From: Shigella phage ESh32 | Sequence record: ON528742 | Direction: 5' to 3' (one strand) | DNA: 64,000 nt | Shown: piece after piece, positions 1 to 64,000 of the stretch | How the letters are laid out: each line of letters begins with the position of its first letter | Numbering within the stretch: position 1 is the first letter of the stretch | Notes under the pieces: model-generated | Seen by the model: the letters and a program-made list of their open reading frames with translations, nothing else | What the model was told of the DNA's origin: nothing | Database searches by the model: none | Program-made: the position numbers and the translations under genes

Positions 1-228
1 GCACCTGCTCGTCATGCGTATTATGAAGCTATCGATCGTGAAGTAAGTAATAAATGGATTGAACTAATGCGCAAACATACTGCAGAATCCCTAAACGCCG
101 GTGCTAAATTTATTATGACTTCATGTGGTGAACGCCTTGAAGATGATTATTGCGGTAATGCAGATGAACGCCTAATTGTTGCTGCTCAAATTGTTGCGGA
201 AACAATTGCGGCTGATTTTAATCGTTAA
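1..228 (+). CDS. 3' end of upstream ORF, partial (position matches rpbA upstream of gene 45)
   Basis: Open frame from window edge to TAA at 226-228; identity by synteny only. Confidence 0.4.
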
Positions 229-283
229 TTGCTTTATTAAATTAGTTATAAAATTAAATCTCATTTGAATTGAAGGAAATTAC

Positions 284-970
284 ATGAAACTGTCTAAAGA
301 TACACTGAATATTTTGAAAAATTTCGCTACTATTAACTCCGGTATTATGCTTAAATCCGGTCAATTTATTATGACTCGCGCAGTTAATGGTACAACTTAT
401 GCGGAAGCAAATATTTCTGACGTTATTGATTTTGATGTAGCAATTTACGATTTGAACGGTTTTCTCGGTATTCTGTCTCTAGTTAATGATGATGCAGAAA
501 TTTCCCAGTCAGAAGATGGAAATATTAAAATTGCTGATGCTCGCTCAACAATTTTTTGGCCAGCAGCCGATCCGAGTACAGTAGTTGCTCCTAATAAACC
601 AATTCCATTCCCGGTAGCATCTGTTGTTACTGAAATTAAAGCTGAAGACCTTCAACAGCTGTTGCGTGTATCTCGTGGTCTGCAAATTGATACAATTGCT
701 ATCACGGTAAAAGAAGGTAAAATCGTAATTAACGGTTTTAATAAAGTAGAAGATTCTGCTTTGACTCGTGTTAAATATTCTTTGACTCTTGGTGATTATG
801 ATGGTGAAAATACATTTAATTTCATTATCAATATGGCAAATATGAAAATGCAACCAGGAAATTATAAACTTCTGCTCTGGGCAAAAGGTAAACAAGGTGC
901 TGCTAAATTTGAAGGTGAACACGCGAATTATGTAGTAGCTCTTGAAGCTGATTCTACCCACGATTTTTAA
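284..970 (+). CDS. 45: DNA polymerase sliding clamp gp45
   Basis: 228 aa; sequence recognised as T4 gp45; followed by hairpin. Confidence 0.95.
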   Translation: MKLSKDTLNILKNFATINSGIMLKSGQFIMTRAVNGTTYAEANISDVIDFDVAIYDLNGFLGILSLVNDDAEISQSEDGNIKIADARSTIFWPAADPSTVVAPNKPIPFPVASVVTEIKAEDLQQLLRVSRGLQIDTIAITVKEGKIVINGFNKVEDSALTRVKYSLTLGDYDGENTFNFIINMANMKMQPGNYKLLLWAKGKQGAAKFEGEHANYVVALEADSTHDF

Positions 971-1021
971 TAGAGGGCTTCGGCCCTTTATAATTTACAC
1001 TAAAACTTGAATGAGGAAATT

Positions 1022-1981
1022 ATGATTACCGTAAATGAAAAAGAACACATTCTTGAACAGAAATATCGTCCATCTACTATCGATGAATGTATTCTTCCCG
1101 CCTTTGATAAAGAAACCTTTAAATCTATTACAAGTAAAGGTAAGATTCCACATATTATTCTTCATTCTCCTTCTCCAGGAACAGGTAAAACAACTGTAGC
1201 AAAAGCATTGTGTCATGATGTAAATGCTGATATGATGTTTGTGAATGGATCAGATTGTAAAATTGATTTCGTTCGTGGTCCTTTGACTAATTTTGCCAGT
1301 GCAGCTTCATTTGATGGTCGTCAAAAAGTAATCGTTATTGATGAATTTGACCGCTCAGGTTTAGCAGAATCTCAGCGACATCTTCGTTCCTTTATGGAAG
1401 CTTATAGTTCAAACTGTAGTATTATTATTACTGCTAACAATATTGATGGTATTATTAAACCGCTTCAGTCACGCTGCCGAGTTATTACATTCGGTCAACC
1501 GACCGATGAAGATAAAATTGAAATGATGAAGCAGATGATTCGTCGATTGACTGAAATCTGCAAGCATGAAGGAATTGCTATAGCTGATATGAAAGTTGTA
1601 GCAGCTTTGGTTAAAAAGAATTTTCCTGATTTTCGTAAAACTATTGGCGAGCTCGATAGTTATTCATCTAAAGGTGTTTTGGATGCTGGTATTTTATCAC
1701 TGGTTACTAACGATCGTGGTGCTATTGATGATGTTCTTGAGTCTCTCAAAAATAAAGATGTTAAACAACTCAGAGCTTTAGCACCAAAATATGCAGCTGA
1801 TTATTCGTGGTTCGTGGGTAAACTTGCCGAAGAAATCTATTCACGTGTAACTCCACAAAGTATTATTCGTATGTACGAAATTGTTGGTGAAAATAATCAG
1901 TATCATGGTATTGCAGCTAACACTGAATTACATTTAGCTTATCTTTTCATTCAATTAGCATGTGAAATGCAGTGGAAGTGA
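1022..1981 (+). CDS. 44: clamp loader large subunit gp44 (AAA+ ATPase)
   Basis: 319 aa from ATG after GAGGAAA; Walker A GTGKT; synteny. Confidence 0.93.
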
Positions 1982-1982
1982 T

Positions 1983-2546
1983 ATGAGCTTATTTGAAGAT
2001 GATATTCAATTAAACGAGCATCAAATTGCTTGGTATTCAAAAGATTGGACAGCTGTCCAATCCGCTGCTGATTCTTTTAAAGAAAAAGCTGAAAATGAGT
2101 TTTTTGAAATAATTGGAGCTATTAATAATAAAACTAAATGCTCTATTGCTCAAAAAGATTATTCAAAATTCATGGTTGAAAATGCATTATCACAATTTCC
2201 AGAGTGCATGCCAGCTGTATATGCTATGAATTTAATTGGATCAGGCTTAAGTGATGAAGCTCATTTTAATTATCTAATGGCTGCAGTTCCTCGTGGTAAA
2301 AGATATGGTAAATGGGCAAAACTAGTTGAAGATTCCACCGAAGTATTGATTATTAAGTTACTTGCTAAGCGGTATCAAGTTAATACAAATGATGCAATTA
2401 ACTATAAATCAATTCTTACTAAAAATGGAAAACTACCTTTAGTATTAAAAGAACTTAAAGGATTAGTCACGGATGATTTTTTGAAAGAAGTGACTAAGAA
2501 CGTAAAAGAACAGAAACAACTCAAAAAACTAGCATTGGAATGGTAA
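1983..2546 (+). CDS. 62: clamp loader small subunit gp62
   Basis: 187 aa; start overlaps gp44 stop; synteny. Confidence 0.88.
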
Positions 2547-2547
2547 A

Positions 2548-2916
2548 ATGATTGAAATTACTCTTAAAAAACCTGAAGATTTTCTGAAAGTAAAAGAAAC
2601 TTTGACTCGTATGGGAATTGCTAATAATAAAGATAAAGTTCTGTATCAGTCCTGTCATATTCTTCAGAAAAAAGGACTATACTATATCGTTCATTTTAAA
2701 GAAATGCTTCGTATGGATGGCCGTCAAGTTGAAATGACAGAAGAAGATGAAGTTCGTCGTGATTCAATTGCATGGCTATTAGAAGATTGGGGACTGATTG
2801 AAATCGTCCCTGGTCAAAGAACTTTTATGAAAGATTTAACTAATAACTTCCGAGTTATTTCTTTTAAACAAAAACATGAATGGAAACTCGTTCCTAAATA
2901 TACGATTGGTAATTAA
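2548..2916 (+). CDS. regA: translational repressor RegA
   Basis: 122 aa; position between 62 and 43. Confidence 0.88.
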   Translation: MIEITLKKPEDFLKVKETLTRMGIANNKDKVLYQSCHILQKKGLYYIVHFKEMLRMDGRQVEMTEEDEVRRDSIAWLLEDWGLIEIVPGQRTFMKDLTNNFRVISFKQKHEWKLVPKYTIGN

Positions 2917-2926
2917 GGTAAATTAT

Positions 2927-3163
2927 ATGACACAATCAGAGATTCAGTTTACCGAAGCTTTTCTAATATTCGAAAATCTAAAACAAGCATATGGTCTGTC
3001 TTCTACTCAACTGGTTTTTGACCTCCCGGAAGATAAACAAATAGAATTCCAAAAAGAATTCCAACGATTAGTTTACCCACGCCAACGCGCATTTCATGCG
3101 ATTATCAAAACCACAAATAAAGATGGCAAGTCCGTTATATCGCGTCGTACAATAGAAATTTAA
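2927..3163 (+). CDS. hypothetical small protein (78 aa) between regA and 43
   Basis: ORF with ATG, followed by hairpin. Confidence 0.5.
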   Translation: MTQSEIQFTEAFLIFENLKQAYGLSSTQLVFDLPEDKQIEFQKEFQRLVYPRQRAFHAIIKTTNKDGKSVISRRTIEI

Positions 3164-3167
3164 AGCA

Positions 3168-3185
3168 AAGGGGCTTCGGCCCCTT
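3168..3185 (+). terminator. GC-rich hairpin AAGGGGC-TTCG-GCCCCTT
   Basis: perfect inverted repeat with TTCG loop after stop codon. Confidence 0.6.
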
Positions 3186-3204
3186 ATTTGGAGTATAATA
3201 TATC

Positions 3205-3243
3205 AAGAGCCTAATAACTCGGGCTATAAACTAAGGAATATCT
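3205..3243 (+). promoter_or_regulatory. gene 43 translational operator (hairpin plus SD)
   Basis: AGAGCCTAATAACTCGGGCTATAAACTAAGGAATATCTATG matches remembered T4 gp43 operator. Confidence 0.6.
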
Positions 3244-5940
3244 ATGAAAGAATTTTATATCTCTATCGAAACAGTCGGAAATAATATTGTTGAACGTTAT
3301 ATTGACGAAAATGGAAAGGAACGTACTCGCGAAGTAGAATATCTTCCGACTATGTTTAGACATTGTAAGGAAGAATCAAAATACAAAGACATTTACGGTA
3401 AAAACTGCGCTCCTCAAAAATTTCCATCAATGAAAGATGCACGAGATTGGATGAAGCGAATGGAAGACATCGGTCTCGAAGCCCTCGGTATGAACGATTT
3501 TAAACTCGCTTATATCAGTGATACATATGGTTCAGAAATTGTTTATGACCGAAAATTTGTTCGTGTAGCTAACTGTGACATTGAGGTTACTGGTGATAAA
3601 TTTCCTGACCCAATGAAAGCTGAATATGAAATTGATGCTATCACTCATTACGATTCAATTGATGATCGTTTTTATGTTTTCGACCTTTTGAATTCAATGT
3701 ATGGTTCAGTATCAAAATGGGATGCAAAGTTAGCTGCTAAGCTTGACTGTGAAGGTGGTGATGAAGTTCCTCAAGAAATTCTTGACCGAGTAATTTATAT
3801 GCCATTCGATAATGAGCGTGATATGCTCATGGAATATATCAATCTCTGGGAACAGAAACGACCTGCTATTTTTACTGGTTGGAATATTGAGGGATTTGAC
3901 GTTCCGTATATCATGAATCGCGTTAAAATGGTTCTCGGTGAACGTAGTATGAAACGCTTCTCTCCAATCGGTCGAGTAAAATCTAAACTTATCCAAAATA
4001 TGTACGGTAGCAAAGAAATTTATTCTATTGATGGCGTATCTATTCTTGATTATTTAGATTTGTATAAGAAATTCGCATTTACTAATTTGCCGTCATTCTC
4101 TTTGGAATCAGTTGCTCAGCATGAAACCAAAAAAGGTAAATTACCATACGACGGTCCTATTAATAAACTTCGTGAGACTAATCATCAACGATACATTAGT
4201 TATAACATCATTGACGTAGAATCAGTTCAAGCAATTGATAAAATTCGCGGGTTTATCGATCTAGTTTTAAGTATGTCTTATTACGCTAAAATGCCTTTTT
4301 CTGGTGTAATGAGTCCTATTAAAACCTGGGATGCTATTATTTTTAACTCATTGAAAGGTGAACACAAGGTTATTCCTCAACAAGGTTCGCATGTTAAACA
4401 GAGTTTTCCGGGTGCATTTGTATTTGAACCTAAACCAATTGCTCGTCGATATATTATGAGTTTTGACTTGACGTCTCTGTATCCGAGCATTATTCGTCAG
4501 GTTAACATTAGTCCTGAGACTATTCGTGGTCAGTTTAAAGTTCATCCAATTCATGAATATATCGCAGGAACAGCTCCTAAACCGAGTGATGAATATTCTT
4601 GTTCTCCGAATGGATGGATGTACGATAAGCATCAAGAAGGTATCATTCCAAAGGAAATCGCTAAAGTATTTTTCCAGCGTAAAGATTGGAAAAAGAAAAT
4701 GTTCGCTGAAGAAATGAATGCCGAAGCTATTAAAAAGATTATTATGAAAGGCTCAGGGTCTTGTTCAACTAAACCTGAAGTTGAACGATATGTTAAGTTC
4801 AGTGATGATTTCTTAAATGAACTATCGAATTATACTGAATCTGTTCTCAATAGTTTGATTGAAGAATGTGAAAAAGCGGCTACACTTGCTAATACAAATC
4901 AGCTGAACCGTAAAATTCTTATTAACAGTCTTTATGGTGCTCTTGGTAATATTCATTTCCGTTACTATGATTTGCGAAATGCTACTGCTATCACAATTTT
5001 CGGCCAAGTTGGTATTCAGTGGATTGCTCGTAAAATTAATGAATATCTGAATAAAGTATGCGGAACTAATGGCGAAGATTTCATTGCAGCAGGTGATACT
5101 GATTCGGTATATGTTTGTGTAGATAAAGTTATTGAAAAAGTTGGTCTTGACCGATTCAAAGAGCAGAACGATTTAGTTGAATTCATGAATCAGTTCGGTA
5201 AGAAAAAGATGGAACCTATGATTGATGTTGCATATCGTGAGTTATGTGATTATATGAATAACCGCGAGCATCTGATGCATATGGACCGTGAAGCTATTTC
5301 TTGCCCTCCACTTGGTTCAAAGGGCGTTGGTGGATTTTGGAAAGCGAAAAAGCGTTATGCTCTGAACGTATATGATATGGAAGATAAGCGTTTTGCTGAA
5401 CCGCATCTAAAAATCATGGGTATGGAAACTCAGCAAAGTTCAACGCCTAAAGCAGTTCAAGAAGCTCTTGAAGAAAGTATTCGTCGTATTCTTCAAGAAG
5501 GCGAAGAGTCTGTTCAAGAATATTATAAGAACTTTGAGAAAGAATATCGTCAACTTGACTATAAAGTTATTGCTGAAGTAAAAACTGCGAACGATATAGC
5601 GAAATATGATGATAAAGGTTGGCCAGGATTTAAATGCCCGTTCCATATTCGTGGGGTGCTAACTTATCGTCGAGCTGTTAACGGTTTAGGTGTAGCTCCA
5701 ATTTTGGATGGAAATAAGGTAATGGTTCTTCCATTACGTGAGGGAAATCCATTTGGTGACAAATGCATTGCTTGGCCGTCGGGTACAGAACTTCCAAAAG
5801 AAATTCGTTCTGACGTACTGTCTTGGATTGACTACTCAACTTTGTTCCAAAAATCGTTTGTTAAACCGCTTGCAGGCATGTGTGAATCGGCTGGTATGGA
5901 CTATGAAGAAAAAGCTTCGTTAGACTTCCTGTTTGGCTGA
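3244..5940 (+). CDS. 43: DNA polymerase gp43 (family B, 3'-5' exonuclease)
   Basis: 898 aa; motifs DxE, YGDTDS, KKRY. Confidence 0.97.
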   Translation: MKEFYISIETVGNNIVERYIDENGKERTREVEYLPTMFRHCKEESKYKDIYGKNCAPQKFPSMKDARDWMKRMEDIGLEALGMNDFKLAYISDTYGSEIVYDRKFVRVANCDIEVTGDKFPDPMKAEYEIDAITHYDSIDDRFYVFDLLNSMYGSVSKWDAKLAAKLDCEGGDEVPQEILDRVIYMPFDNERDMLMEYINLWEQKRPAIFTGWNIEGFDVPYIMNRVKMVLGERSMKRFSPIGRVKSKLIQNMYGSKEIYSIDGVSILDYLDLYKKFAFTNLPSFSLESVAQHETKKGKLPYDGPINKLRETNHQRYISYNIIDVESVQAIDKIRGFIDLVLSMSYYAKMPFSGVMSPIKTWDAIIFNSLKGEHKVIPQQGSHVKQSFPGAFVFEPKPIARRYIMSFDLTSLYPSIIRQVNISPETIRGQFKVHPIHEYIAGTAPKPSDEYSCSPNGWMYDKHQEGIIPKEIAKVFFQRKDWKKKMFAEEMNAEAIKKIIMKGSGSCSTKPEVERYVKFSDDFLNELSNYTESVLNSLIEECEKAATLANTNQLNRKILINSLYGALGNIHFRYYDLRNATAITIFGQVGIQWIARKINEYLNKVCGTNGEDFIAAGDTDSVYVCVDKVIEKVGLDRFKEQNDLVEFMNQFGKKKMEPMIDVAYRELCDYMNNREHLMHMDREAISCPPLGSKGVGGFWKAKKRYALNVYDMEDKRFAEPHLKIMGMETQQSSTPKAVQEALEESIRRILQEGEESVQEYYKNFEKEYRQLDYKVIAEVKTANDIAKYDDKGWPGFKCPFHIRGVLTYRRAVNGLGVAPILDGNKVMVLPLREGNPFGDKCIAWPSGTELPKEIRSDVLSWIDYSTLFQKSFVKPLAGMCESAGMDYEEKASLDFLFG

Positions 5941-5953
5941 TAGAATAAATCTA

Positions 5954-5974
5954 GGGACCTCCGGGTCCCTTTTT
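5954..5974 (+). terminator. stem-loop GGGACC..GGGTCCC plus T-run
   Basis: inverted repeat followed by TTTTT. Confidence 0.7.
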
Positions 5975-6057
5975 CATACAAGTAATATAAATCTATACTT
6001 ATGAAAAACAGATGATTCTGGACCTTTAGAATTCATTAAAAATTTTTTCACAAAACT

Positions 6058-6087
6058 GTTTACAAGACTGTTCTTCCATGGTACTAT
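6058..6087 (+). promoter_or_regulatory. early promoter (GTTTAC, 18 bp, TACTAT)
   Basis: -35 GTTTAC 6058-6063, -10 at 6082-6087. Confidence 0.65.
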
Positions 6088-6124
6088 ATCAATATCAACT
6101 ACTGATACGGATTTGGAGAATGAA

Positions 6125-6505
6125 ATGAAAATCGCTATTTTGGTTATTGCATTAGGTCTTACTGGTTGTGTGGCTCAAGGACCGGTAGTAAATCAGTCTG
6201 ATGTAGGAAAAATTGTAAACTGTTCAAGCAAATTTTATAATCCTAATGTCAAGTGTTATAAAGAAGCTCCAAATCAAACAGTCGAACAAATGCAGGCGAA
6301 TTTTGACGAAGCTATTCGTCCAGATGAATCTGCTCAAGCATATCGTAATTCTGATGTAATTACACGCGAAGAAAAAATTGAAAACTACTGCGCCGAGCTT
6401 TGGGCTAATTGGGCTAATAATTACCAATGGCGTACTGGTAAAAATGCTCCGATGGAGTATGTAGTGAATTCTTATAATTCATGTGTAAAAAATTTGACTA
6501 AGTGA
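6125..6505 (+). CDS. predicted lipoprotein (imm.1-like position)
   Basis: N-terminal signal with lipobox LTGC; SD GGAGAA. Confidence 0.6.
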   Translation: MKIAILVIALGLTGCVAQGPVVNQSDVGKIVNCSSKFYNPNVKCYKEAPNQTVEQMQANFDEAIRPDESAQAYRNSDVITREEKIENYCAELWANWANNYQWRTGKNAPMEYVVNSYNSCVKNLTK

Positions 6506-6512
6506 GGAAAAC

Positions 6513-6764
6513 ATGGAAACTTTAGTAGCAGGTTCAATTTTTATGGTTTTAGTTTCAGGTGTGTTGGCTATTATTATATACATGCTTCCATGGTTCATTG
6601 CCTTGATGCGTGGGTCAAAATCGACAGTAGGAATCTTTTTCACATCTTTACTGTTTAACTGGTCAATTATTGGTTGGTTTATTACATTTATTTGGTCAAT
6701 TGCGGGTGAAACTAAAAAGTCTGCACAACCAAATCAGGTAATTATCATCAGAGAGAAGGAATGA
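6513..6764 (+). CDS. imm: superinfection immunity membrane protein Imm
   Basis: 83 aa, two TM helices, synteny 43-imm-42. Confidence 0.85.
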   Translation: METLVAGSIFMVLVSGVLAIIIYMLPWFIALMRGSKSTVGIFFTSLLFNWSIIGWFITFIWSIAGETKKSAQPNQVIIIREKE

Positions 6765-6910
6765 AAAGCAAAATTATAGCAGTGTTGCTTTTAATCTTGA
6801 TGATTATAATAAGTATATACTATAGTGTAACGGTTCCTCTTATGATTCCAACTATTATTTTAGGTTGGGGTTTATTACTGTTACAAGTTAAATATGAATG
6901 TATCAATTGA
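6761..6910 (+). CDS. small hydrophobic protein (49 aa)
   Basis: ATGA overlap with imm stop; TM-like. Confidence 0.45.
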   Translation: MKSKIIAVLLLILMIIISIYYSVTVPLMIPTIILGWGLLLLQVKYECIN

Positions 6911-6917
6911 GGTTTAA

Positions 6918-7658
6918 ATGATTAGTGACTCTATGACAGTTGAAGAAATCCGTCTTCATTTGGGGCTTGCATTAAAAGAAAAAGATTTCGTAGTTGATAA
7001 AACTGGTGTTAAAACTATTGAAATTATTGGCGCATCATTTGTAGCAGATGAACCGTTTATTTTTGGCGCTCTTAATGATGAATACATTCAGCGTGAACTT
7101 GAATGGTATAAATCTAAGAGCTTGTTTGTTAAAGATATTCCAGGTGAAACACCAAAGATTTGGCAGCAGGTCGCATCTTCTAAAGGCGAAATTAATTCGA
7201 ATTACGGTTGGGCTATTTGGTCAGAAGATAACTACGCCCAGTATGATATGTGTTTAGCTGAACTTGGTCAAAACCCTGATTCTCGACGTGGTATTATGAT
7301 TTATACTCGTCCATCCATGCAATTTGACTACAATAAAGATGGTATGTCAGATTTCATGTGTACTAATACAGTACAGTACCTGATTCGTGATAAGAAAGTC
7401 AATGCAGTAGTAAGCATGCGCTCAAATGACGTGGTCTTCGGATTCCGTAATGATTATGCATGGCAAAAATACGTATTAGATAAATTAGTATTTGATTTGA
7501 ATGCCGGCGATTCAACTCGTCAGTATAAAGCAGGTTCTATTATATGGAATGTCGGAAGTCTTCATGTATATTCTCGTCATTTTTACTTGGTTGATCATTG
7601 GTGGAATACTGGCGAAACTCATATTGTGAAAAAAGACTATAAAGGTGAGTGGAAATGA
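6918..7658 (+). CDS. 42: dCMP hydroxymethylase gp42
   Basis: 246 aa; thymidylate-synthase-like fold; synteny. Confidence 0.93.
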   Translation: MISDSMTVEEIRLHLGLALKEKDFVVDKTGVKTIEIIGASFVADEPFIFGALNDEYIQRELEWYKSKSLFVKDIPGETPKIWQQVASSKGEINSNYGWAIWSEDNYAQYDMCLAELGQNPDSRRGIMIYTRPSMQFDYNKDGMSDFMCTNTVQYLIRDKKVNAVVSMRSNDVVFGFRNDYAWQKYVLDKLVFDLNAGDSTRQYKAGSIIWNVGSLHVYSRHFYLVDHWWNTGETHIVKKDYKGEWK

Positions 7659-8497
7659 TTCAATTCGTAATTCCAAGTTATCAGCGTGTCGGGGCAGTTT
7701 CTGCCCTTGATATGTTTCCGACTGATTATGAACCCCATATTGTAGTGCGTGAACATGAAGAAAAAGCTTATTATGATGCCTATGGGTCTAGAGCTAAAAT
7801 TATAACTATTCCTGATGATGTAAACGGAATTGCCGGTACTCGTAAAGCAATTACTGATATGTATGCAGGTCAACGAATCTGGATGATTGACGATGATACT
7901 ACTATTCGTATGAGTTCAATGCGAAAAAGAGATGACCGTCGTTGTGTGGATAAAGTCAATCAATTAACCCGTGAACAGTTCTATGAATTGATTCAATACG
8001 TCGAAGATGCCATGGATTGTGGGTATTATCACGGTCATGCTCGTCTACCTATTTTTAAAATTACTTCATCTTGGGGTAATTATCGTGAAAATTCATATGG
8101 ATTCACGAATACATGGTATGACCTCGGAAAACTTACTACAGAACAAATTGGGTATGGAAAAATTGATTTGTGCGAAGATATGTATGCATTTCTCAATTTA
8201 ATTAATCAAGGTTATCCGCATTTGGCCTTGTTCAAATATCTGGTTGTATCTGGAAAAGCACAAGCTCCTGGCGGGTGCAGTTCAATTCGTAGTAATTCTA
8301 AACATAATAGAGCGCTTGAGCAAATCAATAGAGAGTTTCCAGAGCAAGCTCGTTGGAAAACTTCTAATATTGAAAAACGAAAATCGTTGGGTGAAGAAGA
8401 CGAGCCATTAAAGGTTCTTCGCATGTGTGTTTCGCGCAAAGAAAAATCAGAAGCATTTCATAAGTTTAATGCTATTCATCCGATAGCAGTTGATTAA
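7655..8497 (+). CDS. putative HMC-DNA glucosyltransferase, T2/T6 type (280 aa) at the locus where T4 has beta-gt
   Basis: position between 42 and uvsX; size unlike the 351-aa T4 beta-gt as remembered. Confidence 0.5.
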   Translation: MIQFVIPSYQRVGAVSALDMFPTDYEPHIVVREHEEKAYYDAYGSRAKIITIPDDVNGIAGTRKAITDMYAGQRIWMIDDDTTIRMSSMRKRDDRRCVDKVNQLTREQFYELIQYVEDAMDCGYYHGHARLPIFKITSSWGNYRENSYGFTNTWYDLGKLTTEQIGYGKIDLCEDMYAFLNLINQGYPHLALFKYLVVSGKAQAPGGCSSIRSNSKHNRALEQINREFPEQARWKTSNIEKRKSLGEEDEPLKVLRMCVSRKEKSEAFHKFNAIHPIAVD

Positions 8498-8574
8498 TGC
8501 CTAAATTTATTGTGTTATAATTACTCTATCTTTAACCAGTGAGGAAAATATAATGATGCCTATGGAAAAAATGA

Positions 8575-9756
8575 ATGTCTATTGCAGATTTAAAATCCCG
8601 TTTGATTAAAGCTTCAACTTCTAAAATGACTGCTGAACTGACTACATCTAAATTCTTTAATGAAAAGGATGTAATCCGTACAAAAATCCCAATGCTTAAT
8701 ATTGCTATTTCTGGTGCGATTGATGGCGGCATGCAGTCTGGTTTAACTATTTTCGCAGGGCCTTCTAAACACTTTAAATCAAATATGTCTTTGACTATGG
8801 TTGCGGCATATTTGAACAAATATCCTGACGCGGTTTGTCTATTCTATGATAGCGAATTTGGTATCACTCCAGCTTATTTGCGATCTATGGGAGTTGACCC
8901 GGAACGAGTAATTCATACACCAATCCAGTCAGTTGAACAGCTGAAAATTGATATGGTGAACCAGCTTGAAGCTATTGAGCGTGGTGAAAAGGTTATTGTA
9001 TTCATCGACTCAATTGGTAATATGGCTTCTAAGAAAGAAACGGAAGATGCCTTGAATGAAAAATCTGTGGCAGATATGACTCGTGCTAAATCACTGAAGT
9101 CATTATTCCGTATTGTTACTCCTTACTTTAGCATTAAAAATATTCCATGTGTTGCGGTTAACCATACAATTGAAACAATTGAAATGTTTAGTAAAACCGT
9201 GATGACAGGCGGTACAGGCGTAATGTATTCGGCTGATACTGTATTCATTATCGGTAAACGTCAGATTAAAGATGGTTCTGATCTTCAGGGATATCAATTT
9301 GTTCTAAATGTAGAAAAATCTCGTACCGTTAAAGAAAAAAGTAAATTCTTTATTGATGTTAAATTTGACGGTGGTATCGATCCTTATTCTGGATTGTTAG
9401 ATATGGCTCTAGAATTAGGATTTGTAGTAAAACCTAAAAATGGCTGGTATGCTCGTGAATTTCTTGACGAAGAAACCGGTGAGATGATTCGCGAAGAAAA
9501 ATCTTGGCGTGCAAAAGATACCAACTGCACTACATTCTGGGGTCCTTTATTTAAGCATCAACCATTCCGAGATGCTATTAAACGTGCTTATCAGTTAGGT
9601 GCTATTGATAGTAATGAAATTGTTGAAGCTGAAGTTGATGAATTGATTAACTCAAAGGTTGAAAAATTTAAATCTCCAGAAAGTAAAAGTAAATCAGCAG
9701 CTGATTTAGAAACTGACCTCGAGCAGTTAAGTGATATGGAAGAATTTAATGAATAA
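8575..9756 (+). CDS. uvsX: recombinase UvsX (RecA-like)
   Basis: 393 aa; Walker A GPSKHFKS; synteny. Confidence 0.95.
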   Translation: MSIADLKSRLIKASTSKMTAELTTSKFFNEKDVIRTKIPMLNIAISGAIDGGMQSGLTIFAGPSKHFKSNMSLTMVAAYLNKYPDAVCLFYDSEFGITPAYLRSMGVDPERVIHTPIQSVEQLKIDMVNQLEAIERGEKVIVFIDSIGNMASKKETEDALNEKSVADMTRAKSLKSLFRIVTPYFSIKNIPCVAVNHTIETIEMFSKTVMTGGTGVMYSADTVFIIGKRQIKDGSDLQGYQFVLNVEKSRTVKEKSKFFIDVKFDGGIDPYSGLLDMALELGFVVKPKNGWYAREFLDEETGEMIREEKSWRAKDTNCTTFWGPLFKHQPFRDAIKRAYQLGAIDSNEIVEAEVDELINSKVEKFKSPESKSKSAADLETDLEQLSDMEEFNE

Positions 9757-10093
9757 AGATGATTTAGACTTAGATCTAGAAATTATCGATGAATCCCCCT
9801 CTTCGGAGGGGGAAGAAGAAAGAAAAGAACGTCTTTTTAATGAGTCTCTTAAGATAATTAAATCCGCTATGGAAAATGTTATCCAGGAGATTGTCATTAA
9901 ACTAGAAGATGGTTCTACACACATTGTGTATGTGACAAAATTAGATTGGGTTAATGGAAAAGTCGTAATGGACTTTGCTGTTCTTGACCAAGAAAGAAAA
10001 GCTGAGTTAGCTCCTCATGTAGAAAAATGTATTACAATGCAACTACAAGATGCATTTAATAAAAGGTCAAAGAAAAAGTTTAAATTCTTTTAA
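9749..10093 (+). CDS. 40: gp40 head vertex assembly protein
   Basis: 114 aa between uvsX and 41. Confidence 0.65.
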   Translation: MNKDDLDLDLEIIDESPSSEGEEERKERLFNESLKIIKSAMENVIQEIVIKLEDGSTHIVYVTKLDWVNGKVVMDFAVLDQERKAELAPHVEKCITMQLQDAFNKRSKKKFKFF

Positions 10094-10102
10094 GGAGTAA
10101 GT

Positions 10103-11530
10103 GTGGTAGAAATTATTCTTTCTCATCTCATATTTGATCAAGCTTATTTTTCAAAAGTTTGGCCATATATGGATTCAGAATATTTTGAAAGTGGTCCAGC
10201 TAAAAATACATTCAAATTAATTAAATCTCATGTTAATGAGTACCATAGCGTTCCATCTATTAATGCGTTAAATGTTGCATTAGAAAATAGTTCATTTACT
10301 GAAACAGAATATTCTGGTGTAAAAACACTTATTTCAAAACTAGTTGATTCTCCAGAAGATCACAGTTGGTTAGTAAAAGAAACTGAAAAATATGTTCAGC
10401 AACGAGCAATGTTTAATGCTACGTCTAAAATAATCGAAATTCAAACTAATGCTGAGCTTCCTCCGGAAAAACGAAATAAGAAAATGCCGGATGTTGGTGC
10501 TATTCCTGACATCATGCGTCAAGCATTATCAATTTCATTTGATAGCTACGTTGGTCATGATTGGATGGATGACTACGAAGCACGTTGGCTATCTTATATG
10601 AATAAAGCTCGTAAGGTTCCATTTAAACTCAGAATTCTAAACAAAATTACTAAAGGCGGAGCTGAGACTGGAACACTGAACGTTTTAATGGCTGGTGTTA
10701 ACGTTGGTAAATCATTAGGACTTTGTTCATTAGCAGCAGATTATTTGCAGCTTGGTCATAACGTTCTTTATATCTCCATGGAAATGGCAGAAGAAGTCTG
10801 TGCTAAGCGTATTGATGCTAATATGCTTGATGTTTCTCTTGATGACATTGATGATGGGCATATTTCTTACGCTGAGTATAAAGGAAAAATGGAAAAATGG
10901 CGTGAGAAATCTACTCTCGGTCGTTTAATCGTTAAACAATATCCTACTGGTGGAGCAGACGCTAATACATTCAGGTCTCTCTTGAATGAATTGAAGCTCA
11001 AAAAGAATTTTGTTCCAACAATCATTATTGTCGACTATCTAGGTATTTGTAAATCTTGCCGCATTAGAGTTTATTCAGAAAATAGTTACACAACTGTTAA
11101 AGCTATTGCAGAGGAATTACGTGCTCTGGCTGTTGAAACCGAAACCGTTCTTTGGACTGCAGCACAGGTTGGTAAACAAGCTTGGGACTCTTCCGATGTT
11201 AACATGAGCGATATTGCAGAATCTGCTGGTCTTCCAGCAACAGCTGATTTTATGCTTGCGGTCATTGAAACCGAGGAGCTAGCAGCTGCTGAACAACAAC
11301 TCATTAAGCAAATCAAATCACGATATGGCGATAAGAATAAGTGGAATAAGTTTTTGATGGGTGTTCAAAAAGGAAATCAGAAATGGGTAGAAATTGAACA
11401 AGATTCTACTCCAACCGAAGTGAACGAAGTAGCAGGTTCACAACAGATTCAGGCTGAGCAGAATCGCTATCAAAGAAATGAATCAGCTCGAGCTCAGTTA
11501 GATGCTTTGGCGAATGAATTAAAATTTTAG
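10103..11530 (+). CDS. 41: replicative DNA helicase gp41
   Basis: 475 aa, GTG start after AAGGAG; DnaB-like Walker A GVNVGKS. Confidence 0.95.
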   Translation: MVEIILSHLIFDQAYFSKVWPYMDSEYFESGPAKNTFKLIKSHVNEYHSVPSINALNVALENSSFTETEYSGVKTLISKLVDSPEDHSWLVKETEKYVQQRAMFNATSKIIEIQTNAELPPEKRNKKMPDVGAIPDIMRQALSISFDSYVGHDWMDDYEARWLSYMNKARKVPFKLRILNKITKGGAETGTLNVLMAGVNVGKSLGLCSLAADYLQLGHNVLYISMEMAEEVCAKRIDANMLDVSLDDIDDGHISYAEYKGKMEKWREKSTLGRLIVKQYPTGGADANTFRSLLNELKLKKNFVPTIIIVDYLGICKSCRIRVYSENSYTTVKAIAEELRALAVETETVLWTAAQVGKQAWDSSDVNMSDIAESAGLPATADFMLAVIETEELAAAEQQLIKQIKSRYGDKNKWNKFLMGVQKGNQKWVEIEQDSTPTEVNEVAGSQQIQAEQNRYQRNESARAQLDALANELKF

Positions 11531-11559
11531 TTTACAAGCTGACAAGACTATGGTATAGT
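11530..11559 (+). promoter_or_regulatory. early promoter (GTTTAC, 18 bp, TATAGT)
   Basis: consensus hexamers. Confidence 0.6.
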
Positions 11560-11587
11560 AGTCTTGTTGGTTAATGAGGAGATTGTT

Positions 11588-11770
11588 ATGGAATTGGTAA
11601 AGGTAGTTTTTATGGGGTGGTTTAAGAATGAAAGCATGTTTACTAAAGAAACCACAATGATGAAAGATGACGTTCAATGGGCTACTACTCAGTATGCTGA
11701 AGTTAATAAAGCATTAGTTAAAGCTTTCATTGATGACAAGAAAGTATGTGAAGTGGATTGCCGAGGATAA
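11588..11770 (+). CDS. dmd: Dmd antitoxin (inhibitor of RnlA/LsoA)
   Basis: 60 aa, position immediately after gene 41. Confidence 0.75.
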   Translation: MELVKVVFMGWFKNESMFTKETTMMKDDVQWATTQYAEVNKALVKAFIDDKKVCEVDCRG

Positions 11771-11771
11771 T

Positions 11772-12029
11772 ATGCATATTGTTTTATTTAAACCTACTCC
11801 GTATAACGTCAGGAAAAATACACAATTTAAGGCACTTATTGCGGATACGTGGGAATTGGTGTTAGATATTCCAGCAGAAGAAAGTCCTCCATTTGGTCGA
11901 GTGGAATTTATTAAGTTTGCTGTACGTCCTACGAAGCGACAGATTCGTCAATGCAAAAGATACTTTCGTAAAATCGTCAAGTTAGAGAAACAGTTTGTAA
12001 CATGTGATTATGCAGAAGTTTTAAAATAA
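11772..12029 (+). CDS. hypothetical basic protein (85 aa), 61.4-like position
   Basis: ATG overlapping dmd stop; SD GAGGA. Confidence 0.5.
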   Translation: MHIVLFKPTPYNVRKNTQFKALIADTWELVLDIPAEESPPFGRVEFIKFAVRPTKRQIRQCKRYFRKIVKLEKQFVTCDYAEVLK

Positions 12030-12031
12030 CT

Positions 12032-12061
12032 GTTTACTTTTGTTGGAAATTGAGATACTAT
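12032..12061 (+). promoter_or_regulatory. early promoter (GTTTAC, 18 bp, TACTAT)
   Basis: consensus hexamers. Confidence 0.6.
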
Positions 12062-12089
12062 ATAAACATAAACTACTGAGGAGATTATC

Positions 12090-12383
12090 ATGAAAAAATT
12101 TGTTTTTGCTGCAATTTTTGCTTTAGCTTCTTGTGCTGCTCAGCCTGCTATGGCAGGTTATGATAAAGATTTGTGTGAATGGTCTATGACTGCGGATCAG
12201 ACTGAAGTTGAAACTCAGATTGAAGCAGATATTATGAATATCGTTGAGCGTGATCGCCCTGAAATGAAAGCTGAAGTACAAAAACAGCTTAAGTCTGGTG
12301 GTGTAATGCAGTATAATTATGTTTTGTATTGCGATAAAAACTTTAATAACAAAAATATCGTAACTGAAATCACAGGTGAATAA
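12090..12383 (+). CDS. sp: Spackle (periplasmic inhibitor of gp5 lysozyme)
   Basis: 97 aa with signal peptide; synteny. Confidence 0.8.
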   Translation: MKKFVFAAIFALASCAAQPAMAGYDKDLCEWSMTADQTEVETQIEADIMNIVERDRPEMKAEVQKQLKSGGVMQYNYVLYCDKNFNNKNIVTEITGE

Positions 12384-12384
12384 T

Positions 12385-13017
12385 ATGATTTATTATATGC
12401 ACAAAAATCCACCGTTTAAATACGGTAAATTTCCTGATGCACAATGTTATAATATAACGCCTGATGAAAATAACCGTGGATATCTTATTGGCACAATTTT
12501 TGTAATTGTTAAAGATAACGAAATCGTTGCCTGGGCAGATTTTAAAGGTACAACACATGATGTTAATCCGGTGCCTTTCACATATTACAATATAATGGAT
12601 TTGGCATATGATTATAATTGGTTTAATCATGACACGTTGGCTCATATTGAAGGTGTAGGATTTGACATCTCTTATTCTAGCTACTCGTTGTGTCCTATGA
12701 GTCGGGCTCATAAAGAACCTGAATATTTTTCATTTAGGAAACGTGTAAACTTTAAACGCAACACAGAGTATGTCGGTGGAATCTTTGTTAAAGATAATCG
12801 AATTATTCGTATTAATTATCCTTTGAGCGTTAGTCAAAAAGATATTGATGTTGATTTAGATTTCACTGAAAATAATATTAATCATATTGCTTCTGTGTAT
12901 TTTGGTATCGATCACAAAATTGTAATATGTGGATATGAATTACCGTTTGAAGAACAGTCTAAAGTAAATGTTTCTATTGACGATCAAATTTTTAATGCTT
13001 TTATGAATAAAGGTTAA
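12385..13017 (+). CDS. hypothetical protein with two internal repeat units (210 aa)
   Basis: repeats of G-x-I-F-V-(V)-K-D-N; C-terminal tail IDDQIFNAFMNKG. Confidence 0.6.
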   Translation: MIYYMHKNPPFKYGKFPDAQCYNITPDENNRGYLIGTIFVIVKDNEIVAWADFKGTTHDVNPVPFTYYNIMDLAYDYNWFNHDTLAHIEGVGFDISYSSYSLCPMSRAHKEPEYFSFRKRVNFKRNTEYVGGIFVKDNRIIRINYPLSVSQKDIDVDLDFTENNINHIASVYFGIDHKIVICGYELPFEEQSKVNVSIDDQIFNAFMNKG

Positions 13018-13018
13018 T

Positions 13019-13375
13019 ATGTATAGTTCTGAATTTTCATATTTAAAAATGGAAAAAATTTCATACGATTTTATAGATGAAAAGGTTTATTATAGTTTCC
13101 ATGAACCACGTTTTAATAGTGAGGTTGGGTTTATTGTAGTAAAAGACAATTTCATTTTAAAGATATATTCGGCATTAAAGGATTTTCACTACGAAAATAT
13201 TAACCTAAAATTTGATAAAGAAAACGTTCGTAATTGTGCAGTAACAATTACAGGAAATAAAGGTACGTGTGTTATGTTATCTGATGAAATTAATGATTTG
13301 CTAAATGATGCCGAAAAGGTTGCTATTCCATCTATTGATGACCAAATTTTTAATGCTTTTATGAATAGAGGTTAA
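13019..13375 (+). CDS. hypothetical protein, single repeat unit (118 aa), paralog of preceding ORF
   Basis: same VKDN motif and near-identical C-terminal tail. Confidence 0.6.
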   Translation: MYSSEFSYLKMEKISYDFIDEKVYYSFHEPRFNSEVGFIVVKDNFILKIYSALKDFHYENINLKFDKENVRNCAVTITGNKGTCVMLSDEINDLLNDAEKVAIPSIDDQIFNAFMNRG

Positions 13376-13376
13376 T

Positions 13377-13541
13377 ATGAAAACATATAAAGAATTTATT
13401 AAAGAAGATATGGTAGCTGGAGATTCAGGTGGTAATCCTGAAAATATCTCTACTGGAACAACATCAGGTGCTGTAGTAAATAAAGGTCCTGAACAGATTC
13501 CTAAAAAGAAAAAAGAGGAATCTAAAGAAAAAGAAGAGTAA
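13377..13541 (+). CDS. hypothetical small Lys/Glu-rich protein (54 aa)
   Basis: ATG 2 nt after preceding stop. Confidence 0.4.
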   Translation: MKTYKEFIKEDMVAGDSGGNPENISTGTTSGAVVNKGPEQIPKKKKEESKEKEE

Positions 13542-13543
13542 AA

Positions 13544-14572
13544 ATGTCATCAATACCTTGGATTGATAATGAGTTTGCATATCGTGCATTAGCTCATTTA
13601 CCTAAATTCACACAAGTAAATAATAGTTCAACTTTTAAATTACGGTTTAGATGCCCTGTTTGTGGAGATTCAAAAACCGATCAGAATAAAGCTCGTGGAT
13701 GGTATTATGGTGATAATAATGAAGGAAATATTCATTGTTATAACTGTAACTATCATGCACCAATCGGAATATATTTAAAGGAGTTTGAACCCGATTTATA
13801 TCGTGAGTATATCTTTGAAATAAGAAAAGAAAAAGGTAAAAGTCGTCCAGTAGAAAAACCTAAAGAACTTCCTAAACAACCTGAGAAGAAAATAATTAAA
13901 TCTCTTCCGTCATGTGTTAGATTAGATAAACTGGCGGAAGACCATCCAATTATAAAATATGTAAAAGCTCGTTGTATTCCAAAGGATAAATGGAAATATC
14001 TTTGGTTTACAACCGAATGGCCTAAATTAGTTAATAGCATAGCACCGGGAACATACAAAAAGGAAATTTCTGAGCCTCGTCTTGTTATTCCAATTTATAA
14101 TGCTAACGGAAAAGCTGAGTCTTTTCAAGGACGTGCATTAAAGAAAGATGCTCCTCAAAAATATATCACCATTAAAGCTTATCCTGAGGCAACAAAAATT
14201 TACGGTGTTGAACGAGTTAAAGATGGTGATGTATATGTTCTAGAAGGACCTATAGATTCACTTTTTATTGAAAATGGTATAGCTATTACAGGTGGTCAAT
14301 TAGACCTAGAAGTTGTTCCATTTAAAGATAGACGAGTGTGGGTTTTAGATAATGAACCTCGTCACCCTGACACTATCAAACGAATGACTAAATTAGTTGA
14401 TGCAGGAGAAAGGGTTATGTTTTGGGATAAATCTCCCTGGAAATCAAAAGATGTCAATGATATGATTAGAAAGGAAGGTGCAACCCCTGAACAAATTATG
14501 GAATATATGAAAAATAATATTGCCCAGGGGTTAATGGCTAAAATGCGGTTATCTAAATATGCTAAGATTTAA
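13544..14572 (+). CDS. 61: DNA primase gp61
   Basis: 342 aa; zinc ribbon CPVC...CYNC; Toprim. Confidence 0.93.
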   Translation: MSSIPWIDNEFAYRALAHLPKFTQVNNSSTFKLRFRCPVCGDSKTDQNKARGWYYGDNNEGNIHCYNCNYHAPIGIYLKEFEPDLYREYIFEIRKEKGKSRPVEKPKELPKQPEKKIIKSLPSCVRLDKLAEDHPIIKYVKARCIPKDKWKYLWFTTEWPKLVNSIAPGTYKKEISEPRLVIPIYNANGKAESFQGRALKKDAPQKYITIKAYPEATKIYGVERVKDGDVYVLEGPIDSLFIENGIAITGGQLDLEVVPFKDRRVWVLDNEPRHPDTIKRMTKLVDAGERVMFWDKSPWKSKDVNDMIRKEGATPEQIMEYMKNNIAQGLMAKMRLSKYAKI

Positions 14573-14769
14573 ATCAACCCAACTAAAGCAAATGCTAAAT
14601 CTACAAATGTATCAAGAGTAACTACTGGAATATTAACACCATGCGCAATTGCAATTGGTGATAAAATAAAGTTCCAGAGTAAAATTCCTACCATAGCAGA
14701 AATAGTAAAAGCTATACGTTTCTTATTACCTTTTATGGCATTAACAAGTGCCATTAATTTTTGTACCAT
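14569..14769 (-). CDS. small two-TM membrane protein (66 aa) on late strand
   Basis: AGGAGG 4 nt upstream of ATG; AATAAATA late-promoter-like box upstream. Confidence 0.45.
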   Translation of the reverse strand: MVQKLMALVNAIKGNKKRIAFTISAMVGILLWNFILSPIAIAHGVNIPVVTLDTFVDLAFALVGLI

Positions 14770-14782
14770 ATGTCCTCCTTAT

Positions 14783-14806
14783 TGCTTTATATATTTATTG
14801 TATAAT
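14783..14806 (+). promoter_or_regulatory. putative middle promoter (MotA box TGCTTTA plus TATAAT)
   Basis: TGCTTTA 14783-14789, TATAAT 14801-14806, 11-bp spacing. Confidence 0.45.
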
Positions 14807-14840
14807 TAATCTACTAACCCATGAATTGAAAGGAAAAATA

Positions 14841-15359
14841 ATGGCTTACTTTAACGAATGTTCACAACTGATTGAAGGCGCTGATAAAGCTCAAAATGAA
14901 TATTGGGATATTCTCGGTGATGAAAAAGACCCGCTGCAGGTAATGCTCGATATGCAGAAATCTCTGCAAGTTCGTTTAGCTAAAGATAAACCTGAATATA
15001 ATCGTCATCCTGATGACTTGGCTACTGCAGGTGAAGTTGTTGATTGGTTGCGTAATCAGAAAGATTATATTGACGATGAATTCCGTGAACTTCTGACTTC
15101 TCTTGGTGGTATGAGCAATGGTGAAAAAGATGCATCTGCTGTATGGAAACCTTGGAAGTCGCAGCATGGTGAACGTCGTGAAACTCTGATTACTGATTTG
15201 TCTCCACAAGACCAATTGGAAATTAAATTTGAAATGATTGATATTCTCCATTTCGTTCTGAACATGTTCCAAGGTCTTGGTCTTACAGCAGAAGAAATCT
15301 TTAAACTTTATTATCTAAAAAATGCCGAAAACTTTGCTCGTCAAGACCGAGGTTATTAA
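14841..15359 (+). CDS. 56: dCTPase/dUTPase gp56
   Basis: 172 aa from MAYFNE; MazG-like; synteny. Confidence 0.85.
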   Translation: MAYFNECSQLIEGADKAQNEYWDILGDEKDPLQVMLDMQKSLQVRLAKDKPEYNRHPDDLATAGEVVDWLRNQKDYIDDEFRELLTSLGGMSNGEKDASAVWKPWKSQHGERRETLITDLSPQDQLEIKFEMIDILHFVLNMFQGLGLTAEEIFKLYYLKNAENFARQDRGY

Positions 15360-15389
15360 CAGCTCGTCTTAAAAGCCGCGAGAATTTAT

Positions 15390-15397
15390 TATAAATA
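15390..15397 (+). promoter_or_regulatory. late promoter TATAAATA
   Basis: exact TATAAATA 30 nt upstream of soc ATG. Confidence 0.65.
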
Positions 15398-15427
15398 ATC
15401 ATGTAATTTAAATAAAAGGAGAATTAC

Positions 15428-15673
15428 ATGGCTAGTACTCGCGGTTATGTTAATATCAAAACATTTGAGCAGAAATTAGATGGAAATAAGAAAATTGAAG
15501 GAAAGGAAATTTCAGTAGCTTTCCCTCTTTATTCTGACGTTCACAAAATTTCTGGCGCTCATTACCAGACATTCCCTTCAGAAAAAGCAGCATATACTAC
15601 TGTATATGAAGAAAATCAACGTGCTGCATGGATTGCTGCAAATGAAGATTTGTGGAAAGTAACTGGTGAATAA
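15428..15673 (+). CDS. soc: small outer capsid protein Soc
   Basis: 81 aa, recognised sequence. Confidence 0.9.
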   Translation: MASTRGYVNIKTFEQKLDGNKKIEGKEISVAFPLYSDVHKISGAHYQTFPSEKAAYTTVYEENQRAAWIAANEDLWKVTGE

Positions 15674-15679
15674 ATTCAA

Positions 15680-15703
15680 GGACTCCTTCGGGAGTCCTTT
15701 TTT
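15680..15703 (+). terminator. intrinsic terminator GGACTCC-TTCG-GGAGTCC plus T6
   Basis: perfect 7-bp stem, TTCG loop, T-run. Confidence 0.8.
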
Positions 15704-15712
15704 CATTTTATG

Positions 15713-15742
15713 GTTTACTTTCCAAAATGAGTATGGTATAAT
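15713..15742 (+). promoter_or_regulatory. early promoter (GTTTAC, 18 bp, TATAAT)
   Basis: consensus hexamers. Confidence 0.65.
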
Positions 15743-15768
15743 AAAAATATCTTATAGAGGAGAACACC

Positions 15769-15981
15769 ATGTTAAATCGTTGGATTAAACCAAATGAAGA
15801 CCTCCAGAAGGTTCTTGATAAAGCTATCTCTGATAAATGGGGTATGAAAAGCTGGGATTGTGATATCGTCACGCATTCATTCATGATGCATGCAGATGGT
15901 TCAGTCGAGTTCAATGCTGAAATGCGATACACTGACTGGGGTGGATTTCAAAGAGTCGAATTTCAAAGAGGCTTTTTGTAA
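15769..15981 (+). CDS. hypothetical protein (70 aa)
   Basis: SD GGAGAA; ORF. Confidence 0.55.
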   Translation: MLNRWIKPNEDLQKVLDKAISDKWGMKSWDCDIVTHSFMMHADGSVEFNAEMRYTDWGGFQRVEFQRGFL

Positions 15982-16313
15982 TGTTTATCTTTAATTGGTT
16001 TAAAAGTTTCTTTACGGATTTTTTCTCTACGACTCCTGGAGAAGGTGTAGTTCCTATTTCAAATGACTATCTTCCTTTAACTGTAGTTGAATATGTTTAT
16101 ATGGGAGATGGAACAGTAGAAGCAGTTACTATGACTTATGAAGAAGCCCAAGAATATTATAAAAATCCTTGGCGCTGGTCAGTACCTACTACATCATCTA
16201 ACGCGCAGTCTAGTTCTGATTCATATGACACTAATGTTCCTGTTCATGTATGGGCGGGTGATTCATGTGGAAGTTCTTGTGATTCTAGTTGTTCATCTAC
16301 ATCTTGCGATTGA
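15981..16313 (+). CDS. hypothetical protein with Cys/Ser-rich C-terminal tail (110 aa)
   Basis: C-terminus [16 protein letters not shown]. Confidence 0.55.
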
Positions 16314-16321
16314 GGAAAATT

Positions 16322-16807
16322 ATGGAAGCAATTTTGTTTGAAATGTATATTAGCAGTAATAGTATGTCGTTTGCTAAAGACGTTCCAATTACCGTAGCAG
16401 TAATGATTGATAAGGGTTATTGTGACCCAATGTATCTCGTAGAAAATTTCGTTTCAATGCCAGTTCCAGAAGATGCTGAAATAAAACTTAAAAAGATCGG
16501 AATTATTGAAACTGTACCAAATATTCCATTTAGAGCAATTGAAGCATTTACTAAATCCGAATACATTAATGTTAGCGCAGAACAATATAATGATAAACCC
16601 TTATCTTTTTATTCGTACGATTCAATATATAACTGGAAAATAGATAAAGGAAACAAATTTATAATTGCGAGTGAAGATGCGTTATCATACTTTATTTCTT
16701 CTGTATGGAATAGTTTACATCCAAATTTGCTAAAAATTCATGAATTTGACGGTGTCCATACTATTGTTTTAGGTAAAATAAATGAAAGCTCTCAAGAAGA
16801 TTCTTGA
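16322..16807 (+). CDS. hypothetical protein (161 aa; mrh-like by position and size)
   Basis: GAGGAAAATT-ATG. Confidence 0.55.
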
Positions 16808-16985
16808 ATGGTTCAATAGACCAAACTCAATGTATATTGATGATGGTTGGGTTGAACAAGCAAATAAAGAAATGCAGAACGAGTCAGAAGAATGGATGAA
16901 ATCAATGATTAGTGCTGAGAAAGAAAAGAAATTAGAACGCTCAGTGCTTAAATTGATGAGAGACATCTATGGTGATAAATCATGA
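16782..16985 (+). CDS. hypothetical protein (67 aa)
   Basis: ORF. Confidence 0.45.
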
Positions 16986-17146
16986 CCAAAGATATGACGT
17001 TAGAAGAGGCAAAGGCTAAAGCAAATGAAGCTTTGGATTTGCTTCTTAAAATTGGTAGTAAAATGATGGAAGAAAATGAGAAATATATCCAGGAAAACAA
17101 AATTCCTGATGGTCCATTAGTAGGCAAGAGGAAATCACATGATTGA
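16982..17146 (+). CDS. hypothetical protein (54 aa)
   Basis: ATG overlapping previous stop. Confidence 0.4.
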
Positions 17147-17609
17147 AGTAGCAAAACTGTATTCAATAGGATTTATGTCTAAAGAAGGTAAATCAGTAAA
17201 TACACTTGATAAAAAATGCTCGTTAATTATTCCTTTAGCAGAAAATCCGGATATTTTAATTAAAGATATAAAAGAAAGAAAATATCCAGAAAATGTTATT
17301 CTAATTATAAAGCATACTGAAGATATTTTGCAGAATACTGATTCACCGTTTTCTTCTTCCGAAGCTTTAACTATTAAAGGCTATAAAAGAGCTCATGAAT
17401 ATGGTCTTTTTGACATGTTTGAAGACGATAAAGTTAAATTAGCGAGTCAACCTTCTAAAAGTAAAACATTCATTATTGAAGATATTAAAGATATAAATGC
17501 ATTTGTTAAGATGGTCTGGGCTCATTTTGATGTTGGACTACGCTGGAGAATGTCCGAAGAAGAAAGAAAGATTATTGAAGCTAATCGTCAATTTGGTTTT
17601 TATCGCTAG
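17139..17609 (+). CDS. hypothetical protein (156 aa)
   Basis: ORF. Confidence 0.55.
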
Positions 17610-17617
17610 GAATTAGT

Positions 17618-17800
17618 ATGGATTTATTTGAGATGTTAGAAGATAATCATTCTACGAATATCCAGAATGATTCTAGTGATTATAAGAAAGAATACCGTAT
17701 AGTATTACAGAATTATGGAATTGAAGCCCCAGATGCTCTTCTAGAAGAACTAGCTTCATACCATCTTGACCCTCCGCCTTGGGCTCCCTGGGCAAAATAA
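17618..17800 (+). CDS. hypothetical protein (60 aa)
   Basis: ORF. Confidence 0.45.
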   Translation: MDLFEMLEDNHSTNIQNDSSDYKKEYRIVLQNYGIEAPDALLEELASYHLDPPPWAPWAK

Positions 17801-17811
17801 TTCAAAAAGTT

Positions 17812-17841
17812 GTTTACTTTCCTTTCTAACGATGATATGAT
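17812..17841 (+). promoter_or_regulatory. early promoter (GTTTAC, 18 bp, TATGAT)
   Basis: consensus hexamers. Confidence 0.55.
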
Positions 17842-17867
17842 AGCTTCTGAAGTATACGGAGGCTATC

Positions 17868-18491
17868 ATGATTATTAATCCTGCAGATGTTGAACAGTTA
17901 TCTATAAAAGCTGAAAGCGTTGATTTTCAATATGATATGTATAAAAAAGTCTGTGAAAAATTTACTGACTTTGAGCAGTCTGTTCTTTGGCAATGTATGG
18001 AAGCCAAAAAGAATGAAGCTCTTCATCGGCAATTGAATAAAATCATTAAAAAGCATTTAACTAAATCACCTTATCAGTTATATCGCGGTATATCAAAATC
18101 GACAAAAGAACTTATTAAAGATTTACAAGTTGGAGAAGTGTTTTCAACGAACAGGGTAGATTCATTTACTACTAGTTTGCACACAGCATGTTCTTTTTCT
18201 TATGCTGAATATTTCACTGAAACAATACTTCGTTTAAAAACTGATAAAGCTTTTAATTACTCTGACCATATCAGCGATATTATACTTTCTTCTCCTAATA
18301 CTGAGTTTAAGTATACATATGAAGATACTGATGGGCTAGATTCAGAGCGTACTGATAACTTAATGATGATTGTGCATGAACAAGAATGGATGATTCCAAT
18401 TGGAAAGTATAGAATAACTTCTATTTCAAAAGAAAAATTACACGATTCATTTGGAACATTTAAAGTTTATGATATTGAGGTAGTTGAATGA
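17868..18491 (+). CDS. modB: ADP-ribosyltransferase ModB-like (207 aa)
   Basis: R-S-ExE motifs: YRGI, STN, EQEWMIP. Confidence 0.7.
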   Translation: MIINPADVEQLSIKAESVDFQYDMYKKVCEKFTDFEQSVLWQCMEAKKNEALHRQLNKIIKKHLTKSPYQLYRGISKSTKELIKDLQVGEVFSTNRVDSFTTSLHTACSFSYAEYFTETILRLKTDKAFNYSDHISDIILSSPNTEFKYTYEDTDGLDSERTDNLMMIVHEQEWMIPIGKYRITSISKEKLHDSFGTFKVYDIEVVE

Positions 18492-19090
18492 AATACTCAG
18501 TAATGCAACTAAAAGATTTTAAAATAAAATCAATGGATGCATCGGTGCGTGCTTCTATTCGTGAAGAATTACTTTTTGAAGGGTTTAATTTATCTGAAAT
18601 TGAACTTTTAATTCATTGTATTACTAATAAGCCAGATGACCATACTTGGTTAAATGAAATAATCAAATCTCGTTTGGTTCCAAACGATAAACCTCTTTGG
18701 AGAGGTGTTCCAGCTGAGACTAAGCAAGCGTTAAATCAAGGAATTGATATTATTACATTTGATAAAGTCGTATCAGCTTCATATGATAAAAATATAGCTC
18801 TACATTTTGCTTCCGGTTTAGAGTATAACACACAGGTTATTTTTGAATTCAAAGCTCCTATAATATTCAATTTCCAGGAGTATGCTATAAAAGCTCTACG
18901 CTGTAAAGAATACAATCCAAACTTTAAGTTTCCGGATAGCCATCGTTATCGTAATATGGAATTAGTTTCAGATGAACAAGAAGTAATGATACCAGCTGGA
19001 AGTGTATTTAGAATTGCAGATAGATATGAGTACAAAAAGTATTCAACATACACTATCTATACTCTTGATTTTGAAGGATTTAATCTATAA
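18488..19090 (+). CDS. modA: ADP-ribosyltransferase ModA-like (200 aa)
   Basis: R-S-ExE motifs: WRGV, SAS, EQEVMIP; paralog of preceding ORF. Confidence 0.7.
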   Translation: MKYSVMQLKDFKIKSMDASVRASIREELLFEGFNLSEIELLIHCITNKPDDHTWLNEIIKSRLVPNDKPLWRGVPAETKQALNQGIDIITFDKVVSASYDKNIALHFASGLEYNTQVIFEFKAPIIFNFQEYAIKALRCKEYNPNFKFPDSHRYRNMELVSDEQEVMIPAGSVFRIADRYEYKKYSTYTIYTLDFEGFNL

Positions 19091-19146
19091 TGGAAGGACT
19101 TAGATTCATTATACCATGAAAGTTTTAAAGCATTTTTCATAAAGTT

Positions 19147-19176
19147 GTTTACAAGTTAAAGTAAAAATGTTATAGT
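19147..19176 (+). promoter_or_regulatory. early promoter (GTTTAC, 18 bp, TATAGT)
   Basis: consensus hexamers. Confidence 0.6.
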
Positions 19177-19212
19177 ATAGTAGTCAAACCGTCCGTAAGA
19201 TGTGAGAAAAAT

Positions 19213-19959
19213 ATGAAACTGTCTAATAATCAAATTCGTAAAATTAAACGTCGTTTAGAGCATACTCAGGCATCTGCAAAAAGACGTTCTAAAGATTTTA
19301 ACTTAGACTTCAATTACATTAAGAACATTTTAGATCAGAAAGTTTGTGCTTACTCGGGAGAACCTTTTGATAATCGTATTGAAGGAGAGAAATTATCATT
19401 AGAACGTTTTGATAATAACGTTGGATACATTAAAGGGAATGTTATTGCAGTAAAGAAAAAGTATAATACATTTCGTTCTGATTATACTTTAGAGGAGTTA
19501 ATTGAAAAACGTGATTTGTTTGCTTTGCGAATTGGTCGTTCATCTGCGAAAAAAGTTCATAAACTAAATTTAGATGAAAAGAAATGGGCTAAAATCAAAA
19601 AGACTTATAATCAAATTAAAGCTATACAGAAAAAACGTGAAAACCGAATTGAACACATTTCTCAGCTTTCTAAATCAAAACAGACCTCTGACGTTAAGCT
19701 AACGATTATAGCGCTTAAAGCTCGTATTGATGGTTCTCGCATAGCAGAAGGCGCTGAAGTTGTTAAACTGAACGTTCTTCTTAAAGGCTCGGATTGGAAA
19801 ATTGTGAAAAAGTTATCAGAAGCAGAAATGCAATATGATATGTGTGATAAAATTATTCAAGGTGTAGAGCGGTATCAAAACTTGTCTTTTATTGATAAAC
19901 TTAAACTGAAAAGAGGATACCCGCTAAATTGTTCAATTTTTAAACTTATCCGAGGATAA
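19213..19959 (+). CDS. hypothetical basic protein (248 aa; Srd-like by position)
   Basis: ORF; synteny upstream of dda. Confidence 0.5.
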   Translation: MKLSNNQIRKIKRRLEHTQASAKRRSKDFNLDFNYIKNILDQKVCAYSGEPFDNRIEGEKLSLERFDNNVGYIKGNVIAVKKKYNTFRSDYTLEELIEKRDLFALRIGRSSAKKVHKLNLDEKKWAKIKKTYNQIKAIQKKRENRIEHISQLSKSKQTSDVKLTIIALKARIDGSRIAEGAEVVKLNVLLKGSDWKIVKKLSEAEMQYDMCDKIIQGVERYQNLSFIDKLKLKRGYPLNCSIFKLIRG

Positions 19960-19960
19960 T

Positions 19961-20272
19961 ATGGTTTATGTATATGCGATAGTTTACCGAGACAAAGACG
20001 GATTTACTGCGCCAGTTCCGCTTGATGAACATCGTCCTGCTGTATTTTTTGAATGGAAGATTGCTGATAAAGTATTTACCACTCTTAAAGAGCAGTATCA
20101 ACTAGCTTTAGGTAAGGGAATTCCAAGATTAGTTGAGACTCCACGTAAATTTTGGTTTAATAAAATAGAAGTTAAACATGTTAAGCCTGACGTAGACACA
20201 CAAAGATTATATCAGCGAATTTTAGATACTGGGCGTATTGTTAGTATACCAATTGCAGGGAATTTACGATGA
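19961..20272 (+). CDS. hypothetical protein (103 aa; dda.1 position)
   Basis: ORF. Confidence 0.55.
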   Translation: MVYVYAIVYRDKDGFTAPVPLDEHRPAVFFEWKIADKVFTTLKEQYQLALGKGIPRLVETPRKFWFNKIEVKHVKPDVDTQRLYQRILDTGRIVSIPIAGNLR

Positions 20273-21588
20273 CATTTGATGATTTGACCGAAGGCCAGAA
20301 AAATGCCTTTAACATTGTTATGAGGGCTATTAAAGAAAAGAAACATCATGTAACTATTAATGGACCTGCTGGTACCGGTAAGACTACTCTTACTAAGTTC
20401 ATCATTGAAGCTTTAATATCTACGGGTGAAACTGGTATTATTTTAGCAGCTCCTACACATGCGGCTAAAAAGATTCTTTCAAAACTATCAGGGAAAGAAG
20501 CGAGTACTATTCATAGTATTCTTAAAATTAACCCGGTAACATATGAAGAAAATGTTCTTTTTGAACAAAAAGAAGTACCAGATTTAGCTAAATGCAGGGT
20601 ATTAATCTGCGACGAAGTGTCAATGTATGATAGAAAGCTATTTAAAATTCTGCTTTCAACTATTCCACCTTGGTGTACTATAATTGGAATAGGGGATAAT
20701 AAGCAAATCAGACCTGTTGACCCAGGAGAAAACACTGCTTATATCAGTCCATTCTTTACACATAAAGATTTTTATCAGTGTGAACTCACTGAAGTTAAAC
20801 GCAGTAATGCTCCTATTATTGATGTAGCTACTGACGTTCGTAACGGTAAGTGGATTTATGATAAAGTTGTTGACGGGCATGGAGTACGTGGATTTACTGG
20901 TGATACAGCTTTACGCGATTTTATGGTAAATTATTTTTCAATCGTCAAATCTCTAGATGATTTGTTTGAAAATCGCGTAATGGCATTTACGAATAAATCT
21001 GTTGACAAGTTAAATAGCATTATTCGTAAAAAGATTTTTGAAACTGATAAAGATTTTATTGTCGGTGAAATTATTGTAATGCAGGAACCATTAATTAAAA
21101 CATATAAAATTGATGGAAAGCCTGTGTCAGAAATTATTTTTAATAACGGACAATTAGTTCGTATTATAGAAGCAGAGTATACATCAACCTTTGTTAAAGC
21201 TCGTGGTGTTTCTGGGGAATATCTAATTCGTCATTGGGATTTAACAGTAGAAACTTACGGTGATGATGAATATTATCGTGAAAAGATTAAAATAATTTCA
21301 TCCGATGAAGAGCTATATAAGTTTAACCTATTTTTAGGTAAAACGGCAGAAACTTATAAAAATTGGAATAAAGGCGGAAAAGCTCCGTGGAGTGATTTTT
21401 GGGATGCTAAATCACAGTTTAGTAAAGTGAAAGCGCTTCCTGCATCAACATTCCATAAAGCTCAGGGTATGTCTGTAGACCGTGCTTTCATTTATACGCC
21501 TTGTATTCATTATGCAGATGCTGAACTAGCTCAGCAGCTTCTTTATGTTGGTGTAACACGTGGTCGTTATGATGTGTTTTATGTGTGA
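20269..21588 (+). CDS. dda: Dda DNA helicase (SF1B)
   Basis: 439 aa; Walker A GPAGTGKT. Confidence 0.93.
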   Translation: MTFDDLTEGQKNAFNIVMRAIKEKKHHVTINGPAGTGKTTLTKFIIEALISTGETGIILAAPTHAAKKILSKLSGKEASTIHSILKINPVTYEENVLFEQKEVPDLAKCRVLICDEVSMYDRKLFKILLSTIPPWCTIIGIGDNKQIRPVDPGENTAYISPFFTHKDFYQCELTEVKRSNAPIIDVATDVRNGKWIYDKVVDGHGVRGFTGDTALRDFMVNYFSIVKSLDDLFENRVMAFTNKSVDKLNSIIRKKIFETDKDFIVGEIIVMQEPLIKTYKIDGKPVSEIIFNNGQLVRIIEAEYTSTFVKARGVSGEYLIRHWDLTVETYGDDEYYREKIKIISSDEELYKFNLFLGKTAETYKNWNKGGKAPWSDFWDAKSQFSKVKALPASTFHKAQGMSVDRAFIYTPCIHYADAELAQQLLYVGVTRGRYDVFYV

Positions 21589-21594
21589 GGCTAT

Positions 21595-21855
21595 ATGATT
21601 AACATCAATTCAAAATATTTAAATCGTCTAATAGATGGTATAAGGAAGCATACTAATAAGCAAGATAATCTCGATGTTATGGTAACAGGAGCTGAGCTCC
21701 TTCATAAGCTTTATCTTATAAGTGATACTATATTAGCAATTAAACGAATTGAAAAACAATCATATCACAGTAATACAGATACGGTAATTACACTAGATGA
21801 AAGTGTCTGTAAATTACTAATTAAATTTGAGGAAGCTATTCGTGGAAATAACTAA
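21595..21855 (+). CDS. hypothetical small protein (86 aa), first of three tandem paralogs
   Basis: ORF. Confidence 0.5.
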   Translation: MININSKYLNRLIDGIRKHTNKQDNLDVMVTGAELLHKLYLISDTILAIKRIEKQSYHSNTDTVITLDESVCKLLIKFEEAIRGNN

Positions 21856-22087
21856 AGATCAGTTTTATCTGCTTCAAGATAAAGTGAGCGAAATTTATGA
21901 AATAGCTTATAGTAAAAATCGTAGAAATGTAAAAATTGAATCTGGCAAGTTAATGCTTCAATTAGAAGAAATTGAACGAGATTTAATTGCGTTAGAATTC
22001 TTTTGTGGTGAAGTGAAAACTGTCACAATCAGTGATTATGTTTTAGGTGAAATTAGCCATCTTTATAAGGCGGTTATTAATGATTGA
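21842..22087 (+). CDS. hypothetical small protein (81 aa), tandem paralog
   Basis: GTG start after GAGGAAG. Confidence 0.45.
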   Translation: MEITKDQFYLLQDKVSEIYEIAYSKNRRNVKIESGKLMLQLEEIERDLIALEFFCGEVKTVTISDYVLGEISHLYKAVIND

Positions 22088-22322
22088 ATTAAGTTTGCAT
22101 CAGTTTAAATCTCTTATGACAAATGTTAAAGCTGTCATTGAGGAAAATTCTAGTCCTGAAAATATTACTATTCGCGAAAAAGCTTTAAAGATAGTATACA
22201 GTCTTGAAGAGATACAAAAAGATATTGAATCTATGGCAAAATTTATTGATGAGCCTATTAATAAAGTTTATATCCAAGATTATACTGTAGGTCAAATTCG
22301 CGATTTAGCAAGGAAAATTTAA
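22080..22322 (+). CDS. hypothetical small protein (80 aa), tandem paralog
   Basis: ATG; C-terminal motif similar to preceding ORF. Confidence 0.45.
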   Translation: MIELSLHQFKSLMTNVKAVIEENSSPENITIREKALKIVYSLEEIQKDIESMAKFIDEPINKVYIQDYTVGQIRDLARKI

Positions 22323-23005
22323 TGTTTGATTTTATTATAGATTTTGAAACAATGGGAAGCGGTGAAAAAGCAGCTGTTATTGATTTGGCTGTAATTGCTT
22401 TTGACCCTAATCCAGAAGTCGTTGAAACATTTGATGAATTAGTTTCACGTGGCATTAAAATCAAATTTGATTTAAAAAGCCAAAAAGGACATCGTCTTTT
22501 TACTAAAAGCACTATCGAATGGTGGAAGAATCAATCTCCTGAAGCTCGAAAAAATATTGCACCATCCGATGAAGATGTAAGCACTATCGATGGTATTGCA
22601 AAATTTAATGATTACATCAATGCACATAATATCGATCCTTGGAAATCTCAAGGCTGGTGCCGTGGAATGTCGTTTGATTTTCCAATTTTAGTCGATCTCA
22701 TTCGTGATATTCAACGTCTTAATGGTGTTTCTGAGAATGAGCTTGACACATTTAAGTTAGAACCATGTAAATTCTGGAATCAGCGTGATATTCGTACCAG
22801 AATTGAAGCACTTCTGCTTGTTCGTGATATGACAACATGTCCTCTTCCAAAGGGAACCTTAGATGGATTCGTTGCGCATGATTCTATTCATGACTGTGCG
22901 AAAGACATCCTGATGATGAAGTATGCTTTGCGATATGCTATGGGTCTTGAAGATGCTCCGTCAGAGGAAGAATGCGATCCTCTATCTCTTCCAACAAAAC
23001 GATAA
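22322..23005 (+). CDS. dexA: exonuclease A DexA (DEDD)
   Basis: 227 aa; N-terminal DFET motif. Confidence 0.9.
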   Translation: MFDFIIDFETMGSGEKAAVIDLAVIAFDPNPEVVETFDELVSRGIKIKFDLKSQKGHRLFTKSTIEWWKNQSPEARKNIAPSDEDVSTIDGIAKFNDYINAHNIDPWKSQGWCRGMSFDFPILVDLIRDIQRLNGVSENELDTFKLEPCKFWNQRDIRTRIEALLLVRDMTTCPLPKGTLDGFVAHDSIHDCAKDILMMKYALRYAMGLEDAPSEEECDPLSLPTKR

Positions 23006-23011
23006 AAAGTT

Positions 23012-23041
23012 GTTTACTTCCTCGGTTAGTTGTGGTATTAT
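23012..23041 (+). promoter_or_regulatory. early promoter (GTTTAC, 18 bp, TATTAT)
   Basis: consensus hexamers. Confidence 0.6.
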
Positions 23042-23068
23042 AACACCATAGCTACTGAGGATAATAAA

Positions 23069-23581
23069 ATGAAAATTTATCGTGTTGAATCATCGTTTAG
23101 CGCATTAAATGATGATAGTGGTATAATGAAAATTAGGCAAGAGTTATGCGTCCAATCGACTCCTTATCGTGGATTTGATTCTATGAAAACTCGAACTTGG
23201 TTAAAATTTTGTGGTATTAATTCATCATCATTTCATCATCATAGCGATAATTATGAAAGCCATGAAAGTATTCCTATTCCACACGATGATAAGTTATTAG
23301 TTGAAAATGCTAATGATGTTATTAAAACTAAATGGAATAAAGATTATTCACGAATTGAAAATTATATTCCATTGTGGTTTATTGCATTATATCATTTTGC
23401 TTTCGCTAGTGAATATGATATGATGAGATGGTTCACTCGAGAAGAGCGTGAAGACTTAAAAGAACGTGGAATGTACATTGCGATTTATGAAGTGCCAGAT
23501 GACCAAGTTATCATTGGCGGACATCAAGTAATGTTCCGCAAATCGCATGCCGAATTAAAAGGCTTTATTACCTTAGATTAA
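23069..23581 (+). CDS. hypothetical protein (170 aa; motB-like position)
   Basis: ORF after early promoter. Confidence 0.5.
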   Translation: MKIYRVESSFSALNDDSGIMKIRQELCVQSTPYRGFDSMKTRTWLKFCGINSSSFHHHSDNYESHESIPIPHDDKLLVENANDVIKTKWNKDYSRIENYIPLWFIALYHFAFASEYDMMRWFTREEREDLKERGMYIAIYEVPDDQVIIGGHQVMFRKSHAELKGFITLD

Positions 23582-23591
23582 AGAGAAAATT

Positions 23592-24095
23592 ATGATTAAA
23601 AATAATGCTGTTTATCAATTGAAAAAATTTGATGAAATTAAGAATTTTCCGGTACTGTCTAATACAGCTCATAATAAGTTTTGTGAACTTCTTGCTTTAA
23701 CTGGCGGATATCCTTTTACTGTTATTAGTGTTAATAGCGGAATTCTTATCGGCATGATGTATATTGAAATTAGAAACTATTATGGAATGGTGTCATCGCT
23801 TATTATTTATGAAAAAGATTTTAGTCTATTGACAGAAATTGAAAAAGAAGAACAGGAAAAATCCCATATTGATATGGATTTAGTTTCTATGTATGTGGCA
23901 CCAGTTGAAAAAATTGAAGACCCGACTGATTTGTTGTGTAAGGCAGTTTACATTCGTCGTCCATTCGCGAATCCGGTCGGCGGTTGGGTAACTGACCAGT
24001 GGATTGAAGATGGCGTTGAACTTCTTAATGTAGTTCATGCTGGAGAGTATTCTGTCGTTCCTCGCAGCGCAGTGATTAATGTTCGTGTAAGCTAG
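23592..24095 (+). CDS. hypothetical protein (167 aa)
   Basis: C-terminal TDQWIEDGVEL motif shared with next ORF. Confidence 0.55.
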   Translation: MIKNNAVYQLKKFDEIKNFPVLSNTAHNKFCELLALTGGYPFTVISVNSGILIGMMYIEIRNYYGMVSSLIIYEKDFSLLTEIEKEEQEKSHIDMDLVSMYVAPVEKIEDPTDLLCKAVYIRRPFANPVGGWVTDQWIEDGVELLNVVHAGEYSVVPRSAVINVRVS

Positions 24096-24124
24096 TTTAC
24101 AAACTCTTGGGATCAGAGTATAAT
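24095..24124 (+). promoter_or_regulatory. early promoter (GTTTAC, 18 bp, TATAAT)
   Basis: consensus hexamers. Confidence 0.65.
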
Positions 24125-24168
24125 GGTCCTGTGGAGTATAAAACCTTTTTAACAAGTGAGAGATAATT

Positions 24169-24660
24169 ATGAATATTAATATCGGCGAAATTGCTCGTGT
24201 ATCTGATAAATCCCGTTCTAAAGCAGCAGGAAAATTGGTCGAAGTTGTAAGCATTCAGCTTAAACACGGTGTTAAAGATGAAGATTCTGAAGTAAAAGTA
24301 CGTATCATTGCTAAAGATGGAATGTCTAAGCCCCAGTTTGGTTATGTTCGATGGAAATTTCTTGAGCCTGCGTTTTTGAAAGCTGTTCCTGCTAAAGGAA
24401 TTGAAACGATTGATACTTCGCATGTAGGTGTAGACTTTAAGTGGAAACTTGGTCAAGCTATCAAGTTCATTGCTCCTTATGAGTTTGAATTTACCGAAGG
24501 TGGACAACCACTTCCTCGGCGTACTCGCGCTATGTGTGCATACATTACTGATCAATGGGTAGAAGATGGCGTTAAGTTATACAACGCGGTATTTTTAGGA
24601 ACATACAAAGTCATTCCTGAAAGTTGGATTAAACACTATAGCAAAGCTCGCTATGCATAA
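24169..24660 (+). CDS. hypothetical protein (163 aa), paralog of preceding ORF
   Basis: shared C-terminal domain. Confidence 0.55.
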   Translation: MNINIGEIARVSDKSRSKAAGKLVEVVSIQLKHGVKDEDSEVKVRIIAKDGMSKPQFGYVRWKFLEPAFLKAVPAKGIETIDTSHVGVDFKWKLGQAIKFIAPYEFEFTEGGQPLPRRTRAMCAYITDQWVEDGVKLYNAVFLGTYKVIPESWIKHYSKARYA

Positions 24661-24690
24661 AGTTTAAAATTTTTTCATAAAACTATATAC

Positions 24691-24733
24691 ATCAGTAGTT
24701 GATTATGGTACTATATCAATATCAACTACTGAT
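24691..24733 (+). repeat. 13-bp inverted repeat flanking a promoter -10 like element
   Basis: ATCAGTAGTTGAT ... ATCAACTACTGAT around TATGGTACTATATCAAT. Confidence 0.7.
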
Positions 24734-24832
24734 ATAGAAAATAATTTGGAGAATAAAATGGAAAATTTGCCAAAGGTGCTGCTACTCTTCTGAAATGCAT
24801 CGCTCCAATGTTCAATTAACGAGGAAATTGTA

Positions 24833-25048
24833 ATGAAACGTAAAATTGTTCAGAACTGCACTAATGACGAATTTGAAGATGTGTTATTCGATCCAGATTT
24901 GGTAGTAGTTCAAAAGGAACACACTGCTAAGTTTACTCACTTGACTTCGGTTTATGTGTATGAAAAGGTTGGGGATAAACAACCAATTTACGGTGTATTT
25001 CGTGAAATCACTGAAGATGGTACAACTTACTGGAAGGAAATTTATTAA
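24833..25048 (+). CDS. hypothetical protein (71 aa; cef-like by position and size)
   Basis: SD GAGGAAA. Confidence 0.5.
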
Positions 25049-25473
25049 TGGCTATTAAATTTGAAGTTAATAAATGGTATCAATTTAAAAATAAACAAGC
25101 TCAAGAAGATTTTATCAAGGACCATACTGAAAACGGAATTTATGCACGACGTCTTGGTATGGAACCTTTTAGAGTTACAGATATTGACTATCTTGGTCGT
25201 CCTACTAAACTTGTGACATCTAGTGGAAAATTGGCGTTATCTTCTGGTAAAGATATTTTGGATGAAGATTTTATCTGGCTTTCAACGAGTGAAGCCGTGT
25301 TCTTTGATGAAGTGGAAAATCCATACCAGGCAGCTGAAGAGCAAGAGCAGGAAGAGAAAGAGCAAGAACAAATAGAAGATTTCACAGAATTCCCGGTCAT
25401 GAAAGTTACTATTGAAAATAATGAACAGGCATGGTCTTTGTATCAGATGTTGAAAGCACACTTTAAGGAATAA
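25048..25473 (+). CDS. hypothetical acidic protein (141 aa; goF-like by position and size)
   Basis: ORF. Confidence 0.5.
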
Positions 25474-25475
25474 TT

Positions 25476-25652
25476 ATGCCAATGTATGATTATAAATGCC
25501 AATCCGAAGATTGCGGGCATGAATATGAAAAAATTAAAAAGATTTCTGAACGAGAAAATGATGTTTGCCCTAAATGTCATCGTTTGTCTACTCGTCGGCC
25601 TTCTGCTCCTAAGCATGTGAATGGCGGTTTTTACGATTTACTTAAAGGGTGA
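25476..25652 (+). CDS. zinc-ribbon protein (58 aa)
   Basis: CxxC...CxxC motifs. Confidence 0.5.
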   Translation: MPMYDYKCQSEDCGHEYEKIKKISERENDVCPKCHRLSTRRPSAPKHVNGGFYDLLKG

Positions 25653-25654
25653 TT

Positions 25655-26029
25655 ATGTTTAAAATCGGTAAGAAATATCGTGTTCGCGAAGGTGAAGAAA
25701 AGAAATATCTACTTTCTACTAGTAATAGGAGTGGTTCTATTAATGCCGTAATATCTACAAGCGAATTTATCGTTGAAGATATGAAAGGTCATAATGTTAC
25801 AATGATTAGTACAGCAACTAGCAGAAATGCTGGAAAAATTCTTCACAGTTTTCAGAGTAATGTTCTAATTTATGATGAAGAATTTGACTTCTTCGAAGAA
25901 GTTCCTGAAGATTTTGATTTTGAATGCACTATTACTATGAAATCTGGTGACCCTCTTTCTTTTACAGTTAAAGATGAAAGAAGCCGTTTGAGAATTATTA
26001 GTCTCCTTCAAGCCATTAAATTTAAGTGA
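25655..26029 (+). CDS. hypothetical protein (124 aa)
   Basis: ORF. Confidence 0.55.
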   Translation: MFKIGKKYRVREGEEKKYLLSTSNRSGSINAVISTSEFIVEDMKGHNVTMISTATSRNAGKILHSFQSNVLIYDEEFDFFEEVPEDFDFECTITMKSGDPLSFTVKDERSRLRIISLLQAIKFK

Positions 26030-26034
26030 AAATT

Positions 26035-26295
26035 ATGAAATATGTTAATCGTTCTATCGCAGCATTAGTATTAGCAGTATCTTTAGTAGGATGTACTGAT
26101 GCTGATAATGCAACCAAAGTTTTATCTTCAAGTGGTTTTACTAATATTGAAATCACTGGATATAATTGGTTTGGTTGTTCTGAAAATGATTTCCAACATA
26201 CTGGATTTCGTGCTATTGGACCTACTGGGCAGAAAGTAGAAGGAACCGTGTGTTCTGGTCTATTCTTCAAGGATTCGACTATCCGTTTTAAATAA
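26035..26295 (+). CDS. predicted lipoprotein (86 aa)
   Basis: signal peptide with lipobox LVGC; followed by hairpin. Confidence 0.55.
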   Translation: MKYVNRSIAALVLAVSLVGCTDADNATKVLSSSGFTNIEITGYNWFGCSENDFQHTGFRAIGPTGQKVEGTVCSGLFFKDSTIRFK

Positions 26296-26364
26296 AAGGC
26301 CTTCGGGCCTTTAGCTTTATGATTGCCGGAGTATAATATTCCCGAAACCAAACGAGGATAAGTG

Positions 26365-28182
26365 ATGATTAAGAATGAAATTAAAATTCTGAGCGATATT
26401 GAACATATCAAAAAGCGTAGTGGCATGTATATTGGCTCTTCTGCTAATGAAATGCATGAGCGCTTTCTGTTTGGTAAATGGGAAAGTGTTCAGTATGTAC
26501 CTGGTCTTGTTAAGCTTATTGATGAAATTATCGATAACTCAGTAGATGAAGGTATTCGTACTAAGTTTAAATTCGCAAATAAAATTAATGTTACTATTAA
26601 AAACAATCAAGTAACAGTTGAAGATAACGGTCGCGGTATTCCACAGGCGATGGTTAAAACACCTACCGGTGAAGAAATTCCTGGTCCTGTTGCTGCATGG
26701 ACTATTCCAAAAGCAGGTGGTAACTTTGGTGATGATAAAGAACGTGTCACCGGTGGTATGAATGGTGTTGGTTCTAGTTTAACTAACATTTTTTCTGTGA
26801 TGTTTGTCGGTGAAACTGGCGATGGTCAAAATAATATTGTAGTTCGTTGTTCAAATGGCATGGAAAATAAATCCTGGGAAACTATTCCAGGAAAATGGAA
26901 AGGAACCCGTGTTACTTTCATTCCTGATTTTATGTCATTTGAAACTAATGAGCTGTCCCAAGTTTATCTTGACATTACACTAGATCGTCTCCAGACACTT
27001 GCTGTTGTTTATCCTGATATTCAATTTACTTTTAATGGTAAAAAGGTTCAGGGCAATTTTAAGAAATATGCACGACAGTATGATGAACATGCTATTGTTC
27101 AAGAACAAGAAAATTGTTCTATTGCGGTTGGTCGTTCACCGGATGGTTTTCGTCAATTAACTTACGTGAATAACATTCATACTAAGAATGGTGGCCATCA
27201 CATTGACTGTGTTATGGATGATATTTGCGAAGACCTTATTCCACAAATCAAACGTAAATTCAAAATTGATGTAACTAAAGCACGCGTTAAAGAATGTTTG
27301 ACTATCGTTATGTTTGTTCGTGATATGAAAAACATGCGATTTGATTCTCAAACTAAAGAGCGTTTGACTTCTCCATTTGGCGAAATTCGTAGTCATATTC
27401 AGCTTGATGCTAAAAAGATTTCACGCGCTATTCTAAATAATGAAGCAATTTTAATGCCGATTATTGAAGCTGCTTTAGCACGTAAATTGGCGGCAGAAAA
27501 AGCAGCAGAAACTAAAGCAGCTAAAAAGGCTTCTAAAGCTAAGGTTCATAAACATATCAAAGCGAATCTTTGTGGTAAAGATGCTGACACTACTCTTTTC
27601 TTGACTGAGGGTGATTCTGCTATCGGATATCTTATTGATGTTCGTGATAAAGAACTTCATGGTGGTTATCCATTGCGCGGTAAAGTTCTTAATAGTTGGG
27701 GTATGTCATATGCTGATATGCTTAAAAACAAAGAACTATTTGATATTTGCGCAATCACTGGATTAGTTCTTGGTGAAAAAGCTGAAAACTTGAATTATCA
27801 TAATATTGCTATTATGACCGATGCTGACCATGATGGTTTAGGAAGCATTTATCCTTCTCTGCTCGGATTTTTTAGTAATTGGCCAGAACTGTTTGAACAA
27901 GGAAGAATTCGCTTTGTCAAAACTCCTGTAATCATCGCTCAGGTCGGTAAAAAACAAGAATGGTTTTATACAGTCGCTGAATATGAGAGTGCCAAAGATG
28001 CTCTACCTAAACATAGCATCCGTTATATTAAGGGACTTGGCTCTTTGGAAAAATCTGAATATCGTGAGATGATTCAAAACCCAGTATATGATGTTGTTAA
28101 ACTTCCTGAGAACTGGAAAGAGCTTTTTGAAATGCTCATGGGAGATAATGCTGACCTTCGTAAAGAATGGATGAGCCAGTAG
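26365..28182 (+). CDS. 39: topoisomerase II large subunit gp39, undivided (605 aa)
   Basis: GHKL ATPase plus Toprim in one ORF; C-terminus equals T4 gp60 region. Confidence 0.93.
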   Translation: MIKNEIKILSDIEHIKKRSGMYIGSSANEMHERFLFGKWESVQYVPGLVKLIDEIIDNSVDEGIRTKFKFANKINVTIKNNQVTVEDNGRGIPQAMVKTPTGEEIPGPVAAWTIPKAGGNFGDDKERVTGGMNGVGSSLTNIFSVMFVGETGDGQNNIVVRCSNGMENKSWETIPGKWKGTRVTFIPDFMSFETNELSQVYLDITLDRLQTLAVVYPDIQFTFNGKKVQGNFKKYARQYDEHAIVQEQENCSIAVGRSPDGFRQLTYVNNIHTKNGGHHIDCVMDDICEDLIPQIKRKFKIDVTKARVKECLTIVMFVRDMKNMRFDSQTKERLTSPFGEIRSHIQLDAKKISRAILNNEAILMPIIEAALARKLAAEKAAETKAAKKASKAKVHKHIKANLCGKDADTTLFLTEGDSAIGYLIDVRDKELHGGYPLRGKVLNSWGMSYADMLKNKELFDICAITGLVLGEKAENLNYHNIAIMTDADHDGLGSIYPSLLGFFSNWPELFEQGRIRFVKTPVIIAQVGKKQEWFYTVAEYESAKDALPKHSIRYIKGLGSLEKSEYREMIQNPVYDVVKLPENWKELFEMLMGDNADLRKEWMSQ

Positions 28183-28211
28183 TTTACTTTACCACAAGGA
28201 TGTGGTATAAT
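28182..28211 (+). promoter_or_regulatory. early promoter (GTTTAC, 18 bp, TATAAT)
   Basis: consensus hexamers. Confidence 0.6.
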
Positions 28212-28236
28212 TAATTGGGCAAATGAGGATATTGGA

Positions 28237-28440
28237 ATGAAATCATATAGAGTAAATTTAGAACTTTTTGATAAAGCAGTTCATCGAGAATATAGAATCA
28301 TTCAACGCTTTTTCGATATGGGAGAAGCCGAAGAATTTAAAAACCGCTTTAAAGATATTAGAGATAAAATTCAATCCGACACCGCAACTAAAGATGAACT
28401 ACTAGAAGTTGCTGAAGTTATTAAGCGTAATATGAATTAA
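28237..28440 (+). CDS. hypothetical protein (67 aa; rIIA.1 position)
   Basis: ORF. Confidence 0.55.
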
Positions 28441-28450
28441 TGAGGAAATT

Positions 28451-30628
28451 ATGATTATCACCACTGAAAAAGAAACAATTCTTGGTAATGGTTCTAAATC
28501 AAAAGCATTTAGCATCACAGCATCTCCTAAAGTATTTAAAATTCTGTCATCTGATTTGTATACAAACAAGATTCGTGCAGTAGTCCGTGAATTGATTACC
28601 AACATGATTGATGCCCATGCACTCAATGGAAATCCTGAAAAATTTATCATTCAAGTTCCTGGACGTTTAGATCCACGATTTGTTTGCCGAGATTTTGGTC
28701 CGGGTATGAGTGATTTTGATATTCAGGGTGATGATAATTCTCCTGGTCTGTATAATTCATACTTCAGTTCATCTAAGGCTGAATCTAACGATTTCATTGG
28801 CGGATTTGGTTTAGGTTCTAAATCTCCGTTTAGTTATACTGATACATTTAGTATTACTTCGTGTCATAAAGGTGAAATTCGTGGTTATGTAGCTTACATG
28901 GATGGCGATGGTCCACAAATTAAACCTACATTCGTGAAAGAAATGGGTCCAGATGATAAAACTGGTATTGAAATCGTAGTTCCAGTTGAAGAAAAAGACT
29001 TTAGAAACTTTGCTTATGAAGTTTCTTATATCATGCGACCGTTCAAAGATATGGCTATTATTAATGGTCTTGACCGTGAAATTGATTATTTTCCGGATTT
29101 TGATGATTATTACGGTGTAAATCCAGAAAGATACTGGCCTGATCGTGGTGGATTATATGCTATCTATGGCGGTATTGTTTATCCTATCGATGGTGTTATT
29201 AGAGACCGTAACTGGCTAAGCATTCGCAATGAAGTGAATTACATTAAGTTTCCAATGGGTTCACTTGATATTGCTCCATCACGTGAAGCTCTTTCATTGG
29301 ATGATCGTACTCGTAAAAATATTATTGAACGAGTTAAAGAGCTTAGTGAGAAAGCATTTAATGAAGATGTAAAACGATTTAAAGAATCTACATCTCCCCG
29401 TCACACATATCGTGAATTGATGAAGATGGGGTATTCTGCTCGAGATTATATGATTAGTAATTCAGTCAAATTCACGACTAAAAATCTGTCATATAAAAAG
29501 ATGCAGAGCATGTTTGAACCTGACAGTAAGTTATGTAATGCAGGCGTGGTGTATGAAGTAAATCTTGACCCTCGACTGAAACGCATTAAGCAAAGCCATG
29601 AAACTTCAGCCGTTGCATCAAGTTATCGTCTGTTTGGTATTAATACAACAAAAATTAATATCGTTATTGATAATATTAAAAATCGTGTTAATATTGTCCG
29701 TGGATTAGCACATGCGTTAGATGATAGTGAATTTAATAACACTTTAAATATTCATCACAATGAGCGTCTTCTGTTTATTAATCCGGAAGTAGAATCGCAG
29801 ATTGATTTACTACCTGATATTATGGCAATGTTTGAAAGTGATGAAGTTAACATTCATTATTTGTCAGAAATTGAAGCTTTAGTTAAAAGCTATATTCCAA
29901 AGGTAGTTAAAAGTAAAGCTCCTCGTCCTAAAGCTGCTACAGCATTTAAATTTGAAATTAAAGATGGACGATGGGAAAAAGAGGAACTATTTACGCTCAC
30001 ATCAGAAGCAGATGAAATTACTGGTTATGTAGCGTATATGCATCGTTCTGATATTTTCTCTATGGATGGTACTACATCGCTTTGTCATCCATCTATGAAT
30101 ATTTTGATTCGTATGGCTAATCTTATTGGCATTAATGAATTTTATGTTATTCGTCCGCTTTTACAGAAAAAGGTAAAAGAACTCGGTCAGTGCCAATGTA
30201 TTTTTGAAGCTTTGCGTGATTTATATGTAGATGCTTTTGATGATGTAGATTATGATAAGTATGTAGGTTATTCAAGTTCAGCTCAACGATATATTGATAA
30301 AATTATCAAGTATCCTGAGCTAGATTTTATGATGAAGTACTTCAGTACAGATGAAGTTTCTGAAGAATATACACGACTCGCTAATATAGTTAGTTCATTG
30401 CGCGGTGTATATTTTAATGGTGGAAAAGATACCATCGGTCATGATATCTGGACAGTAACTAATCTTTTTGATGTATTATCAAATAATGCTTCAAAAAACA
30501 GTGATAAAATGGTTGCTGAGTTTACCAAGAAATTCCGTATTGTTTCCGACTTCATCGGATATCGCAACTCTTTAAGTGATGATGAAGTTTCCCAAATCGC
30601 TAAAACTATGAAGGCCCTTGCGGCCTAA
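28451..30628 (+). CDS. rIIA: rIIA protein
   Basis: 725 aa; synteny 39-rIIA-rIIB. Confidence 0.92.
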
Positions 30629-30639
30629 TAAGGAAAATT

Positions 30640-31578
30640 ATGTACAATATTAAATGCCTGACCAAAAACGAACAAGCTGAAATTGTTAAACTGTATTCAA
30701 GCGGTAATTATACTCAGCAGGAATTGGCTGATTGGCAAGGTGTATCGGTTGATACAATCCGTCGTGTTTTGAAAAATGCTGAAGAAGCTAAACGCTCTAA
30801 AGTTACTATTAGCGGTGATATTACAGTTAAAGTTAATAGCGATGCAGTTATTGCTCCAGTTACTAAATCTGACATTATTTGGAATGCATCTAAAAAATTC
30901 ATTTCGATTACTGTCGATGGTGTAACTTATAATGCAACACCTAATACTCATTCAAACTTCCAGGAAATTCTCAATCTGCTTGTAGCGGATAAGCTGGAAG
31001 AAGCGGCACAAAAAATTAATGTTCGTCGCGCTGTTGAAAAATATATTTCCGGCGATGTTCGAATTGAAGGTGGAAGCTTATTCTATCAAAATATTGAATT
31101 GCGGTCTGGTTTGGTTGATCGTATTCTTGATTCGATGGAAAAAGGCGAAAACTTTGAATTTTATTTTCCGTTCTTGGAAAATCTGCTGGAAAACCCAAGC
31201 CAGAAAGCGGTATCTCGACTTTTTGATTTCTTGGTAGCAAACGATATTGAAATTACAGAAGATGGTTACTTCTATGCTTGGAAAGTAGTTCGCAATAATT
31301 ACTTTGACTGTCACTCAAATACCTTTGATAACAGTCCTGGTAAAGTAGTTAAAATGCCGCGTACTCGTGTGAATGACGATGATACACAAACTTGTTCTCG
31401 TGGTCTGCATGTGTGTTCTAAATCTTATATTCGTCACTTCGGTGGTTCAACCAGCCGAGTTGTAAAAGTTAAAGTTCATCCTCGTGATGTAGTATCAATT
31501 CCGATTGATTACAACGACGCTAAAATGCGTACCTGCCAATACGAAGTAATTGAAGACGTTACTGAACAATTTAAATAA
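30640..31578 (+). CDS. rIIB: rIIB protein
   Basis: 312 aa; AAGGAAAATTATG start region. Confidence 0.9.
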   Translation: MYNIKCLTKNEQAEIVKLYSSGNYTQQELADWQGVSVDTIRRVLKNAEEAKRSKVTISGDITVKVNSDAVIAPVTKSDIIWNASKKFISITVDGVTYNATPNTHSNFQEILNLLVADKLEEAAQKINVRRAVEKYISGDVRIEGGSLFYQNIELRSGLVDRILDSMEKGENFEFYFPFLENLLENPSQKAVSRLFDFLVANDIEITEDGYFYAWKVVRNNYFDCHSNTFDNSPGKVVKMPRTRVNDDDTQTCSRGLHVCSKSYIRHFGGSTSRVVKVKVHPRDVVSIPIDYNDAKMRTCQYEVIEDVTEQFK

Positions 31579-31592
31579 GGGCTTCGGCCCTT
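31573..31592 (+). repeat. 20-bp direct repeat copy 1 with hairpin AAGGGCTTCGGCCCTT
   Basis: identical to 31801-31820. Confidence 0.8.
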
Positions 31593-31606
31593 AACTAAGG
31601 AAAATT

Positions 31607-31801
31607 ATGTTAGGTTATCAAGCACGAGTAAAAGAAGAATACGATCAATTAATGCTCAAAATTAATGCACTGAGCAAATTTTTAGAAAGCGCAAAGTTTC
31701 TAACGGTTAGTGCAGTTGAGCAAGAACTGCTGCTTTCACAGTTCATCTCAATGAAATCTTATGCTGAGTGTCTAGAGAAAAGAATCGCACAATTCAAATA
31801 A
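31607..31801 (+). CDS. hypothetical protein (64 aa) bracketed by identical hairpins
   Basis: ORF ends QFK-stop like rIIB. Confidence 0.5.
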   Translation: MLGYQARVKEEYDQLMLKINALSKFLESAKFLTVSAVEQELLLSQFISMKSYAECLEKRIAQFK

Positions 31802-31820
31802 AATAAGGGCTTCGGCCCTT
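31801..31820 (+). repeat. 20-bp direct repeat copy 2 with hairpin
   Basis: identical to 31573-31592. Confidence 0.8.
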
Positions 31821-31864
31821 TTGTTTTAAGAGAAATTATGATTCCGACATAAAGGAAAGTCTAA

Positions 31865-32422
31865 ATGCAGAAAACGAATCCAGGTTTACAGAGACTATTT
31901 CAGATTCCGTCATTTACCCTATCGAACGGTGACTTGACCAATGAAATGAAGGTCAAAATTGCTGATACTGCAAGATACTCTTTAAAACAAAACCCGAACC
32001 AGGATAAAGCAGAAGTTATCGAAAGATGCCGTATCGCTGTGTACGCAGAGTTTTTTGTGGCAGATTGGCTAAGCGGATATGTCAATAAAGGCCAAGAAAA
32101 TGTCGATGATCCGTACACGTATGCATGGGATGTTTTAGCGCATCCAAAATATTGCGGGCTTCGTGTAGAAGTCAAAACACATCAAACTGACTCGCGTTGG
32201 ATTTCGGTAACAACGGGATGCAGCGGAGAGTATCCATATGGTTCTGGAATAAATTTAGGGCCCATTCTAAATCATCAAGTCGCTGACTGTATAATTATAT
32301 TCAACACTAAAGAAATTCATCCAGGTGTCATCCAGTACACTCCGAAGTTCATCGGTGACAGAGAAGACCTTCGTAAGGTTGTAAGAAAAAGCAACTACAA
32401 CGGATGGTATCTTTCCATTTAA
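31865..32422 (+). CDS. denB: endonuclease IV DenB
   Basis: 185 aa; synteny after rIIB. Confidence 0.75.
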   Translation: MQKTNPGLQRLFQIPSFTLSNGDLTNEMKVKIADTARYSLKQNPNQDKAEVIERCRIAVYAEFFVADWLSGYVNKGQENVDDPYTYAWDVLAHPKYCGLRVEVKTHQTDSRWISVTTGCSGEYPYGSGINLGPILNHQVADCIIIFNTKEIHPGVIQYTPKFIGDREDLRKVVRKSNYNGWYLSI

Positions 32423-32438
32423 AAATTTTCACAAAACG

Positions 32439-32468
32439 GTTTACATACCACAAGGACTGTGGTAATAT
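32439..32468 (+). promoter_or_regulatory. early promoter (GTTTAC, 18 bp, TAATAT)
   Basis: consensus hexamers. Confidence 0.6.
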
Positions 32469-32502
32469 ACAACTATCAACTGATACGGATTTGGAGAATA
32501 AA

Positions 32503-32709
32503 ATGTTTACTACAGCTGAATTAAAACGAGCAAAAGCTAAGAAAGGGCAAGGAAAATATAAAGCTGAATTAGTTAAAGAACTTCAGTTTGCTGAGGCTGA
32601 ATTGAATTCAATGATTATTCAAAATGCTCCAGAAACTGAAATTGCTCTTAAACGTATTGCGAATAAGTGTCTTCGTGATGCAATCGTCGATCTTTTAGCG
32701 GATTATTGA
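32503..32709 (+). CDS. hypothetical protein (68 aa)
   Basis: ATG after conserved leader GGAGAATAAA. Confidence 0.5.
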   Translation: MFTTAELKRAKAKKGQGKYKAELVKELQFAEAELNSMIIQNAPETEIALKRIANKCLRDAIVDLLADY

Positions 32710-32820
32710 GTAAAATGAAAATCGTTGAGATTGAACTATGAGTTCATTATGGTGGTGTTTTGTTTGGTTAATTAGTATTCCATTAATTTGTTTAACATTT
32801 ACTTTTGTGATGAGGTTATT

Positions 32821-32919
32821 ATGAAAATTTTTAATTCTGTACTTATTGCTTGCGCGTGGTGGGTTGCGCAAGTTTCAGCGGTAGTAGTTGGTATTCACAT
32901 TTATTACGAATATTTTTAA
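32821..32919 (+). CDS. hydrophobic micro-ORF (32 aa)
   Basis: SD GAGG; TM-like. Confidence 0.35.
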   Translation: MKIFNSVLIACAWWVAQVSAVVVGIHIYYEYF

Positions 32920-32925
32920 AAAGTG

Positions 32926-32955
32926 GTTTACAAGACTGTTCCTCCGTGGTACTAT
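32926..32955 (+). promoter_or_regulatory. early promoter (GTTTAC, 18 bp, TACTAT)
   Basis: consensus hexamers. Confidence 0.6.
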
Positions 32956-32983
32956 TACCCTATCAACTACGGAGGAACAGAAA

Positions 32984-33097
32984 ATGAAAAAGATTATTAA
33001 AGCTATATGGAATGTAGTTATAATACTAATAGTTTTGAGTATATTCCCAATCGTTTTAATGATTGATGTATTAAACGTTTATTTTGGATTTATGTGA
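32984..33097 (+). CDS. hydrophobic micro-ORF (37 aa)
   Basis: SD GGAGG; TM-like. Confidence 0.4.
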   Translation: MKKIIKAIWNVVIILIVLSIFPIVLMIDVLNVYFGFM

Positions 33098-33104
33098 GGA
33101 AAAT

Positions 33105-33302
33105 ATGAAGCGTAAACGCAGTGCTTTTACATTTATTGAATGGTTTTTCGATAATATTTTTCCGGCTTTATTCATTTTCATGCTGATTTTTGCCTTAGGT
33201 TCAGTTGTAGTTGGAATCTATTTGATGGCGGTAGTCGGAATGGACATTCATCAAAATGGTTTAAAATCCGTAGTTGAAACAATTTGGAATGGTGTAAAAT
33301 GA
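33105..33302 (+). CDS. small membrane protein (65 aa)
   Basis: SD GAGGAAAA; TM-like. Confidence 0.45.
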   Translation: MKRKRSAFTFIEWFFDNIFPALFIFMLIFALGSVVVGIYLMAVVGMDIHQNGLKSVVETIWNGVK

Positions 33303-33409
33303 TGAATTTGCTGAGCGGTTGGTTTTATATTCTTATGTTTTACATTGGTGCAAATTTTCCATATTGGATGGGATGGTCAACAACTGCATTTGGGTTTTAT
33401 ACTCCCTGA
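33299..33409 (+). CDS. hydrophobic micro-ORF (36 aa)
   Basis: ATG overlapping previous stop. Confidence 0.35.
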   Translation: MMNLLSGWFYILMFYIGANFPYWMGWSTTAFGFYTP

Positions 33410-33417
33410 GGTGAATT

Positions 33418-33633
33418 ATGAAAATTTTTAAAGATGTAAAAGTTGGCGAAATTTTTTGCTTGAATAGTGGTGATCAGTTAATTCGTATTTCACCTCTTAA
33501 GAGCACCAGCGAGAAAATGACAGTTAACGCTACTTTAGCAAATAACAGTAATGAACGTTTCTGTATTGAAAATGATACTGAAACTTATACCGTAGAAGAA
33601 TTCTGGGAATTGAGCGTCGACTGCGACGAGTAA
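33418..33633 (+). CDS. hypothetical protein (71 aa)
   Basis: SD GAGGTGAATT-ATG. Confidence 0.5.
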   Translation: MKIFKDVKVGEIFCLNSGDQLIRISPLKSTSEKMTVNATLANNSNERFCIENDTETYTVEEFWELSVDCDE

Positions 33634-33693
33634 TTTAATGGCCGTGTGTATTCATGCGGCCTTGGAGTAGAAAATAATTTAGAGGAAATTAAT

Positions 33694-34152
33694 ATGAAAT
33701 ACATGACTGTTACTGATCTGAATAATGCAGGCGCTACTGTTATTGGCACAATCAAGGGCGGTGAATGGTTTTTGGGAACTCCGCATAAAGACATTTTATC
33801 TAAACCTGGATTTTACTTTTTAGTAAGTAAATTAGATGGTCGTCCATTTAGTAATCCATGTGTGTCTGCACGATTTTATGTAGGTAATCAGCGTTCTAAG
33901 CAAGGATTCAGTGCAGTTCTAAGTCATATTCGTCAACGTCGGTCTCAGCTTGCACGTACTATTGCAAATAACAATGTTCCATACACAGTATTTTATCTGC
34001 CTGCTTCTAAGATGAAACCTCTGACGACGGGATTTGGAAAAGGACAGTTAGCTTTAGCGTTTACTCGTAATCATCATTCTGAGTATCAAACACTTGAAGA
34101 AATGAACCGTATGTTGGCTGATAATTTTAAATTCGTTTTGCAGGCATATTAA
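33694..34152 (+). CDS. ndd: nucleoid disruption protein Ndd
   Basis: 152 aa; synteny. Confidence 0.75.
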
Positions 34153-34232
34153 TGAGTAATTTCCACAACGAACACGTGATGCAGTTCTATCGTAATAATC
34201 TTAAAACTAAAGGCGTCTTCGGACGCCAGTGA
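34152..34232 (+). CDS. stp: Stp peptide (26 aa)
   Basis: [26 protein letters not shown] recognised as T4 Stp. Confidence 0.8.
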
Positions 34233-34239
34233 GGAAAAT

Positions 34240-34398
34240 ATGAATATCGCAAAATTATTAGGAGTTATTTCATTTATTTGTTGGATAGTAGCATGTGTTT
34301 TAACTATCTGTATCGATGCCAGCAGCGTGTTTTCGCAAGCTTTAGCCCAGGGTATGTGTGCATATTTAACATTTGTGTTGTTATCTACTAATGATTAA
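34240..34398 (+). CDS. small membrane protein (52 aa; ac-like position)
   Basis: SD GAGGAAAA; TM-like. Confidence 0.5.
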   Translation: MNIAKLLGVISFICWIVACVLTICIDASSVFSQALAQGMCAYLTFVLLSTND

Positions 34399-34531
34399 GA
34401 AAATCTTGGGCTATTCATTAGCCCTTGCTACTTTATTGGTAGCACTATATTATGGAGTAATATTCGGATTAATTCAAGTCGTGCTTTTCATTTCTGATGT
34501 TATTATGGCACTACATTCACTAGTATGGTAA
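34391..34531 (+). CDS. hydrophobic micro-ORF (46 aa)
   Basis: overlapping start, TM-like. Confidence 0.4.
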   Translation: MIKKILGYSLALATLLVALYYGVIFGLIQVVLFISDVIMALHSLVW

Positions 34532-34535
34532 ATTT

Positions 34536-35864
34536 ATGCAACTGAATAATCGCGATTTAAAAAGTATCATTGATAATGAAGCATTGGCTTATGCTATGTA
34601 CACGGTTGAAAATCGTGCTATCCCAAATATGATTGATGGATTTAAGCCAGTTCAACGATTTGTTATTGCTCGAGCTCTTGATTTGGCACGAGGAAATAAA
34701 GATAAGTTTCACAAACTCGCTTCTATCGCAGGTGGTGTAGCGGACCTTGGATATCATCATGGCGAAAACTCTGCACAAGACGCAGGTGCTTTGATGGCTA
34801 ACACTTGGAATAATAACTTTCCTCTGTTAGATGGTCAAGGAAACTTCGGTTCTCGTACCGTTCAAAAAGCAGCGGCAAGTCGTTATATTTTTGCTCGTGT
34901 AAGTAAAAATTTCTATAACGTATATAAAGATACTGAGTATGCTCCGGTACATCAAGATAAAGAACACATTCCGCCTGCTTTCTATTTGCCTATTATTCCT
35001 ACTGTTCTTCTTAATGGCGTTTCCGGTATTGCAACTGGTTATGCAACTTACATTCTTCCTCATAGCGTTTCTTCTGTTAAGAAAGCTGTATTACAAGCTC
35101 TTCAAGGAAAGAAAGTAACTAAACCGAAGGTAGAATTCCCAGAATTTCGTGGTGAAGTCGTTGAAATTGATGGGCAATATGAAATTCGTGGAACATATAA
35201 GTTTACTTCACGAACTCAAATGCATATCACTGAGATTCCGTATAAGTATGATCGTGAAACTTATGTGAGTAAAATCTTAGACCCACTTGAAGATAAAGGC
35301 TTCATTACATGGGATGATGCTTGTGGTGAGCACGGCTTCGGCTTTAAAGTTAAATTCCGTAAAGAATATTCTTTGAGCGATAACGAAGAAGAACGCCATG
35401 CAAAAATTATGAAAGACTTTGGGTTGATTGAGCGTCGTTCTCAGAATATTACCGTCATTAATGAGAAAGGAAAGCTACAAGTTTACGATAACGTAGTTGA
35501 TTTAATTAAAGATTTCGTTGAAGTTCGTAAAACTTATGTCCAAAAACGAATTGATAACAAAATTAAAGAAACTGAGTCAGCTTTTCGTTTAGCCTTTGCC
35601 AAGGCACATTTCATTAAGAAAGTAATTTCAGGTGAAATTGTTGTACAGGGTAAAACTCGTAAAGAACTGACCGAAGAACTTTCGAAAATCGATATGTATT
35701 CTTCTTATGTTGATAAATTAGTTGGAATGAATATTTTTCATATGACTTCCGACGAAGCAAAGAAACTTGCTGAAGAAGCTAAAGCTAAAAAAGAAGAAAA
35801 CGAATATTGGAAAACTACTGATGTAGTTACTGAATACACCAAAGATTTAGAGGAAATCAAATGA
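34536..35864 (+). CDS. 52: topoisomerase II medium subunit gp52 (GyrA-like)
   Basis: 442 aa. Confidence 0.92.
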   Translation: MQLNNRDLKSIIDNEALAYAMYTVENRAIPNMIDGFKPVQRFVIARALDLARGNKDKFHKLASIAGGVADLGYHHGENSAQDAGALMANTWNNNFPLLDGQGNFGSRTVQKAAASRYIFARVSKNFYNVYKDTEYAPVHQDKEHIPPAFYLPIIPTVLLNGVSGIATGYATYILPHSVSSVKKAVLQALQGKKVTKPKVEFPEFRGEVVEIDGQYEIRGTYKFTSRTQMHITEIPYKYDRETYVSKILDPLEDKGFITWDDACGEHGFGFKVKFRKEYSLSDNEEERHAKIMKDFGLIERRSQNITVINEKGKLQVYDNVVDLIKDFVEVRKTYVQKRIDNKIKETESAFRLAFAKAHFIKKVISGEIVVQGKTRKELTEELSKIDMYSSYVDKLVGMNIFHMTSDEAKKLAEEAKAKKEENEYWKTTDVVTEYTKDLEEIK

Positions 35865-36010
35865 GTCCATTCATTGGTATTACAAGCGCTGCATTAGTAT
35901 CTGGTAGCATTTTACTGGCGGGTTTAGGCGTTGTTCCAGCCGTAGCAGGAGGTCTTCTTGCGTTCGGAATTCAACGTGTTATCATGACAGTTATCACAGT
36001 CATGCAGTAA
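35861..36010 (+). CDS. small membrane protein (49 aa)
   Basis: ATGA overlap with gp52 stop; followed by terminator. Confidence 0.45.
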   Translation: MSPFIGITSAALVSGSILLAGLGVVPAVAGGLLAFGIQRVIMTVITVMQ

Positions 36011-36066
36011 TTTTAGGGAGAGCCTCGGCTCTCCCTTTTTTATTTTAAAATTTTTTTCACAAAACG

Positions 36067-36096
36067 GTTTACAACCAAAGCATACTGTGGTACTAT
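36067..36096 (+). promoter_or_regulatory. early promoter (GTTTAC, 18 bp, TACTAT)
   Basis: consensus hexamers. Confidence 0.6.
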
Positions 36097-36137
36097 ACAA
36101 CTATCAACTACTGATACAGAATTACGGAGATTAGAAA

Positions 36138-36773
36138 ATGTCTAAAGTAACTTACATCATCAAAGCTTCTAACGATGTTCTGAATGAAAAAACTGCTGCG
36201 ATTTTAATTACTATTGCTAAGAAAGATTTCATTACAGCTGCAGAAGTTCGTGAGGTGCATCCATATTTAGGTAACGCAGTAGTTAATAGTAATATTGGGG
36301 TATTGATTAAAAAAGGCCTGGTGGAGAAATCTGGTGATGGATTAATCATTACAGGTGAAGCTCAGGATATTATTTCAAATGCAGCAACTTTATACGCACA
36401 GGAAAATGCTCCGGAACTGCTGAAAAAACGAGCAACTCGTAAAGCTCGTGAGATTACTTCCGATATGGAAGAAGATAAAGACCTCATGTTAAAACTTTTA
36501 GATGAAAATGGATTTGTTCTTAAAAAGGTTGAAACTTACCGCAGTAACTATCTCGCTATTTTAGAAAAACGTACTCACGGAATTCGTAATTTTGAAATTA
36601 ACAACAATGGAAATATGCGAATTTTTGGATACAAAATGATGGAACATCATATTCAGAAATTTACTGATATCGGAATGTCATGTAAAATCGCTAAAAACGG
36701 TAATGTGTATCTTGACATTAAACGCTCGGCAGAAAACATTGAAGCTGTAATCACTGTAGCATCTGAACTGTGA
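36138..36773 (+). CDS. motA: middle transcription activator MotA
   Basis: 211 aa, recognised sequence. Confidence 0.9.
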   Translation: MSKVTYIIKASNDVLNEKTAAILITIAKKDFITAAEVREVHPYLGNAVVNSNIGVLIKKGLVEKSGDGLIITGEAQDIISNAATLYAQENAPELLKKRATRKAREITSDMEEDKDLMLKLLDENGFVLKKVETYRSNYLAILEKRTHGIRNFEINNNGNMRIFGYKMMEHHIQKFTDIGMSCKIAKNGNVYLDIKRSAENIEAVITVASEL

Positions 36774-36783
36774 GGAATAAATA

Positions 36784-37113
36784 ATGAACAAGTTAGAAAT
36801 TGTTAATGAACTTCGTCGTTGCGCAGAACCTACTCAAGAGGGTTGGGATATTTGGTACCATGGAGCTTATCTTGGAACTATCGTAAAGATTAAGACTGGT
36901 AAATACATGATTATTCGTGAAAGTAAAGATGCTCCAGTAGGTATTCGCAATAATTTTATGGCAGCGATAAGTTCATTTACGGATGCAGCTTACGAAATTT
37001 ACCTTGCCGATTATAAAGAATTCCAGGAATCTCAACCAGTTATTCGTTCAATTGGTGTCAACAAAGCTCAGCAGAAAACTTTGTGGCAGCGTATTAAAGG
37101 ATGGTTTAAATGA
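36784..37113 (+). CDS. hypothetical protein (109 aa)
   Basis: ORF. Confidence 0.55.
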
Positions 37114-37571
37114 ACCCATTTATTAATCGTTTAAAAATGCTGAATGTGCCTTTATCTCGTGAGACTCCGGAGAGTCTTGTTCAAAAATTTAAAGCGCATG
37201 GTTATAAATGCACAGAAGAAGATATTCTGAAAGAAGTTCCTGAAATCTGTTGGCAGACTGCATACTGGGATGAAAATCAAAAGTATCAACGACGAATTGT
37301 CTGTGCAGCTAATCGTTTTAAATTAAAAGATGGACGAACTCTTATTATTCCAGGTGCTCGTCATTATTCTAAAGATATGGCAGAAGTTTTAGATGTAGTT
37401 AAACCTCAGTTAGTTACTCAACAAGTTTGTGATGATGACCAAGGGTTTATTGACCAATATAGTAATTATTGGACACGTGAAGAAGCAATGATTATTGCAA
37501 CTTATGCTGGGCAGGTGCGTATTGAACGTGGTGGTAGTGAAAAAGAACTTTACTCTGAGGACCTTTACTAA
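37110..37571 (+). CDS. hypothetical protein (153 aa)
   Basis: ORF. Confidence 0.55.
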
Positions 37572-37867
37572 TGAATATTAAAAAGTTTCAAATTGATGGA
37601 ATTAAGAATCAAATCCAGGCGTTGGAATATGCCAATAAAATGATGTCAACTAATTGGGGAATTTATGCTAATGAGCCTGCATTTCAGTTTTGTGATATGG
37701 AATTAACTAAAAAGCTTGTAGGAAAAGATTATGTGTGTCCATTTAGTTCTCCAGTAAATGGAATGCTAAAACCTGCTTTACGCGATCTTTATATTGCGAT
37801 GAACGAAGAGATGATAAAAGAGATAAAACGTCAACTGAAGGTGATTCAATTTGGCCAGGGAAATTAA
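37571..37867 (+). CDS. hypothetical protein (98 aa)
   Basis: ORF. Confidence 0.55.
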   Translation: MNIKKFQIDGIKNQIQALEYANKMMSTNWGIYANEPAFQFCDMELTKKLVGKDYVCPFSSPVNGMLKPALRDLYIAMNEEMIKEIKRQLKVIQFGQGN

Positions 37868-38069
37868 TTCAAAATCTGATTATTTTAATTCTCTCAATGA
37901 TAAAGATAAAAATCTAATACGGCATTTTATTGTTGAGATGGGATATACCGATACAAACGATTTAAGAGAACATATATTTGAATGTGGTGTAGCTAAAAAG
38001 TTTTCATTCACATGCAAATGTTTAAGAGAGGTAATTCAGCATTATGAACAATTTAGTCGCAAAACATAA
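37851..38069 (+). CDS. hypothetical protein (72 aa)
   Basis: ORF. Confidence 0.45.
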   Translation: MAREINSKSDYFNSLNDKDKNLIRHFIVEMGYTDTNDLREHIFECGVAKKFSFTCKCLREVIQHYEQFSRKT

Positions 38070-38152
38070 TTTTAATAAAGCTTCTGTTCATAAGGATAAG
38101 AAGAAAGCGTTTAAAGAATCTAATCGCAAACAGAAACATAAGGGGAAGGTCT

Positions 38153-38431
38153 ATGATTATTGATTCTCAGTCCGTGGTTCAATACACAATCAAAATTGAT
38201 ATTCTAGAAAAGCTATATAAGTTTCTACCAAATTTATACCACTCAATTGTTAATGAATTAGTTGAAGAACTACATCTTGAGAATAATGATTTCTTGATTG
38301 GAACTTATAAAGACCTCTCAAAAGCAGGATATTTTTATGTAATTCCAGCTCCAGGAAAAAGTATTGATGATGTATTAAAAACTATAATGATTTACGTCCA
38401 TGATTACGAAATTGAAGATTATTTCGAATGA
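38153..38431 (+). CDS. arn: anti-restriction protein Arn
   Basis: 92 aa; synteny next to asiA. Confidence 0.75.
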   Translation: MIIDSQSVVQYTIKIDILEKLYKFLPNLYHSIVNELVEELHLENNDFLIGTYKDLSKAGYFYVIPAPGKSIDDVLKTIMIYVHDYEIEDYFE

Positions 38432-38580
38432 GTCATAATCTTGAAATGGTAATCGAGCATAATGTAGCTCAGGAACGTGAGTCGTTCAAGGAATTCGTAG
38501 AAAAAATTTTTGAAGAAAATAACACAGACCAGTTTACAAATCAAGCGTCTGATGATATTATAACAAAGTCAACTAATTGA
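38428..38580 (+). CDS. hypothetical protein (50 aa)
   Basis: ATGA overlap. Confidence 0.4.
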   Translation: MSHNLEMVIEHNVAQERESFKEFVEKIFEENNTDQFTNQASDDIITKSTN

Positions 38581-38592
38581 GTGGTATAGTTA

Positions 38593-38865
38593 ATGAATAA
38601 AAATATTGATACAGTTCGTGAAATTATTACTGTTGCGTCTATTTTGATTAAATTTTCCAGAGAAGATATTGTTGAGAATCGTGCTAATTTTATTGCATTT
38701 CTGAATGAGATTGGAGTAACGCATGAAGGTAGAAAATTAAATCAGAATTCATTCCGTAAAATTGTTTCTGAATTAACCCAAGAAGATAAGAAAACCCTCA
38801 TCGACGAATTCAACGAGGGTTTTGAGGGTGTATATCGATATCTAGAGATGTATACAAACAAATAA
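38593..38865 (+). CDS. asiA: anti-sigma-70 factor AsiA
   Basis: 90 aa, recognised sequence. Confidence 0.9.
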   Translation: MNKNIDTVREIITVASILIKFSREDIVENRANFIAFLNEIGVTHEGRKLNQNSFRKIVSELTQEDKKTLIDEFNEGFEGVYRYLEMYTNK

Positions 38866-39522
38866 TTATTTAGCCCTTCCTAATATTCTGGCCGCCTGAG
38901 AACATATTGATTCAAGGCGGTCATTACTTATATGATCATTTCTATACCAGTACATGGTTATTGTTCCAGCATAGATGTTATCCAAATTAAAATATGGACA
39001 ACTGTACATGTAGTTTATTTCGGGAGTAGGCTTTTTAGTTGGTAAAAAAGCAAATTTTGAGTTGGAATAATAATGACGTCCATTTAAATGAACTGTATAT
39101 TCATCCATAGTTTTATCAACAGGATATCCTCCAAGTGATTTTTCACTTATTGTTGAAGGTAATTTTCCTTCATATGCTATAATATCAACAAAATAGTTTA
39201 AGTTTTTAGGGCGGAAAGAATACACCGCACTAAAGTCTGCCTCAGATGATATGTGAACTATCTGGAGTTGTTCCAGGGCGACAGATTCAAAGCGTGCGTT
39301 TCTTTCCTTTTCAATAATTTCACTGTATGTTTCATACTTTGATTGCTTATAGTACTCAAAGAAACTATCTCCCCTATACCAAACAATCGCCATCATAAAT
39401 AAAAGAATTACGACAGCTACCCGGGAAGCAAGAACTTTCCCGGTAGCGTTATCTTTGAACAAGCGATCTAGAACACCAAATAGAATATCAGAGGGCGAAA
39501 ATGATATTCTAGGTGCTGCCAT
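38866..39522 (-). CDS. t: holin T
   Basis: 218 aa, single N-terminal TM, recognised sequence. Confidence 0.92.
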   Translation of the reverse strand: MAAPRISFSPSDILFGVLDRLFKDNATGKVLASRVAVVILLFMMAIVWYRGDSFFEYYKQSKYETYSEIIEKERNARFESVALEQLQIVHISSEADFSAVYSFRPKNLNYFVDIIAYEGKLPSTISEKSLGGYPVDKTMDEYTVHLNGRHYYSNSKFAFLPTKKPTPEINYMYSCPYFNLDNIYAGTITMYWYRNDHISNDRLESICSQAARILGRAK

Positions 39523-39552
39523 AGACCCTCCTTTTAAGGATATTTATTCAAA

Positions 39553-40329
39553 TTATACTCTTGGACCATATATTGCTCCAACATTTATCCACGTTGGAGC
39601 AGACCCTATAACAGCATAACCAGCATCGCCGCCATTATATTCAGATCCTTGACCGCGAATATTGCATCTACCTCCCGCGGAACCTACTTCACCACCGTTT
39701 CCACCATTATAGATACCATTCACGGATCCTGAGCCAGGTGCAGAAATAGTACCGCCAGTCGCTCCTGATTGCATATCAATAGATCCGCCAGGTGCACCAA
39801 ACGGACGCCCACCGCCGCCGCCAAAGGTCAATCTCATTTGTGAAAAAGGAGAATAATATCCGCCGCCGCCGCCGCCACCGCCGCCTGCAATAGCTCCACC
39901 ATTATTAATTCTTAGTCTCCCACCAATATCGTTTTGAATACAATGACCTCCAGCTGAGCCAGGACTATTGCTACCGCCATTACCGCCACGACCATACATC
40001 GTTACGCCGTGTATATTCAACTGAACATATTCATTGGGTGTATCTCCATACATGAAGAATAAAGGAACATCTTTAGAATATGATACTAAATCTCCAGTGA
40101 TATTAAACACTATAGGTGCACTACCTGCCTCAAAACATCTATCTCGGAACCATTGACCATTGAAGTTATGGTCTGCTCCAAGCGTGTGAATTATTTCAAC
40201 AGATCGACCTATCATATTACTCATCCAAAACGGAATTCCCATTCTCAATCTCTGCGCGGCACCACCCATCCAATTTTGTCCTGTATTAACTACTGCAGAC
40301 GATCCTACCCACGGTCCTGTTACTGCCAT
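39553..40329 (-). CDS. 38: tail fibre adhesin gp38, T2/T6 type with glycine-rich motifs
   Basis: 258 aa from ATG after GGAGG; poly-Gly blocks separated by variable segments. Confidence 0.85.
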
Positions 40330-40360
40330 ATAAACCTCCAAGGGGCCGAAGCCCCTCTTA

Positions 40361-43300
40361 TTATTTTAACAATGATTTAACTAATGCTTTAAGTTCTTCA
40401 ATTTCTGATTTAAGTTCCGCAATTTCTGCAGTATGCTCATTGATTGCAGCTGTATTTAAACCAATTACACCGTTATAGTTCAAACGAAGTAAAGCTTCAC
40501 CATCCGGGTCGCCTTCAACTAATTCTGGTAAAATAGCTTGAACTTCTTGAGCAATTAACCCAGCGTTTGGTTCCCATTTCTGATTGCCTTCTTCGTCCGT
40601 TCCACGTTTCTGCATATAAGTGTAACCGTTAATTTTAGAAAGCTTCTGAGAAGCATTTTCAAATTTAACGAGGTCTTTTTTAACACGAATATCAGAACGG
40701 ACATAAACATCACGGACAAACGTTGAATAACTATCATTTGCCTGAACGAGATGCCCATGAGAAACGATAGCTCTTCCAACTTCTGTCCAAAAAGCACCGG
40801 TTGAATCCCAAAGCCCAGGATGAGATTGATAGCCTGCTCCCCAGTTTGCAATATGTATACCATTGGCAACCATATTGATTCGGCCGTCACCGCCATGAAC
40901 TAACCCAGTGTCATTATCACCAATAACAACGCATGCGCCTGTCCATGCAGGGTCACCTCCACCAGCTGATAATCTTACTCCAGCTTTAACCATGTCAGGA
41001 ACGTACATGTTTCCATTATGGTGGAATTCGAAGATAGCTTGCGGATCGCTAGCATTTTCCTGATTACCTACACGGATAATACCTTGTGCCCAGTTATTAG
41101 TAATGCGTCGCATACCGAAATCAACACCAGATACGTACCCTTCATTAGTAATAACAGATTTTCCTTTAATAATAGGATAATAGCAGTCATTGCCGACACT
41201 ACCAAAATCCACAAATATAGGAGCTTCTTGATGCCATTGGTTTCCCCAGTCACCAGCTTGATGCGCAGTCCATTGAGTCCCATTTATATGGAGACGATCG
41301 CGGTTAAAGTTAAATGTTGCAGCACCTTGTGGAATCAGCGCGATTTCACCAGTAGAGTTAATTTGCACAGCCCCATTGGTTTTATAGTTGTAGAATGATA
41401 CGGTATTATCAGCGCCGCCTTTACCAATATACCATTGATTTTCTCCACCGCCAGTAGAAAGAAGGTAGCTTGCATCAGTCGCTGAAGGCGCAGCTAAGTT
41501 AATAGCATCAGAATCTCTTCTAATAATCAACTTGCCGGTCATCGTGTCGCCTTCTTTCGAAACACGAGTCGCAATAGCATCGCGAATATTAGTTACGTCG
41601 CCAGCTGAAGTAAACGTTTTCCAGATATCAGACCAGATATTACCATTGCGAGCAATAGTAGCTTCACCGCCGCCGACAGCAACGTTATCTGGGAAGTTAA
41701 CAGTACCGTCTTGATTAAAACGAGACGTATGGCCTTGTGAACCATCTTCTTTCAGATGATGAATAACGAATGTACCCGAATTAATTTCAGTACCTAAAGA
41801 CCAAACGCATTTACCGTTTAAGAATTTCTGTTTAACAATAGGATAATATTTGCTTACAGCATCATCATCGATTTCCTGGAAAATAGGAGCCGCTTGAGCA
41901 TATTGAATGTCATAACCGCCGGCACCCGCTCCATGACCAACAAATTTAATATAACCGTTAGCAGCGAACGTATTGTAACTTGATTGTAAATCTGGAATAG
42001 TAACTTTACCAGTATCTAAAGCCATACTAAACGGGCGAAGTGGACCGATATCGCCGTGTTTACCTTCACCGTAAGCAGTTGGAATAATATGAAGACTACC
42101 TTCTGAACGTCTAAAAATGGCTCCATAATCTGCGTTCCAAATACGAAGCGCATTCACTGCTCCAGATGAAATTTCGCCTGTTGTGTGAACTCCTCTATTT
42201 CCAGCAGTAACACCAGATGATTCAAATGAACCGTTAACGTTCATTTCTACTTCACCTGTTGTAAGTCTTTGAATATAGCTCATCCAACTAGTTGCATCAG
42301 AAATTTCCATGACATTTTTACGATTACCTACGCTAGGATTAGTAAACGTATTGCCCCAAACGGAAATTGTCATATTATCAACTGAACTGCTACCAGTTGT
42401 GTTACCTCTAAACAACAGCGTAGAAGAATTATTTCTACCATCGATATTAACCGAACCACCAATAACGTCAATATTGCCTGGAGTAACTAACAAACCGCCA
42501 TGAGTATTAATGTTTGTGGTACCCTTACCGCGGAAATAGTGATGATAGTTACCGCCTTGATAATATCCTAAAAGAGTTTGACCGTCGCCGTATGCGTTAT
42601 TATCATGGTAAGTAACAACAGTGGCCAAAGCATAGTTTTCTGTCGGCGGCGTTGTCATAAGAATCCCGTCCGGAGAATAACCCATAACCATTTTTCTAAG
42701 GCTTTGTGTTTCCGCAGGGCCGTAGATGAAAGTTCTTGTTCCATTGTTTACTGTATGAAAATATCCGTCCTGATGCCATTTAAATCCGGTGTCATTATCA
42801 CCAAGAGCAATTGAGGCCGTTCCTAATTCAGAATATCCTTTAGAGCCACCCGGAAGACCTACAGAAATAGAATGACCGGCTTTCAATCCACCTGACCAGG
42901 TAAACGACCAAAGATATGCGTCAAGTCCATCTCCAGCATACCAAGTTATTCCATCATTATCTTTAACTTCATGGAAAATGCCAGAACCGACTGCATTACG
43001 CATAATACGGAGATGGTTAATAGCCGTTTCGCTTTCTGTCAATGGAGTGTTATTTGCTAATGAATAGATATCATAATCTCCTGTCTTCTTCCCATTTGTA
43101 ATAACTTTGTCGGTCAGAATTTGCGGAGACGAAATAGATTTCCATGCTGATACTTCGGGTGAAGTAAATAGGCCACTGCCTGAAAATGCATAAGTGCTTT
43201 CGCTACCAGCGGCGTAGTCTTGAACCCTGATATTAAGTACTTGTGTAGTTAAACCATCATTAGCCGGGGCATAAATGATTCCACGTTCGCGACTATTGCC

Positions 43301-43675
43301 ATCGAAAAAACGAACATGCGCTGTACCTGAGCTTTTTGTAATAAGTTCTCCGCCTTCAGTCATAATTTGCCCGGCGGCAATAATATCGCGAGTTACTCGA
43401 GCAATACCAGTTAAATTAAAATTACCTGTCTGAGTGAAGGTGCCATTTAAAGTATAATCGCCAGTTTGGTTATAATTACCTGTATGAATAACATTCCCGT
43501 CAATACTACCGCCTTTAGCAAAACCCAGATCAATAATATTTCCTTGGTCATCTTTAGTAAAAAGTACACGGTCTTTTAAGTTTATAGCCAATTCACCTTC
43601 GGCTAATACTGAAGCGGCAGGACGTGCTCCTGCAGTTTTGCTTCTTTTAAATTGTATTTGTTTTAAAGTAGCCAT
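40361..43675 (-). CDS. 37: long tail fibre distal subunit gp37 with C-terminal chaperone-like domain
   Basis: 1104 aa; C-terminus [15 protein letters not shown]... plus coiled coil. Confidence 0.9.
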
Positions 43676-43683
43676 AAGTCCTC

Positions 43684-44340
43684 TTAATAATAGCCGAAAT
43701 CTTGAACAGAATCCTTAATAACAATTTGGTCAAATCGTGGAACATGTGAGGGTTGAGATGCAGGATTCTGTGAAAAAAGGTTTGGCGCAGTTAAATTTCC
43801 TGTCATAGTATCTCCAGAGCGTAATACCCTAGAGTTTGCGTTTGCTGTAACAATATTTATTGCTCCATCAACATAATCTTTCCGCGTAAGGTCATAATTA
43901 TTTACTGGTGATAACGAAGTTACACGGATTTGTGATGCTTCAATTACGCCCTTTGAGCTAATATCTCCATTTCGTGCGTTAATTACTACAGTTCTACCTG
44001 CTGTTCCTTGTGATGATTTAAAACCAATACCATACCACGAAACAATATCCATATTTGTAGTATCATACGTGGCACTATCACCAGGACCAGCAAAAATACC
44101 ATTATCACCTGACCCTGCGCCAGGAACAGTCATTCCTTTATTAAAAATTACTTTATTTAAATAAGTACCGCCATTAGCTTTAGAAACGAAATCGTTATCA
44201 GCAGCTTGTGGTTTATTATATTCTGAATATATTTTAAATGATTTATAGAGTACATCGTCACCGGCTGGATTCAATGGAAAATTTCCTTGATGCCAAATGA
44301 CAGAGCCTCCGGTTGTTGAACCTACTTTTAAATCAGCCAT
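43684..44340 (-). CDS. 36: long tail fibre gp36
   Basis: 218 aa; synteny. Confidence 0.85.
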   Translation of the reverse strand: MADLKVGSTTGGSVIWHQGNFPLNPAGDDVLYKSFKIYSEYNKPQAADNDFVSKANGGTYLNKVIFNKGMTVPGAGSGDNGIFAGPGDSATYDTTNMDIVSWYGIGFKSSQGTAGRTVVINARNGDISSKGVIEASQIRVTSLSPVNNYDLTRKDYVDGAINIVTANANSRVLRSGDTMTGNLTAPNLFSQNPASQPSHVPRFDQIVIKDSVQDFGYY

Positions 44341-44363
44341 TGTATGCCCCTTTATTTTAATAG

Positions 44364-44371
44364 TATTTATA
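44364..44371 (-). promoter_or_regulatory. late promoter TATAAATA for gene 36
   Basis: TATTTATA on + strand upstream of gene 36 start. Confidence 0.65.
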
Positions 44372-44379
44372 AAGAAAAA

Positions 44380-44397
44380 GGGAACCCGAAGGCTCCC
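44380..44397 (-). terminator. hairpin plus U-run after gene 35
   Basis: GGGAGCC-TTCG-GGTTCCC with one mismatch, then T-run. Confidence 0.55.
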
Positions 44398-44402
44398 TCA
44401 AT

Positions 44403-45518
44403 TTAAACTTCTCTAAATTCTTGTCCAAACACTTTACCAGTTTTAGACGATGCTTGTGTAGGAAGTACCATTATATCTGGAGGTGAAGCAGATTCACAGA
44501 CATAATTAACTCGAATACCATTGACGCCAAATTCTGCAGGTTTTGAAATTCCGCCATTTCTTGATACTTCAGAAAAACTTAAATTCCTCATGCCACCTTG
44601 ACCTGCTTGGGCAGTTCTTTGTGCATATATCGTAAATCCCATGGCGTTTTCTGGAATAACTACATAATCTTCCTTTAATTCCCATGACTCAGCTTGTCCA
44701 GTAAACTCAGCATGTGTTGAAGAAATATATCCATTCGATTCGTCATAAAAACGGATAGATATATTTGTAGTTCCAAGCGCAAGTAAATCGGCATCGGCAT
44801 ATAACTGTGCTTTAAGATAAAGAACATCACCAGGAATTAAATTATAATCAGATAATTTACTTATCGCGGATGAAGTTGGTAGACGTGCAATTTCGTTATT
44901 AGTTCCACCAACCGCTGACATAAATTGCTCAACGCTTTCATACGTTCTTCTTGGAAACCCGGTAGCTCCAACGTCTTCTAAACTATCAAATACAACATCT
45001 AAAACAGTTTGATAATCATCTGTGCTTTTTCTATTACTTAGTTTAACATGTTCTAATGCAATAGCTCTTTTAGAAGAAGTATAAAAGGCAGCATATGATA
45101 CGTCAAATCTTGACAATATAGAATCAGATGGAAAAGCAGACGTTCCCGCGGCTCTTAGCCAAGATACTACCTCAGGAGGAAAATTAACCTTTCCGCTAGT
45201 TAATATAGCAACAAGTCTATTACTTGAAAAAGAATTCATGAAACTAACAAAGGCAGCTGATGTAGTATCATTTGAAGTCGAAAAAGCATATGACTTACTA
45301 TCAACTAATGCTCCGGTGGAAGGGTCAAAAACTCTTAAATGAAGGCCTGCGCTAAATGTTTGACTTCCAACAGGATTATCCTGAAATTTGACATATGGTC
45401 CTGCTGTAGAAAGCGGGCAAGAACCCGCTATACTTATTTTATATCTTACTGAATTACTTTCCGATAAAAATGGCGTTTGGACATATCCTTGTCCAAACTT
45501 TGCCATAAATTTTTCCAT
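44403..45518 (-). CDS. 35: long tail fibre hinge gp35
   Basis: 371 aa; synteny. Confidence 0.85.
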   Translation of the reverse strand: MEKFMAKFGQGYVQTPFLSESNSVRYKISIAGSCPLSTAGPYVKFQDNPVGSQTFSAGLHLRVFDPSTGALVDSKSYAFSTSNDTTSAAFVSFMNSFSSNRLVAILTSGKVNFPPEVVSWLRAAGTSAFPSDSILSRFDVSYAAFYTSSKRAIALEHVKLSNRKSTDDYQTVLDVVFDSLEDVGATGFPRRTYESVEQFMSAVGGTNNEIARLPTSSAISKLSDYNLIPGDVLYLKAQLYADADLLALGTTNISIRFYDESNGYISSTHAEFTGQAESWELKEDYVVIPENAMGFTIYAQRTAQAGQGGMRNLSFSEVSRNGGISKPAEFGVNGIRVNYVCESASPPDIMVLPTQASSKTGKVFGQEFREV

Positions 45519-45526
45519 AATACCTC

Positions 45527-48500
45527 TTATTCAACCCATTCAAATTTAACCGTTTTATTCACTGGGTCAGGAACAATGCGAACATTACCAATTCGTAAGA
45601 AATCACGAATAGTAAGATTACCCATTATAGCATTATCAGATGGTAAAGCACCAATATCAGACGGTTGAGGAGGGTTACCTCCGTCAAATACCTGAACAAA
45701 ACTTGACCAAGAGTTTTTGGTTTTCTGCCATGTGCGTGTCCAACGAGTGGTACGAGCTTCTGGGGTCGTTGGATAAGTAATCCAATCTTGGTAAAGCGAA
45801 TCAAGTGTATTACCAAACTGAGTCAATGTACCAGGAGATTTAACTTCTTCGCCACGTTCTAAGTATGGAAGTCCAGTCACTTCATTAGTTTTTTCAACCA
45901 TTTTAAAATAACCAGGGAATTGATTATAAGTGGCCGAATCGTTAATATCAATTGACCAGAATCCTACAGTATCAGATGTTGGTGCGCGGGTATATAAATC
46001 AGATGTTTTAGTGCCCTGAGAACGAATTCTCGAGTTAACAGTCAAACCACCTGAATTTATAGTAGCACCTTTGGCAATGATTAAGCTTTCACCAATCGTT
46101 ACTTGACCAGATGCATTATTAATAGCTAAAGGACGTAATCCATTAAATCCACCAGTCTGATCACCCGATGCAGTAAGCATAAAATAGGTGTTAGCAGCAT
46201 CATTACGAATAAAGAATCCATAATCACCGTTTATTGCTCTAAAAGCATTCGACGATTTACTGATAAATTCGCCATTAGCAGTAACTGAACTACCGAATGT
46301 TGCAACGCCGTTCGCATTCAAAGAACCTAAAGCATTCACATTTATTGGCATTACAGTACCATTAATGCTAAATGCTATATTACCATCTTTATCGCGTTGA
46401 GAATAAAAGTGATAAGATGTTTCATCACTAACTTCAAATACAGTAGAACGCGTTGCATCTGATTCACCACTAAATTGATTACCCCACACTCTAATAGTCA
46501 CCGTCTGTGCTTGGTTAGTTCCAGTTTGAGGTCCTTTCTCAAAAATCAGATGAGTTTCTGTTCCAGTATTAGAAATAGTTAGTACACTATTTGCCGAAAC
46601 TGAACCACCAAACGTAGCAGTACTAGATGATACAAGAGGGGCACTCAGATTCGTTTGTTGGGTTAAGGTTAGTGAACCATTAACTGTCTGTGCAATATCC
46701 CTACGAATGAACTGAGATGAATCTAGACCATCTAATAAATTACTATCTACCGCTTTTGCTTTTAACGGCAGATAATTTGCTAATACACGGTTTAATTCAT
46801 ATGGTGATACTGCATAGTTATTTTTCTCATACAGTTCTAAATCTTGGGTAGAACCGGCTGTATCATTACCAACGAATGTAATTGAACCAGACGAAGTTTT
46901 AACAAAACCTCTTACTAGGGTAGTAGCTGCCCAGGTAGGTTCACTCTGCACGATCCATTTTAAATTTTTTGGAGATACAGCAGTATTTGCCGATGTTCCA
47001 GCAACAGTTTCGGTTTGTGTTGCAACTTTAATAACACCTTCTTGTGCTTCAGTAGATTTAGTACCTAAAAGCTTTTTAGGAGTTATTAAAACATTATCTA
47101 ATGTTCCTGCAGCAGCTTCGACCTGTGTAGCTACACGAAGTGTACCACGTTGTGTCTCATTTGCTTCAAGAATATTAAGGGTATAATGGTCCCAGAGAGT
47201 TCCTGATTCAATTAATCCAGATAGAGCAACAACAGAAGTACGATCAGTACTATTAAATCTGGTTTTAATTTTTAATGGTGTAGAGATACGAGTATCGTCG
47301 ACGCCTGCGTCGAATTCAACTTGTGTCGCAATTTCAGCTATACCACTTAAACTTTCAGTTGCTCTACGGTCATTTAAAGTTTTAGGAGTGACTGCACGAG
47401 TATAATCAGTTCCTGTATTAACTTCACTTTGCGTAGCAATTTCAATTAATCCAATTCTTCCATCAGTTGATGTCTTTTTATGTAACGTTTCTGGTGTTAC
47501 AACCGCATTTGCCCATCCTTCTTGACTCTGTCCAGCAATTACTTCGCTTTCAACTGCTAAAATTACTGCACCTTGTTGCGTTGGAGTAGCTTTATATTGA
47601 TCTAAAGCTTTAGGTGAAACAACTAAATTATTAGTGTTTTTATTATAAACGTTTGTACCATTTAATTCACGACTAGAAGCTGGAGTAGCACCTGCAGTAG
47701 ATACAAAGGTTACAATACCAGATAATGATTCAGAACCTTGACGAGCTTGAAGCTTTTTAGGAGTGATGATTGTAGTATCATCGGTTCCTGCATTAGTTTC
47801 TTGCTGTGTAGCAATTTCAGCAACACCTCTGCGAGTTTCAGTAGCTGTTCTTTCATTCAGCTTTTTAGGAGTGATGATAATATCATCAGCAAAAGAGAAT
47901 GTAGTATCCTGGTTAACTTGAGCAGTAGTTGCTATTCTTGCGATACCTCTACGAGTTTCAGTAGCAGTACGGTTAGCTAACGTTTCTGGAGTAATTGCTA
48001 ATTCTTTTTGCGGAGAATTTTCTAAATCGACGTTAGCTTGAGCCTGTGTAGCTAAAGCAATTACGCCTAATCTTGCTCTAGTAGAATCATTTAAAGAATC
48101 TACTCTTTCTACGGTTGGAACATTTTGCTGTACAACCCAATATTTTCCATCAGAATCTTCAATATAAGCGAGCTGTAAAACTGGAACATAATTAGTTTCA
48201 CCATTAAAAACTAATTCTTGGACTGTAACCCATTCAGCTTCAGGCGGATATTCTGAGCGTTTTGGGAATTGCAGCAATTGAACTGAAGAAGCAATTTTAT
48301 CTTCACCTGCAGCTTTGATTTTAACCGTTTGTCCTTTTCTCATGTAATTCATGGAAATTTTGACAGTATCACCAACAGAAATATCAGTCGGAAGCTGAAG
48401 TTCAATTGTCTGAGCTGTTCCGTTATTCGCGCCAAATACCATGACTTCTTCATTTGGACGAATATTAGAATTAGTCGTTATAATGCGTAAACGTGCTTTA

Positions 48501-49396
48501 CTATCCCCGTCAAACAATCTCCACAATTTCTCATTATCATCAAACATTAAGAAACCATCAATAGATGTACGGCCTTCAATGGAATGAGTTCCAACTTCTT
48601 GTACTGAAGTTGTTTCATCATATGTAGTAACAATTGTGTGATAAAGAGGATTTAATTTATCCAAATCAACGAAATTAATAATATCGCCATGATTGGCAAA
48701 TCTTGGAAGTTTAATATTAATTGCTGAAGCAGAAGTAAATCTACGTACGATAAAATCGTTTGATTGCGCCTGATAGAGACTCGCAGGCGTTACAACTACA
48801 GCTTCTCTACTATAATCAGCGACATACATTTGCCACAGACGATTACTAAAAATTAAAACTATCTGTGATTTTGGATGAGTCATTAGTACTGAACGTACTT
48901 GCTGACCTCTAAAATTTACAATGCTTTGTACCGGAGCTGTAATTAAAACTTGATTAACTCCAGGTTTTCCTCCAATATCTTGGAGAACGATAGTATCACC
49001 GTCAATTGGGGTAGATGGTAAAGTAAATGTAATGTCATTACCAGCTGCAGTATCAACTGAAATTGATTCACCCGATTTTAATTGATAAGGTCCTGATGAA
49101 ACAGTTGTCCAGTTTGCATCAGTACGTAACGCTCTCCAGCGTACGCTATTAAAAGCTCCTGCTGGTTTTGGAATATCATTTATAGCAGCCCAAAAGCGGT
49201 TATCATAAATGATTACAAAATCTTTTAAATATCCACGAGTTGGATCGTATTGTTGAACTGTGTTTTCTTGAATTAAGTAATCAACGTTAACACCGTCAGT
49301 TCCTACGGCACGATCAGCTAAAGCTACGTTGATTATTTTATCACCACCTGCGTCCAGACCATCTTCTGCTCTGAACTTTCTTTTAATCTCGGCCAT
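45527..49396 (-). CDS. 34: long tail fibre proximal subunit gp34
   Basis: 1289 aa; synteny. Confidence 0.93.
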   Translation of the reverse strand: MAEIKRKFRAEDGLDAGGDKIINVALADRAVGTDGVNVDYLIQENTVQQYDPTRGYLKDFVIIYDNRFWAAINDIPKPAGAFNSVRWRALRTDANWTTVSSGPYQLKSGESISVDTAAGNDITFTLPSTPIDGDTIVLQDIGGKPGVNQVLITAPVQSIVNFRGQQVRSVLMTHPKSQIVLIFSNRLWQMYVADYSREAVVVTPASLYQAQSNDFIVRRFTSASAINIKLPRFANHGDIINFVDLDKLNPLYHTIVTTYDETTSVQEVGTHSIEGRTSIDGFLMFDDNEKLWRLFDGDSKARLRIITTNSNIRPNEEVMVFGANNGTAQTIELQLPTDISVGDTVKISMNYMRKGQTVKIKAAGEDKIASSVQLLQFPKRSEYPPEAEWVTVQELVFNGETNYVPVLQLAYIEDSDGKYWVVQQNVPTVERVDSLNDSTRARLGVIALATQAQANVDLENSPQKELAITPETLANRTATETRRGIARIATTAQVNQDTTFSFADDIIITPKKLNERTATETRRGVAEIATQQETNAGTDDTTIITPKKLQARQGSESLSGIVTFVSTAGATPASSRELNGTNVYNKNTNNLVVSPKALDQYKATPTQQGAVILAVESEVIAGQSQEGWANAVVTPETLHKKTSTDGRIGLIEIATQSEVNTGTDYTRAVTPKTLNDRRATESLSGIAEIATQVEFDAGVDDTRISTPLKIKTRFNSTDRTSVVALSGLIESGTLWDHYTLNILEANETQRGTLRVATQVEAAAGTLDNVLITPKKLLGTKSTEAQEGVIKVATQTETVAGTSANTAVSPKNLKWIVQSEPTWAATTLVRGFVKTSSGSITFVGNDTAGSTQDLELYEKNNYAVSPYELNRVLANYLPLKAKAVDSNLLDGLDSSQFIRRDIAQTVNGSLTLTQQTNLSAPLVSSSTATFGGSVSANSVLTISNTGTETHLIFEKGPQTGTNQAQTVTIRVWGNQFSGESDATRSTVFEVSDETSYHFYSQRDKDGNIAFSINGTVMPINVNALGSLNANGVATFGSSVTANGEFISKSSNAFRAINGDYGFFIRNDAANTYFMLTASGDQTGGFNGLRPLAINNASGQVTIGESLIIAKGATINSGGLTVNSRIRSQGTKTSDLYTRAPTSDTVGFWSIDINDSATYNQFPGYFKMVEKTNEVTGLPYLERGEEVKSPGTLTQFGNTLDSLYQDWITYPTTPEARTTRWTRTWQKTKNSWSSFVQVFDGGNPPQPSDIGALPSDNAIMGNLTIRDFLRIGNVRIVPDPVNKTVKFEWVE

Positions 49397-49430
49397 TCTC
49401 CCGGGCTCCTATTGTGTTTTCAATAATAAG

Positions 49431-49438
49431 TATTTATA
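49431..49438 (-). promoter_or_regulatory. late promoter TATAAATA for gene 34
   Basis: TATTTATA on + strand 35 nt upstream of gene 34 ATG. Confidence 0.65.
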
Positions 49439-49500
49439 CTTGTTTACTTTAAGATTTGGATGGTATATAATAGAAATCTCACTAATTGAACGAGGTTCAT

Positions 49501-50418
49501 ATGGATTTAGAAATGATGCTGGATGAAGATTACAAAGAAGGAATTTGCTTTATTGACTTTAGTCAAATTGCGCTTTCAACTGCTTTAGTAAACTTCCCAG
49601 ATAAAGAAAAAATTAATTTATCAATGGTTCGTCATTTGATATTGAACTCAATTAAGTTTAATGTCAAAAAAGCAAAAACGCTTGGATACACTAAAATTGT
49701 ACTGTGTATTGATAACGCGAAATCTGGATACTGGCGTCGTGATTTCGCGTATTATTACAAGAAAAACCGTGGAAAAGCACGAGAAGAATCGACTTGGGAC
49801 TGGGAAGGTTATTTTGAATCCAGCCATAAAGTTATAGATGAATTGAAAGCTTATATGCCATACATTGTTATGGATATTGATAAGTATGAAGCAGATGACC
49901 ACATTGCTGTTCTTGTTAAAAAGTTCTCTTTGGAAGGACACAAGATTTTAATCATTTCATCGGATGGTGACTTCACTCAGCTTCACAAATATCCAAATGT
50001 TAAGCAATGGTCACCGATGCATAAGAAATGGGTTAAAATTAAAAGCGGTTCTGCTGAAATTGACTGTATGACTAAAATCCTTAAAGGCGACAAAAAGGAT
50101 AACGTTGCTTCAGTTAAAGTACGATCTGACTTTTGGTTTACCAAAGTTGAAGGTGAACGAACCCCTTCAATGAAAACTTCAATCGTTGAAGCTATTGCTA
50201 ATGACCGTGAGCAAGCTAAGGTGCTTCTCACAGAATCTGAATATAATCGTTATAAAGAAAATTTAGTTCTAATTGATTTTGATTATATTCCTGATAATAT
50301 TGCTTCAAACATTGTGAATTACTATAATTCATATAAATTACCACCGCGTGGCAAAATTTATTCATATTTTGTAAAAGCGGGTCTTTCTAAATTAACTAAT
50401 AGCATTAATGAATTTTGA
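49501..50418 (+). CDS. rnh: RNase H (5'-3' exonuclease, FEN family)
   Basis: 305 aa from MDLEMM. Confidence 0.9.
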   Translation: MDLEMMLDEDYKEGICFIDFSQIALSTALVNFPDKEKINLSMVRHLILNSIKFNVKKAKTLGYTKIVLCIDNAKSGYWRRDFAYYYKKNRGKAREESTWDWEGYFESSHKVIDELKAYMPYIVMDIDKYEADDHIAVLVKKFSLEGHKILIISSDGDFTQLHKYPNVKQWSPMHKKWVKIKSGSAEIDCMTKILKGDKKDNVASVKVRSDFWFTKVEGERTPSMKTSIVEAIANDREQAKVLLTESEYNRYKENLVLIDFDYIPDNIASNIVNYYNSYKLPPRGKIYSYFVKAGLSKLTNSINEF

Positions 50419-50426
50419 GGTGAATA

Positions 50427-50696
50427 ATGGCTAAAAAAGAAATGGTTGAATTTGATGAAGCTATCCATGGCGAAGACTTGGCTAAATTTATTAAAGAAGC
50501 ATCTGATCATAAACTGAAAATTTCCGGTTATAATGAATTGATTAAAGATATTCGAATTCGTGCCAAAGATGAACTTGGTGTTGATGGCAAGATGTTTAAT
50601 CGTCTTTTGGCTCTATATCATAAAGATAACCGTGATGTGTTTGAAGCTGAAACTGAAGAGGTAGTTGAACTTTATGACACAGTTTTCTCTAAATGA
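50427..50696 (+). CDS. dsbA: dsDNA-binding late transcription protein DsbA
   Basis: 89 aa; synteny. Confidence 0.75.
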   Translation: MAKKEMVEFDEAIHGEDLAKFIKEASDHKLKISGYNELIKDIRIRAKDELGVDGKMFNRLLALYHKDNRDVFEAETEEVVELYDTVFSK

Positions 50697-51012
50697 TATT
50701 CGTCCGGTCGATGAGGCCGGGCTTTCAGAAAAAGAACTTTCAATTAAGAAAGAAAAGGATGAAATTGCAAAGCTTCTTGACCGCCAAGAAAATGGATTTA
50801 TTATTGAAAAAATGGTAGAAGAGTTTGGAATGAGTTATCTTGAAGCTACAACAGCATTCTTGGAAGAAAACTCTATTCCTGAAACTCAATTTGCTAAATT
50901 TATTCCTTCGGGTATAATTGAAAAAATTCAGTCAGAAGCTATTGACGAAAATCTTTTACGTCCTTCTGTTGTTCGTTGTGAAAAAACTAATACATTAGAT
51001 TTTCTACTATGA
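50674..51012 (+). CDS. 33: late transcription co-activator gp33
   Basis: 112 aa. Confidence 0.85.
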   Translation: MTQFSLNDIRPVDEAGLSEKELSIKKEKDEIAKLLDRQENGFIIEKMVEEFGMSYLEATTAFLEENSIPETQFAKFIPSGIIEKIQSEAIDENLLRPSVVRCEKTNTLDFLL

Positions 51013-51662
51013 TTAAACTCCGCATGCCTGCTGGTGGTGAAAGATACATTGATGGTAAATCAGTTTATAAATTATACTTAATGATAAAACAGCATATGAA
51101 TGGAAAGTATGATGTAATTAAGTATAATTGGTGCATGCGGGTGTCTGATGCCGCTTATCAAAAGCGAAGGGATAAGTATTTTTTTCAGAAGTTATCAGAA
51201 AAATATAAATTAAAGGAACTTGCTTTAATCTTTATAAGTAATTTGGTTGCTAACCAAGATGCTTGGATTGGTGACATCTCTGACGCTGATGCACTTGTGT
51301 TTTATCGTGAATATATCGGACGCTTAAAGCAAATTAAATTTAAGTTTGAAGAAGATATTCGCAACATTTATTATTTTAGTAAAAAAGTTGAAGTTTCTGC
51401 TTTTAAAGAAATTTTTGAATATAATCCAAAAGTTCAATCAAGTTATATTTTTAAACTACTTCAATCGAATATAATTTCGTTTGAGACGTTTATCTTGCTT
51501 GATTCGTTTTTAAATATAATTGATAAACATGATGAACAGACTGATAATTTAGTCTGGAATAATTATTCTATAAAGTTAAAGGCTTATAGAAAAATTTTAA
51601 ATATTGATTCACAGAAAGCCAAAAGTGTTTTCATTGAAACTGTGAAATCTTGTAAGTATTGA
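51009..51662 (+). CDS. 59: helicase loader gp59
   Basis: 217 aa. Confidence 0.9.
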   Translation: MIKLRMPAGGERYIDGKSVYKLYLMIKQHMNGKYDVIKYNWCMRVSDAAYQKRRDKYFFQKLSEKYKLKELALIFISNLVANQDAWIGDISDADALVFYREYIGRLKQIKFKFEEDIRNIYYFSKKVEVSAFKEIFEYNPKVQSSYIFKLLQSNIISFETFILLDSFLNIIDKHDEQTDNLVWNNYSIKLKAYRKILNIDSQKAKSVFIETVKSCKY

Positions 51663-51663
51663 T

Positions 51664-52296
51664 ATGAATATAGTATATTGGTTTACATTTGAAGACCGTG
51701 TCAAAAATAAGACTCCGCCATACTACTATATCGGTAGTAAATTAAATTGCTCATTTGAGAACGGAATAATATATGACTCTTCCGGAAAGGAATACTGGAG
51801 CTCATGTAAACAAAAAAGATTTTTGAATGCGCTAATGCTTCAAAAACCGAGCGTTAAAATAATTCAAATTGATGATGACTTGGATGTTATTGAAGCAGAA
51901 CGAAAATACCAACTTGAAGTAAATGCCAGAGATAATCCAGACTATTTTAATCTGGTATATGCTGGTGGTGGATTTGGTGTGAGTGGTGAAACTCATCCAG
52001 CCAAAGACCCGGAAGTTAGAGAGCATATGAGATTGGCTAATTATATGAACCGTGACGATTTTAGACCTTGGAAAACATCACGAGCTAATATAGAGTCTTG
52101 GAAATTATCTCATATTGCTTACGAGAATTATGTGTTATTATTATCCTCTAATCTGTACGGTAAAACTCCCGGATGGCGAAGAGTTAAAGGTAATATAAAT
52201 ATAACTGATACAACTGCTAAATCGATGGTAAAGTATTTCAACTCAGGTTGGATACCTCTCGAAGACCCAGAGTATTGCGAATTATGCCAGCTATGA
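51664..52296 (+). CDS. segG: GIY-YIG homing endonuclease, SegG-like
   Basis: IVYWFT...YYYIGSK motif; position between 59 and 32. Confidence 0.6.
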   Translation: MNIVYWFTFEDRVKNKTPPYYYIGSKLNCSFENGIIYDSSGKEYWSSCKQKRFLNALMLQKPSVKIIQIDDDLDVIEAERKYQLEVNARDNPDYFNLVYAGGGFGVSGETHPAKDPEVREHMRLANYMNRDDFRPWKTSRANIESWKLSHIAYENYVLLLSSNLYGKTPGWRRVKGNINITDTTAKSMVKYFNSGWIPLEDPEYCELCQL

Positions 52297-52350
52297 GGTA
52301 AAGTGTCATAGCACCAACTGTTAATTAAATTAAATTAAAAAGGAAATAAA
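52297..52350 (+). promoter_or_regulatory. gene 32 translational operator (A/U-rich repeats)
   Basis: TTAATTAAATTAAATTAAAAAGGAAATAAAATG. Confidence 0.6.
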
Positions 52351-53256
52351 ATGTTTAAACGTAAATCTACTGCTGAACTTGCTGCACAAATGGCTAAACT
52401 GAATGGCAATAAAGGTTTTTCTTCTGAAGATAAAGGCGAGTGGAAACTGAAACTCGATAATGCGGGTAACGGTCAAGCAGTAATTCGTTTTCTTCCGTCT
52501 AAAAATGATGAACAAGCACCATTCGCAATTCTTGTAAATCACGGTTTCAAGAAAAATGGTAAATGGTATATTGAAACATGTTCATCTACCCATGGTGATT
52601 ACGATTCTTGCCCAGTATGTCAGTACATCAGTAAAAATGATTTGTACAACACTGACAATAAAGAGTACGGTCTTGTTAAACGTAAAACTTCTTACTGGGC
52701 TAACATTCTTGTTGTAAAAGACCCAGCTGCTCCAGAAAATGAAGGTAAAGTATTTAAATATCGTTTCGGTAAGAAAATCTGGGATAAAATCAACGCAATG
52801 ATTGCAGTTGATGTTGAAATGGGTGAAACTCCGGTTGATGTAACTTGTCCGTGGGAAGGTGCTAACTTTGTACTGAAAGTTAAACAAGTTTCTGGATTTA
52901 GTAACTACGACGAATCTAAATTCCTGAATCAATCTGCGATTCCAAACATTGACGATGAATCTTTCCAGAAAGAACTGTTCGAACAAATGGTTGACCTTTC
53001 TGAAATGACTTCTAAAGATAAATTCAAATCGTTTGAAGAACTGAATACTAAATTCGGTCAAGTTATGGGAACTGCTGTGATGGGCGGTGCCGCTGCAACT
53101 GCTGCTAAGAAAGCTGATAAAGTTGCTGATGATTTGGATGCATTCAATGTTGATGACTTCAATACAAAAACTGAAGATGATTTTATGAGCTCAAGCTCTG
53201 GTAGTTCATCTAGTGCTGATGACACGGACCTGGATGACCTTTTGAATGACCTTTAA
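52351..53256 (+). CDS. 32: ssDNA-binding protein gp32
   Basis: 301 aa; acidic Ser/Asp-rich C-terminus. Confidence 0.95.
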
Positions 53257-53278
53257 CAGATTATATTACTAATTAATT

Positions 53279-53297
53279 GGGGACCTCTAGGGTCCCC
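53279..53297 (+). terminator. terminator GGGGACC-TCTA-GGGTCCCC plus T-run
   Basis: perfect stem plus T6. Confidence 0.75.
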
Positions 53298-53327
53298 TTT
53301 TTTATTTCAAAAATTTTTCACAAAACA

Positions 53328-53357
53328 GTTTACATCCTTGTCCTTCCATGGTACTAT
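53328..53357 (+). promoter_or_regulatory. early promoter (GTTTAC, 18 bp, TACTAT)
   Basis: consensus hexamers. Confidence 0.6.
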
Positions 53358-53400
53358 ACAACTATCGGCAATACTGCTGATGATTAAAGAGGAAAATAAT

Positions 53401-53631
53401 ATGGCTAAAGTTGATATTGACATCATTGATTTTGAATATATTGAAGAGATTATTCGTAATCGTTATCCTGAACTTAGTATCACAAGTATTCATGATGATC
53501 CCAATTATTGCAATTTTTCTATTGTCATTGAAGGTCCTCTTGAAGACCTTACCCGCTTTATGGCTAATGAATATTGCGATGGCATGGATTCTGAAGACGC
53601 AGAATTTTACATGGGACTGATTGAACAATAA
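53401..53631 (+). CDS. hypothetical acidic protein (76 aa)
   Basis: SD GAGGAAAA. Confidence 0.5.
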
Positions 53632-53677
53632 TTATCAAGGGGCTATTTGATAGCCCCGTTAAAATGAGGAAATCAAA

Positions 53678-54064
53678 GTGGAAGTTGGAAAAACTTATAT
53701 CATTAACCCTTTATTTAAAAATGACTTTGCTAACGAGTGCCGTTGCAATGTAATGATGCTAAATTTAATAGAGAAGCACGGACCTAGTTTTGTTGTAGAT
53801 GAAATGGAAAGTGATGATTGTGCTGGTGACTGTGTGGTACGTGTAACTATGGAAGACGGCACTGAATACATGGCGGGTGGCCCACTTGAGACGTATTTTG
53901 AGATTTACTCTGAAGAATTCAAATACTTTACTGAGGTAACTTTAGAAAAGCCTCAATCCGCTAATGAAGGTATAGTTTCTGGCGTAACAAAAATTCACTG
54001 CATTGTTGACGAAAACAATGTAGATGAAATCATTGAACTTTTGCGAAAAACTTTTAAGGCCTAA
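53678..54064 (+). CDS. hypothetical protein (128 aa)
   Basis: GTG start after GAGGAAA. Confidence 0.5.
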   Translation: MEVGKTYIINPLFKNDFANECRCNVMMLNLIEKHGPSFVVDEMESDDCAGDCVVRVTMEDGTEYMAGGPLETYFEIYSEEFKYFTEVTLEKPQSANEGIVSGVTKIHCIVDENNVDEIIELLRKTFKA

Positions 54065-54065
54065 T

Positions 54066-54326
54066 ATGACTAAAGATGATTTCCTGGATGCGGTAGAAAA
54101 AGCTAGTGAGAAATTTGAAGTGATGGGTGTACGGGTCCATAAAGACAGAAATTACGGACTCGATATTCAAACGTATTCATTATGGCTTGTGGGTGAACAC
54201 AGTCTTGTAACCAGTTTAGTTATGGGTGTCGATACCTATCCTCTATTGGTTAAGTTCAGAAATATGGAAAAGGCTACTAAAGAAATGATTAAGCTTGGTA
54301 AGTGGCTCGATAAAATTCAAAAATAA
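54066..54326 (+). CDS. hypothetical protein (86 aa)
   Basis: ORF. Confidence 0.5.
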   Translation: MTKDDFLDAVEKASEKFEVMGVRVHKDRNYGLDIQTYSLWLVGEHSLVTSLVMGVDTYPLLVKFRNMEKATKEMIKLGKWLDKIQK

Positions 54327-54327
54327 T

Positions 54328-54357
54328 TGTTTACAACAGGGTAGTAGTGTGATACTA
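54328..54357 (+). promoter_or_regulatory. early promoter (GTTTAC, 18 bp, TACTAT)
   Basis: consensus hexamers. Confidence 0.6.
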
Positions 54358-54386
54358 TTACCCTATCAACTACTGAGGAGAATAAA

Positions 54387-54629
54387 ATGAGATTACAACG
54401 CCAAAGCATCAAAGATTCAGAAGTTAGAGGTAAATGGTATTTTAATATCATCGGTAAAGATTCTGAACTTATTGAAAAAGCTGAACATCTTTTACGTGAT
54501 ATGGGATGGGAAGATGAATGCGATGGATGTCCTCTTTATGAAGACGGAGAAAGCGCAGGATTCTGGATTTACCATTCTGATGTTGATCAGTTTAAAGCTG
54601 ATTGGAAAATTGTGAAAAAGTCTATTTGA
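54387..54629 (+). CDS. hypothetical protein (80 aa)
   Basis: ORF after conserved leader. Confidence 0.55.
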   Translation: MRLQRQSIKDSEVRGKWYFNIIGKDSELIEKAEHLLRDMGWEDECDGCPLYEDGESAGFWIYHSDVDQFKADWKIVKKSI

Positions 54630-54639
54630 GGAAAATATT

Positions 54640-54995
54640 ATGTCTGACATTCATGTAGCTGGAATTGCTCGAGTAAGTATTCGTTGCCAACTTAAAACTG
54701 CGCCTGGGACGGCTTATATTAATTTATCACACGACCTATGTTCTAGTGAAAGACCATTAACTGGTGTAATTACGTTTTACGCTGGAGTTGGCGGAAACGA
54801 ATTTACTGTAGGCGAATTTGTTGGCTGTAAATTAAAAGTTCAGAAAAATGTGTTAGAACTTTTTAGCGATCTTTATGGTGATAGTGATGAAGTTTTTGAT
54901 GAAATCGCGCAAGCAGTTAACAGAGGAATGGTAATTTTAGTTAAAATGATTAAAGATAGCGGATTTGCTTCTGGCCCCTTTCAGTGGGAGGTAAT

Positions 54996-54999
<4 letters not shown>
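54640..54999 (+). CDS. hypothetical protein (119 aa)
   Basis: SD GAGGAAAA. Confidence 0.55.
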
Positions 55000-55825
<826 letters not shown>

Positions 55826-55845
55826 AATAACGCGTGGCGGAAAAT

Positions 55846-56193
55846 ATGAACTTTAATTATTACCCTATTCTATTAGAAAAAGACGCGAAACAACCAAAAT
55901 GGCAGGGTCCTCAGTTTATTAAAGGCGTCTATCAATTAGTAGTTCCTAAAGACAAGATTTATAGTAGTTGTTTCACTGAATCCGCTTGCAGTATTTTCGG
56001 TAATAGTTCTCCGTATTGGAATTTTGATATAAAACTGGATAGAAATATCGATATTTGGTTGAAAGCCATGGATATTGGCAATATTACGTTTGATGAGAAT
56101 AATTATCATATTATTGGTCGCTTTTCTAAACGCGGTAAAGAATTATATTTCACTCCTGAAATCGAAAGAAAATTTGATGCTAAACCGTATTGA
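55846..56193 (+). CDS. hypothetical protein (115 aa) in insertion between frd and td
   Basis: ORF inside a 409-bp segment flanked by AAATGAAA direct repeats. Confidence 0.5.
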   Translation: MNFNYYPILLEKDAKQPKWQGPQFIKGVYQLVVPKDKIYSSCFTESACSIFGNSSPYWNFDIKLDRNIDIWLKAMDIGNITFDENNYHIIGRFSKRGKELYFTPEIERKFDAKPY

Positions 56194-56238
56194 TTATTTA
56201 GCTTCATAAAATGTATTATAATTTATATAAGGTACTAA

Positions 56239-56787
56239 ATGAAACAATACCAAGATTTAATTAAAGACATTTTTGAAAATGGCTATGAAACCGATGACCG
56301 AACAGGCACAGGAACAATTGCTTTGTTCGGTACTAAATTGCGCTGGGATTTAACTAAAGGTTTTCCTGCGGTAACAACTAAGAAGCTCGCCTGGAAAGCT
56401 TGCATTGCTGAGCTAATATGGTTTTTATCAGGAAGCACAAATGTCAATGATTTACGATTAATTCAGCATGATTCGTTAATCCAAGGCAAAACAGTCTGGG
56501 ATGAAAATTACGAAAATCAAGCAAAAGATTTAGGATACCATAGCGGTGAACTTGGTCCAATTTATGGAAAACAGTGGCGTGATTTTGGCGGTGTAGATCA
56601 AATTATAGAAGTTATTGATCGTATTAAAAAACTGCCAAATGATAGGCGTCAAATTGTTTCTGCGTGGAATCCAGCTGAACTTAAATATATGGCATTACCG
56701 CCTTGTCATATGTTCTATCAGTTTAATGTGCGTAATGGCTATTTGGATTTGCAGTGGTATCAGCGATCAGTAGATGTTTTCTTGGGT
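56239..56787 (+). CDS. td: thymidylate synthase exon 1
   Basis: 183 codons ending at GGT immediately before intron TAATTGAGGCCTGAG. Confidence 0.95.
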
Positions 56788-57803
56788 TAATTGAGGCCTG
56801 AGTATAAGGTGACTTATACTTGTAATCTATCTAAACGGGGAACCTCTCTAGTAGACAATCCCGTGCTAAATTGTAGGACTGCCCTTTAATAAATACTTCT
56901 ATATTTAAAGAGGTATTTATGAAAAGCGGAATTTATCAGATTAAAAATACTTTAAACAATAAAGTATATGTAGGAAGTGCTAAAGATTTTGAAAAGAGAT
57001 GGAAGAGGCATTTTAAAGATTTAGAAAAAGGATGCCATTCTTCTATAAAACTTCAGAGGTCTTTTAACAAACATGGTAATGTGTTTGAATGTTCTATTTT
57101 GGAAGAAATTCCATATGAGAAAGATTTGATTATTGAACGAGAAAATTTTTGGATTAAAGAGCTTAATTCTAAAATTAATGGATACAATATTGCTGATGCA
57201 ACGTTTGGTGATACATGTTCTACGCATCCATTAAAAGAAGAAATTATTAAAAAACGTTCTGAAACTGTTAAAGCTAAGATGCTTAAACTTGGACCTGATG
57301 GTCGGAAAGCTCTTTACAGTAAACCCGGAAGTAAAAACGGGCGTTGGAATCCAGAAACCCATAAGTTTTGTAAGTGCGGTGTTCGCATACAAACTTCTGC
57401 TTATACTTGTAGTAAATGCAGAAATCGTTCAGGTGAAAATAATTCATTCTTTAATCATAAGCATTCAGACATAACTAAATCTAAAATATCAGAAAAGATG
57501 AAAGGTAAAAAGCCTAGTAATATTAAAAAGATTTCATGTGATGGGGTTATTTTTGATTGTGCAGCAGATGCAGCTAGACATTTTAAAATTTCGTCTGGAT
57601 TAGTTACTTATCGTGTAAAATCTGATAAATGGAATTGGTTCTACATAAATGCCTAACGACTATCCCTTTGGGGAGTAGGGTCAAGTGACTCGAAACGATA
57701 GACAACTTGCTTTAACAAGTTGGAGATATAGTCTGATCTGCATGGTGACATGCAGCTGGATATAATTCCGGGGTAAGATTAACGACCTTATCTGAACATA
57801 ATG
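56788..57803 (+). mobile_element. group I self-splicing intron (td intron, 1016 nt) carrying I-TevI
   Basis: 5' and 3' intron ends match the remembered T4 td intron; interrupts TS reading frame. Confidence 0.9.
56919..57656 (+). CDS. I-TevI: homing endonuclease I-TevI (GIY-YIG)
   Basis: 245 aa; GIYQIKN...VYVGSA motif; inside td intron. Confidence 0.93.
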   Translation: MKSGIYQIKNTLNNKVYVGSAKDFEKRWKRHFKDLEKGCHSSIKLQRSFNKHGNVFECSILEEIPYEKDLIIERENFWIKELNSKINGYNIADATFGDTCSTHPLKEEIIKKRSETVKAKMLKLGPDGRKALYSKPGSKNGRWNPETHKFCKCGVRIQTSAYTCSKCRNRSGENNSFFNHKHSDITKSKISEKMKGKKPSNIKKISCDGVIFDCAADAARHFKISSGLVTYRVKSDKWNWFYINA

Positions 57804-58115
57804 CTTCCATTTAATATTGCATCATATGCTGCGTTAGTTCATATTGTAGCTAAGATGTGTAATCTTATTCCTGGAGATTTGATATTTTCTGGCGGTAATA
57901 CTCATATCTATATGAATCACGTAGAACAATGTAAAGAAATTTTACGTCGTGAACCTAAAGAGCTTTGTGAACTGGTAATAGGCGGATTGCCTTATAAATT
58001 CCGTTATCTTTCTACTAAAGAACAATTGGAATACATTCTTAAACTCAGGCCTAAAGATTTCGTTCTCAAAGATTATCAGTCCCACGGTGTCTTGAAAGGA
58101 AAAATGGCGGTATAA
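57804..58115 (+). CDS. td: thymidylate synthase exon 2
   Basis: continues LPFNIASYA...; exon1 plus exon2 gives 286 aa. Confidence 0.95.
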   Translation, partial: LPFNIASYAALVHIVAKMCNLIPGDLIFSGGNTHIYMNHVEQCKEILRREPKELCELVIGGLPYKFRYLSTKEQLEYILKLRPKDFVLKDYQSHGVLKGKMAV

Positions 58116-58138
58116 TTTTAATTTAATTGCGAGGATAT

Positions 58139-58402
58139 ATGATTTTACGATTTAAAGATACTTCTGGTGTCGTTCTTTTTACACTTCCTAATCCAAGTGA
58201 GTTAGAAGTTCCAGGACCAAATCAGCCTATTATCATTTATGGCAAAAAATATTATACTCATAAAATGACCCGTGAGTATTTTGATAATAAAATTTCTACA
58301 GTTAAAACTTCTTCAGATTGTTACTATGATATTACTGTTTTAACGGAAAAACAATATGACGAATTATCACCGCGCGGGCCGTCTATGCCAGGTAGTGAAT
58401 AA
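58139..58402 (+). CDS. hypothetical protein (87 aa)
   Basis: SD GAGGA. Confidence 0.5.
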
Positions 58403-58682
58403 ATATAAATCTGACTTTGATGTTAATATTCACCGCGGTACATTTTGGGGAAATTACGTCGGTAAAGATGCTGGCAGCCGGGAGGCTGCCATTGAATTAT
58501 TCAAAAAAGATTTTATACGTCGAATTAAATCCGGAGAAATAACTAAAGCACATTTAGAGCCTTTACGTGGAATGAGGCTAGGATGCACATGTAAACCAAA
58601 GCCGTGTCATGGTGATATAATAGCTCATATAGTTAACCGATTGTTTAAAGACGATTTTCAAGTTGAGGACTTATGCAATTAA
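58356..58682 (+). CDS. hypothetical protein with CxC...CH motif (DUF4326-like, 108 aa)
   Basis: motifs FWGNY and [11 protein letters not shown]; overlaps previous ORF by 47 nt. Confidence 0.5.
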
Positions 58683-60937
58683 TTAATGTTATCAAAAGTA
58701 GTGGTGTTTCTCAGAGCTTTGACCCGCAAAAAATTATTAAAGTTTTATCTTGGGCAGCTGAAGGAACATCTGTAGATCCTTATGAATTATATGAAAATAT
58801 TAAATCATATCTCCGTGATGGAATGACCACTGATGACATTCAAACCATTGTAATTAAGGCTGCTGCGAATTCTATTTCAGTTGAAGAGCCTGATTATCAA
58901 TACGTAGCTGCACGCTGTTTAATGTTTGCTCTTCGTAAGCATGTTTACGGACAATATGAACCGCGTTCATTTATTGACCATATTTCTTACTGCGTAAATG
59001 AAGGTAAATACGACCCTGAATTATTGTCAAAATATTCAGCAGAAGAAATTACATTTTTAGAATCAAAAATTAAGCACGAGCGGGATATGGAATTTACTTA
59101 TTCCGGGGCGATGCAATTAAAAGAAAAATATCTAGTTAAAGATAAAACCACTGGTCAAATTTATGAAACTCCACAGTTTGCATTTATGACTATTGGAATG
59201 GCATTGCATCAAGATGAACCTGTTGATAGATTAAAACATGTTATCCGTTTTTATGAAGCGGTATCTACTCGACAGATTTCATTGCCAACTCCTATTATGG
59301 CTGGTTGCCGTACTCCAACCCGGCAGTTTAGTTCATGCGTTGTTATTGAGGCAGGTGATTCATTAAAGTCTATCAATAAGGCTTCCGCTTCAATTGTTGA
59401 ATATATCTCTAAACGCGCTGGAATTGGTATTAACGTTGGTATGATTCGTGCTGAAGGTTCTAAGATTGGCATGGGTGAAGTACGCCATACTGGTGTTATT
59501 CCTTTTTGGAAACATTTTCAGACTGCTGTTAAATCATGCTCACAGGGTGGAATTCGTGGCGGCGCTGCTACTGCTTATTATCCTATTTGGCATTTGGAAG
59601 TTGAAAATCTTCTTGTTTTGAAAAATAACAAAGGCGTAGAAGAAAACCGCATTCGTCATATGGATTATGGTGTTCAACTGAATGATTTGATGATGGAACG
59701 TTTTGGAAAGAACGATTACATTACTTTGTTTAGTCCCCATGAAATGGGCGGAGAGCTTTATTATTCTTATTTTAAAGACCAAGACCGTTTCCGTGAATTA
59801 TACGAAGCAGCAGAAAAAGACCCTAATATTCGTAAAAAGCGTATTAAAGCTCGTGAACTATTTGAATTGCTCATGACTGAACGCTCAGGAACAGCAAGGA
59901 TTTATGTACAGTTCATTGATAATACGAATAACTATACTCCGTTTATTCGTGAAAAGGCACCTATTCGTCAGAGTAACTTGTGCTGTGAAATTGCTATTCC
60001 AACAAATGATGTGAATAGTCCTGATGCTGAAATTGGATTGTGTACTCTCTCTGCATTCGTACTGGATAATTTTGACTGGCAAGACCAAGATAAAATTAAT
60101 GAATTGGCAGAAGTCCAGGTTCGTGCTCTTGATAATCTTTTGGATTACCAAGGATATCCAGTTCCTGAAGCAGAAAAAGCTAAAAAGCGTCGTAACCTCG
60201 GTGTAGGTGTTACTAACTATGCAGCTTGGTTGGCAAGTAACTTTGCTTCTTATGAAGATGCTAACGATTTAACACATGAACTATTTGAGAGATTACAGTA
60301 TGGACTCATTAAAGCATCCATTAAACTCGCCAAAGAAAAAGGACCTTGTGAATATTATTCAGACACTCGTTGGTCTCGAGGCGAATTACCTATCGACTGG
60401 TACAATAAAAAGATTGACCAAATCGCAGCTCCAAAATACGTTTGTGACTGGTCGTCGCTGCGGGAAGACCTTAAGCTCTTTGGCATCCGTAATAGCACAC
60501 TATCAGCACTTATGCCATGTGAGTCATCTTCCCAAGTTTCTAACAGTACAAACGGTATCGAGCCTCCACGTGGACCAGTCTCTGTTAAAGAATCAAAAGA
60601 GGGTTCCTTTAATCAAGTCGTGCCCAATATTGAACATAACATAGACCTATATGATTATACATGGAAATTAGCTAAGAAAGGTAATAAACCTTATCTTACG
60701 CAGGTAGCTATTATGCTGAAATGGGTGTGTCAATCAGCTTCAGCGAATACATATTATGACCCACAGATTTTTCCAAAAGGAAAGGTTCCAATGTCAATAA
60801 TGATTGATGACCTTTTGTATTTTTGGTATTTTGGCGGAAAAAATTTCTATTATCATAATACCCGTGATGGTTCTGGTACTGATGATTATGAAATAGAAAC
60901 TCCAAAAGCTGAAGATTGTTCATCCTGTAAATTATGA
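58673..60937 (+). CDS. nrdA: ribonucleotide reductase large subunit NrdA
   Basis: 754 aa; ATP-cone and class I RNR motifs. Confidence 0.95.
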   Translation: MQLINVIKSSGVSQSFDPQKIIKVLSWAAEGTSVDPYELYENIKSYLRDGMTTDDIQTIVIKAAANSISVEEPDYQYVAARCLMFALRKHVYGQYEPRSFIDHISYCVNEGKYDPELLSKYSAEEITFLESKIKHERDMEFTYSGAMQLKEKYLVKDKTTGQIYETPQFAFMTIGMALHQDEPVDRLKHVIRFYEAVSTRQISLPTPIMAGCRTPTRQFSSCVVIEAGDSLKSINKASASIVEYISKRAGIGINVGMIRAEGSKIGMGEVRHTGVIPFWKHFQTAVKSCSQGGIRGGAATAYYPIWHLEVENLLVLKNNKGVEENRIRHMDYGVQLNDLMMERFGKNDYITLFSPHEMGGELYYSYFKDQDRFRELYEAAEKDPNIRKKRIKARELFELLMTERSGTARIYVQFIDNTNNYTPFIREKAPIRQSNLCCEIAIPTNDVNSPDAEIGLCTLSAFVLDNFDWQDQDKINELAEVQVRALDNLLDYQGYPVPEAEKAKKRRNLGVGVTNYAAWLASNFASYEDANDLTHELFERLQYGLIKASIKLAKEKGPCEYYSDTRWSRGELPIDWYNKKIDQIAAPKYVCDWSSLREDLKLFGIRNSTLSALMPCESSSQVSNSTNGIEPPRGPVSVKESKEGSFNQVVPNIEHNIDLYDYTWKLAKKGNKPYLTQVAIMLKWVCQSASANTYYDPQIFPKGKVPMSIMIDDLLYFWYFGGKNFYYHNTRDGSGTDDYEIETPKAEDCSSCKL

Positions 60938-60988
60938 TATAATTTGACTCACGGACGAGTCACCAACTATTAACTAAGCGGAAAATTT

Positions 60989-62167
60989 ATGAGCACAGTT
61001 TTTAATACAAATCCAGTTGATGTTTTAAAAGAACCTATGTTTTTTGGTTCAGGTCTTGGTATTGCGCGTTATGATATTCAACGTCATAAAGTTTTTGAAG
61101 ATTTAACCGAAAAGCAGTTGTCATTTTTCTGGCGTCCTGAAGAAGTAAACTTAATGATGGATGCTGCACAGTTTAATAAGCTTCCTCAATATCAGCAGAA
61201 TATTTTTACTAATAATCTGAAGTATCAATCACTTCTAGATAGCATTCAGGGTCGTGCACCGTCTGCTGTACTTATGTCATTGATTTCAGACCCAAGCCTT
61301 GATACATGGGTTGCTACATGGACTTTTAGTGAAACCATTCACAGTCGTTCATACACTCATATTATGCGAAATCTTTATACTGATCCGTCAAAGGTATTTG
61401 ATGAGATTGTATTAGATAAAGCTATCATGAAACGTGCTGAATCTATTGGTCGTTATTATGATGATGTTCTGGACAAGACACGTATTTGGGAAAACGCCAA
61501 AGAAAACTTTAGTTATTTTGCTGAAAATGAATATGATTTAGAAGCATATTCAAACAGTCTCACTCATTTGGAAGAATGTAAACGAGACCTGATGAAGTCG
61601 CTTTATCTCTGTCTGCACGTTATCAATGCTCTGGAAGCTATTCGTTTTTATGTATCTTTCGCATGTACCTTTAACTTCCATAAGAACATGGAAATCATGG
61701 AAGGTAATGCCAAGATTATGAAGTTCATTGCACGTGATGAGCAGCTTCATCTTAAAGGTACACAATATATTATTCGTCAACTTCAATCTGGTACTGATGG
61801 CGATGAATGGGTTAAAATTGCTCAAGAGTGTGAACAAGAAGCAGTTGATATTTTCATGGAAGTTAACCGCCAAGAAAAAGATTGGGCAGTTCATTTATTT
61901 AAAGATGGCGATGTTCCTGGATTAAATACAAATAGCATGTGGAGCTTTATTGATTACTTAACTGTATCTCGTATGAAACAGTGTGGTCTTCCATGCCCAA
62001 TTACCGATGCTCCGGTTAAACATCCGTATCCTTGGATTCGTGAATACCTTAATTCTGATAATGTTCAATCCGCGCCGCAAGAAGTAGAATTGTCATCTTA
62101 TCTTGTTGCACAGATTGATAATGATGTTGATGATAAAGTTATGATGAGTTTTAAAAAATACTTTTAA
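60989..62167 (+). CDS. nrdB: ribonucleotide reductase small subunit NrdB, intronless
   Basis: 392 aa continuous ORF; di-iron ligands. Confidence 0.93.
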   Translation: MSTVFNTNPVDVLKEPMFFGSGLGIARYDIQRHKVFEDLTEKQLSFFWRPEEVNLMMDAAQFNKLPQYQQNIFTNNLKYQSLLDSIQGRAPSAVLMSLISDPSLDTWVATWTFSETIHSRSYTHIMRNLYTDPSKVFDEIVLDKAIMKRAESIGRYYDDVLDKTRIWENAKENFSYFAENEYDLEAYSNSLTHLEECKRDLMKSLYLCLHVINALEAIRFYVSFACTFNFHKNMEIMEGNAKIMKFIARDEQLHLKGTQYIIRQLQSGTDGDEWVKIAQECEQEAVDIFMEVNRQEKDWAVHLFKDGDVPGLNTNSMWSFIDYLTVSRMKQCGLPCPITDAPVKHPYPWIREYLNSDNVQSAPQEVELSSYLVAQIDNDVDDKVMMSFKKYF

Positions 62168-62194
62168 GGAGTGGGCCGCAAGGCCCATTTTATT

Positions 62195-63782
<1,588 letters not shown>

Positions 63783-63785
63783 GCT

Positions 63786-63815
63786 GTTTACAAGTCCCTC
63801 GTGTTGTGTTATAGT
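63786..63815 (+). promoter_or_regulatory. early promoter (GTTTAC, 18 bp, TATAGT)
   Basis: consensus hexamers. Confidence 0.6.
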
Positions 63816-63843
63816 AGTCTTACTGACATAACATGAGGACTTT

Positions 63844-64000
63844 ATGATGGATTTGCAGCTTATTACTACTGAAATGGTCGTTGAAGCATACGGTGATACT
63901 ACAGATGGGATTTCTGTATTCAAAGGAAATCGTCGAGTTGGATATATCACCGATCTTAAGAAAGATTTAGCTAAGCAAGTCAAGCGGAAAACGACCATTA
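63844..64000 (+). CDS. 5' part of ORF running off window (alc-like position)
   Basis: ATG after early promoter; open to window end. Confidence 0.4.
   Translation, partial: MMDLQLITTEMVVEAYGDTTDGISVFKGNRRVGYITDLKKDLAKQVKRKTTI

Follow-up and report, generated by a model that had tools for sequence, protein, structure and literature searches.

Phage T4 carries its beta-glucosyltransferase gene (b-gt) beside gene 42, and a different, 280-codon open reading frame (ORF) lies at this position in Shigella phage ESh32. We asked which enzyme this ORF encodes and what it predicts about the glucosylation of the phage DNA. The analysis covered a 64,000-nucleotide stretch of record ON528742 (hereafter the window), which is Tequatrovirus DNA, ~96–97% identical over 25 kb to phages AR1, wV7, JK1 and NR1 without matching any of them fully. 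We conclude that the ORF is almost certainly a T2/T6-type gene (ba-gt, also ggt or TAGT) for an enzyme that adds a second glucose, giving gentiobiosyl-5-hydroxymethylcytosine (gentiobiosyl-hmC) through the pathway proposed below.

The locus between gene 42 and uvsX

A single plus-strand ORF, 280 codons and a stop, extends from ATG 7655 to TAA 8497, between gene 42 and uvsX (Table 1); the sequence-only reading had its coordinates, size and neighbours right. In the program-made ORF list, the frame instead begins at an in-frame GTG at 7649 (282 aa). We prefer ATG 7655 because the Shine-Dalgarno-like sequence AAGGTGAG lies 7 nt upstream, because this ATG shares bases with the stop codon of gene 42 (ATGA), and because it is the annotated start of the T2, JK1, NR1 and EL copies. 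The GTG start was rejected, as it overlaps the ribosome-binding stretch and is used by no annotated relative. The ATGA overlap suggests translational coupling between gene 42 and the glucosyltransferase gene. Comparison with five relatives revealed 102 synonymous and 14 non-synonymous codon changes and, since copies are also present in 474 phage records, the ORF is a real gene and not a chance reading frame.

A scan around the glucosyltransferase gene for a promoter or terminator of its own returned nothing beyond the level of shuffled sequence. A GC-rich hairpin (GGGGCAG TTT CTGCCCT, 7691–7707) followed by a T-rich stretch looked terminator-like in the scan and is kept in T2, T6 and NR1. It sits 36 nt into the glucosyltransferase coding sequence, and we did not regard it as functional.

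DNA similarity to T4 extends to 7640, short of the end of gene 42 by 18 nt, and restarts at 8587, 12 nt into uvsX. In T4, the intervening 1.94 kb holds b-gt and the homing endonuclease gene segA; in the window, the 946 bp between these points (7641–8586) hold one gene. The difference between T4 and the window is a clean cassette swap between conserved genes. The order gene 42–glucosyltransferase–uvsX, with its ATGA overlap, is common to T2, T6, JK1, NR1 and EL. The gene 42 product also gave thymidylate-synthase-family matches under the cut-offs, as expected for such a paralogue.

Using tBLASTn, we found no match to T4 b-gt and no segA, alpha-glucosyltransferase gene (a-gt) or dam anywhere in the 64-kb window. 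In JK1, NR1, EL, T2 and T6, a-gt lies past genes 45–47, ~4.5 kb beyond the point that matches the 5′ end of the window; judging from the maps of these relatives, the ESh32 a-gt would be expected outside the window, on its 5′ side. The interval from gene 61 (primase) to gene 56 (dCTPase), at 13544–15359, is without dam, like that of T6 and NR1 and unlike that of T4, T2 and EL.

Table 1 Features of the ba-gt locus and of the associated hmC pathway in the window
Feature	Position	Strand	Basis or remark
Gene 42, dCMP hydroxymethylase	6918..7658	+	96.7% identity to T4 gp42
Shine-Dalgarno-like AAGGTGAG	7642..7649	+	Sequence reading; 7 nt 5′ of ATG 7655, within the final codons of gene 42
CDS, 280-aa beta-glucosyl-HMC-alpha-glucosyltransferase (ba-gt / ggt / TAGT)	7655..8497	+	JK1/NR1/T2/T6 identity, PHROG 842, PF20691
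Arg11 codon	7685..7687	+	R in 99% of 139 family members
Asp79-Asp80-Asp81 codons, DXD-type GT-A motif	7889..7897	+	99%, 100% and 94% of 139 members
Glu174-Asp175 codons, candidate catalytic-base motif	8174..8179	+	E174 in 83%, D175 in 100% of 139 members
uvsX, 3′ flank and cassette boundary	8575..9756	+	90.5% identity to T4 UvsX
Gene 56, dCTPase, also of the hmC pathway	14841..15359	+	73% identity to T4 gp56, full length

Elsewhere in the window, the large topoisomerase II subunit is encoded by one 606-aa ORF (26362–28182), and the locus shows no T4-type split into genes 39 and 60, no mobA/60.1 insertion and no 50-nt translational bypass segment. Within 56236–62167, the alignment of the td region to T4 continues across the intron, an I-TevI-like homing endonuclease ORF lies at 56919–57656, and nrdB is one continuous ORF (392 aa, 60989–62167), with neither the nrdB intron nor mobE present. 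On the minus strand, the segment 39548–43508 has no DNA similarity to T4. Here, gp38 is of the T2 type, a tail-fibre adhesin of 262 aa (PHROG 2056, E = 7e-110), where T4 has a 183-aa chaperone, and gp37 (1104 aa) is also unlike T4 in its distal part; the gp38 type and the distal gp37 imply that receptors are recognized in a T2-like manner. Small ORFs at 2876–3163, 13019–13375, 25649–26029, 54640–54999 and 55834–56193 occupy segments without T4 DNA similarity. A sixth, at 6761–6910 between imm and gene 42, codes for a hydrophobic peptide of 49 aa; it lies within a T4-similar block (3163–7640), yet has no annotated T4 counterpart. All six fall into PHROG families of unknown function, frequent in T4-like phages. 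No tRNA genes were found in the 64-kb window.

Identity, conserved residues and predicted fold

The sequence-only reading had called a T2/T6-type glucosyltransferase from position and size, and had proposed comparing it with T2/T6 ba-gt and with T4 b-gt and a-gt. Direct comparison bears out the call. The window protein is identical (100%) to the JK1 protein annotated as beta-glucosyl-HMC-alpha-glucosyltransferase, matches the NR1 protein at 279 of 280 positions (the sole difference being D24N) and the T2 protein at 278 of 280 (R11H and P251S), and differs from the T6 and EL proteins at 4 and 7 positions, respectively. It also matches PHROG 842, ‘beta-glucosyl-HMC-alpha-glucosyltransferase’, over residues 1–275 (E = 6e-89), and the Pfam family PF20691, TAGT (TET-associated glycosyltransferase), with 38.9 bits at a gathering cut-off of 27.5 bits. 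In contrast to T2 and T6, the T4 pair showed no similarity to the window protein in BLASTP (b-gt, best E = 2.2; a-gt, none), which rules out homology with either by this search. Relationship to an unrelated protein family did not emerge; what emerged were the T2/T6, PHROG 842 and TAGT matches. No NCBIfam model fits the protein, and a PDB sequence search returned chance matches only (E above 1). The family as a whole comprises 336 representative clusters at E = 1e-3 or better among 1.84 billion proteins.

The published T2 and T6 copies carry differences of their own. All three independent T2 records, AP018813 (L002:7283-8125), MH751506 (L007:1786-2628) and LC348380 (L008:1795-2637), have both R11H and P251S. 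In the T6 record AP018814 (L003:7135-7974), a deletion of 3 nt takes one Asp out of the DDD motif, and in T6 MH550421 (L005:2138-2980) a CAG-to-TAG change places an amber codon at Q10, with the gene annotated from a downstream Met. Either drift in laboratory stocks or sequencing error would account for the T6 lesions. The window copy has neither the T2 substitutions nor either T6 lesion.

In an alignment of 139 full-length family members, R11, R63, D79-D80-D81, E174-D175, G186, G206-G207 and R212 are near-invariant, and the window protein has all of them. An AlphaFold2 model generated from ten homologues was of moderate confidence (mean pLDDT 69.7, pTM 0.72), with a well-defined N-terminal half and pLDDT below 50 at residues 126–151 and 203–211. 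The protein models as a GT-A-fold, GT2-like glycosyltransferase, in which the DDD motif comes after a predicted strand (E74–77). By analogy with other GT-A enzymes of this kind, the DDD motif would hold a divalent metal together with the UDP moiety of UDP-glucose, and Glu174/Asp175 would probably supply the catalytic base, as the ED/TED motif does in inverting GT2 enzymes. These catalytic roles are assigned by analogy because no family member has a sequence-detectable solved structure. The same likeness makes an inverting mechanism most likely; an inverting reaction from UDP-alpha-glucose agrees with the beta-1,6 linkage in gentiobiose.

Predicted glucosylation of ESh32 DNA

The gene 42 product makes hmC, the base on which the glucoses are built. 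In the proposed pathway, the products of genes 42 and 56 would bring hmC into the phage DNA, a phage alpha-glucosyltransferase encoded outside the window would place an alpha-linked glucose on it, and the window enzyme would transfer a beta-linked second glucose from UDP-glucose to the 6-OH of the first, forming gentiobiosyl-hmC. This second sugar would mask alpha-glucosyl-hmC from defences that recognize it, such as the Brig1 glycosylase. Gene identity, motif conservation and fold class come from the present analysis; the chemistry and phenotype come from papers on near-identical genes. The DNA of T6 Δba-gt contains only alpha-glucosyl-hmC, and this mutant shows greater sensitivity to Brig1 (PMC11078745); T6 Δg-gt DNA becomes a substrate of the BapA glucosidase (PMC13160076). 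When analysed by LC-MS, NR1 and six further Tequatroviruses encoding a-GT and TAGT had ~2/3 gentiobiosyl-hmC and ~1/3 bare hmC, with alpha-glucosyl-hmC as a trace only and no beta-glucosyl-hmC (PMC13390438). The ESh32 gene points to a probable decoration of the same kind, in which alpha-glucosyl-hmC is capped by a beta-1,6-linked glucose and beta-glucosyl-hmC is absent. Such a decoration influences the range of host defences that can attack the DNA: gentiobiosyl-hmC evades Brig1 and BapA, yet is cut by GmrSD/BrxU-type enzymes (PMC11078745, PMC13160076, PMC13390438, PMC13216743).

Presence of the gene predicts gentiobiosyl-hmC, not its amount. Gentiobiosyl-hmC makes up ~5% in T2 and ~72% in T6 (PMC13390438, PMC13160076), whose proteins are ~98–99% identical; it reaches ~67% in the NR1 group and ~40% in the Durham phages EL, BGP and Geo, TAGT carriers with an intermediate 1:2:2 ratio (PMC13390438). 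Because phages with near-identical proteins span 5% to 72%, the composition of ESh32 DNA is not fixed by its sequence. We infer that ESh32 DNA would be mostly gentiobiosylated, like that of NR1 and T6.

An unlikely, though not negligible, outcome is that ESh32 resembles T2, with the gene present, a trace (~5%) of gentiobiosyl-hmC and DNA that is essentially mono-alpha-glucosylated. T2 itself combines a 99% identical gene with such a trace (PMC13390438, PMC13160076), EL, BGP and Geo stop at their intermediate ratio, and JK1, whose protein is that of the window, is the closest relative of EL. On the other side, the window copy has neither R11H, at a position where 99% of the family have Arg, nor P251S. 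Among the phages characterized by LC-MS, its allele is nearer to that of the high-gentiobiosyl NR1 (1 difference) than to that of EL (7 differences), a proximity that does not in itself make these residues the cause of the different ratios. The absence of dam between genes 61 and 56 also sets the window with T6 and NR1 and apart from T2 and EL. Among the few phages compared, those with dam have a lower gentiobiosyl content, and dam is probably a lineage marker only. Nearness to NR1, Arg11 and the absence of dam favour the high class rather than prove it.

R11H, with or without P251S, may underlie the ~5% gentiobiosyl-hmC of T2 as against the ~72% of T6. A broader version, in which natural alleles set the ratio of mono- to diglucosylated hmC and the window allele (Arg11) is fully active and predicts mostly gentiobiosylated DNA, can be offered only tentatively. 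If true, it bears on T2 more than on the window. In the related literature, consulted without a targeted search, we met no statement that R11H causes the low gentiobiosyl content of T2.

The predicted gentiobiosylation would not follow if the protein were a functional stand-in for T4 beta-glucosyltransferase, placing a single beta-linked glucose straight onto bare hmC. The gene does share the b-gt locus, and many database records label the window-type gene ‘b-gt’ or ‘putative beta-glucosyltransferase’. This reading is nevertheless highly improbable: the two proteins have no sequence similarity, the fold class is GT-A here and GT-B for beta-GT (PMC13216743), carriers of the gene show no beta-glucosyl-hmC and leave ~1/3 of hmC bare (PMC13390438), and T6 without the gene retains only alpha-glucosyl-hmC (PMC11078745). 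Least probable of all is an inactive remnant. The lesions in two sequenced laboratory T6 stocks (AP018814, Asp loss; MH550421, Q10 amber) mean that the gene can decay in culture, but the window copy has lost none of its length and none of the near-invariant residues, and its differences from relatives are almost exclusively synonymous.

Distribution and comparison with known systems

At ≥90% identity over ≥80% of the length, ba-gt is present in 474 records of the phage collection. T4 b-gt is found in 29 records and a-gt in 503, a number equal to the sum of 474 and 29; these counts fit a universal pairing of a-gt with one or the other. With 474 ba-gt records against 29 with b-gt, ba-gt is the majority state in T4-like coliphages and T4 is the exception. 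In a published survey, most phages with T-even-type glucosyltransferases pair an alpha-GT or beta-GT with a TAGT, and the alpha-GT plus beta-GT pair is limited to six close T4 relatives (PMC13216743); the arrangement in the window is thus the common one. The ‘b-gt’ labels carried by ba-gt genes are mislabelling. Correct naming is of use in phage annotation, in host-range prediction and in the handling of such DNA with restriction enzymes, although it brings nothing new to the field.

Inverting GT2-family GT-A enzymes, for example TarP, RmlT and BcsA, share only 6–17% sequence identity with the window protein. Unlike these, it acts on a sugar carried by DNA as its acceptor, and it has no membrane or polymerising domains.

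T4 b-gt (351 aa, GT-B) occupies the same genomic slot, uses the same UDP-glucose donor, forms a beta linkage and helps to protect hmC DNA. Its acceptor is bare hmC in DNA, whereas that of the window enzyme is the glucose of alpha-glucosyl-hmC; it is also accompanied by segA, which the window gene is not. T4 beta-glucosyltransferase belongs to CAZy family GT63. PMC13216743 has alpha-GT as GT63 and beta-GT as GT72, the reverse of that assignment.

Between genes 43 and 56, the gene order around the TAGT of Escherichia phage vB_Eco_NR1 (LR990704) is that of the window, with dam likewise absent; the NR1 genome, ~96.5% identical over 25 kb, is that of another phage. The ba-gt genes of T2 and T6 agree with the window gene in length (280 aa), in locus and in how the start overlaps the stop codon of gene 42, and their family-conserved residues are all in the window copy, with no difference of substance between them. 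The window gene encodes the T2/T6 enzyme already described for this locus, and the finding, while correct, was already known.

Follow-up and report, generated by a model that had tools for sequence, protein, structure and literature searches.

Why should two adjacent genes of unequal length, lying in an interval rich in anti-defence functions, end in almost the same DNA sequence, and does that shared ending help to decide which of the genes a given phage carries? These questions are raised by a 64,000-nucleotide stretch of DNA from Shigella phage ESh32 (ON528742; hereafter the window), in which an open reading frame (ORF) of 210 codons is followed by one of 118 codons, the pair having been picked out in an initial annotation as repeat-domain paralogs with a common 3′ junction.

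The initial annotation had placed the pair in the anti-defence-rich interval between genes 41 and 61, and rightly so: this interval has already been published as an anti-toxin-antitoxin island, comprising dmd, tifA (61.4) and adfA (PMC9391042). The product of the last of these, AdfA (LeRoux et al., 2022), is a small, non-enzymatic inhibitor that binds and neutralises the DNA ADP-ribosyltransferase toxin DarT1 (PMC11825919), and is one of only a few phage proteins characterised as inhibitors of DarTG. Overall, the locus is best explained, with a probability of roughly 0.7, as a two-gene array of the AdfA family within this T-even island, in which the genes share a C-terminal tail and a portable repeat junction.

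Materials and Methods

Gene order was taken from the RB51 annotation together with Pfam matches and carried over to the window. Gene states among relatives were counted by querying the GenBank phage set with composite BLAST probes; this set was used because a survey of IMG/VR gave only 7 and 16 loci. Middle promoters were assessed against the T4 consensus as quoted in PMC1524935, in the form (a/t)(a/t)(a/t)TGCTT(t/c)A, a spacer of 11–13 nt and a TAnnnT −10 element.

Results

Genomic setting

Positions 11500–13600 of the window are 97.8% identical to RB51 and RB68, which places the window in Tequatrovirus, and 664 GenBank phage records contain a match to this segment. All genes of the interval lie on the + strand. 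Gene 41 (10103–11530; mapped, like gene 61, from the RB51 annotation and Pfam) is followed by dmd or 61.5, the antitoxin against RnlA and LsoA (11588–11770; PF17587, E = 1.1e-44), which is the first gene of the island; by 61.4, of the tifA family or DUF7279 (11772–12029; PF23945, E = 2.3e-20), which owes the name tifA to PMC9391042; and by sp, encoding spackle (12090–12383; PF25676, E = 1.3e-45), all three also being supported by the RB51 annotation. Next come the 210-aa ORF (12385–13017) and the 118-aa ORF (13019–13375), then 61.1 (13377–13541; mapped from the RB51 annotation), which is the downstream neighbour of the array in Tequatrovirus, and gene 61 (13544–14572). In all relatives examined sp is the immediate upstream neighbour of the array, and in the window and every relative examined adfA lies directly 3′ of sp, between 41 and 61.

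The long gene

The 210-aa ORF matches the Pfam family AdfA (PF23813) over its full length (profile positions 1–211) with 457 bits and E = 8.5e-138, the gathering threshold being 27 bits, and its product is 100% identical to the RB68 and RB51 protein. By sequence, then, it is AdfA, Anti-DarT factor A, the product of T4 gene 61.2. The initial annotation had called the function unknown, which is out of date for this ORF, given the published activity of AdfA as a DarT1-binding neutraliser (PMC11825919). PHROGs files the long ORF in family 3781 and the short one in 4122, which are separate families, both function-unassigned.

The specificity of AdfA has been traced to a single position: an R164H change in RB69 AdfA confers DarT1 binding, as judged by two-hybrid assay, and DarT1 neutralisation (PMC11825919). 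T4 AdfA has histidine at the equivalent of 164, yet binds more weakly than RB69 AdfA(R164H), and T4 lacking adfA shows no phenotype (PMC11825919). An alignment column check shows that the corresponding residue in the window is His167 (codon CAT, 12883–12885), so that the long ORF carries the state of the DarT1-neutralising allele at the published specificity position. Across the family this column holds H, N or R in AdfA, N, H or D in the one-unit proteins of the RB32ORF033c type (hereafter 033c type) and Q or E in those of the Dhakavirus type.

The short gene

The 118-aa ORF is a one-unit AdfA paralog of the 033c type (phrog_4122), as assigned by BLASTP, Pfam, PHROGs and the RB51 annotation, where it is described as “similar to gp61.2”. 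It matches the C-terminal half of AdfA only: Pfam AdfA is hit with 34.1 bits and E = 2.3e-8 at profile positions 113–211, while BLASTP aligns it with AdfA residues 111–210 at 37% identity over 106 residues (E = 9e-11). The similarity between the C-terminal half of AdfA and the 118-aa protein is thus significant by both searches, and the paralogy first proposed for the pair stands.

Homologs of AdfA were counted in PMC11825919 only if they exceeded 75% of the full length. At 56% of the length of AdfA the 118-aa ORF falls below that cut-off, so we file it as an AdfA-family paralog and not as AdfA; for the same reason T2, which carries the 118-aa paralog as its sole member of the AdfA family, was described as having no adfA homolog (PMC11825919). 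While the long gene was already known, the short paralog has been passed over in the DarTG literature.

Several measures bear on whether the short gene is maintained. Its dN/dS ratio lies between 0.17 and 0.31 in five comparisons, and against RB18 its product is 100% identical, with 0 non-synonymous changes at a dS of 0.11. The frame is open at ≥80% coverage in 335 of 336 records, in about 141 phages it is the only member of the family, and orthologs of 45–50% identity occupy the same locus in another genus, Dhakavirus. By these sequence measures, the short paralog is kept by purifying selection and is no decaying duplicate.

Unit architecture

AlphaFold2 modelled the 118-aa protein with a mean pLDDT of 83 (body >90) as five strands, a helix, a short strand, a second helix, a low-confidence linker and a terminal helix at residues 106–115 that coincides with the conserved tail described below. 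In AdfA (pLDDT 74; model mb35d1c88873c) a beta5-alpha arrangement appears twice, at residues 2–76 and 100–173, before a terminal helix at 198–207 like that of the short protein. Unit 1 (residues 1–76; 12385–12612, + strand; AlphaFold2 and hhalign) contains GTIFVIVKDNEIVAW, and unit 2 (residues 100–173; 12682–12903, + strand; AlphaFold2, BLASTP and Pfam), the one homologous to the 118-aa paralog, contains GGIFVKDNRIIRINY; each comprises five strands and a helix.

Sequence homology between the two halves of AdfA is marginal. BLASTP of the N-terminal against the C-terminal half gave E = 0.11, and hhalign matched unit 1 to unit 2 with P = 8e-4 and a probability of 24%, in the same register as the predicted secondary-structure elements. 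Because of this agreement in register we regard AdfA as likely to consist of two diverged beta5-alpha units. The initial annotation had assigned two units to the long protein and one to the short; the single unit of the short protein is borne out, while the two of the long protein are weak by sequence and draw their support from the AlphaFold2 pattern. On these models, the short gene is best explained as a free-standing copy of the second unit of AdfA, and the published specificity residue, His167 in the AdfA of the window, is predicted to sit at the start of the unit 2 helix; in the short ORF the aligned column holds asparagine. No relatives of the fold outside the family were found in the PDB or among viral models.

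The conserved tail

Both genes end in a 14-residue tail, S-I-D-D-Q-I-F-N-A-F-M-N-K/R-G (that is, ...SIDDQIFNAFMN(K/R)G), and both accord with the C-terminal pattern S-[IV]-D-D-Q-I-F-N-A-F-M-[NK]-[KR]-[GDS] that we propose for an AdfA-like tail family. Three subfamilies share this tail: AdfA, of 208–216 aa and two units; the 033c type, of 116–125 aa and one unit; and the Dhakavirus type (phrog_8539), of 122–148 aa, with one unit and a longer linker. Although the bodies are only 20–35% identical pairwise between subfamilies, QIFNAFM is invariant in 35 of 35 aligned proteins from all three, and the two aspartates ahead of it are conserved in at least 90%. A further apparent rule, new here, is that the gene opening an array ends in NKG, NRD or KRD, and never in RG.

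None of the subfamilies extends beyond T-even phages. Profiles run against 5.8 billion proteins returned T-even phage proteins only, exhaustive profile searching of 1.84 billion representatives gave just 10 matches, all T-even, and NCBIfam contained no relatives outside T-even phages. A codon-blind DNA pattern for DDQIFNAFM matched IMG/VR genomes once or twice each and nowhere but at this locus; paired copies lay about 355–361 bp apart.

QIFNAF may resemble clamp-binding peptides. As a clamp-binding motif, however, the tail departs from the consensus at position 4, leaving this as a speculative lead.

The 49-nt repeat

At the DNA level, the tail forms part of a 49-nt direct repeat on the + strand. 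Copy 1 (12973–13021) consists of the tail codons SIDDQIFNAFMNKG, the stop codon, one T and the ATG of the short gene, with the ribosome-binding site weakened to AAGG; copy 2 (13331–13379) consists of the tail codons SIDDQIFNAFMNRG, the stop codon, one T and the ATG of 61.1, with GAGG intact. The repeat thus contains the tail codons, a GAGG ribosome-binding site, the stop/start overlap TAATATG and a match to the MotA middle-promoter consensus. The copies are identical at 46 of 49 positions, differing as GAC/GAT, GAT/GAC and AAA/AGA; those of RB18 are identical at 48 of 49. Such a 49-mer, with three mismatches or fewer, was found twice in the window and never in 100 shuffles. Both copies reported in the initial annotation are therefore real, although it had counted four mismatches where there are three; the shared gene ends likewise hold, with the correction that the stop codon lies within TAATATG (TAA, T and the next ATG) and not ahead of it.

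Aligned nucleotides of adfA and the short gene agree at 109 of 243 positions outside the tail and at 39 of 42 inside it. At shared degenerate residues the same codon is used in 10 of 12 cases in the tail (6.5 expected from codon usage, P = 0.033) and in 6 of 24 in the gene bodies (12.1 expected), a difference with a Fisher p of 0.0014. Across the 24 DNA variants that encode the tail, synonymous choices differ at the Ser, Asp, Gln, Ala and Phe codons, and the peptide stays constant. Since the peptide is kept through synonymous changes in other genera, selection at the protein level explains most of the conservation of the repeat; we conclude that it is conserved mainly through its peptide, with an additional DNA-level component in Tequatrovirus. 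Recombinational homogenisation of the copies and a signal at the DNA level are two causes of the excess codon identity that do not exclude one another. An RNA element found no backing: there was no Rfam match at E up to 1, and the two junctions folded no better than shuffled sequences (z = +1.9 and +0.2).

A predicted middle promoter

Each copy of the repeat holds a predicted MotA middle promoter on the + strand, that in copy 1 (12993–13020) reading TAATGCTTTTA, 12 nt and TAATAT, and that in copy 2 (13351–13378) being likewise a match to the consensus pattern. In both, the MotA box TAATGCTTTT departs from the consensus at one base, the last, and the 12-nt spacer and TAATAT fit the spacer and −10 element. 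A looser form of the pattern occurs 17 times in the window against 4.9 ± 2.3 expected, with 13 of the 17 on the + strand, so that the early/middle strand carries most of them. Phage Lutter (MT682714) has promoter features at both sites, which lack an evidence qualifier. The TGCTT box is not kept in copies from Dhakavirus and RB69-type phages, which have TGCCT or TGCAT with the peptide unchanged, and several Dhakavirus copies read GCC within the box. Because copies in other genera break TGCTT and yet keep the peptide, the MotA promoter stays a prediction.

Gene number among relatives

Three states of the array were found in Tequatrovirus: sp-adfA-short-61.1 in the window, RB51, Sf21, RB18 and Lutter; sp-adfA-61.1 in T4 and G157lw; and sp-short-61.1 in T2. 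A junction-spanning probe matched 685 GenBank phage records, about 157 of which were covered for both genes. Unique DNA of the short gene was present in 298 records, so that about 141 would carry the short gene alone; the remaining 380 or so, which include RB69-type phages and Dhakavirus, have adfA without the short gene or the tail only. The short gene accompanies both of the deeply diverged 5′ alleles of adfA, in 66 and 91 records, and each allele is also found in its absence.

The polymorphism recurs in Dhakavirus, where a single gene follows sp in C6 and EcWhh-1, while P896 and two metagenomic relatives (L018 and L019) have that gene plus a 033c-type gene of 116–119 aa; the two-gene arrays show the same one-base spacing and the same downstream gene. 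Arrays of more than two genes were found neither among 336 records nor at the IMG/VR loci. The extra gene is always bounded by the repeat, although any indel flanked by a repeat will align there regardless of how the indel arose. The expectation of varying gene number in the initial annotation is thereby confirmed, with the extra-gene boundaries falling exactly on the repeat. Of the two observations that it had set jointly against its own reading, a match to a well-characterised protein and a constant copy number, the former holds for the 210-aa ORF, yet copy number varies.

Discussion

The favoured reading, an AdfA-family array with a shared tail and a portable junction, would work as follows. 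Recombination between the two repeat copies would remove or add exactly one gene; after the exchange, the upstream protein would retain its tail, and the downstream gene would still have a promoter match, a ribosome-binding site and a start codon. The gene states expected from such a one-gene exchange at the repeat are exactly those of natural phages. In T4, homologies of 2–10 bp are enough for recombination that deletes or amplifies sequence in this same island (PMC9391042), which makes a direct repeat identical at 46–48 of 49 positions, with its copies 358 bp apart, a plausible substrate. Gain and loss driven by the repeat is therefore plausible and fits the data, on evidence that is circumstantial.

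The direction and age of the events are a separate matter. The single repeat copy of T4 agrees with copy 2 at the variable positions, but copy 1 of RB18 shows the same states, so that these SNPs do not settle whether T4 and the window differ by a deletion or an insertion. Among about 500 relatives there was no fresh deletion derivative of the window-type array, and an artificial junction query joining the 3′ body of window-type adfA through the repeat to 61.1 returned only two-piece tandem matches, down to 97% identity. With adfA of T4 and RB18 diverged at a dS of 0.18, and with neither a fresh derivative nor an array of more than two genes, the events would have been few and old. The present gene states look like products of a few old events that ordinary homologous exchange has since redistributed. 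The T2-type junction keeps 13 of the 14 nt at the 3′ end of the repeat; a simple deletion through TGAATA microhomology, tried as its origin, did not reproduce the observed sequence.

How far the repeat itself was involved can be argued in more than one way. It may be a by-product of selection on the peptide and on the context of the ribosome-binding site and start codon, with no part in gain or loss, a reading that we consider rather unlikely but take seriously. On that account the gene contents would have arisen once or twice by illegitimate events and spread by homologous exchange in co-infections, with sp, the middle of adfA and 61.1 as the conserved flanking sequence. It agrees well with a peptide that is unchanged across genera while its D, Q, A, F and S codons vary, with flanks that are 93–100% identical at the protein level, with the lack of any link between the presence of the short gene and the adfA 5′ allele, as exchange within adfA predicts, and with the failure to find either a fresh deletion derivative or a three-gene array. 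It sits less well with the sharing of codons at 10 of 12 degenerate tail residues in Tequatrovirus copies against 6 of 24 in the bodies, with the near-identity of the RB18 copies (48 of 49), with the recurrence of a precise one-gene polymorphism in a second genus and with the far shorter homologies that suffice for T4 recombination (PMC9391042). The same excess of codon identity might instead be put down to an element that is mainly a regulatory cassette, a MotA middle promoter plus ribosome-binding site moving with each gene, whose DNA would constrain the peptide. The one-mismatch consensus match in both copies, the excess of the pattern in the window (17 against 4.9), mostly on the early/middle strand, and the promoter annotation in MT682714 all speak for such a cassette; nonetheless we judge it distinctly improbable, because the promoter match does not reach the first half of the tail (SIDDQIF), which is equally conserved as protein, and because Dhakavirus and RB69-type copies lose TGCTT with the peptide intact.

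The suggestion that the 118-aa ORF is a functionless, decaying partial duplicate of adfA is close to refuted. The ORF does span just half of AdfA, T4 manages without it and no phenotype has been reported for it, but a decaying gene would hardly combine a dN/dS of 0.17–0.31, and 0 non-synonymous changes against RB18 at a dS of 0.11, with integrity in 335 of 336 records, sole retention in about 141 phages, orthologs 45–50% identical at the same locus in another genus and a confident AlphaFold2 model (body pLDDT >90). By its homology to the AdfA unit that carries the specificity residue, the short protein most likely serves to bind and block a toxin; in the manner of AdfA, it may act on another toxin variant. 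The published data show that it is not the source of the DarTG1 resistance of T2, which is due to adfN (PMC11825919).

As for the tail, its terminal helix is modelled at a pLDDT of just 51–59, and its role is accordingly read from conservation. Under the favoured reading, this helix, predicted to be flexible, would contact something that does not vary, and the globular units would set specificity. It is conceivable, though a long shot, that the tail is a common docking or inhibitory peptide joining interchangeable toxin-binding units to one conserved partner. On the docking reading, that partner might be a component of the replication fork, or else a pocket that ADP-ribosyltransferase toxins have conserved. 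Were this true, the 49-nt element, bringing along its promoter match, ribosome-binding site and start codon, would be an adaptor by which inhibitor units are swapped in and out of a lytic phage without an integrase, and the AdfA family a small cassette library of toxin inhibitors whose short paralogs neutralise further toxins.

Under the favoured reading of a two-gene array with a portable junction, the new elements are modest: a shared tail, modular units, the junction itself and the rule that excludes RG from the end of the first gene. AdfA is newly predicted to consist of two copies of one unit and to have free-standing one-unit relatives, that of T2 included; its specificity residue falls in the unit common to all members, at a column that varies across the family; and a 14-residue tail stays nearly constant while the rest diverges to 20–35% identity. 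The junction offers a clean natural example of a boundary that tolerates gain or loss of a whole gene and leaves the neighbours undisturbed.

Comparison with known systems

Measured against AdfA itself (T4 61.2, PF23813; PMC11825919), the 210-aa ORF is a full-length member, in the same place after sp and with histidine at the position of residue 164, whereas the 118-aa ORF shares the tail and passes the Pfam threshold over the C-terminal half but has no unit 1. AdfB of Vibrio phage ICP1 is likewise small, has no enzymatic domain, neutralises DarT by interaction and comes in allelic variants that differ in the DarT they block (PMC11481870), yet it shows no sequence relationship to the AdfA family, for which the exhaustive profile search gave T-even proteins only. 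Dmd and TifA (PMC9391042, PMC10853763) share with AdfA an operon, an early/middle context and the logic of a small, direct toxin inhibitor, but their folds and targets are unrelated and they have no common C-terminal tail. Genes of the TifA family (DUF7279) are duplicated at this locus in Dhakavirus.

Mobile promoter cassettes in the hyperplastic regions of T4-type genomes were reportedly described in 2010 by Arbiol, Comeau and Krisch, whose element is said to be intergenic and to combine an early promoter with a stem-loop. Those cassettes and the 49-nt repeat are both short pieces of gene-boundary DNA with expression signals, found where genes are gained or lost. The repeat, unlike them, is part of a coding sequence and specifies a conserved peptide; it has no significant RNA structure and is restricted to a single gene family and a single locus.

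Gene ends and junctions at the adfA locus

The ends of the genes were compared between the two copies of the 49-nt repeat in the window (12973–13021, closing adfA, and 13331–13379, closing the short paralog) and at the corresponding loci of relatives (L021, 1395–1443; L016, L018, L019, L026 and L027). In all two-gene arrays, from the window and from relatives alike, the first gene terminates in NKG (AAAGGT), NRD (AGAGAT) or KRD (CGAGAT). The last or sole gene invariably has the RG ending, and there the GAGG motif is intact and lies 5 nt upstream of the next ATG. At least three independent base changes underlie this pattern, every one of them falling within the short paralog's ribosome-binding site. 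Such changes at the end of the first gene mean either that translation of the short gene has been tuned down or that the extreme C-terminus is itself important.

Phages that carry only the short gene share the junction sp-TAA-TTAGAGGTTAGTATG (T2 locus L003, 2485–2500; also L011), which keeps 13 of the 14 nucleotides at the 3′ end of the repeat. The junction looks as if the body of adfA had been lost from a two-gene ancestor. A plain deletion through TGAATA microhomology was considered and rejected, as it did not reproduce the exact junction.

The 5′ end of adfA (codons 1–58; window 12385–12558) is deeply split into two alleles, window-type and T4-type, each present in about 230–250 records. 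N-termini of the two types share 42% identity with saturated dS (2.4), and codons 59–196 show a dS of 0.28; phage G157lw joins a window-type 5′ end to a T4-type 3′ end.

Candidate promoters and neighbouring genes

The window contains 17 matches to the MotA-type pattern TGCTT-N14-TANNNT, against 4.9 ± 2.3 expected, 13 of the 17 being on the plus strand (positions 230, 6786, 17040, 50301, 51836 and 57708 are examples). They provide a quick window-wide map of candidate middle promoters.

Beside gene 61, a 66-aa ORF of the RB32ORF030w type (14569–14769, minus strand), which other annotations list as a predicted membrane protein, runs antisense to the entire early gene cluster and overlaps the end of this primase gene by 4 nt.

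Dhakavirus relatives possess two DUF7279 (TifA-family) genes, one after dmd and a second directly downstream of the AdfA-like genes (L018, 3353–3574; L016, 3362–3583; L019, 3353–3574), so that duplication of anti-toxin-antitoxin genes at this island extends to more than one family.

Follow-up and report, generated by a model that had tools for sequence, protein, structure and literature searches.

A closely related described system is the 61-dam-56-segF-soc region of phage T4 (NC_000866, 15.3-19.0 kb), in which genes 61 and dam lie 309 bp apart and the gap between them carries no annotation. To compare this region with its counterpart here, we used the window, that is, the whole 64-kb stretch of Shigella phage ESh32 DNA that was analysed (record ON528742). 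The window belongs to Tequatrovirus. Its locus was 98.6% identical to that of Salmonella phage Jbel and 97.8% identical to that of AR1, and AR1 was also the closest match over 24 kb in the phage collection, with ~96% identity. As shown in Table 1, genes 61, 56 and soc have the same order and orientation as in T4, a homologous MotA-type promoter precedes gene 56, and a micro-ORF next to the primase gene is common to both phages, whereas the ~0.9-kb dam cassette and segF of T4 are missing from the window. The gene 56 allele also differs: the gp56 of the window showed 99% identity to the gp56 of AR1 and Lutter, and only 73% to that of T4. The micro-gene and the primase gene are convergent, and their stop codons overlap within TTAA.

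Table 1. Features of the primase-soc region of the window, and upstream contexts of the micro-gene in four groups of phages.
Feature	Position	Strand	Evidence or detail
DNA primase, T4 gene 61	13544..14572	+	342-aa ORF; phrog_47, E = 1.1e-106; ~99% identity to T4 gp61
Micro-gene, 66-aa membrane protein (phrog_2024 = RB32ORF030w = ar1_033)	14569..14769	-	ORF list, PHROG match
Terminator-like hairpin, early strand, within micro-gene codons 6-11, followed by TAATTTTTGT	14735..14754	+	RNA fold -8.9 kcal/mol, z = -2.2
Shine-Dalgarno AGGAGG	14774..14779	-	sequence reading; 4 nt before ATG
MotA-type middle promoter of gene 56, TGCTTTA-N11-TATAAT	14783..14806	+	pattern found 12 times in the window vs 2.3 expected
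Late-promoter-like box AATAAATA	14792..14799	-	7/8 match to TATAAATA; ends 22 nt before ATG
Gene 56 (dCTPase/dUTPase), non-T4 allele	14841..15359	+	phrog_173, E = 1.5e-46
Canonical late box TATAAATA, upstream of soc	15390..15397	+	sequence reading
soc (small outer capsid protein)	15428..15673	+	phrog_1715, E = 1.5e-42
Two-way terminator hairpin 3' of soc	15678..15699	none	9-bp stem, 5 GC pairs, flagged on both strands
Upstream context, dam-less Tequatrovirus			box AATAAATA; cAATAAATA...AAGGAGG
Upstream context, dam+ Tequatrovirus			box GATAAATA; gGATAAATA...AAGGAGG
Upstream context, Mosigvirus			box AATAAATA; tAATAAATA...AAGGAG
Upstream context, Gaprivervirus			box CATAAATA; gCATAAATA...AGGAGG

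The first-pass annotation of this DNA had stated that neither dam nor segF is present. This was borne out for the locus and for the entire 64-kb window by tblastn with T4 Dam (best E = 2.0) and T4 SegF (best E = 3.4). The primase-56 gap, put at about 270 bp, measured 268 bp, and the spacing of 68 bp between gene 56 and soc was correct; since soc starts 68 bp after gene 56, segF is not there. A Dam homolog elsewhere in the genome was sought in AR1 (1-145 kb) as a proxy, the window matching the remaining AR1 sequence, and none was found (best E = 0.87), a result that concerns homologs of Dam and not methyltransferases of other families. The same annotation had treated the dam-less state as unusual, which it is not. 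T4-type dam was present in 184 phage records (megablast) and the micro-ORF, at no less than 90% identity, in 502 Tequatrovirus-level records (tblastn), so the dam-less state is the commoner one in Tequatrovirus; Mosigvirus, Gaprivervirus, and Gelderlandvirus are likewise arranged without dam. Among the 17 loci that were compared, the window included, dam was present in four and missing from 13, while all 17 carried the micro-ORF, and the dam-less genera kept the order primase, ORF, 56, soc. These results indicated that the dam and segF cassettes are variable additions that the window, like most of its relatives, lacks, and that their absence is an ordinary gene-content polymorphism of Tequatrovirus rather than an anomaly.

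The micro-ORF had been described as lying where T4 has dam, in a gap that holds it instead of the methyltransferase gene. The T4 sequence contradicts this, because T4 keeps both. Its 61-dam gap carries the micro-ORF at 17738-17938 (+, late strand), with equal length and 2 aa differences, and with AGGAGG and GATAAATA upstream. The ORF is unannotated in AF158101.6 and NC_000866.4, and it is included in the recently annotated T4 record OZ209023.1, where it is labelled phrog 2024. T2, which the first-pass annotation had named for comparison, also holds the micro-ORF, unannotated, and every dam+ relative examined carries it between the primase gene and dam. In Lutter, the gene order is primase, micro-ORF, a 186-aa ORF, dam, and gene 56, and the annotators of this phage labelled the 8-bp GATAAATA as a promoter.

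To evaluate the conservation of the micro-gene, the product was compared with protein families and with phage records. It matched phrog_2024 over the full length (E = 1.5e-31; residues 2-66 on profile positions 1-65 of 65). The ORF was detected by tblastn in 692 phage records and was intact or nearly full length in 686 of them, and the protein was 100% identical in NBEco003, ESh31, REP2, and other records. The matches fell into two identity bands, one of at least 90% in Tequatrovirus and one of ~44-56% in Mosigvirus (ST0) and Gaprivervirus (DK-13, TH40). More distant members with 27-30% identity, gp16.1 of S16 (Gelderlandvirus, 69 aa) and KpV477_031 (Jiaodavirus, 63 aa), were located through the primase neighbourhoods of other genera. 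The homologs from all four of these other genera (27-56% identity) matched phrog_2024, and the family thus covers five genera of Tevenvirinae: Tequatrovirus, Mosigvirus, Gaprivervirus, Gelderlandvirus, and Jiaodavirus. The position was kept as well. In 17/17 loci, and in S16 and KpV477, the gene converges on the primase gene and/or diverges from gene 56 or dam; in DK-13, the micro-ORF and the primase gene are separated by a homing endonuclease gene. The pairwise dN/dS was about 0.1-0.55, well below 1 in most pairs, and the variable columns were dominated by the third codon position (45/21/56 for the three positions). W32, N33, P38, G44, P48, and G64 were invariant across the five genera, and position 53 was always Asp or Glu. 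These results indicated that the micro-ORF is a real gene that has stayed intact under purifying selection in all five genera. It belongs to an already catalogued hypothetical family and is not new. Taken as a whole, the locus is best explained, with a probability of roughly 0.72, as a 268-bp interval that holds an ordinary conserved Tevenvirinae gene (phrog_2024) and no stand-in for dam.

The micro-gene is not universal among T4-like phages, since it is missing from this position in three further genera. A + strand ORF takes its place in Karamvirus EnA02, an HNH-AP2 endonuclease ORF that is not annotated does so in Krischvirus KFS-EC, and no small opposite-strand ORF was present at this position in Slopekvirus pR7_1. 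No paralogs were detected in the window or in AR1. The searches for a functional relative gave little: there was no match to Pfam or NCBIfam even at E <= 10, and HMMER against 1.84 billion representatives returned only T4-like relatives of 61-66 aa, plus spurious repeat proteins such as P0032. A profile search that included the distant members retrieved 84 proteins, none of which bore a functional name except for one labelled 'Holin'. Moreover, Foldseek against BFVD returned no informative neighbour, the matches being family members and two weak 63-aa proteins, one of them from phage CIP9.

The first-pass annotation had counted two transmembrane segments in the product, which is probably wrong. 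In an AF2 model built from a 13-sequence alignment (mean pLDDT 81.5), helices were predicted at residues 2-12, 16-42, and 52-63, with a loop at 43-51, and only residues about 19-42 behaved as a membrane helix. The Hessa sum of residues 19-37 was about 0.4, and -2.4 in Gaprivervirus, while the C-terminal 19-20 residues scored about +5 to +9 kcal/mol on the same scale, with sums of +6.5 to +9.1 for the 19-mers of the micro-protein, and the predicted helix at 52-63 has only 12 residues. The C-terminal segment of S16 and KpV477 is short, with 17-18 proline-rich residues containing PP-x-P-L-D/E-K; it reads LPPIPLDKVIHFIMLGGF in S16 and LPPMPLEKVVSFIMTGGLL in KpV477, and neither could span a bilayer. 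The tail motif HG-x3-P-x3-L-(D/E) was conserved. By the positive-inside rule, the positively charged flank of a membrane helix stays inside. The N-terminus of the micro-protein has a net charge of +5, and the single-pass topology with the N-terminus in and the C-terminus out is therefore the likeliest. Most likely, to judge from the model and the sequence, the micro-protein has one membrane helix, its N-terminus inside, and a short conserved tail outside. The product would thus enter the inner membrane in a single pass, with the helix at ~19-42 and a tail of ~24 residues outside. A helical hairpin with two transmembrane segments is possible for the Tequatrovirus form, whose C-terminal segment the Kyte-Doolittle scale rates as hydrophobic.

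The expression signals of the micro-gene were then compared across the genera. The 66-aa opposite-strand ORF, the AGGAGG, and the AATAAATA box were all present as first described, and the minus strand upstream of the ORF reads cAATAAATAtataaagcaatAAGGAGGacatATG. The same AATAAATA variant occurs before I-TevI (56888-56895, +), as had been pointed out, and it also precedes holin t (39541-39548, -), with a spacing to the start codon similar to those of the micro-ORF and I-TevI. The window contains fewer copies of ATAAATA than expected, 14 compared to 38.5 ± 5.7, which makes it unlikely that one would stand by chance 22 nt ahead of a strong ribosome site and an ATG. Seven of the 14 copies are followed by a ribosome site and by an ORF of at least 40 codons with its start codon. 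These seven include the copies before soc, holin t, I-TevI, and a tail-fibre ORF of 1289 codons, which we take from its size to be gene 34. The ATAAATA box and the ribosome site recur upstream of the micro-gene in four different contexts (Table 1). In addition, KpV477 has AATAAATA too, and TAAATA alone is kept in Gelderlandvirus S16. AGGAGG was kept in the Tequatrovirus, Gaprivervirus, Gelderlandvirus, and Jiaodavirus loci, and the Mosigvirus sequence is AAGGAG. From these signals, late transcription is most likely the mode of expression of the micro-gene. RNA polymerase with gp55 would transcribe it late from the AATAAATA box, with a putative start near 14786, and the strong ribosome site would allow its translation. 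In the literature searched, including that on T4 ribosome profiling and small proteins, we found no transcript, ribosome-profiling, or proteomic evidence for the micro-ORF. A dRNA-seq study of T4 reports 150 T4 start sites (10.1101/2024.04.04.588121).

The promoter region of the micro-gene is overlapped by the + strand MotA-type box and TATAAT of gene 56, in agreement with the first-pass annotation. The gene 56 promoter of the window aligned with the sequences upstream of gene 56 in T4, Lutter, ST0, and DK-13, and the transcript from the T4 counterpart is named the oriA primer in the T4 record. When dam is absent, the late box (AATAAATA in the window) falls within the spacer of the gene 56 promoter, which is divergent from it. 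In T4, by comparison, the dam cassette of ~0.9 kb stands between the two promoters, the late box (GATAAATA) is on the dam-proximal side, and none occurs in the spacer of the T4 gene 56 promoter. Both arrangements thus retain a late-type box. The terminator-like hairpin stretch inside the micro-gene is identical in T4. The search for terminators found none that separates the micro-ORF from the primase gene in the window, because the stop codons overlap.

As there is neither a Pfam or NCBIfam family nor an informative structural neighbour, the function proposed here is drawn from sequence anatomy. Membrane helices are classically driven to associate with one another by a mid-helix Asn that has a Trp beside it. 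The invariant mid-helix Trp-Asn of the micro-protein therefore suggests a small membrane modulator that late in infection would associate either with further copies of itself or with a partner. Speculatively, this pair may drive the association of the helix with another copy or with a membrane partner from the phage or the host, and the protein, as a small modulator of membrane proteins, may act at the envelope in the late phase and perhaps affect lysis timing or superinfection. In its full form, the proposal is that the micro-gene is a strongly conserved late gene of T-even phages, T4 included although unannotated there, which encodes a single-pass protein whose Trp-Asn pair and periplasmic tail would tune a membrane partner and thereby affect lysis timing, lysis inhibition, or superinfection. 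We regard this as tentative, with the odds rather against it in such detail. Such a partner might be a protein of the host envelope or the holin-antiholin system.

A related possibility is that the micro-protein is itself holin-like, antiholin-like, or an accessory of lysis timing, the build-up of which in the inner membrane would shift the firing of the T holin or lysis inhibition. The protein is small and membrane-embedded, its signals are of the late type, and the AATAAATA promoter variant is common to the micro-gene and holin t. At least one membrane helix, as a holin should have, is present (~19-42), and one 63-aa family member in UniProt bears the name 'Holin', which was perhaps assigned automatically. 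However, the charged hydrophilic C-terminal domain is lacking: the C-terminus is hydrophobic (...LAFALVGLI) and the charged region is N-terminal. The gene is not adjacent to endolysin, spanin, t, rI, or rIII, its neighbours being the primase gene and gene 56, and in AR1 e, t, rI, and pseT.2/.3 are located away from it. Moreover, no holin family matched in Pfam, NCBIfam, or PHROGs, and the holin matches in BFVD all had E > 7. A holin-type role is thus improbable.

Alternatively, the late RNA or the promoter itself could be the functional element, and the peptide incidental. The RNA would run antisense into the primase gene, or late transcription would occlude the middle promoter of gene 56, from which the oriA primer is made, and the affected genes would be shut off late. 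In the window, the late box does lie in the gene 56 promoter spacer, which is consistent with this, as is the lack of a terminator before the primase gene in the window. On the other hand, selection acts at the protein level, with residues invariant across five genera, and in dam+ phages the late box is ~900 bp from the gene 56 promoter. Furthermore, hairpins part the ORF from the primase gene in Gaprivervirus (14-bp stem) and Jiaodavirus, and in DK-13 a whole endonuclease gene does so. These differences make a function at the RNA or promoter level very unlikely.

The first-pass reading was that dam had been swapped or lost and a late gene with two transmembrane segments gained in its slot. 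It agrees with the lack of dam and segF both at the locus and in the window, and with the existence of the micro-ORF and its signals. But T4, T2, Lutter, and two dam+ loci from IMG/VR hold the micro-ORF beside dam, the dam-less genera share one gene order, and the second transmembrane helix is unsupported, which leaves this reading scarcely credible. The wording 'instead of dam' is ruled out by the T4 sequence itself. Finally, that the micro-ORF is an unexpressed chance frame in an AT-rich spacer can practically be dismissed, for although it is short and unannotated in the T4 reference, it is intact in 686/692 records, it varies mainly at third positions with dN/dS mostly well below 1, its ribosome site and ATAAATA box are conserved, and its position is kept in homologs down to 27% identity.

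An ordinary conserved gene beside the primase gene is thus the preferred reading, and its main effect is to correct the record: the absence of dam and segF is routine, and the small ORF had already been catalogued. A gene with late-gene signals and with conservation in five genera is left out of AF158101 and NC_000866. As a consequence of this omission, transcriptomics, proteomics, and knockout or knockdown libraries that use the T4 reference annotation miss the micro-gene. Since the gene is short, overlaps its neighbour in the stop codon only, and is found in the best-studied phage, its function can be tested cheaply.

Three kinds of known proteins can be compared with the micro-protein. Phage holins of class II/III and the T4 antiholin RI are likewise small late membrane proteins of lytic phages, and the promoter variant is that of holin t, whereas the micro-protein differs from them in its C-terminal domain, its distance from a lysis cassette, and its family assignment. 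MgrB and AcrZ, which are small single-pass membrane-protein modulators in bacteria, resemble it in their size of fewer than 70 aa, in their single membrane helix, and in a short extracytoplasmic tail that is conserved, and MgrB-like proteins share the predicted N-in/C-out topology. Unlike MgrB and AcrZ, to which it has no sequence or detectable fold relationship, the micro-gene is phage-encoded with late-type signals, so that the likeness would be an analogy of mechanism. The phrog_2024 family, with RB32ORF030w, ar1_033 of AR1, and gp16.1 of S16, consists of hypothetical proteins and is missing from the T4 reference annotation; the gene of the window is like its members in position and orientation beside the primase gene and shows no structural difference from them.

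Mobile endonuclease genes gather at the primase-gene 56 locus, making it a hot spot for them: the DK-13 locus contains a homing endonuclease gene, and a SegF homolog was found in one Gaprivervirus-like contig. The unannotated ORF between primase and gene 56 in KFS-EC, which carries HNH_3 and AP2 domains, is probably a free-standing homing endonuclease. The coordinates are collected in the table below.

Features of the primase-gene 56 locus and its surroundings
Feature	Genome or locus	Coordinates	Strand	Remarks
Gene 56 (allele comparison)	window; L003, L008, L011	14841-15359 (window)		
61.2-like ORF, 213 aa	window	12376-13017	+	5' of primase
Extra ORF, 118 aa	window	13019-13375	+	5' of primase, adjoins 61.2-like ORF
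Terminator-like hairpin ATGGCATTAACAAGTGCCAT, then TAATTTTTGT	window	14735-14754	+ (early strand)	within 5' end of micro-gene
186-aa ORF (phrog_8706)	phage Lutter (L002), MT682714	2870-3430		abuts and overlaps dam
187-aa ORF, unannotated	Krischvirus KFS-EC (L020), NC_055757	2544-3107		between primase and gene 56; HNH_3 (E = 9e-14) and AP2
Homing endonuclease gene	DK-13 (L006)	2372-3121		between micro-gene and primase
SegF homolog, 65% identity	Gaprivervirus-like contig (L012)	1742-2404		3' of gene 56
GC-rich hairpin	KpV477 (L019, Jiaodavirus)	about 2527-2544		separates converging micro-gene and primase
14-bp-stem hairpin	TH40 (L005, Gaprivervirus)	2252-2283		separates converging micro-gene and primase

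Gene 56 occurred as two alleles, whose proteins were about 72% identical. The window, AR1 and Lutter shared one allele, T4 carried the other together with segF, and two IMG/VR loci had the T4-like allele without segF. Marker exclusion linked to SegF is a known phenomenon, and the two-allele pattern is consistent with it.

Many records of dam-positive phages list a hypothetical protein beside dam. When the corresponding 186-aa ORF of Lutter was compared with Pfam, the sole matches were to the DpnII restriction endonuclease, and these were sub-threshold (E = 0.0045; the cutoff is 23 bits and the score was 16.8). Since GATC is both the DpnII cleavage site and the Dam site, the dam cassette may be what is left of a restriction-modification module specific for GATC. 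The T4 dam locus is too tight for this ORF, in contrast to that of Lutter. Judged by spacing, T2 probably also has such an ORF beside dam (LC348380, about 15993-16641). Window positions 1-64000 contained 70 GATC sites compared to 208 expected from base composition, an approximately threefold under-representation, and no dam was found in this 64-kb stretch.

The late-promoter core ATAAATA was strongly depleted over positions 1-64000, with 14 copies compared to 38.5 ± 5.7 in shuffled sequences; half of these copies were located directly 5' of a ribosome site and start codon. Upstream of primase, the C-terminal peptides of the 61.2-like ORF (SIDDQIFNAFMNKG) and the 118-aa ORF (SIDDQIFNAFMNRG) are almost identical, which suggests a partial duplication.

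The early-strand hairpin within the micro-gene (the 66-aa membrane-protein ORF) had a folding energy of -8.9 kcal/mol (z = -2.2), and its sequence was identical in T4. Its role might be to attenuate transcription that continues past the primase operon towards gene 56 or dam. In the Jiaodavirus and Gaprivervirus loci, other hairpins lie between the micro-gene and primase, which converge, whereas in Tequatrovirus and Mosigvirus the stop codons of the two genes overlap without a hairpin.

Follow-up and report, generated by a model that had tools for sequence, protein, structure and literature searches.

The intergenic region between motB and cef in T4 and in the Tequatrovirus analysed here carries a palindromic, promoter-like sequence followed by an open reading frame of only 11 codons, and this raises the question of what such a promoter is for. 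A sequence-only reading had taken it for a degenerate early-promoter cassette, deprived of its -35 hexamer by recombination between cassettes and driving nothing but the tiny ORF. The DNA analysed here (the window) is a 64,000-nucleotide stretch of Shigella phage ESh32 (ON528742), and the mapped elements of the locus and its paralogs are read on the plus strand. The window belongs to a Tequatrovirus, being 99.7% identical to Tequatrovirus genomes in which motB and cef are annotated on either side of the site, and T4 itself has the same palindrome and mini-ORF at this junction. Upstream lies motB (163 aa, 24169-24660; PHROG 1671, MotB-like regulator, E = 3.9e-75), named so in the T4 and T2 annotation as well and preceded by a promoter-like TTTACA-17-TATAAT at 24096-24124. 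Downstream, the first intact gene after the promoter is cef (71 aa, 24833-25048; PHROG 1354, E = 1.6e-38, and T4 annotation), followed by the ORFs of goF (25048-25473) and 39.2 (25476-25652). The operon runs in the direction of topoisomerase gene 39.

The promoter is more complete than had been supposed. T4 early promoters have been described as being of the UP/-35/TGn/-10 type (PMC2988021), and at this site an A/T-rich, UP-element-like tract, tttaaaattttttcataaaact (24663-24684), is intact and followed by ATATAC at 24685-24690, a variant of the consensus GTTTAC with four of its six positions and the standard 18-bp distance to TACTAT. The extended -10, TGG plus TACTAT (24706-24714), conforms to the TGn/TAnnnT pattern, and the 18-bp spacing is that of the 14 GTTTAC promoters of the window. 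So, the -35 that had been reported missing is a divergent one. The orthologous promoter has GTATAC or GTGTAC in Dhakavirus and ATGTAC in Mosigvirus, and this common nTnTAC form makes the deviation an old, shared feature of the cef-promoter locus. Transcription is predicted, from spacing only, to start at about 24721, 7 nt past the -10. The Shine-Dalgarno GGAG (24748-24751) lies within GGAGAATAAAA (24748-24758), an exact match to GGAGRAYARAA, the consensus of strong sites of the RegB endoribonuclease (PMC3014915), which makes it a putative cleavage site. Conservation suggests that the site acts as a sigma-70-type early promoter, and with two -35 mismatches it may be weaker than its paralogs. 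A literature search for RNA 5' or 3' ends at this site found none, the MotB, GoF, DksA and omics papers contain no description of the promoter, and the T4 records NC_000866 and AF158101 have no promoter features annotated there.

The recurrence of a promoter-leader cassette in the window was confirmed. The pattern GTTTAC-N16-GGTACTAT, characteristic of the T4-type early family, occurs four times against zero expected, and a relaxed pattern picks out copies with the -35 at 6058, 32439, 32926, 36067, 53328 and 54329, the 32439 copy carrying GGTAATAT and the 54329 copy TGATACTAT. The copies first listed at 6058, 32439, 36067 and 53328 thus stand, the one placed at 54328 begins one nucleotide later, and that at 32926 had been overlooked. 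The cassette at 36067-36140 is the early promoter and leader of motA (MotA ORF 36138-36773; T4 annotation). The nearest paralog of the motB-cef promoter is the copy at 6058-6127, which is identical to it at 20 of 22 nt upstream and, starting with the -10, at all 26 nt compared; the two -35 hexamers share four of six positions. Aligning the copies, as had been proposed, therefore gives near-identical flanks together with a variant rather than an absent -35. The spacer differs as well: aagactgttcttccat at 6058 departs from the motB-cef spacer at 10 of 18 positions, and half of the eight shared ones are the ATGG at its 3' end.

The spacer of the motB-cef promoter is filled by the 5' arm of an inverted repeat, ATCAGTAGTTGAT (24691-24703), and the 3' arm, ATCAACTACTGAT (24721-24733), which is the conserved leader motif, starts at the predicted transcription start. 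The arms are perfect over 13 bp, as had been noted, and enclose the loop TATGGTACTATATCAAT; the description of the 5' arm as an inverted copy of the leader motif, lying upstream of the -10, was also correct. The 13-mer of the 3' arm recurs exactly at 6094 and 36103 and with one mismatch at 54365. The window has two perfect inverted repeats of at least 13 bp with a loop of up to 40 nt, where Markov-1 shuffles predict 0.06. As the spacer is the reverse complement of the first 13 transcribed bases, the TGn/-10 is placed at the top of a 43-nt hairpin, in which an inner 5-bp helix, TGGTA (24706-24710) with TATCA (24714-24718), lengthens the stem. As RNA, the element has a folding energy of -20.2 kcal/mol (z = -5.97). 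Only RNA that reads through from upstream can take up this fold; a transcript starting at 24721 does not fold (z = +0.29), since with the 5' arm in the spacer the internal promoter would strip the 5' strand from proximal transcripts.

Several conventional roles of such a hairpin were considered. An intrinsic terminator was rejected: no U-tract or T-run follows 24733, and the terminator scan does not call the hairpin, the stem being followed by ATAGAAAATAA; without a U-tract and AT-rich as it is, the hairpin is not a canonical terminator. An RNase III site was rejected too, as the helices are mostly of 13–18 bp and typical RNase III substrates are longer. A search of Rfam 15 gave a single match, RF01078, below threshold and at chance level (21.2 bits against a gathering score of 65, E = 0.52). 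The 3' arm ends at 24733 and the GGAG is unpaired in the centroid fold, so the well-documented mechanism in which a hairpin masks the Shine-Dalgarno does not apply at motB-cef.

The 11-codon ORF, MENLPKVLLLF (ATG 24758, TGA 24793), is present as had been stated, but it is not the cargo of the promoter. Alignment shows it to be the frameshifted remnant of an 89-aa gene: relative to T2 and the relative L008, 208 nt are missing from the ESh32 window (alignment A1), with the deletion junction in AAAA (24762-24765), and the out-of-frame 3' remnant (24766-24819, with the ancestral stop TAA at 24817-24819) aligns to the last 54 or so nucleotides of the intact gene, which ends in KFAKGAATLLKRIAPLFN and a stop. 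That gene is T2_009 in T2, a member of PHROG 3720, found at no less than 95% identity in 261 Tequatrovirus records; a homolog of about 41% identity occurs in about 139 records, mostly of Klebsiella phages, two of which were read and are both Jiaodavirus. The comparison of downstream gene content between related phages gave three alleles, namely the intact 89-aa gene (T2, L008), a 62-nt scar (T4, the ESh32 window) and a direct fusion of the palindromic promoter to cef (L064; PYps15T). T4 has thus lost a gene that T2 still has, and the 11-codon ORF is the scar of a deletion. A leader peptide or functional small ORF was rejected, because neither frame nor peptide is conserved among relatives (MENSLKVLILF in T4, four codons in L007 and L033, three additional nucleotides, TTC, in L004 and L030, no ORF in L064) and its origin is a frameshifting deletion. 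The ORF is probably functionless, left over from a 208-bp deletion that was probably mediated by microhomology. Between the scar and cef no other promoter-like site was found, and the arrangement suggests that the promoter serves the cef-goF-39.2 gene string, to which it would be the conserved entry point.

The conservation of the hairpin indicates that it is no product of decay. Of 497 full-length database matches, about 495 differ from the 53-nt hairpin query by a single nucleotide or not at all, and in those that were read the one difference, a SNP, falls outside the arms. All nine aligned Tequatrovirus orthologs have the same hairpin, as has the window, while flanking positions vary; it is also identical in every allele read, whether intact, scarred or fused. 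At least seven other genera have the TGn/-10 of the cef promoter inside a hairpin with different arm sequences. Pairing between the spacer and the sequence after the -10 is significant at the cef promoter in most other T4-like lineages sampled; the named Dhakavirus, Mosigvirus, Jiaodavirus and Gaprivervirus examples fall short of significance in the same test, and in the named Jiaodavirus, Mosigvirus and Dhakavirus promoters the pairing is weak or differently placed. In Gaprivervirus, a hairpin persists despite much weaker promoter hexamers. Across genera (gapless alignment A3 of 22 sequences), both partners have changed in 9 of the 11 pairs, with 51 cells of both-sided change against 15.1 ± 3.9 after shuffling (none of 500 shuffles reached 51) and 7–18 in controls with slid partners. 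This covariation is proof of pairing in some nucleic acid, not specifically in RNA.

The reading that we favor, to which a probability of roughly 0.6 can be given, is that of a working composite: an early promoter for cef-goF-39.2 is nested in a stem-loop of the motB read-through RNA, and the ORF behind it is a scar. Transcripts reading through from motB would contain both arms and form a stem-loop of -20 kcal/mol about 30 nt past the motB stop codon, and transcripts from the embedded promoter would have the 3' arm only and remain unfolded. The stem-loop would mark and protect the 3' end of the upstream motB RNA, probably as a 3'-end barrier or insulator; located 14 nt upstream of a consensus RegB site, it could block 3' exonucleases after a RegB cut. 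The embedded promoter would then restart transcription for cef-goF-39.2, so that an mRNA-end stem-loop and a promoter might be combined in one space-saving element.

Since covariation fits pairing in DNA equally well, the palindrome might instead work as a DNA cruciform or hairpin, that is, as a supercoiling-sensitive promoter, a recombination or deletion hotspot, or a recognition structure. In the window the element forms a palindrome of 43 bp that is nearly perfect, indels cluster beside it, and the operon heads toward topoisomerase gene 39; moreover, the arms of Karamvirus and Moonvirus contain GGGC...GCCC, and deletions associated with GGGC/GCCC have been described (Mosig 1998, as cited in PMC2839356). 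However, the Watson-Crick arms of most relatives span no more than 7–11 bp, with loops of 6–10 nt, their longer helices depending on G-U pairs that are possible only in the sense RNA, and both mapped deletion junctions lie outside the palindrome, in the ORF or Shine-Dalgarno regions. In 23 of 27 cases the sense RNA has the more stable fold (-16.6 kcal/mol on average, against -13.0 for the antisense), part of this gap coming from G-U pairs of the conserved TGnTAnnAT motif itself, and a count of internal G-U against A-C mismatches in the arms, made to tell RNA from DNA pairing, gave five to four and favors neither. A role at the DNA level is considered unlikely.

The palindrome could also be a neutral by-product, an inverted copy of the leader made by template switching and kept perfect by quasipalindrome correction and gene conversion. 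Quasipalindrome-templated mutation is well established in T4, its classic system, and changes that look compensatory could therefore arise without selection. The 3' arm is the family-wide leader, but the 5' arm has no counterpart, a sign of copying in one direction, and the arms are perfect, though a helix that was merely selected would tolerate G-U pairs or mismatches. The explanation is nonetheless quite improbable: a hairpin has persisted at this junction, its arms of several unrelated sequences, in genera that share no more than 37–68% identity in Cef, one is present in Gaprivervirus despite the much weaker promoter hexamers, and nesting occurs in one third of the early promoters of the window.

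Very improbable is the explanation first proposed, that recombination between cassettes recently left the palindrome behind as its footprint, along with a crippled promoter that lacks a -35 and drives nothing useful. The unit does look mosaic, with flanks near-identical to those of the 6058 copy and an unrelated spacer, its 5' arm repeats, in inverted orientation, a leader motif that the paralogs have in common, and close relatives differ by indels at the locus, as reported near PeSLs (promoter-early stem-loops), the composite early-promoter/stem-loop cassettes of T4-type phages (PMC4122927). But a repeat that is the same beside the intact gene, the scar and the direct fusion was not left by the deletion that cut the ORF short, and its near invariance in some 497 genomes, the hairpin with different, covarying arms kept in place in the orthologous promoters of other genera, the nTnTAC hexamer common to Dhakavirus and Mosigvirus, and the lack of another promoter-like site upstream of cef-goF after the scar also speak against this explanation. 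What holds of the proposed PeSL-like shuffling is the hotspot of indels, with its three alleles immediately downstream of the cassette, a plasticity described for PeSLs (PMC2839356, PMC4122927); the repeat itself does not record the event. That the arms are the half-sites of an operator, through which a dimeric DNA-binding protein would silence or adjust the promoter, is hardly credible, for although the dyad is perfect and centred on the -10, and T4 early-promoter shut-off is not fully explained (PMC3014915), the half-sites lie 30 bp apart centre to centre, and the arms differ wholly between genera and between hairpin-bearing promoters of one genome with complementarity kept, which argues for pairing rather than protein recognition.

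The composite of promoter and stem-loop favored here is of a known kind, PeSL-like and with the promoter in a hairpin, but its geometry is unusual. Like PeSLs (Arbiol et al. 2010, PMC2839356; Comeau et al. 2014, PMC4122927), it combines in one intergenic cassette an A/T tract, a strong sigma-70-type early promoter, a stable stem-loop, a Shine-Dalgarno and an ATG, belongs to a family with many repeats in non-essential early regions, and adjoins gene gain and loss between close relatives. PeSL stem-loops, however, have been described as standing just upstream of the promoter and as effective terminators, often G/C-rich; the RB49-like ortholog at this very locus (L020, L061) is a classic PeSL, its stem enclosing the -35 and followed by a T-run. 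The motB-cef stem overlaps the promoter, encloses the TGn/-10, is AT-rich with no T-run, and has as its 3' arm the predicted start of the promoter's transcript.

Another likeness is to the T4 genes e, soc, 49 and I-TevI, whose promoters lie inside hairpins such that only promoter-proximal transcripts are free of the structure (McPheeters 1986 and others, reviewed in PMC3014915). There, too, an RNA structure has the promoter in its 5' half, read-through RNA folds, and internal starts lack the 5' strand. Those promoters are late (or middle), and the 3' strand sequesters the Shine-Dalgarno or AUG, whereas the motB-cef promoter is of early type with its Shine-Dalgarno 14 nt beyond the stem, and masking of translation is not expected. 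The masking design does fit the sibling cassette at 32926-32986, in which the -10 is flanked by a separate inverted repeat of 12 bp (32936-32947/32969-32980; duplex -20.7 kcal/mol, z = -6.5), with the 3' arm covering the Shine-Dalgarno. A general anti-Shine-Dalgarno role of the usual family spacer (CTGTTCTTCCAT) was rejected, being significant only at 32926 and not at 6058 or 53328. There is a further likeness to T4 early promoters such as P-motA and to the RegB-cleaved GGAG leaders (PMC2988021, PMC3014915): the motB-cef unit is of one cassette family with the motA promoter-leader at 36067-36140, and GGAGAATAAAA fits the strong RegB consensus exactly; it differs in having ATATAC in place of GTTTAC and a spacer self-complementary to the leader.

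In bacteria, promoter-coupled terminators (Fletcher et al. 2026, preprint, 10.64898/2026.08.19.745784) likewise occur between tandem genes that are separated by short intergenic regions, where one piece of DNA holds the next promoter and the stem-loop at the end of the upstream RNA. In the model proposed for them the stem also serves as the -35, the T-tract is the spacer and the -10 follows, with 3' ends about 10 bp upstream of the start; the motB-cef element lacks a T-tract and has its -10 in the loop.

Note that the -10 is nested in a hairpin in 5 of the 15 early promoters of the window (each p ≤ 0.008) and in at least eight genera at the motB/cef junction. On this basis, nesting of the extended -10 could be a selected, general T-even design, coupling the end or stability of the upstream RNA to the next start or acting as a supercoiling-responsive cruciform upstream of the topoisomerase genes. 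Either would link RNA-end formation with initiation in a geometry unlike that of PeSLs and of the bacterial promoter-coupled terminators; this extension is tentative and rather doubtful. The covariation is comparative evidence for a frequent placing of T-even early promoters within hairpins. Among the mapped 3' ends of T4 prereplicative RNAs, many are regarded as the ends of stable RNAs and not as termination sites (PMC6024815). If the hairpin defines such stable ends of upstream early mRNAs, it would help to explain the independent expression of early genes that are tightly packed in T4 and why so many mapped 3' ends have no terminator. The value of these results is incremental, and current understanding is not overturned by them; at the same time, an indel series of three alleles is documented beside a regulatory cassette, and the reading of a well-known T4 region is corrected in that the mini-ORF is a scar and the promoter probably a conserved entry to cef-goF. 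In at least one genome, that of Elenatom, a minus-strand "hypothetical protein" is annotated over the mini-ORF region, and this annotation is a product of the deletion scar.

The site between motB and cef (24691-24793) is a conserved operon promoter, active by prediction, that is nested in a conserved hairpin, with the scar left by a deleted gene behind it. Over the 341 nt spanning it, identity to several Tequatrovirus (T4-like) genomes is 99.7%, and these have motB annotated upstream and cef downstream; in the window, the neighboring ORFs encode MotB (24169-24660, PHROG 1671) and Cef (24833-25048, PHROG 1354), with goF and 39.2 after the latter. The window is written in the sense of early transcription, opposite to the strand given in the T4 GenBank record; T4 has the same palindrome and a mini-ORF at about 6,540-6,630. 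Further along, topoisomerase gene 39 (26362-28182) is one 606-aa ORF; in the T4 record, this gene (large subunit) is annotated as split by an insertion, with a shorter CDS of ~516 aa. We take the second part of the split T4 subunit to be gene 60 and the unsplit form to be of the T2/T6 type.

The inverted repeat described in the sequence-only reading was confirmed: ATCAGTAGTTGAT (24691-24703) is the exact reverse complement of ATCAACTACTGAT (24721-24733), the two flanking TATGGTACTATATCAAT, and the window contains two perfect 13-bp inverted repeats with a loop of ≤ 40 nt against 0.06 expected. Pairing of TGGTA with TATCA inside the loop extends the stem, so that the 43-nt element is nearly a full palindrome; folded as RNA, it reaches − 20.2 kcal/mol (z = − 5.97). 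The −35 hexamer, which had been considered absent, is present as ATATAC at the standard 18-bp spacing, with the upstream A/T tract intact, and the ATG at 24758 does open MENLPKVLLLF-stop, ending at 24793, as had been read. On the minus strand, the palindrome yields a mirror-image extended −10, TGATATAGT (24710-24718), from which a divergent start antisense to motB is conceivable; this motif is not kept in other genera. The sole other perfect 13-bp short-loop inverted repeat in the window (AATTATACTTAAT, 51070-51082, and ATTAAGTATAATT, 51117-51129) is AT-rich, has a loop of 34 nt and apparently lies inside coding sequence.

The promoter had been thought to drive only the 11-codon ORF, which is the scar of a deleted gene. 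The closely related IMG/VR sequence L008 shares the palindromic promoter and leader, which there precede an 89-codon ORF ending 13 nt before cef, and 208 nt of this ORF are missing from the window, T4 and the related locus L007, with the deletion junction falling in a 4-nt AAAA microhomology (alignment A1). Since 208 is not divisible by three, translation would pass from the first three codons into a 3′ remnant in the wrong frame and end after 11 codons. The intact gene, annotated in T2 as T2_009, occurs at ≥ 95% identity in 261 Tequatrovirus records; a homolog of ~ 41% identity is present in 139 further records, mostly of Klebsiella phages (two of these were read, both Jiaodavirus), and the gene belongs to PHROG 3720, a family of unknown function. 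The mini-ORF peptide is not kept: T4 differs at 3 of 11 residues, the ORF has four codons in L007 and L033, and L004 and L030 have an additional TTC. In Yersinia phage PYps15T (L064, MT515752.1, ~ 80061-80152), the scar is wholly absent and the promoter-leader is joined directly to the cef start, GGAGAATGTAATG, with the leader GGAGAAT meeting the cef GTAATG. Intact gene, scar and direct fusion therefore represent three alleles of the locus, among which the palindromic promoter does not differ by a single base. No other promoter-like site was found between the scar and cef, and in the sampled other genera the orthologous promoter lies directly ahead of cef; what the promoter serves is the cef-goF-39.2 gene string and not the mini-ORF. 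A 29-aa minus-strand “hypothetical protein” annotated over the scar in Escherichia phage Elenatom (L002, 1667-1756; window 24726-24815, minus strand) is probably a spurious gene call.

Degeneracy of the promoter, also proposed earlier, was not supported. A 53-nt hairpin query gave 497 full-length matches in Tequatrovirus, 495 of them with at most one mismatch, which in the sequences read was a SNP immediately outside the 3′ arm, and several SNPs and indels were seen in the leader and scar just downstream. Dhakavirus and Mosigvirus have the same deviant nTnTAC form of the −35 as the target, which marks it as long-standing in this promoter rather than a recent decay. In more distant T4-like phages, gathered using Cef as the anchor, the cef promoter spacer is again complementary to the bases directly after the −10, with unrelated sequences: GGTGTAGG(AG)/(CT)CCTACACC in L042, L043, L048 and L050; TGGTAGGAGC/GCTCCTACCA in Marfavirus (L051, L052 and L054); TGGTAGGAGT/GCTCCTACCA in L055 and L056; TGGTAGAAGAC/GTCTTCTACCA in L057; AGGGCTA/TAGCCCT in Karamvirus and Moonvirus; GGTCTA/TAGACC in Mosigvirus; and TAGGGTA/TACCCTA in Dhakavirus. 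Tested against shuffled spacers, the pairing reached significance for the majority of these lineages, the named Marfa-, Karam- and Moonvirus promoters among them, and for L009 with Mosigvirus-type arms (p = 0.02); it was not significant for the named Dhakavirus (p = 0.118), Mosigvirus ATK47 (p = 0.09), Jiaodavirus (p = 0.81) and Gaprivervirus (p = 0.39) promoters. Alignment A3, comprising 22 distinct sequences and gapless with the −35 and −10 as anchors, revealed a shared register with both-side changes in 9 of 11 pairs; such cells numbered 51 against 15.1 ± 3.9 in shuffles (0/500 reached 51) and 7–18 in slid-partner controls that preserve relatedness. One Gaprivervirus kept an 8-9-bp hairpin (− 13.7 kcal/mol) despite much weaker promoter hexamers, and the RB49-like ortholog has the classic form of the promoter-early stem-loop (PeSL) cassette, a stem around the −35 followed by a T-run.

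The recurring promoter-leader unit reported from the sequence was recovered: GTTTAC-N16-GGTACTAT occurs four times in the window with none expected, and looser copies have their −35 at 6058, 32439, 32926, 36067, 53328 and 54329. The copy at 36067 is the early promoter and leader of motA, and the T4 equivalent of that at 32439 carries a promoter annotation in GenBank X75802. The same cassette precedes an unrelated ORF in Mosigvirus LF82-9 (L065, PV660452.1, ~ 144614-144708; 83% identity over 95 aligned nt) and is therefore found in more than one genus. The target and the 6058 copy are identical at 20/22 nt upstream and 26/26 nt from the −10 onward, and differ at two −35 positions and 10/18 spacer positions; of the eight common spacer positions, four make up the 3′-terminal ATGG. 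Quasipalindrome mutagenesis yields inverted templated copies in T4, and such an origin fits the palindrome, whose 3′ arm is the family-wide leader and whose 5′ arm is unique; the same process could also inflate the covariation signal at the cef promoters, and it stays among the rival readings.

Both arms are present only in transcripts begun upstream, most plausibly at the motB promoter-like site 24096-24124; the embedded promoter is predicted to start transcription at 24721, where the 3′ arm begins. A read-through RNA of 196 nt forms its fold around the hairpin (z = − 2.97), and RNA starting at 24721 has no more structure than its shuffled versions (z = + 0.29). Folding favors the sense strand over the antisense in 23 of 27 cases (orthologs and four other hairpin-bearing window promoters), and several helices contain G-U pairs; the TGnTAnnAT motif itself gives part of this asymmetry, so the evidence for formation in RNA rather than DNA is suggestive only. 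An intrinsic terminator was ruled out because the hairpin has no U-tract, and masking of the ribosome-binding site because the hairpin ends 14 nt short of GGAG. This GGAG is part of GGAGAATAAAA, which exactly matches GGAGRAYARAA, the consensus for strong sites of the endoribonuclease RegB (PMC3014915), and many 3′ ends of T4 prereplicative RNAs have been seen as stable-RNA ends, not termination sites (PMC6024815). Our best inference is that the stem-loop would define and protect the 3′ end of the motB RNA, including after RegB cleavage downstream, and would insulate the motB unit from the cef unit, while the promoter within the loop would restart transcription. Such an overlap makes sense because the intergenic regions are very short, the upstream stop codon abutting the −35 in some relatives.

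The earlier placement beside PeSL cassettes was appropriate in that the target is a composite of early promoter and stem-loop with adjoining indels (PMC2839356, PMC4122927); however, its stem-loop is neither upstream of the promoter nor terminator-like. It also resembles the T4 promoter-in-hairpin arrangements, but the Shine-Dalgarno sequence is not sequestered. Bacterial promoter-coupled terminators differ, the stem being the −35 and the T-tract the spacer (2026 preprint 10.64898/2026.08.19.745784).

Significant spacer-to-leader complementarity (each p ≤ 0.008) was found for 5 of the 15 early promoters in the window, with −10 hexamers starting at 11554, 23036, 24709, 32950 and 63810; duplexes reach − 16.8 (11554), − 15.6 (23036) and − 15.9 kcal/mol (63810), several with G-U pairs. 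The 3′ arms at 23036, 32950 and 63810 extend over the Shine-Dalgarno sequence; such masking, here joined to early promoters, has long been familiar from T4 genes e, soc, 49 and I-TevI (PMC3014915). In the early promoter at 32926-32986, the spacer CTGTTCCTCCGT (32936-32947) can pair over 12 bp without a mismatch with ACGGAGGAACAG (32969-32980), the Shine-Dalgarno region of a small membrane ORF that starts at 32984; the ribosome-binding site would be masked in read-through RNA and free in promoter-proximal RNA, a control of the lysozyme-e type but with an early promoter. Another recurrent spacer hairpin, CCACA-agga(t/c)-TGTGG, whose 3′ arm takes in the TGn of the extended −10, is present in the window promoters with −10 at 28206 and 32463 and in the Jiaodavirus cef promoter (L024/L058).

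Follow-up and report, generated by a model that had tools for sequence, protein, structure and literature searches.

Twin C(UUCG)G hairpins beside the T4 gene denB.1 in the rIIB-denB interval of Shigella phage ESh32

Sequence comparison identifies the 64-aa ORF between rIIB and denB of Shigella phage ESh32 as denB.1, a known gene of phage T4; the twin hairpins beside it are ordinary members of the T4 family of UUCG stem-loops located after stop codons. The arrangement is very likely the punctuation of a T4 early unit around a resident denB.1, with no recent cassette insertion or duplication of the rIIB end. The gene, the T4 CUUCGG hairpin type, and even both "putative terminators" are already known from the literature or from GenBank annotations. 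The window analyzed here is a stretch of 64,000 nucleotides (record ON528742) from a Tequatrovirus, with 100% identity to Shigella phage ESh34. The features of the locus are listed in Table 1.

Table 1. Features of the rIIA-denB region, in window positions (TIR, translation initiation region)
Feature	Position	Strand	Basis and remarks
Hairpin AGGCC-CTTGC-GGCCT	30612..30626	+	Inverted-repeat scan; in last rIIA codons; first of three successive "hairpin + TIR" junctions
rIIB TIR TAAGGAAAATTATG	30629..30642	+	Exact 14-mer, same as denB.1 TIR
rIIB, 312 aa	30640..31578	+	ORF; annotated rIIB in T4 and relatives
20-nt repeat copy 1 AAATAAGGGCTTCGGCCCTT	31573..31592	+	Exact match; holds last sense codon and stop of rIIB
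Hairpin 1 UAAGGGC-UUCG-GCCCUUA	31576..31593	+	Fold and conservation; rIIB stop codon within stem
denB.1 TIR TAAGGAAAATTATG	31596..31609	+	Exact 14-mer
denB.1, 64 aa, PF21825 / PHROG 774, predicted two-helix hairpin	31607..31801	+	ORF, profile matches, model
20-nt repeat copy 2 AAATAAGGGCTTCGGCCCTT	31801..31820	+	Begins at final base of denB.1 stop
Hairpin 2 AAGGGC-UUCG-GCCCUU with U-rich tail UUGUUUUA	31805..31828	+	Terminator scan, fold; intrinsic-terminator-like
Relic TIR (TAAGAGAAATTATG) and 4-codon stump (ATGATTCCGACATAA) of DUF7418 gene	31827..31853	+	Alignment to wV7/RB32
denB (endonuclease IV), 185 aa	31865..32422	+	ORF and annotation

Identity of denB.1

The ORF showed 98.4% identity to T4 denB.1 (AF158101) in tblastn and 98–100% identity across T4-group denB.1, and it occupies the orthologous position in the T4 annotation order rIIB-denB.1-denB. 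It matched PF21825 with E = 4.1e-19 and 68.7 bits (gathering cut-off 24.8; residues 4–61 on profile positions 3–60/61) and PHROG 774 with E = 1.9e-22. The predicted model was a helical hairpin with a pLDDT of 94.7 (single-sequence AF2). A Foldseek search of this model against the PDB returned generic helical hairpins only, none with E <= 0.001. The denB.1 profile gave no significant match to PDB sequences, and the literature search yielded no usable account of function for denB.1 or crAss001_48. We regard denB.1 with good confidence as a long-resident small helical protein that forms the independent Pfam family PF21825.

Hairpins of the T4 UUCG family

Both hairpins have the form GGGC-UUCG-GCCC with A-U extensions and a loop closed by C-G. 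The predicted folding energy was -10.9 kcal/mol for hairpin 1 (TAAGGGC-UUCG-GCCCUUA) and -9.9 kcal/mol for hairpin 2 (AAGGGC-UUCG-GCCCUU) folded alone, and -11.3 kcal/mol for hairpin 2 folded with its context. Five copies of the 12-nt core GGGCTTCGGCCC lie in the window, and no core is commoner in this genome. The window has ten C(UUCG)G hairpins whose stem is at least 6 bp long; eight of them start between -3 and +4 nt from a stop codon. With respect to the genes next to them, every one of the ten has its UUCG loop on the coding strand, including the two beside minus-strand genes. The first description of the UUCG tetraloop came from T4 mRNA (PMC4371310). Because the twin hairpins are ordinary members of this T4 family, they represent standard operon punctuation and not a freshly inserted or duplicated cassette. 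An Rfam scan of positions 30400–32600 gave two sub-threshold chance matches only.

Of 46 T4-like loci, 43 conserve the position of hairpin 1, and compensatory changes are present. Among 24 distinct sequences, 92% of cells were paired and six of seven pairs had changed on both sides, although these pairing statistics are inflated because the set consists of the best hairpin near each rIIB stop. A hairpin at the rIIA 3' end was also found in the lineages whose locus reaches there (Tequatro-, Mosig-, Dhaka-, Kanagawa-, and Marfavirus).

The TIRs of rIIB and denB.1 are identical over 14 nt, which hints at shared translational control of the two genes.

Terminator-like properties and proposed roles in mRNA

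The preliminary description had called both hairpins terminator-like. Both fold stably, and hairpin 2 (31805–31820) with its U-tract TTGTTTTAAG shows the stem-plus-U-tract organization of an intrinsic terminator. Hairpin 1, however, has no U-tract on the coding strand; it is followed by ACTAAGGAAA, with the denB.1 Shine-Dalgarno sequence 2 nt on. In the terminator scan, hairpin 2 passed on the plus strand and hairpin 1 was flagged on the minus strand only, where both hairpins scored as terminator-like. GenBank record MK327946 annotates hairpin 1 as a putative terminator, and both this record and KT184312 mark hairpin 2 as a terminator. A literature search found no usable T4 3'-end mapping. The nearest plus-strand promoter-like sites around denB lie upstream at 31328 and downstream from 32440, and none was detected on the plus strand at 31590–31865.

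The rIIB-denB.1-denB stretch most likely belongs to a T4-type early transcription unit punctuated by the two C(UUCG)G hairpins. Hairpin 1 overlaps the rIIB stop and is an ancient, structurally conserved post-rIIB stem-loop. Its role in the mRNA may be that of a fast-folding structural insulator or of an element that protects the 3' end; at most it may cause a weak pause, and it would not be a true terminator. Hairpin 2 is probably a partial intrinsic terminator (attenuator) after denB.1, because denB has no promoter-like site directly upstream and would be read through hairpin 2.

Distribution of denB.1 and the hairpins among T4-like genera

denB.1 was found in ~496 Tequatrovirus records compared to ~500 records holding its flanks, and it follows rIIB in at least seven other T4-like genera. 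The order rIIB-denB.1-DUF7418-denB was observed in seven other genera. In Dhaka-, Gapriver-, Kanagawa-, Marfa-, Moon-, and Winklervirus, the gene is syntenic with 46–58% protein identity, a divergence matching that of its neighbors. Judged from these records, denB.1 presence varies between genera only and is fixed within Tequatrovirus. The preliminary description had proposed comparing the rIIB-denB region across T-even phages, and presence or absence of denB.1 does vary among genera. It had also reasoned that a universal ORF with divergent flanks would make the repeats ordinary terminators. This is largely what was observed, as denB.1 is widespread and the flanking hairpins of other genera are unlike each other or number just one.

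The rIIB-denB interval is modular, and all four combinations of presence and absence of denB.1 and DUF7418 occur across T4-like genera. The DUF7418 gene is intact in wV7/RB32, and the wV7 ORF matches PF24193. The states of the interval were mapped on an rIIB tree, in which Mosigvirus is the sister group of Tequatrovirus. This comparative four-state map is a by-product of the analysis: loss of denB.1 always leaves one hairpin, and loss of DUF7418 leaves ragged stumps.

Recombination between direct repeats would leave exactly one hairpin in lineages that lack denB.1, and exactly one was found between rIIB and the next gene in RB69 and other Mosigvirus, in CC31-like phages, and in others without the gene. 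An alternative, which we consider unlikely, is that the hairpins mediate module loss like PeSLs without a promoter, the T4 recombination machinery looping out denB.1 as a deletion or mini-circle. RB69/Mosigvirus have the order rIIB-hairpin-U-tract-DUF7418 with no trace of denB.1 and a downstream flank like that of hairpin 2, and the same clean pattern recurs in the CC31-like loci L026–L029 and in L030. The DUF7418 gene, in contrast, is not followed by a hairpin, and its loss left ragged stumps at microhomologies. T4 deletes or amplifies between microhomologies of 6–10 bp (PMC9391042). PeSLs are promoter-early stem-loop cassettes of T4-like phages, as defined in PMC2839356 and PMC4122927 (Arbiol et al. 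2010; Comeau et al. 2014), and their stem-loops were shown to recombine and form mini-circles (PMC2839356).

However, a search of 50,697 phage records showed no Tequatrovirus with the predicted junction in one piece. The matches listed for precise-deletion queries of 523 nt and 85 nt were all in at least two pieces spanning denB.1, with no deletion junction; 16 records covered at least 80% of the 85-nt query, all in at least two pieces. The RB69 hairpin (GGGGAC/GTCCCC) is no recognizable hybrid of the Tequatrovirus hairpins, and selection for intact rIIB and the next gene gives clean-looking boundaries under any mechanism. Furthermore, hairpin 2 is missing after denB.1 in Dhaka-, Gapriver-, Kanagawa-, and Marfavirus, so that the ancestral two-hairpin state is uncertain. 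Loss of denB.1 by hairpin-hairpin recombination is possible but unproven.

More broadly, and speculatively, promoter-less UUCG stem-loop repeats might serve a minimal "SL-only" shuffling system as its recombination handles, so that denB.1 (a 228-nt unit) can be looped out as a deletion or mini-circle; we hold this to be doubtful. If true, it would explain why Mosigvirus, Karamvirus-like, and other lineages have repeatedly lost denB.1 cleanly, and why hairpin-plus-leader units (AAATAA-GGGCUUCGGCCCUU) are found at unrelated gene ends. It would also imply a deletion junction of the form ...CAATTTAAATAAGGGCTTCGGCCCTTTTGTTTTAAG...

Origin of the 20-nt identity

The exact copies of the 20-mer, each touching a stop codon, and the QFK ending of both proteins were confirmed, the latter from the ORF translations. 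The chance expectation for the 20-mer in shuffled sequence was 0.01 matches at no more than three mismatches, but a random-sequence null is unsuited to it, with the core repeated in the window and stop-codon hairpins being a genome-wide rule. The similarity of the QFK-stop ends does not run in the same register as the 20-mer. Allowing one 5-nt indel (an AAATA tandem repeat) gives the alignment ACAATTYAAATAA[AATAA]GGGCTTCGGCCCTT for the two junctions, with 27 of 28 positions identical compared to 20 of 20 for the repeat alone. This identity exceeds that of every other hairpin-family pair within the 64-kb window. The exact repeat is just 16 nt in a recent T4 assembly. Among T2/T6-type relatives, the hairpin 1 spacer differs, some also with a UUUG loop, and hairpin 2 is unchanged; the two hairpins are therefore not in concerted evolution.

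The preliminary description had seen in the small ORF a duplication of the rIIB 3' end. Outside the repeat, the coding ends of rIIB and denB.1 share ACAATTY only, and this stretch is ancestral in each family, appearing as GCAC(A/G)ATTC in denB.1 of Kanagawavirus and as GAACAATTC in rIIB of Gaprivervirus. F63 is invariant across the denB.1 family, whose C-terminus is "...RIxxF", and the rIIB C-terminus is VTEQF in Gaprivervirus and Dhakavirus. As each of these ends is ancestral, the QF common to both proteins is a coincidence. The K-stop (AAATAA) of both genes is specific to Tequatrovirus and missing from the closest outgroups examined (Gapriver-, Dhaka-, Mosig-, and Kanagawavirus), which possibly reflects a local copying event. 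The 20-nt identity is most probably explained by shared family membership, this being the commonest stem in the genome, together with shared flank constraints (TAA stops, A-richness, and lengthening of the stem against U/T). An old local copying event is possibly a further contributor.

A stronger form of such copying would make hairpin 2 a local paralogue of hairpin 1, copied with its AAATAA leader onto the denB.1 end in the Tequatrovirus ancestor and replacing a tight denB.1/DUF7418 junction. This seems improbable to us, even though the high identity of the two junctions and the K-stop gained by both genes only in Tequatrovirus agree with it. It is also consistent with the four genera that have no hairpin after denB.1, whose ...ATTC-TGAGGTAATTATGAT junction aligns to the Tequatrovirus junction minus ~34 nt. 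However, a hairpin with a U-rich/ribosome-binding stretch precedes DUF7418 also in Mosig-, Karam-type, Moon-, and Winklervirus, which makes it at least as likely that hairpin 2 is orthologous across genera as that it was copied locally. One Winklervirus locus (L036) has the same AAGGGCTTCGGCCCTT there while its hairpin 1 differs, and the abundance of the core in the genome likewise counts against copying. The common K-stop as the mark of a copied unit was kept as a minor rival only, because these hairpins follow leaders rich in A and in stop codons whatever the lineage or reading frame, with for example a 25-nt identity to an unrelated Mosigvirus gene end.

That denB.1 is a recent inserted or duplicated cassette carrying or copying the rIIB 3' end is very improbable, although the preliminary description read a cassette insertion or duplication from the bracketing repeats and the shared QFK. 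Within Tequatrovirus the gene is fixed, seven other genera carry it in synteny at 46–58% identity, and it is an independent Pfam family; the similarity of its coding end to that of rIIB is short and ancestral. In partial support of that description, the repeats exist, the gene varies between genera, and a single hairpin is left where denB.1 is absent. An integron-like cassette was also considered; the neighborhood showed neither an integrase nor an attC-like site. Finally, it is scarcely conceivable that the palindromes act as DNA (cruciform, protein-binding site, or recombination hotspot) and not as RNA. In favor of such a role, the two strands of a perfect inverted repeat read alike, and both hairpins are terminator-like on the minus strand too. 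However, the UUCG loop is asymmetric and falls on the coding strand in every long hairpin of the ten, which leads us to reject this reading; in addition, the hairpins are located at stop codons, and their arms are just 6–7 bp.

Comparison with known systems

The ORF matches T4 denB.1 and PF21825 (crAss001_48-related protein) end to end on the family model, with no difference.

Similar to PeSLs, the locus lies in a plastic early region and has a small non-essential ORF with a repeated stem-loop at either end, and a comparative presence and absence of the ORF with a boundary at a stem-loop. An exchange of the neighboring ndd.4/ndd.5 between T4 and PST was ascribed to PeSLs (PMC4122927). The denB.1 unit differs in that only 13 nt (hairpin 1) and 18 nt (hairpin 2) separate the hairpins from the next ATG, with no promoter-like match, and in that denB.1 is fixed in the genus and is not an ORFan varying among close relatives. 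As there is no room for a promoter, the unit is not a PeSL.

Compared to Rho-independent terminators, hairpin 2 is alike in its G+C stem followed by UUUUGUUUU and would differ in having to be leaky, given denB downstream. Hairpin 1 differs in its coding strand without a U-tract.

Tuerk et al. reportedly described C(UUCG)G tetraloop hairpins between the cistrons of phage T4 in 1988. The present hairpins are alike in their C-G-closed UUCG loop, short G+C stem, sense orientation, intercistronic placement after stop codons, and high predicted stability. Identical hairpins around a small T4 gene should accordingly be read with caution, as default operon architecture and no evidence of mobility. There is no essential difference from the T4 type; these two are adjacent copies that share their stem and 5' leader.

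Identity of the small gene between rIIB and denB

Shigella phage ESh34 matched the window region at 100% identity and about 500 Tequatrovirus (T4-group) genomes matched it at 90-98%; comparison with the annotated T4 genome gave the gene order rIIA, rIIB, denB.1, denB. The 64-aa ORF can be assigned to denB.1, with 98-100% identity to the T4-group proteins. It matched Pfam PF21825 ('crAss001_48 related protein', E = 4e-19) far over the gathering score and belongs to PHROG 774, a function-unknown family. The single-sequence AlphaFold model was a confident two-helix hairpin (pLDDT 94.7) with only generic structural neighbours, and no solved structure related to denB.1 by sequence was found. Many matching GenBank records label denB.1 'endonuclease', and one (OR125554) 'Rz-like spanin'. 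Neither label is backed by Pfam or PHROG, and both look like transfers from the adjoining denB.

Directly upstream of rIIA, a single 606-aa ORF occupies 26362-28182. In T4, gene 39 is separated from gene 60 at this place; the single ORF suggests that here, as in other T-evens, the large topoisomerase subunit is uninterrupted.

The repeat belongs to a family of stop-codon hairpins

The 20-mer AAATAAGGGCTTCGGCCCTT occurred exactly twice in the window, with a three-mismatch relative at 969-988, against 0.01 matches in shuffles. Each copy was predicted to fold, at about -10 to -11 kcal/mol, into a hairpin with a UUCG tetraloop, hereafter hairpin 1 (at the rIIB stop) and hairpin 2 (after denB.1). 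Both the 312-aa and the 64-aa products ended in QFK. The preliminary description was therefore correct about the exact repeat and the shared QFK-stop. However, the QFK-stop similarity was out of register with the 20-mer: allowing a single 5-nt indel, the junctions align as ACAATTYAAATAA[AATAA]GGGCTTCGGCCCTT. A recent T4 assembly has an exact repeat of 16 nt.

Coordinates of the repeat copies, junction motifs and related hairpins in the window
Feature	Position	Strand	Remark
20-mer, copy 1	31573-31592		contains Lys codon and TAA stop of 312-aa ORF 30640-31578
20-mer, copy 2	31801-31820		starts at last stop base of 64-aa ORF 31607-31801
TAAGGAAAATTATG 14-mer, rIIA/rIIB junction	30629-30642		exact; rIIB translation initiation region (TIR)
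TAAGGAAAATTATG 14-mer, rIIB/denB.1 junction	31596-31609		exact; denB.1 TIR
TAAGGAAAATTATG, denB.1/DUF7418 relic	31827-31840		12/14; 14/14 in comparison locus L015
Other C(UUCG)G hairpins just past stop codons	970-991, 3168-3185, 15678-15699, 26295-26312, 34212-34227	+	
Other C(UUCG)G hairpins just past stop codons	40340-40357, 44378-44399	-	

The right null for the repeat is the hairpin family, because its core and UUCG hairpins recur beside stop codons. The 12-nt core GGGCTTCGGCCC occurred five times in the window (+ strand 975, 3171, 31579 and 31807; - strand 40343), and ten C(UUCG)G hairpins had stems of 6 bp or longer. In every one of the ten, also in the two next to - strand tail-fibre genes, the UUCG loop lay on the strand that codes for the neighbouring genes. 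Eight began -3 to +4 nt from a stop codon, so a stop-overlapping hairpin is a rule of this genome and not a scar. U-rich tails followed three of the ten; a Shine-Dalgarno sequence directly followed most others. The UUCG tetraloop was reportedly discovered by Tuerk et al. (1988) in T4 intercistronic CUUCGG hairpins. The first hairpin listed on the - strand lies between ORFs 40361-43675 and 39553-40341, probably genes 37 and 38, with GGAGG directly after it.

The shared QFK had been taken as a sign of a copied rIIB end. The denB.1 family ends in R-I-x-x-F-stop with F63 invariant, the Tequatrovirus end GCACAATTC aligning with Kanagawavirus GCACGATTC, and the rIIB end V-T-E-Q-F is followed by the stop in Gaprivervirus and by an extension in Dhakavirus. 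Thus, 'QF' was inherited independently in each protein; of the shared ending, only the K-stop (AAATAA) is specific to Tequatrovirus in the two genes. In every lineage these hairpins were preceded by TAAAT-type leaders, rich in A and in stops and lying in differing reading frames, and in about 150 Mosigvirus records an identical 25-nt AATTTAAATAAGGGCTTCGGCCCTT ended an unrelated gene that lies upstream of gene 39. Because of these recurrences, the leader appears to be a component of the hairpin, as stem extension or A-tract, rather than a stretch copied from rIIB. In Mosigvirus G2469 (L064), the exact match at 701-725 ends a 141-aa gene with F-K-stop and the same hairpin, there with a U-tract. 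At the orthologous site of the window (26286-26312), the sequence is TTTTAAATAA in another frame and the stem is GGCC/GGCC.

Distribution of denB.1 and the hairpins across genera

The rIIB-denB interval was taken from T4, wV7, Kha5h, RB69, SP18, PEi20, F48, IME523, IME540 and Gravdalen, together with 50 IMG/VR loci anchored on denB, and rIIB, denB.1, the DUF7418 gene and denB were located in each. denB.1 lay immediately 3' of rIIB in Tequatro-, Dhaka-, Gapriver-, Kanagawa-, Marfa-, Moon- and Winklervirus and in one further lineage (L050). Its protein was 46-58% identical to that of the window in the genera compared, comparable to the neighbour denB (40-72%); this identity level and the synteny fit vertical descent. 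With denB.1 in about 496 Tequatrovirus records versus about 500 with the flanks, the gene can be regarded as effectively fixed there. The gene is therefore not the inserted or duplicated rIIB end first proposed, being fixed in Tequatrovirus and following rIIB in many genera. What did stand is the modularity of the interval from genus to genus, with the hairpins marking the module boundaries.

All four combinations of denB.1 and DUF7418 occurred: both genes; DUF7418 only (RB69 and other Mosigvirus, CC31-like L026-L029, L030/L031); denB.1 only (T4, the window, L050); and neither (L035, L037, L038 and others). A tetraloop hairpin followed rIIB in 43 of 46 loci, irrespective of the next gene. Its stems varied by compensatory changes (GGGC/GCCC, GGGGAC/GTCCCC, GGAGGC/GCCTCC, GGGCC/GGCCC, GGAGAC/GTCTCC). 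With the best local hairpin chosen per locus, a caveat on these figures, 92% of alignment cells were paired and both partners had changed in 6 of 7 pairs; slid controls collapsed.

The post-denB.1 hairpin was patchy. It was present in Tequatrovirus, Winklervirus, L050 (loop GCAA) and Moonvirus and missing in Dhaka-, Gapriver-, Kanagawa- and Marfavirus, where denB.1 adjoins the DUF7418 gene. In Winklervirus L036 it was the same AAGGGCTTCGGCCCTT as in Tequatrovirus, with hairpin 1 as AAGGAGAC/GTCTCCTT; the Gravdalen (Winklervirus) stem was GGCC/GGCC. In Moonvirus-like L032-L034, rIIB and denB.1 overlap (TAATG) with no hairpin between, and the sole hairpin of the interval follows denB.1, a mirror image of Dhaka-, Gapriver- and Kanagawavirus. 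Loci without denB.1 retained exactly one hairpin, then a U-rich stretch and the DUF7418 start: the RB69 junction is GGGGACTTCGGTCCCC-TTTTTTCTTTAGGGGTAATTATGATT, and its wV7 equivalent after hairpin 2 is ...CCCTT-TTGTTTTAAGGTGAATTATGATT.

Within Tequatrovirus, the hairpin 1 spacer varied (ATCGCAT, ATCACAT, ATCATAT; two also with a UUUG loop), and hairpin 2 kept UUCG and its own tail in genomes with variant hairpin 1. The two hairpins show no concerted evolution. The T4 reference (L001, NC_000866) is one G short in hairpin 1 (AAGGCTTCGGCCC) and one C short in hairpin 2 (GGGCTTCGGCCTTTT); a newer T4 assembly (L062, OZ035787) and all relatives keep both bases. Compression artefacts of early sequencing in G+C hairpins probably account for both gaps.

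Loss of DUF7418 and denB.1

At 31827-31864, ATGATTCCGACATAA is the 4-codon stump left of a DUF7418 (PF24193) gene of 109 aa (compare L002 1210-1539), which wV7/RB32 have in intact form. In T4-type phages the gene has lost about 214 nt, and in the window and Kha5h a further 22 nt; both deletions are flanked by short direct repeats (AAAAG[AG]AA and TGATT). The 3' part of the gene survives in its overlap with the long form of denB.

Occasional deletion of denB.1 from hairpin to hairpin seems rather unlikely, though it has points in its favour. T4 recombination works on 6-10 bp microhomologies (PMC9391042), so 20-nt direct repeats are ample. Mosigvirus is the sister of Tequatrovirus on the rIIB tree, and denB.1 loss is always clean with one hairpin left, whereas DUF7418, a gene without a 3' hairpin, was lost raggedly through nested deletions at short direct repeats. 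However, selection that keeps the flanking genes intact would leave equally clean boundaries. Two synthetic queries for a precise deletion of denB.1 had no one-piece match in 50,697 phage records, and so gave no recombinant junction.

Proposed roles of the two hairpins

No + strand promoter-like site was found between 31355 and 32440; therefore, transcription of denB.1 and denB would have to start upstream and run through both hairpins. Hairpin 1 holds the rIIB stop inside its stem, lacks a U-tract and has a Shine-Dalgarno sequence 2 nt downstream. It probably acts as an mRNA structural element, either a fast-folding intercistronic insulator, a 3'-end protector after processing, or both. Hairpin 2 has the canonical intrinsic terminator layout (A-tract, stem and UUUUGUUUU). 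It would be leaky by necessity, and thus a putative attenuator ahead of denB. The design of a hairpin followed by TAAGGAAAATTATG occurred at three successive junctions. The rIIB initiation region is a classical RegA operator, and the identical denB.1 TIR may share RegA control.

Comparison with known systems

The gene denB.1, the hairpin class and the terminator annotation are already known; both hairpin sites are 'putative terminators' in GenBank (MK327946, KT184312). The closest described system to the repeats is the promoter-early stem-loop (PeSL) cassette of T4-like phages, a stem-loop with an early promoter repeated around ORFans, for which recombination and mini-circles were shown (PMC2839356, PMC4122927). 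Unlike PeSLs, the window hairpins leave only 13 and 18 nt to the next ATG, and denB.1 does not vary between close relatives; the absent promoter space and this constancy rule out PeSLs. The window hairpins instead belong with the intercistronic CUUCGG hairpins of T4, the class from which the UUCG tetraloop first became known (PMC4371310).
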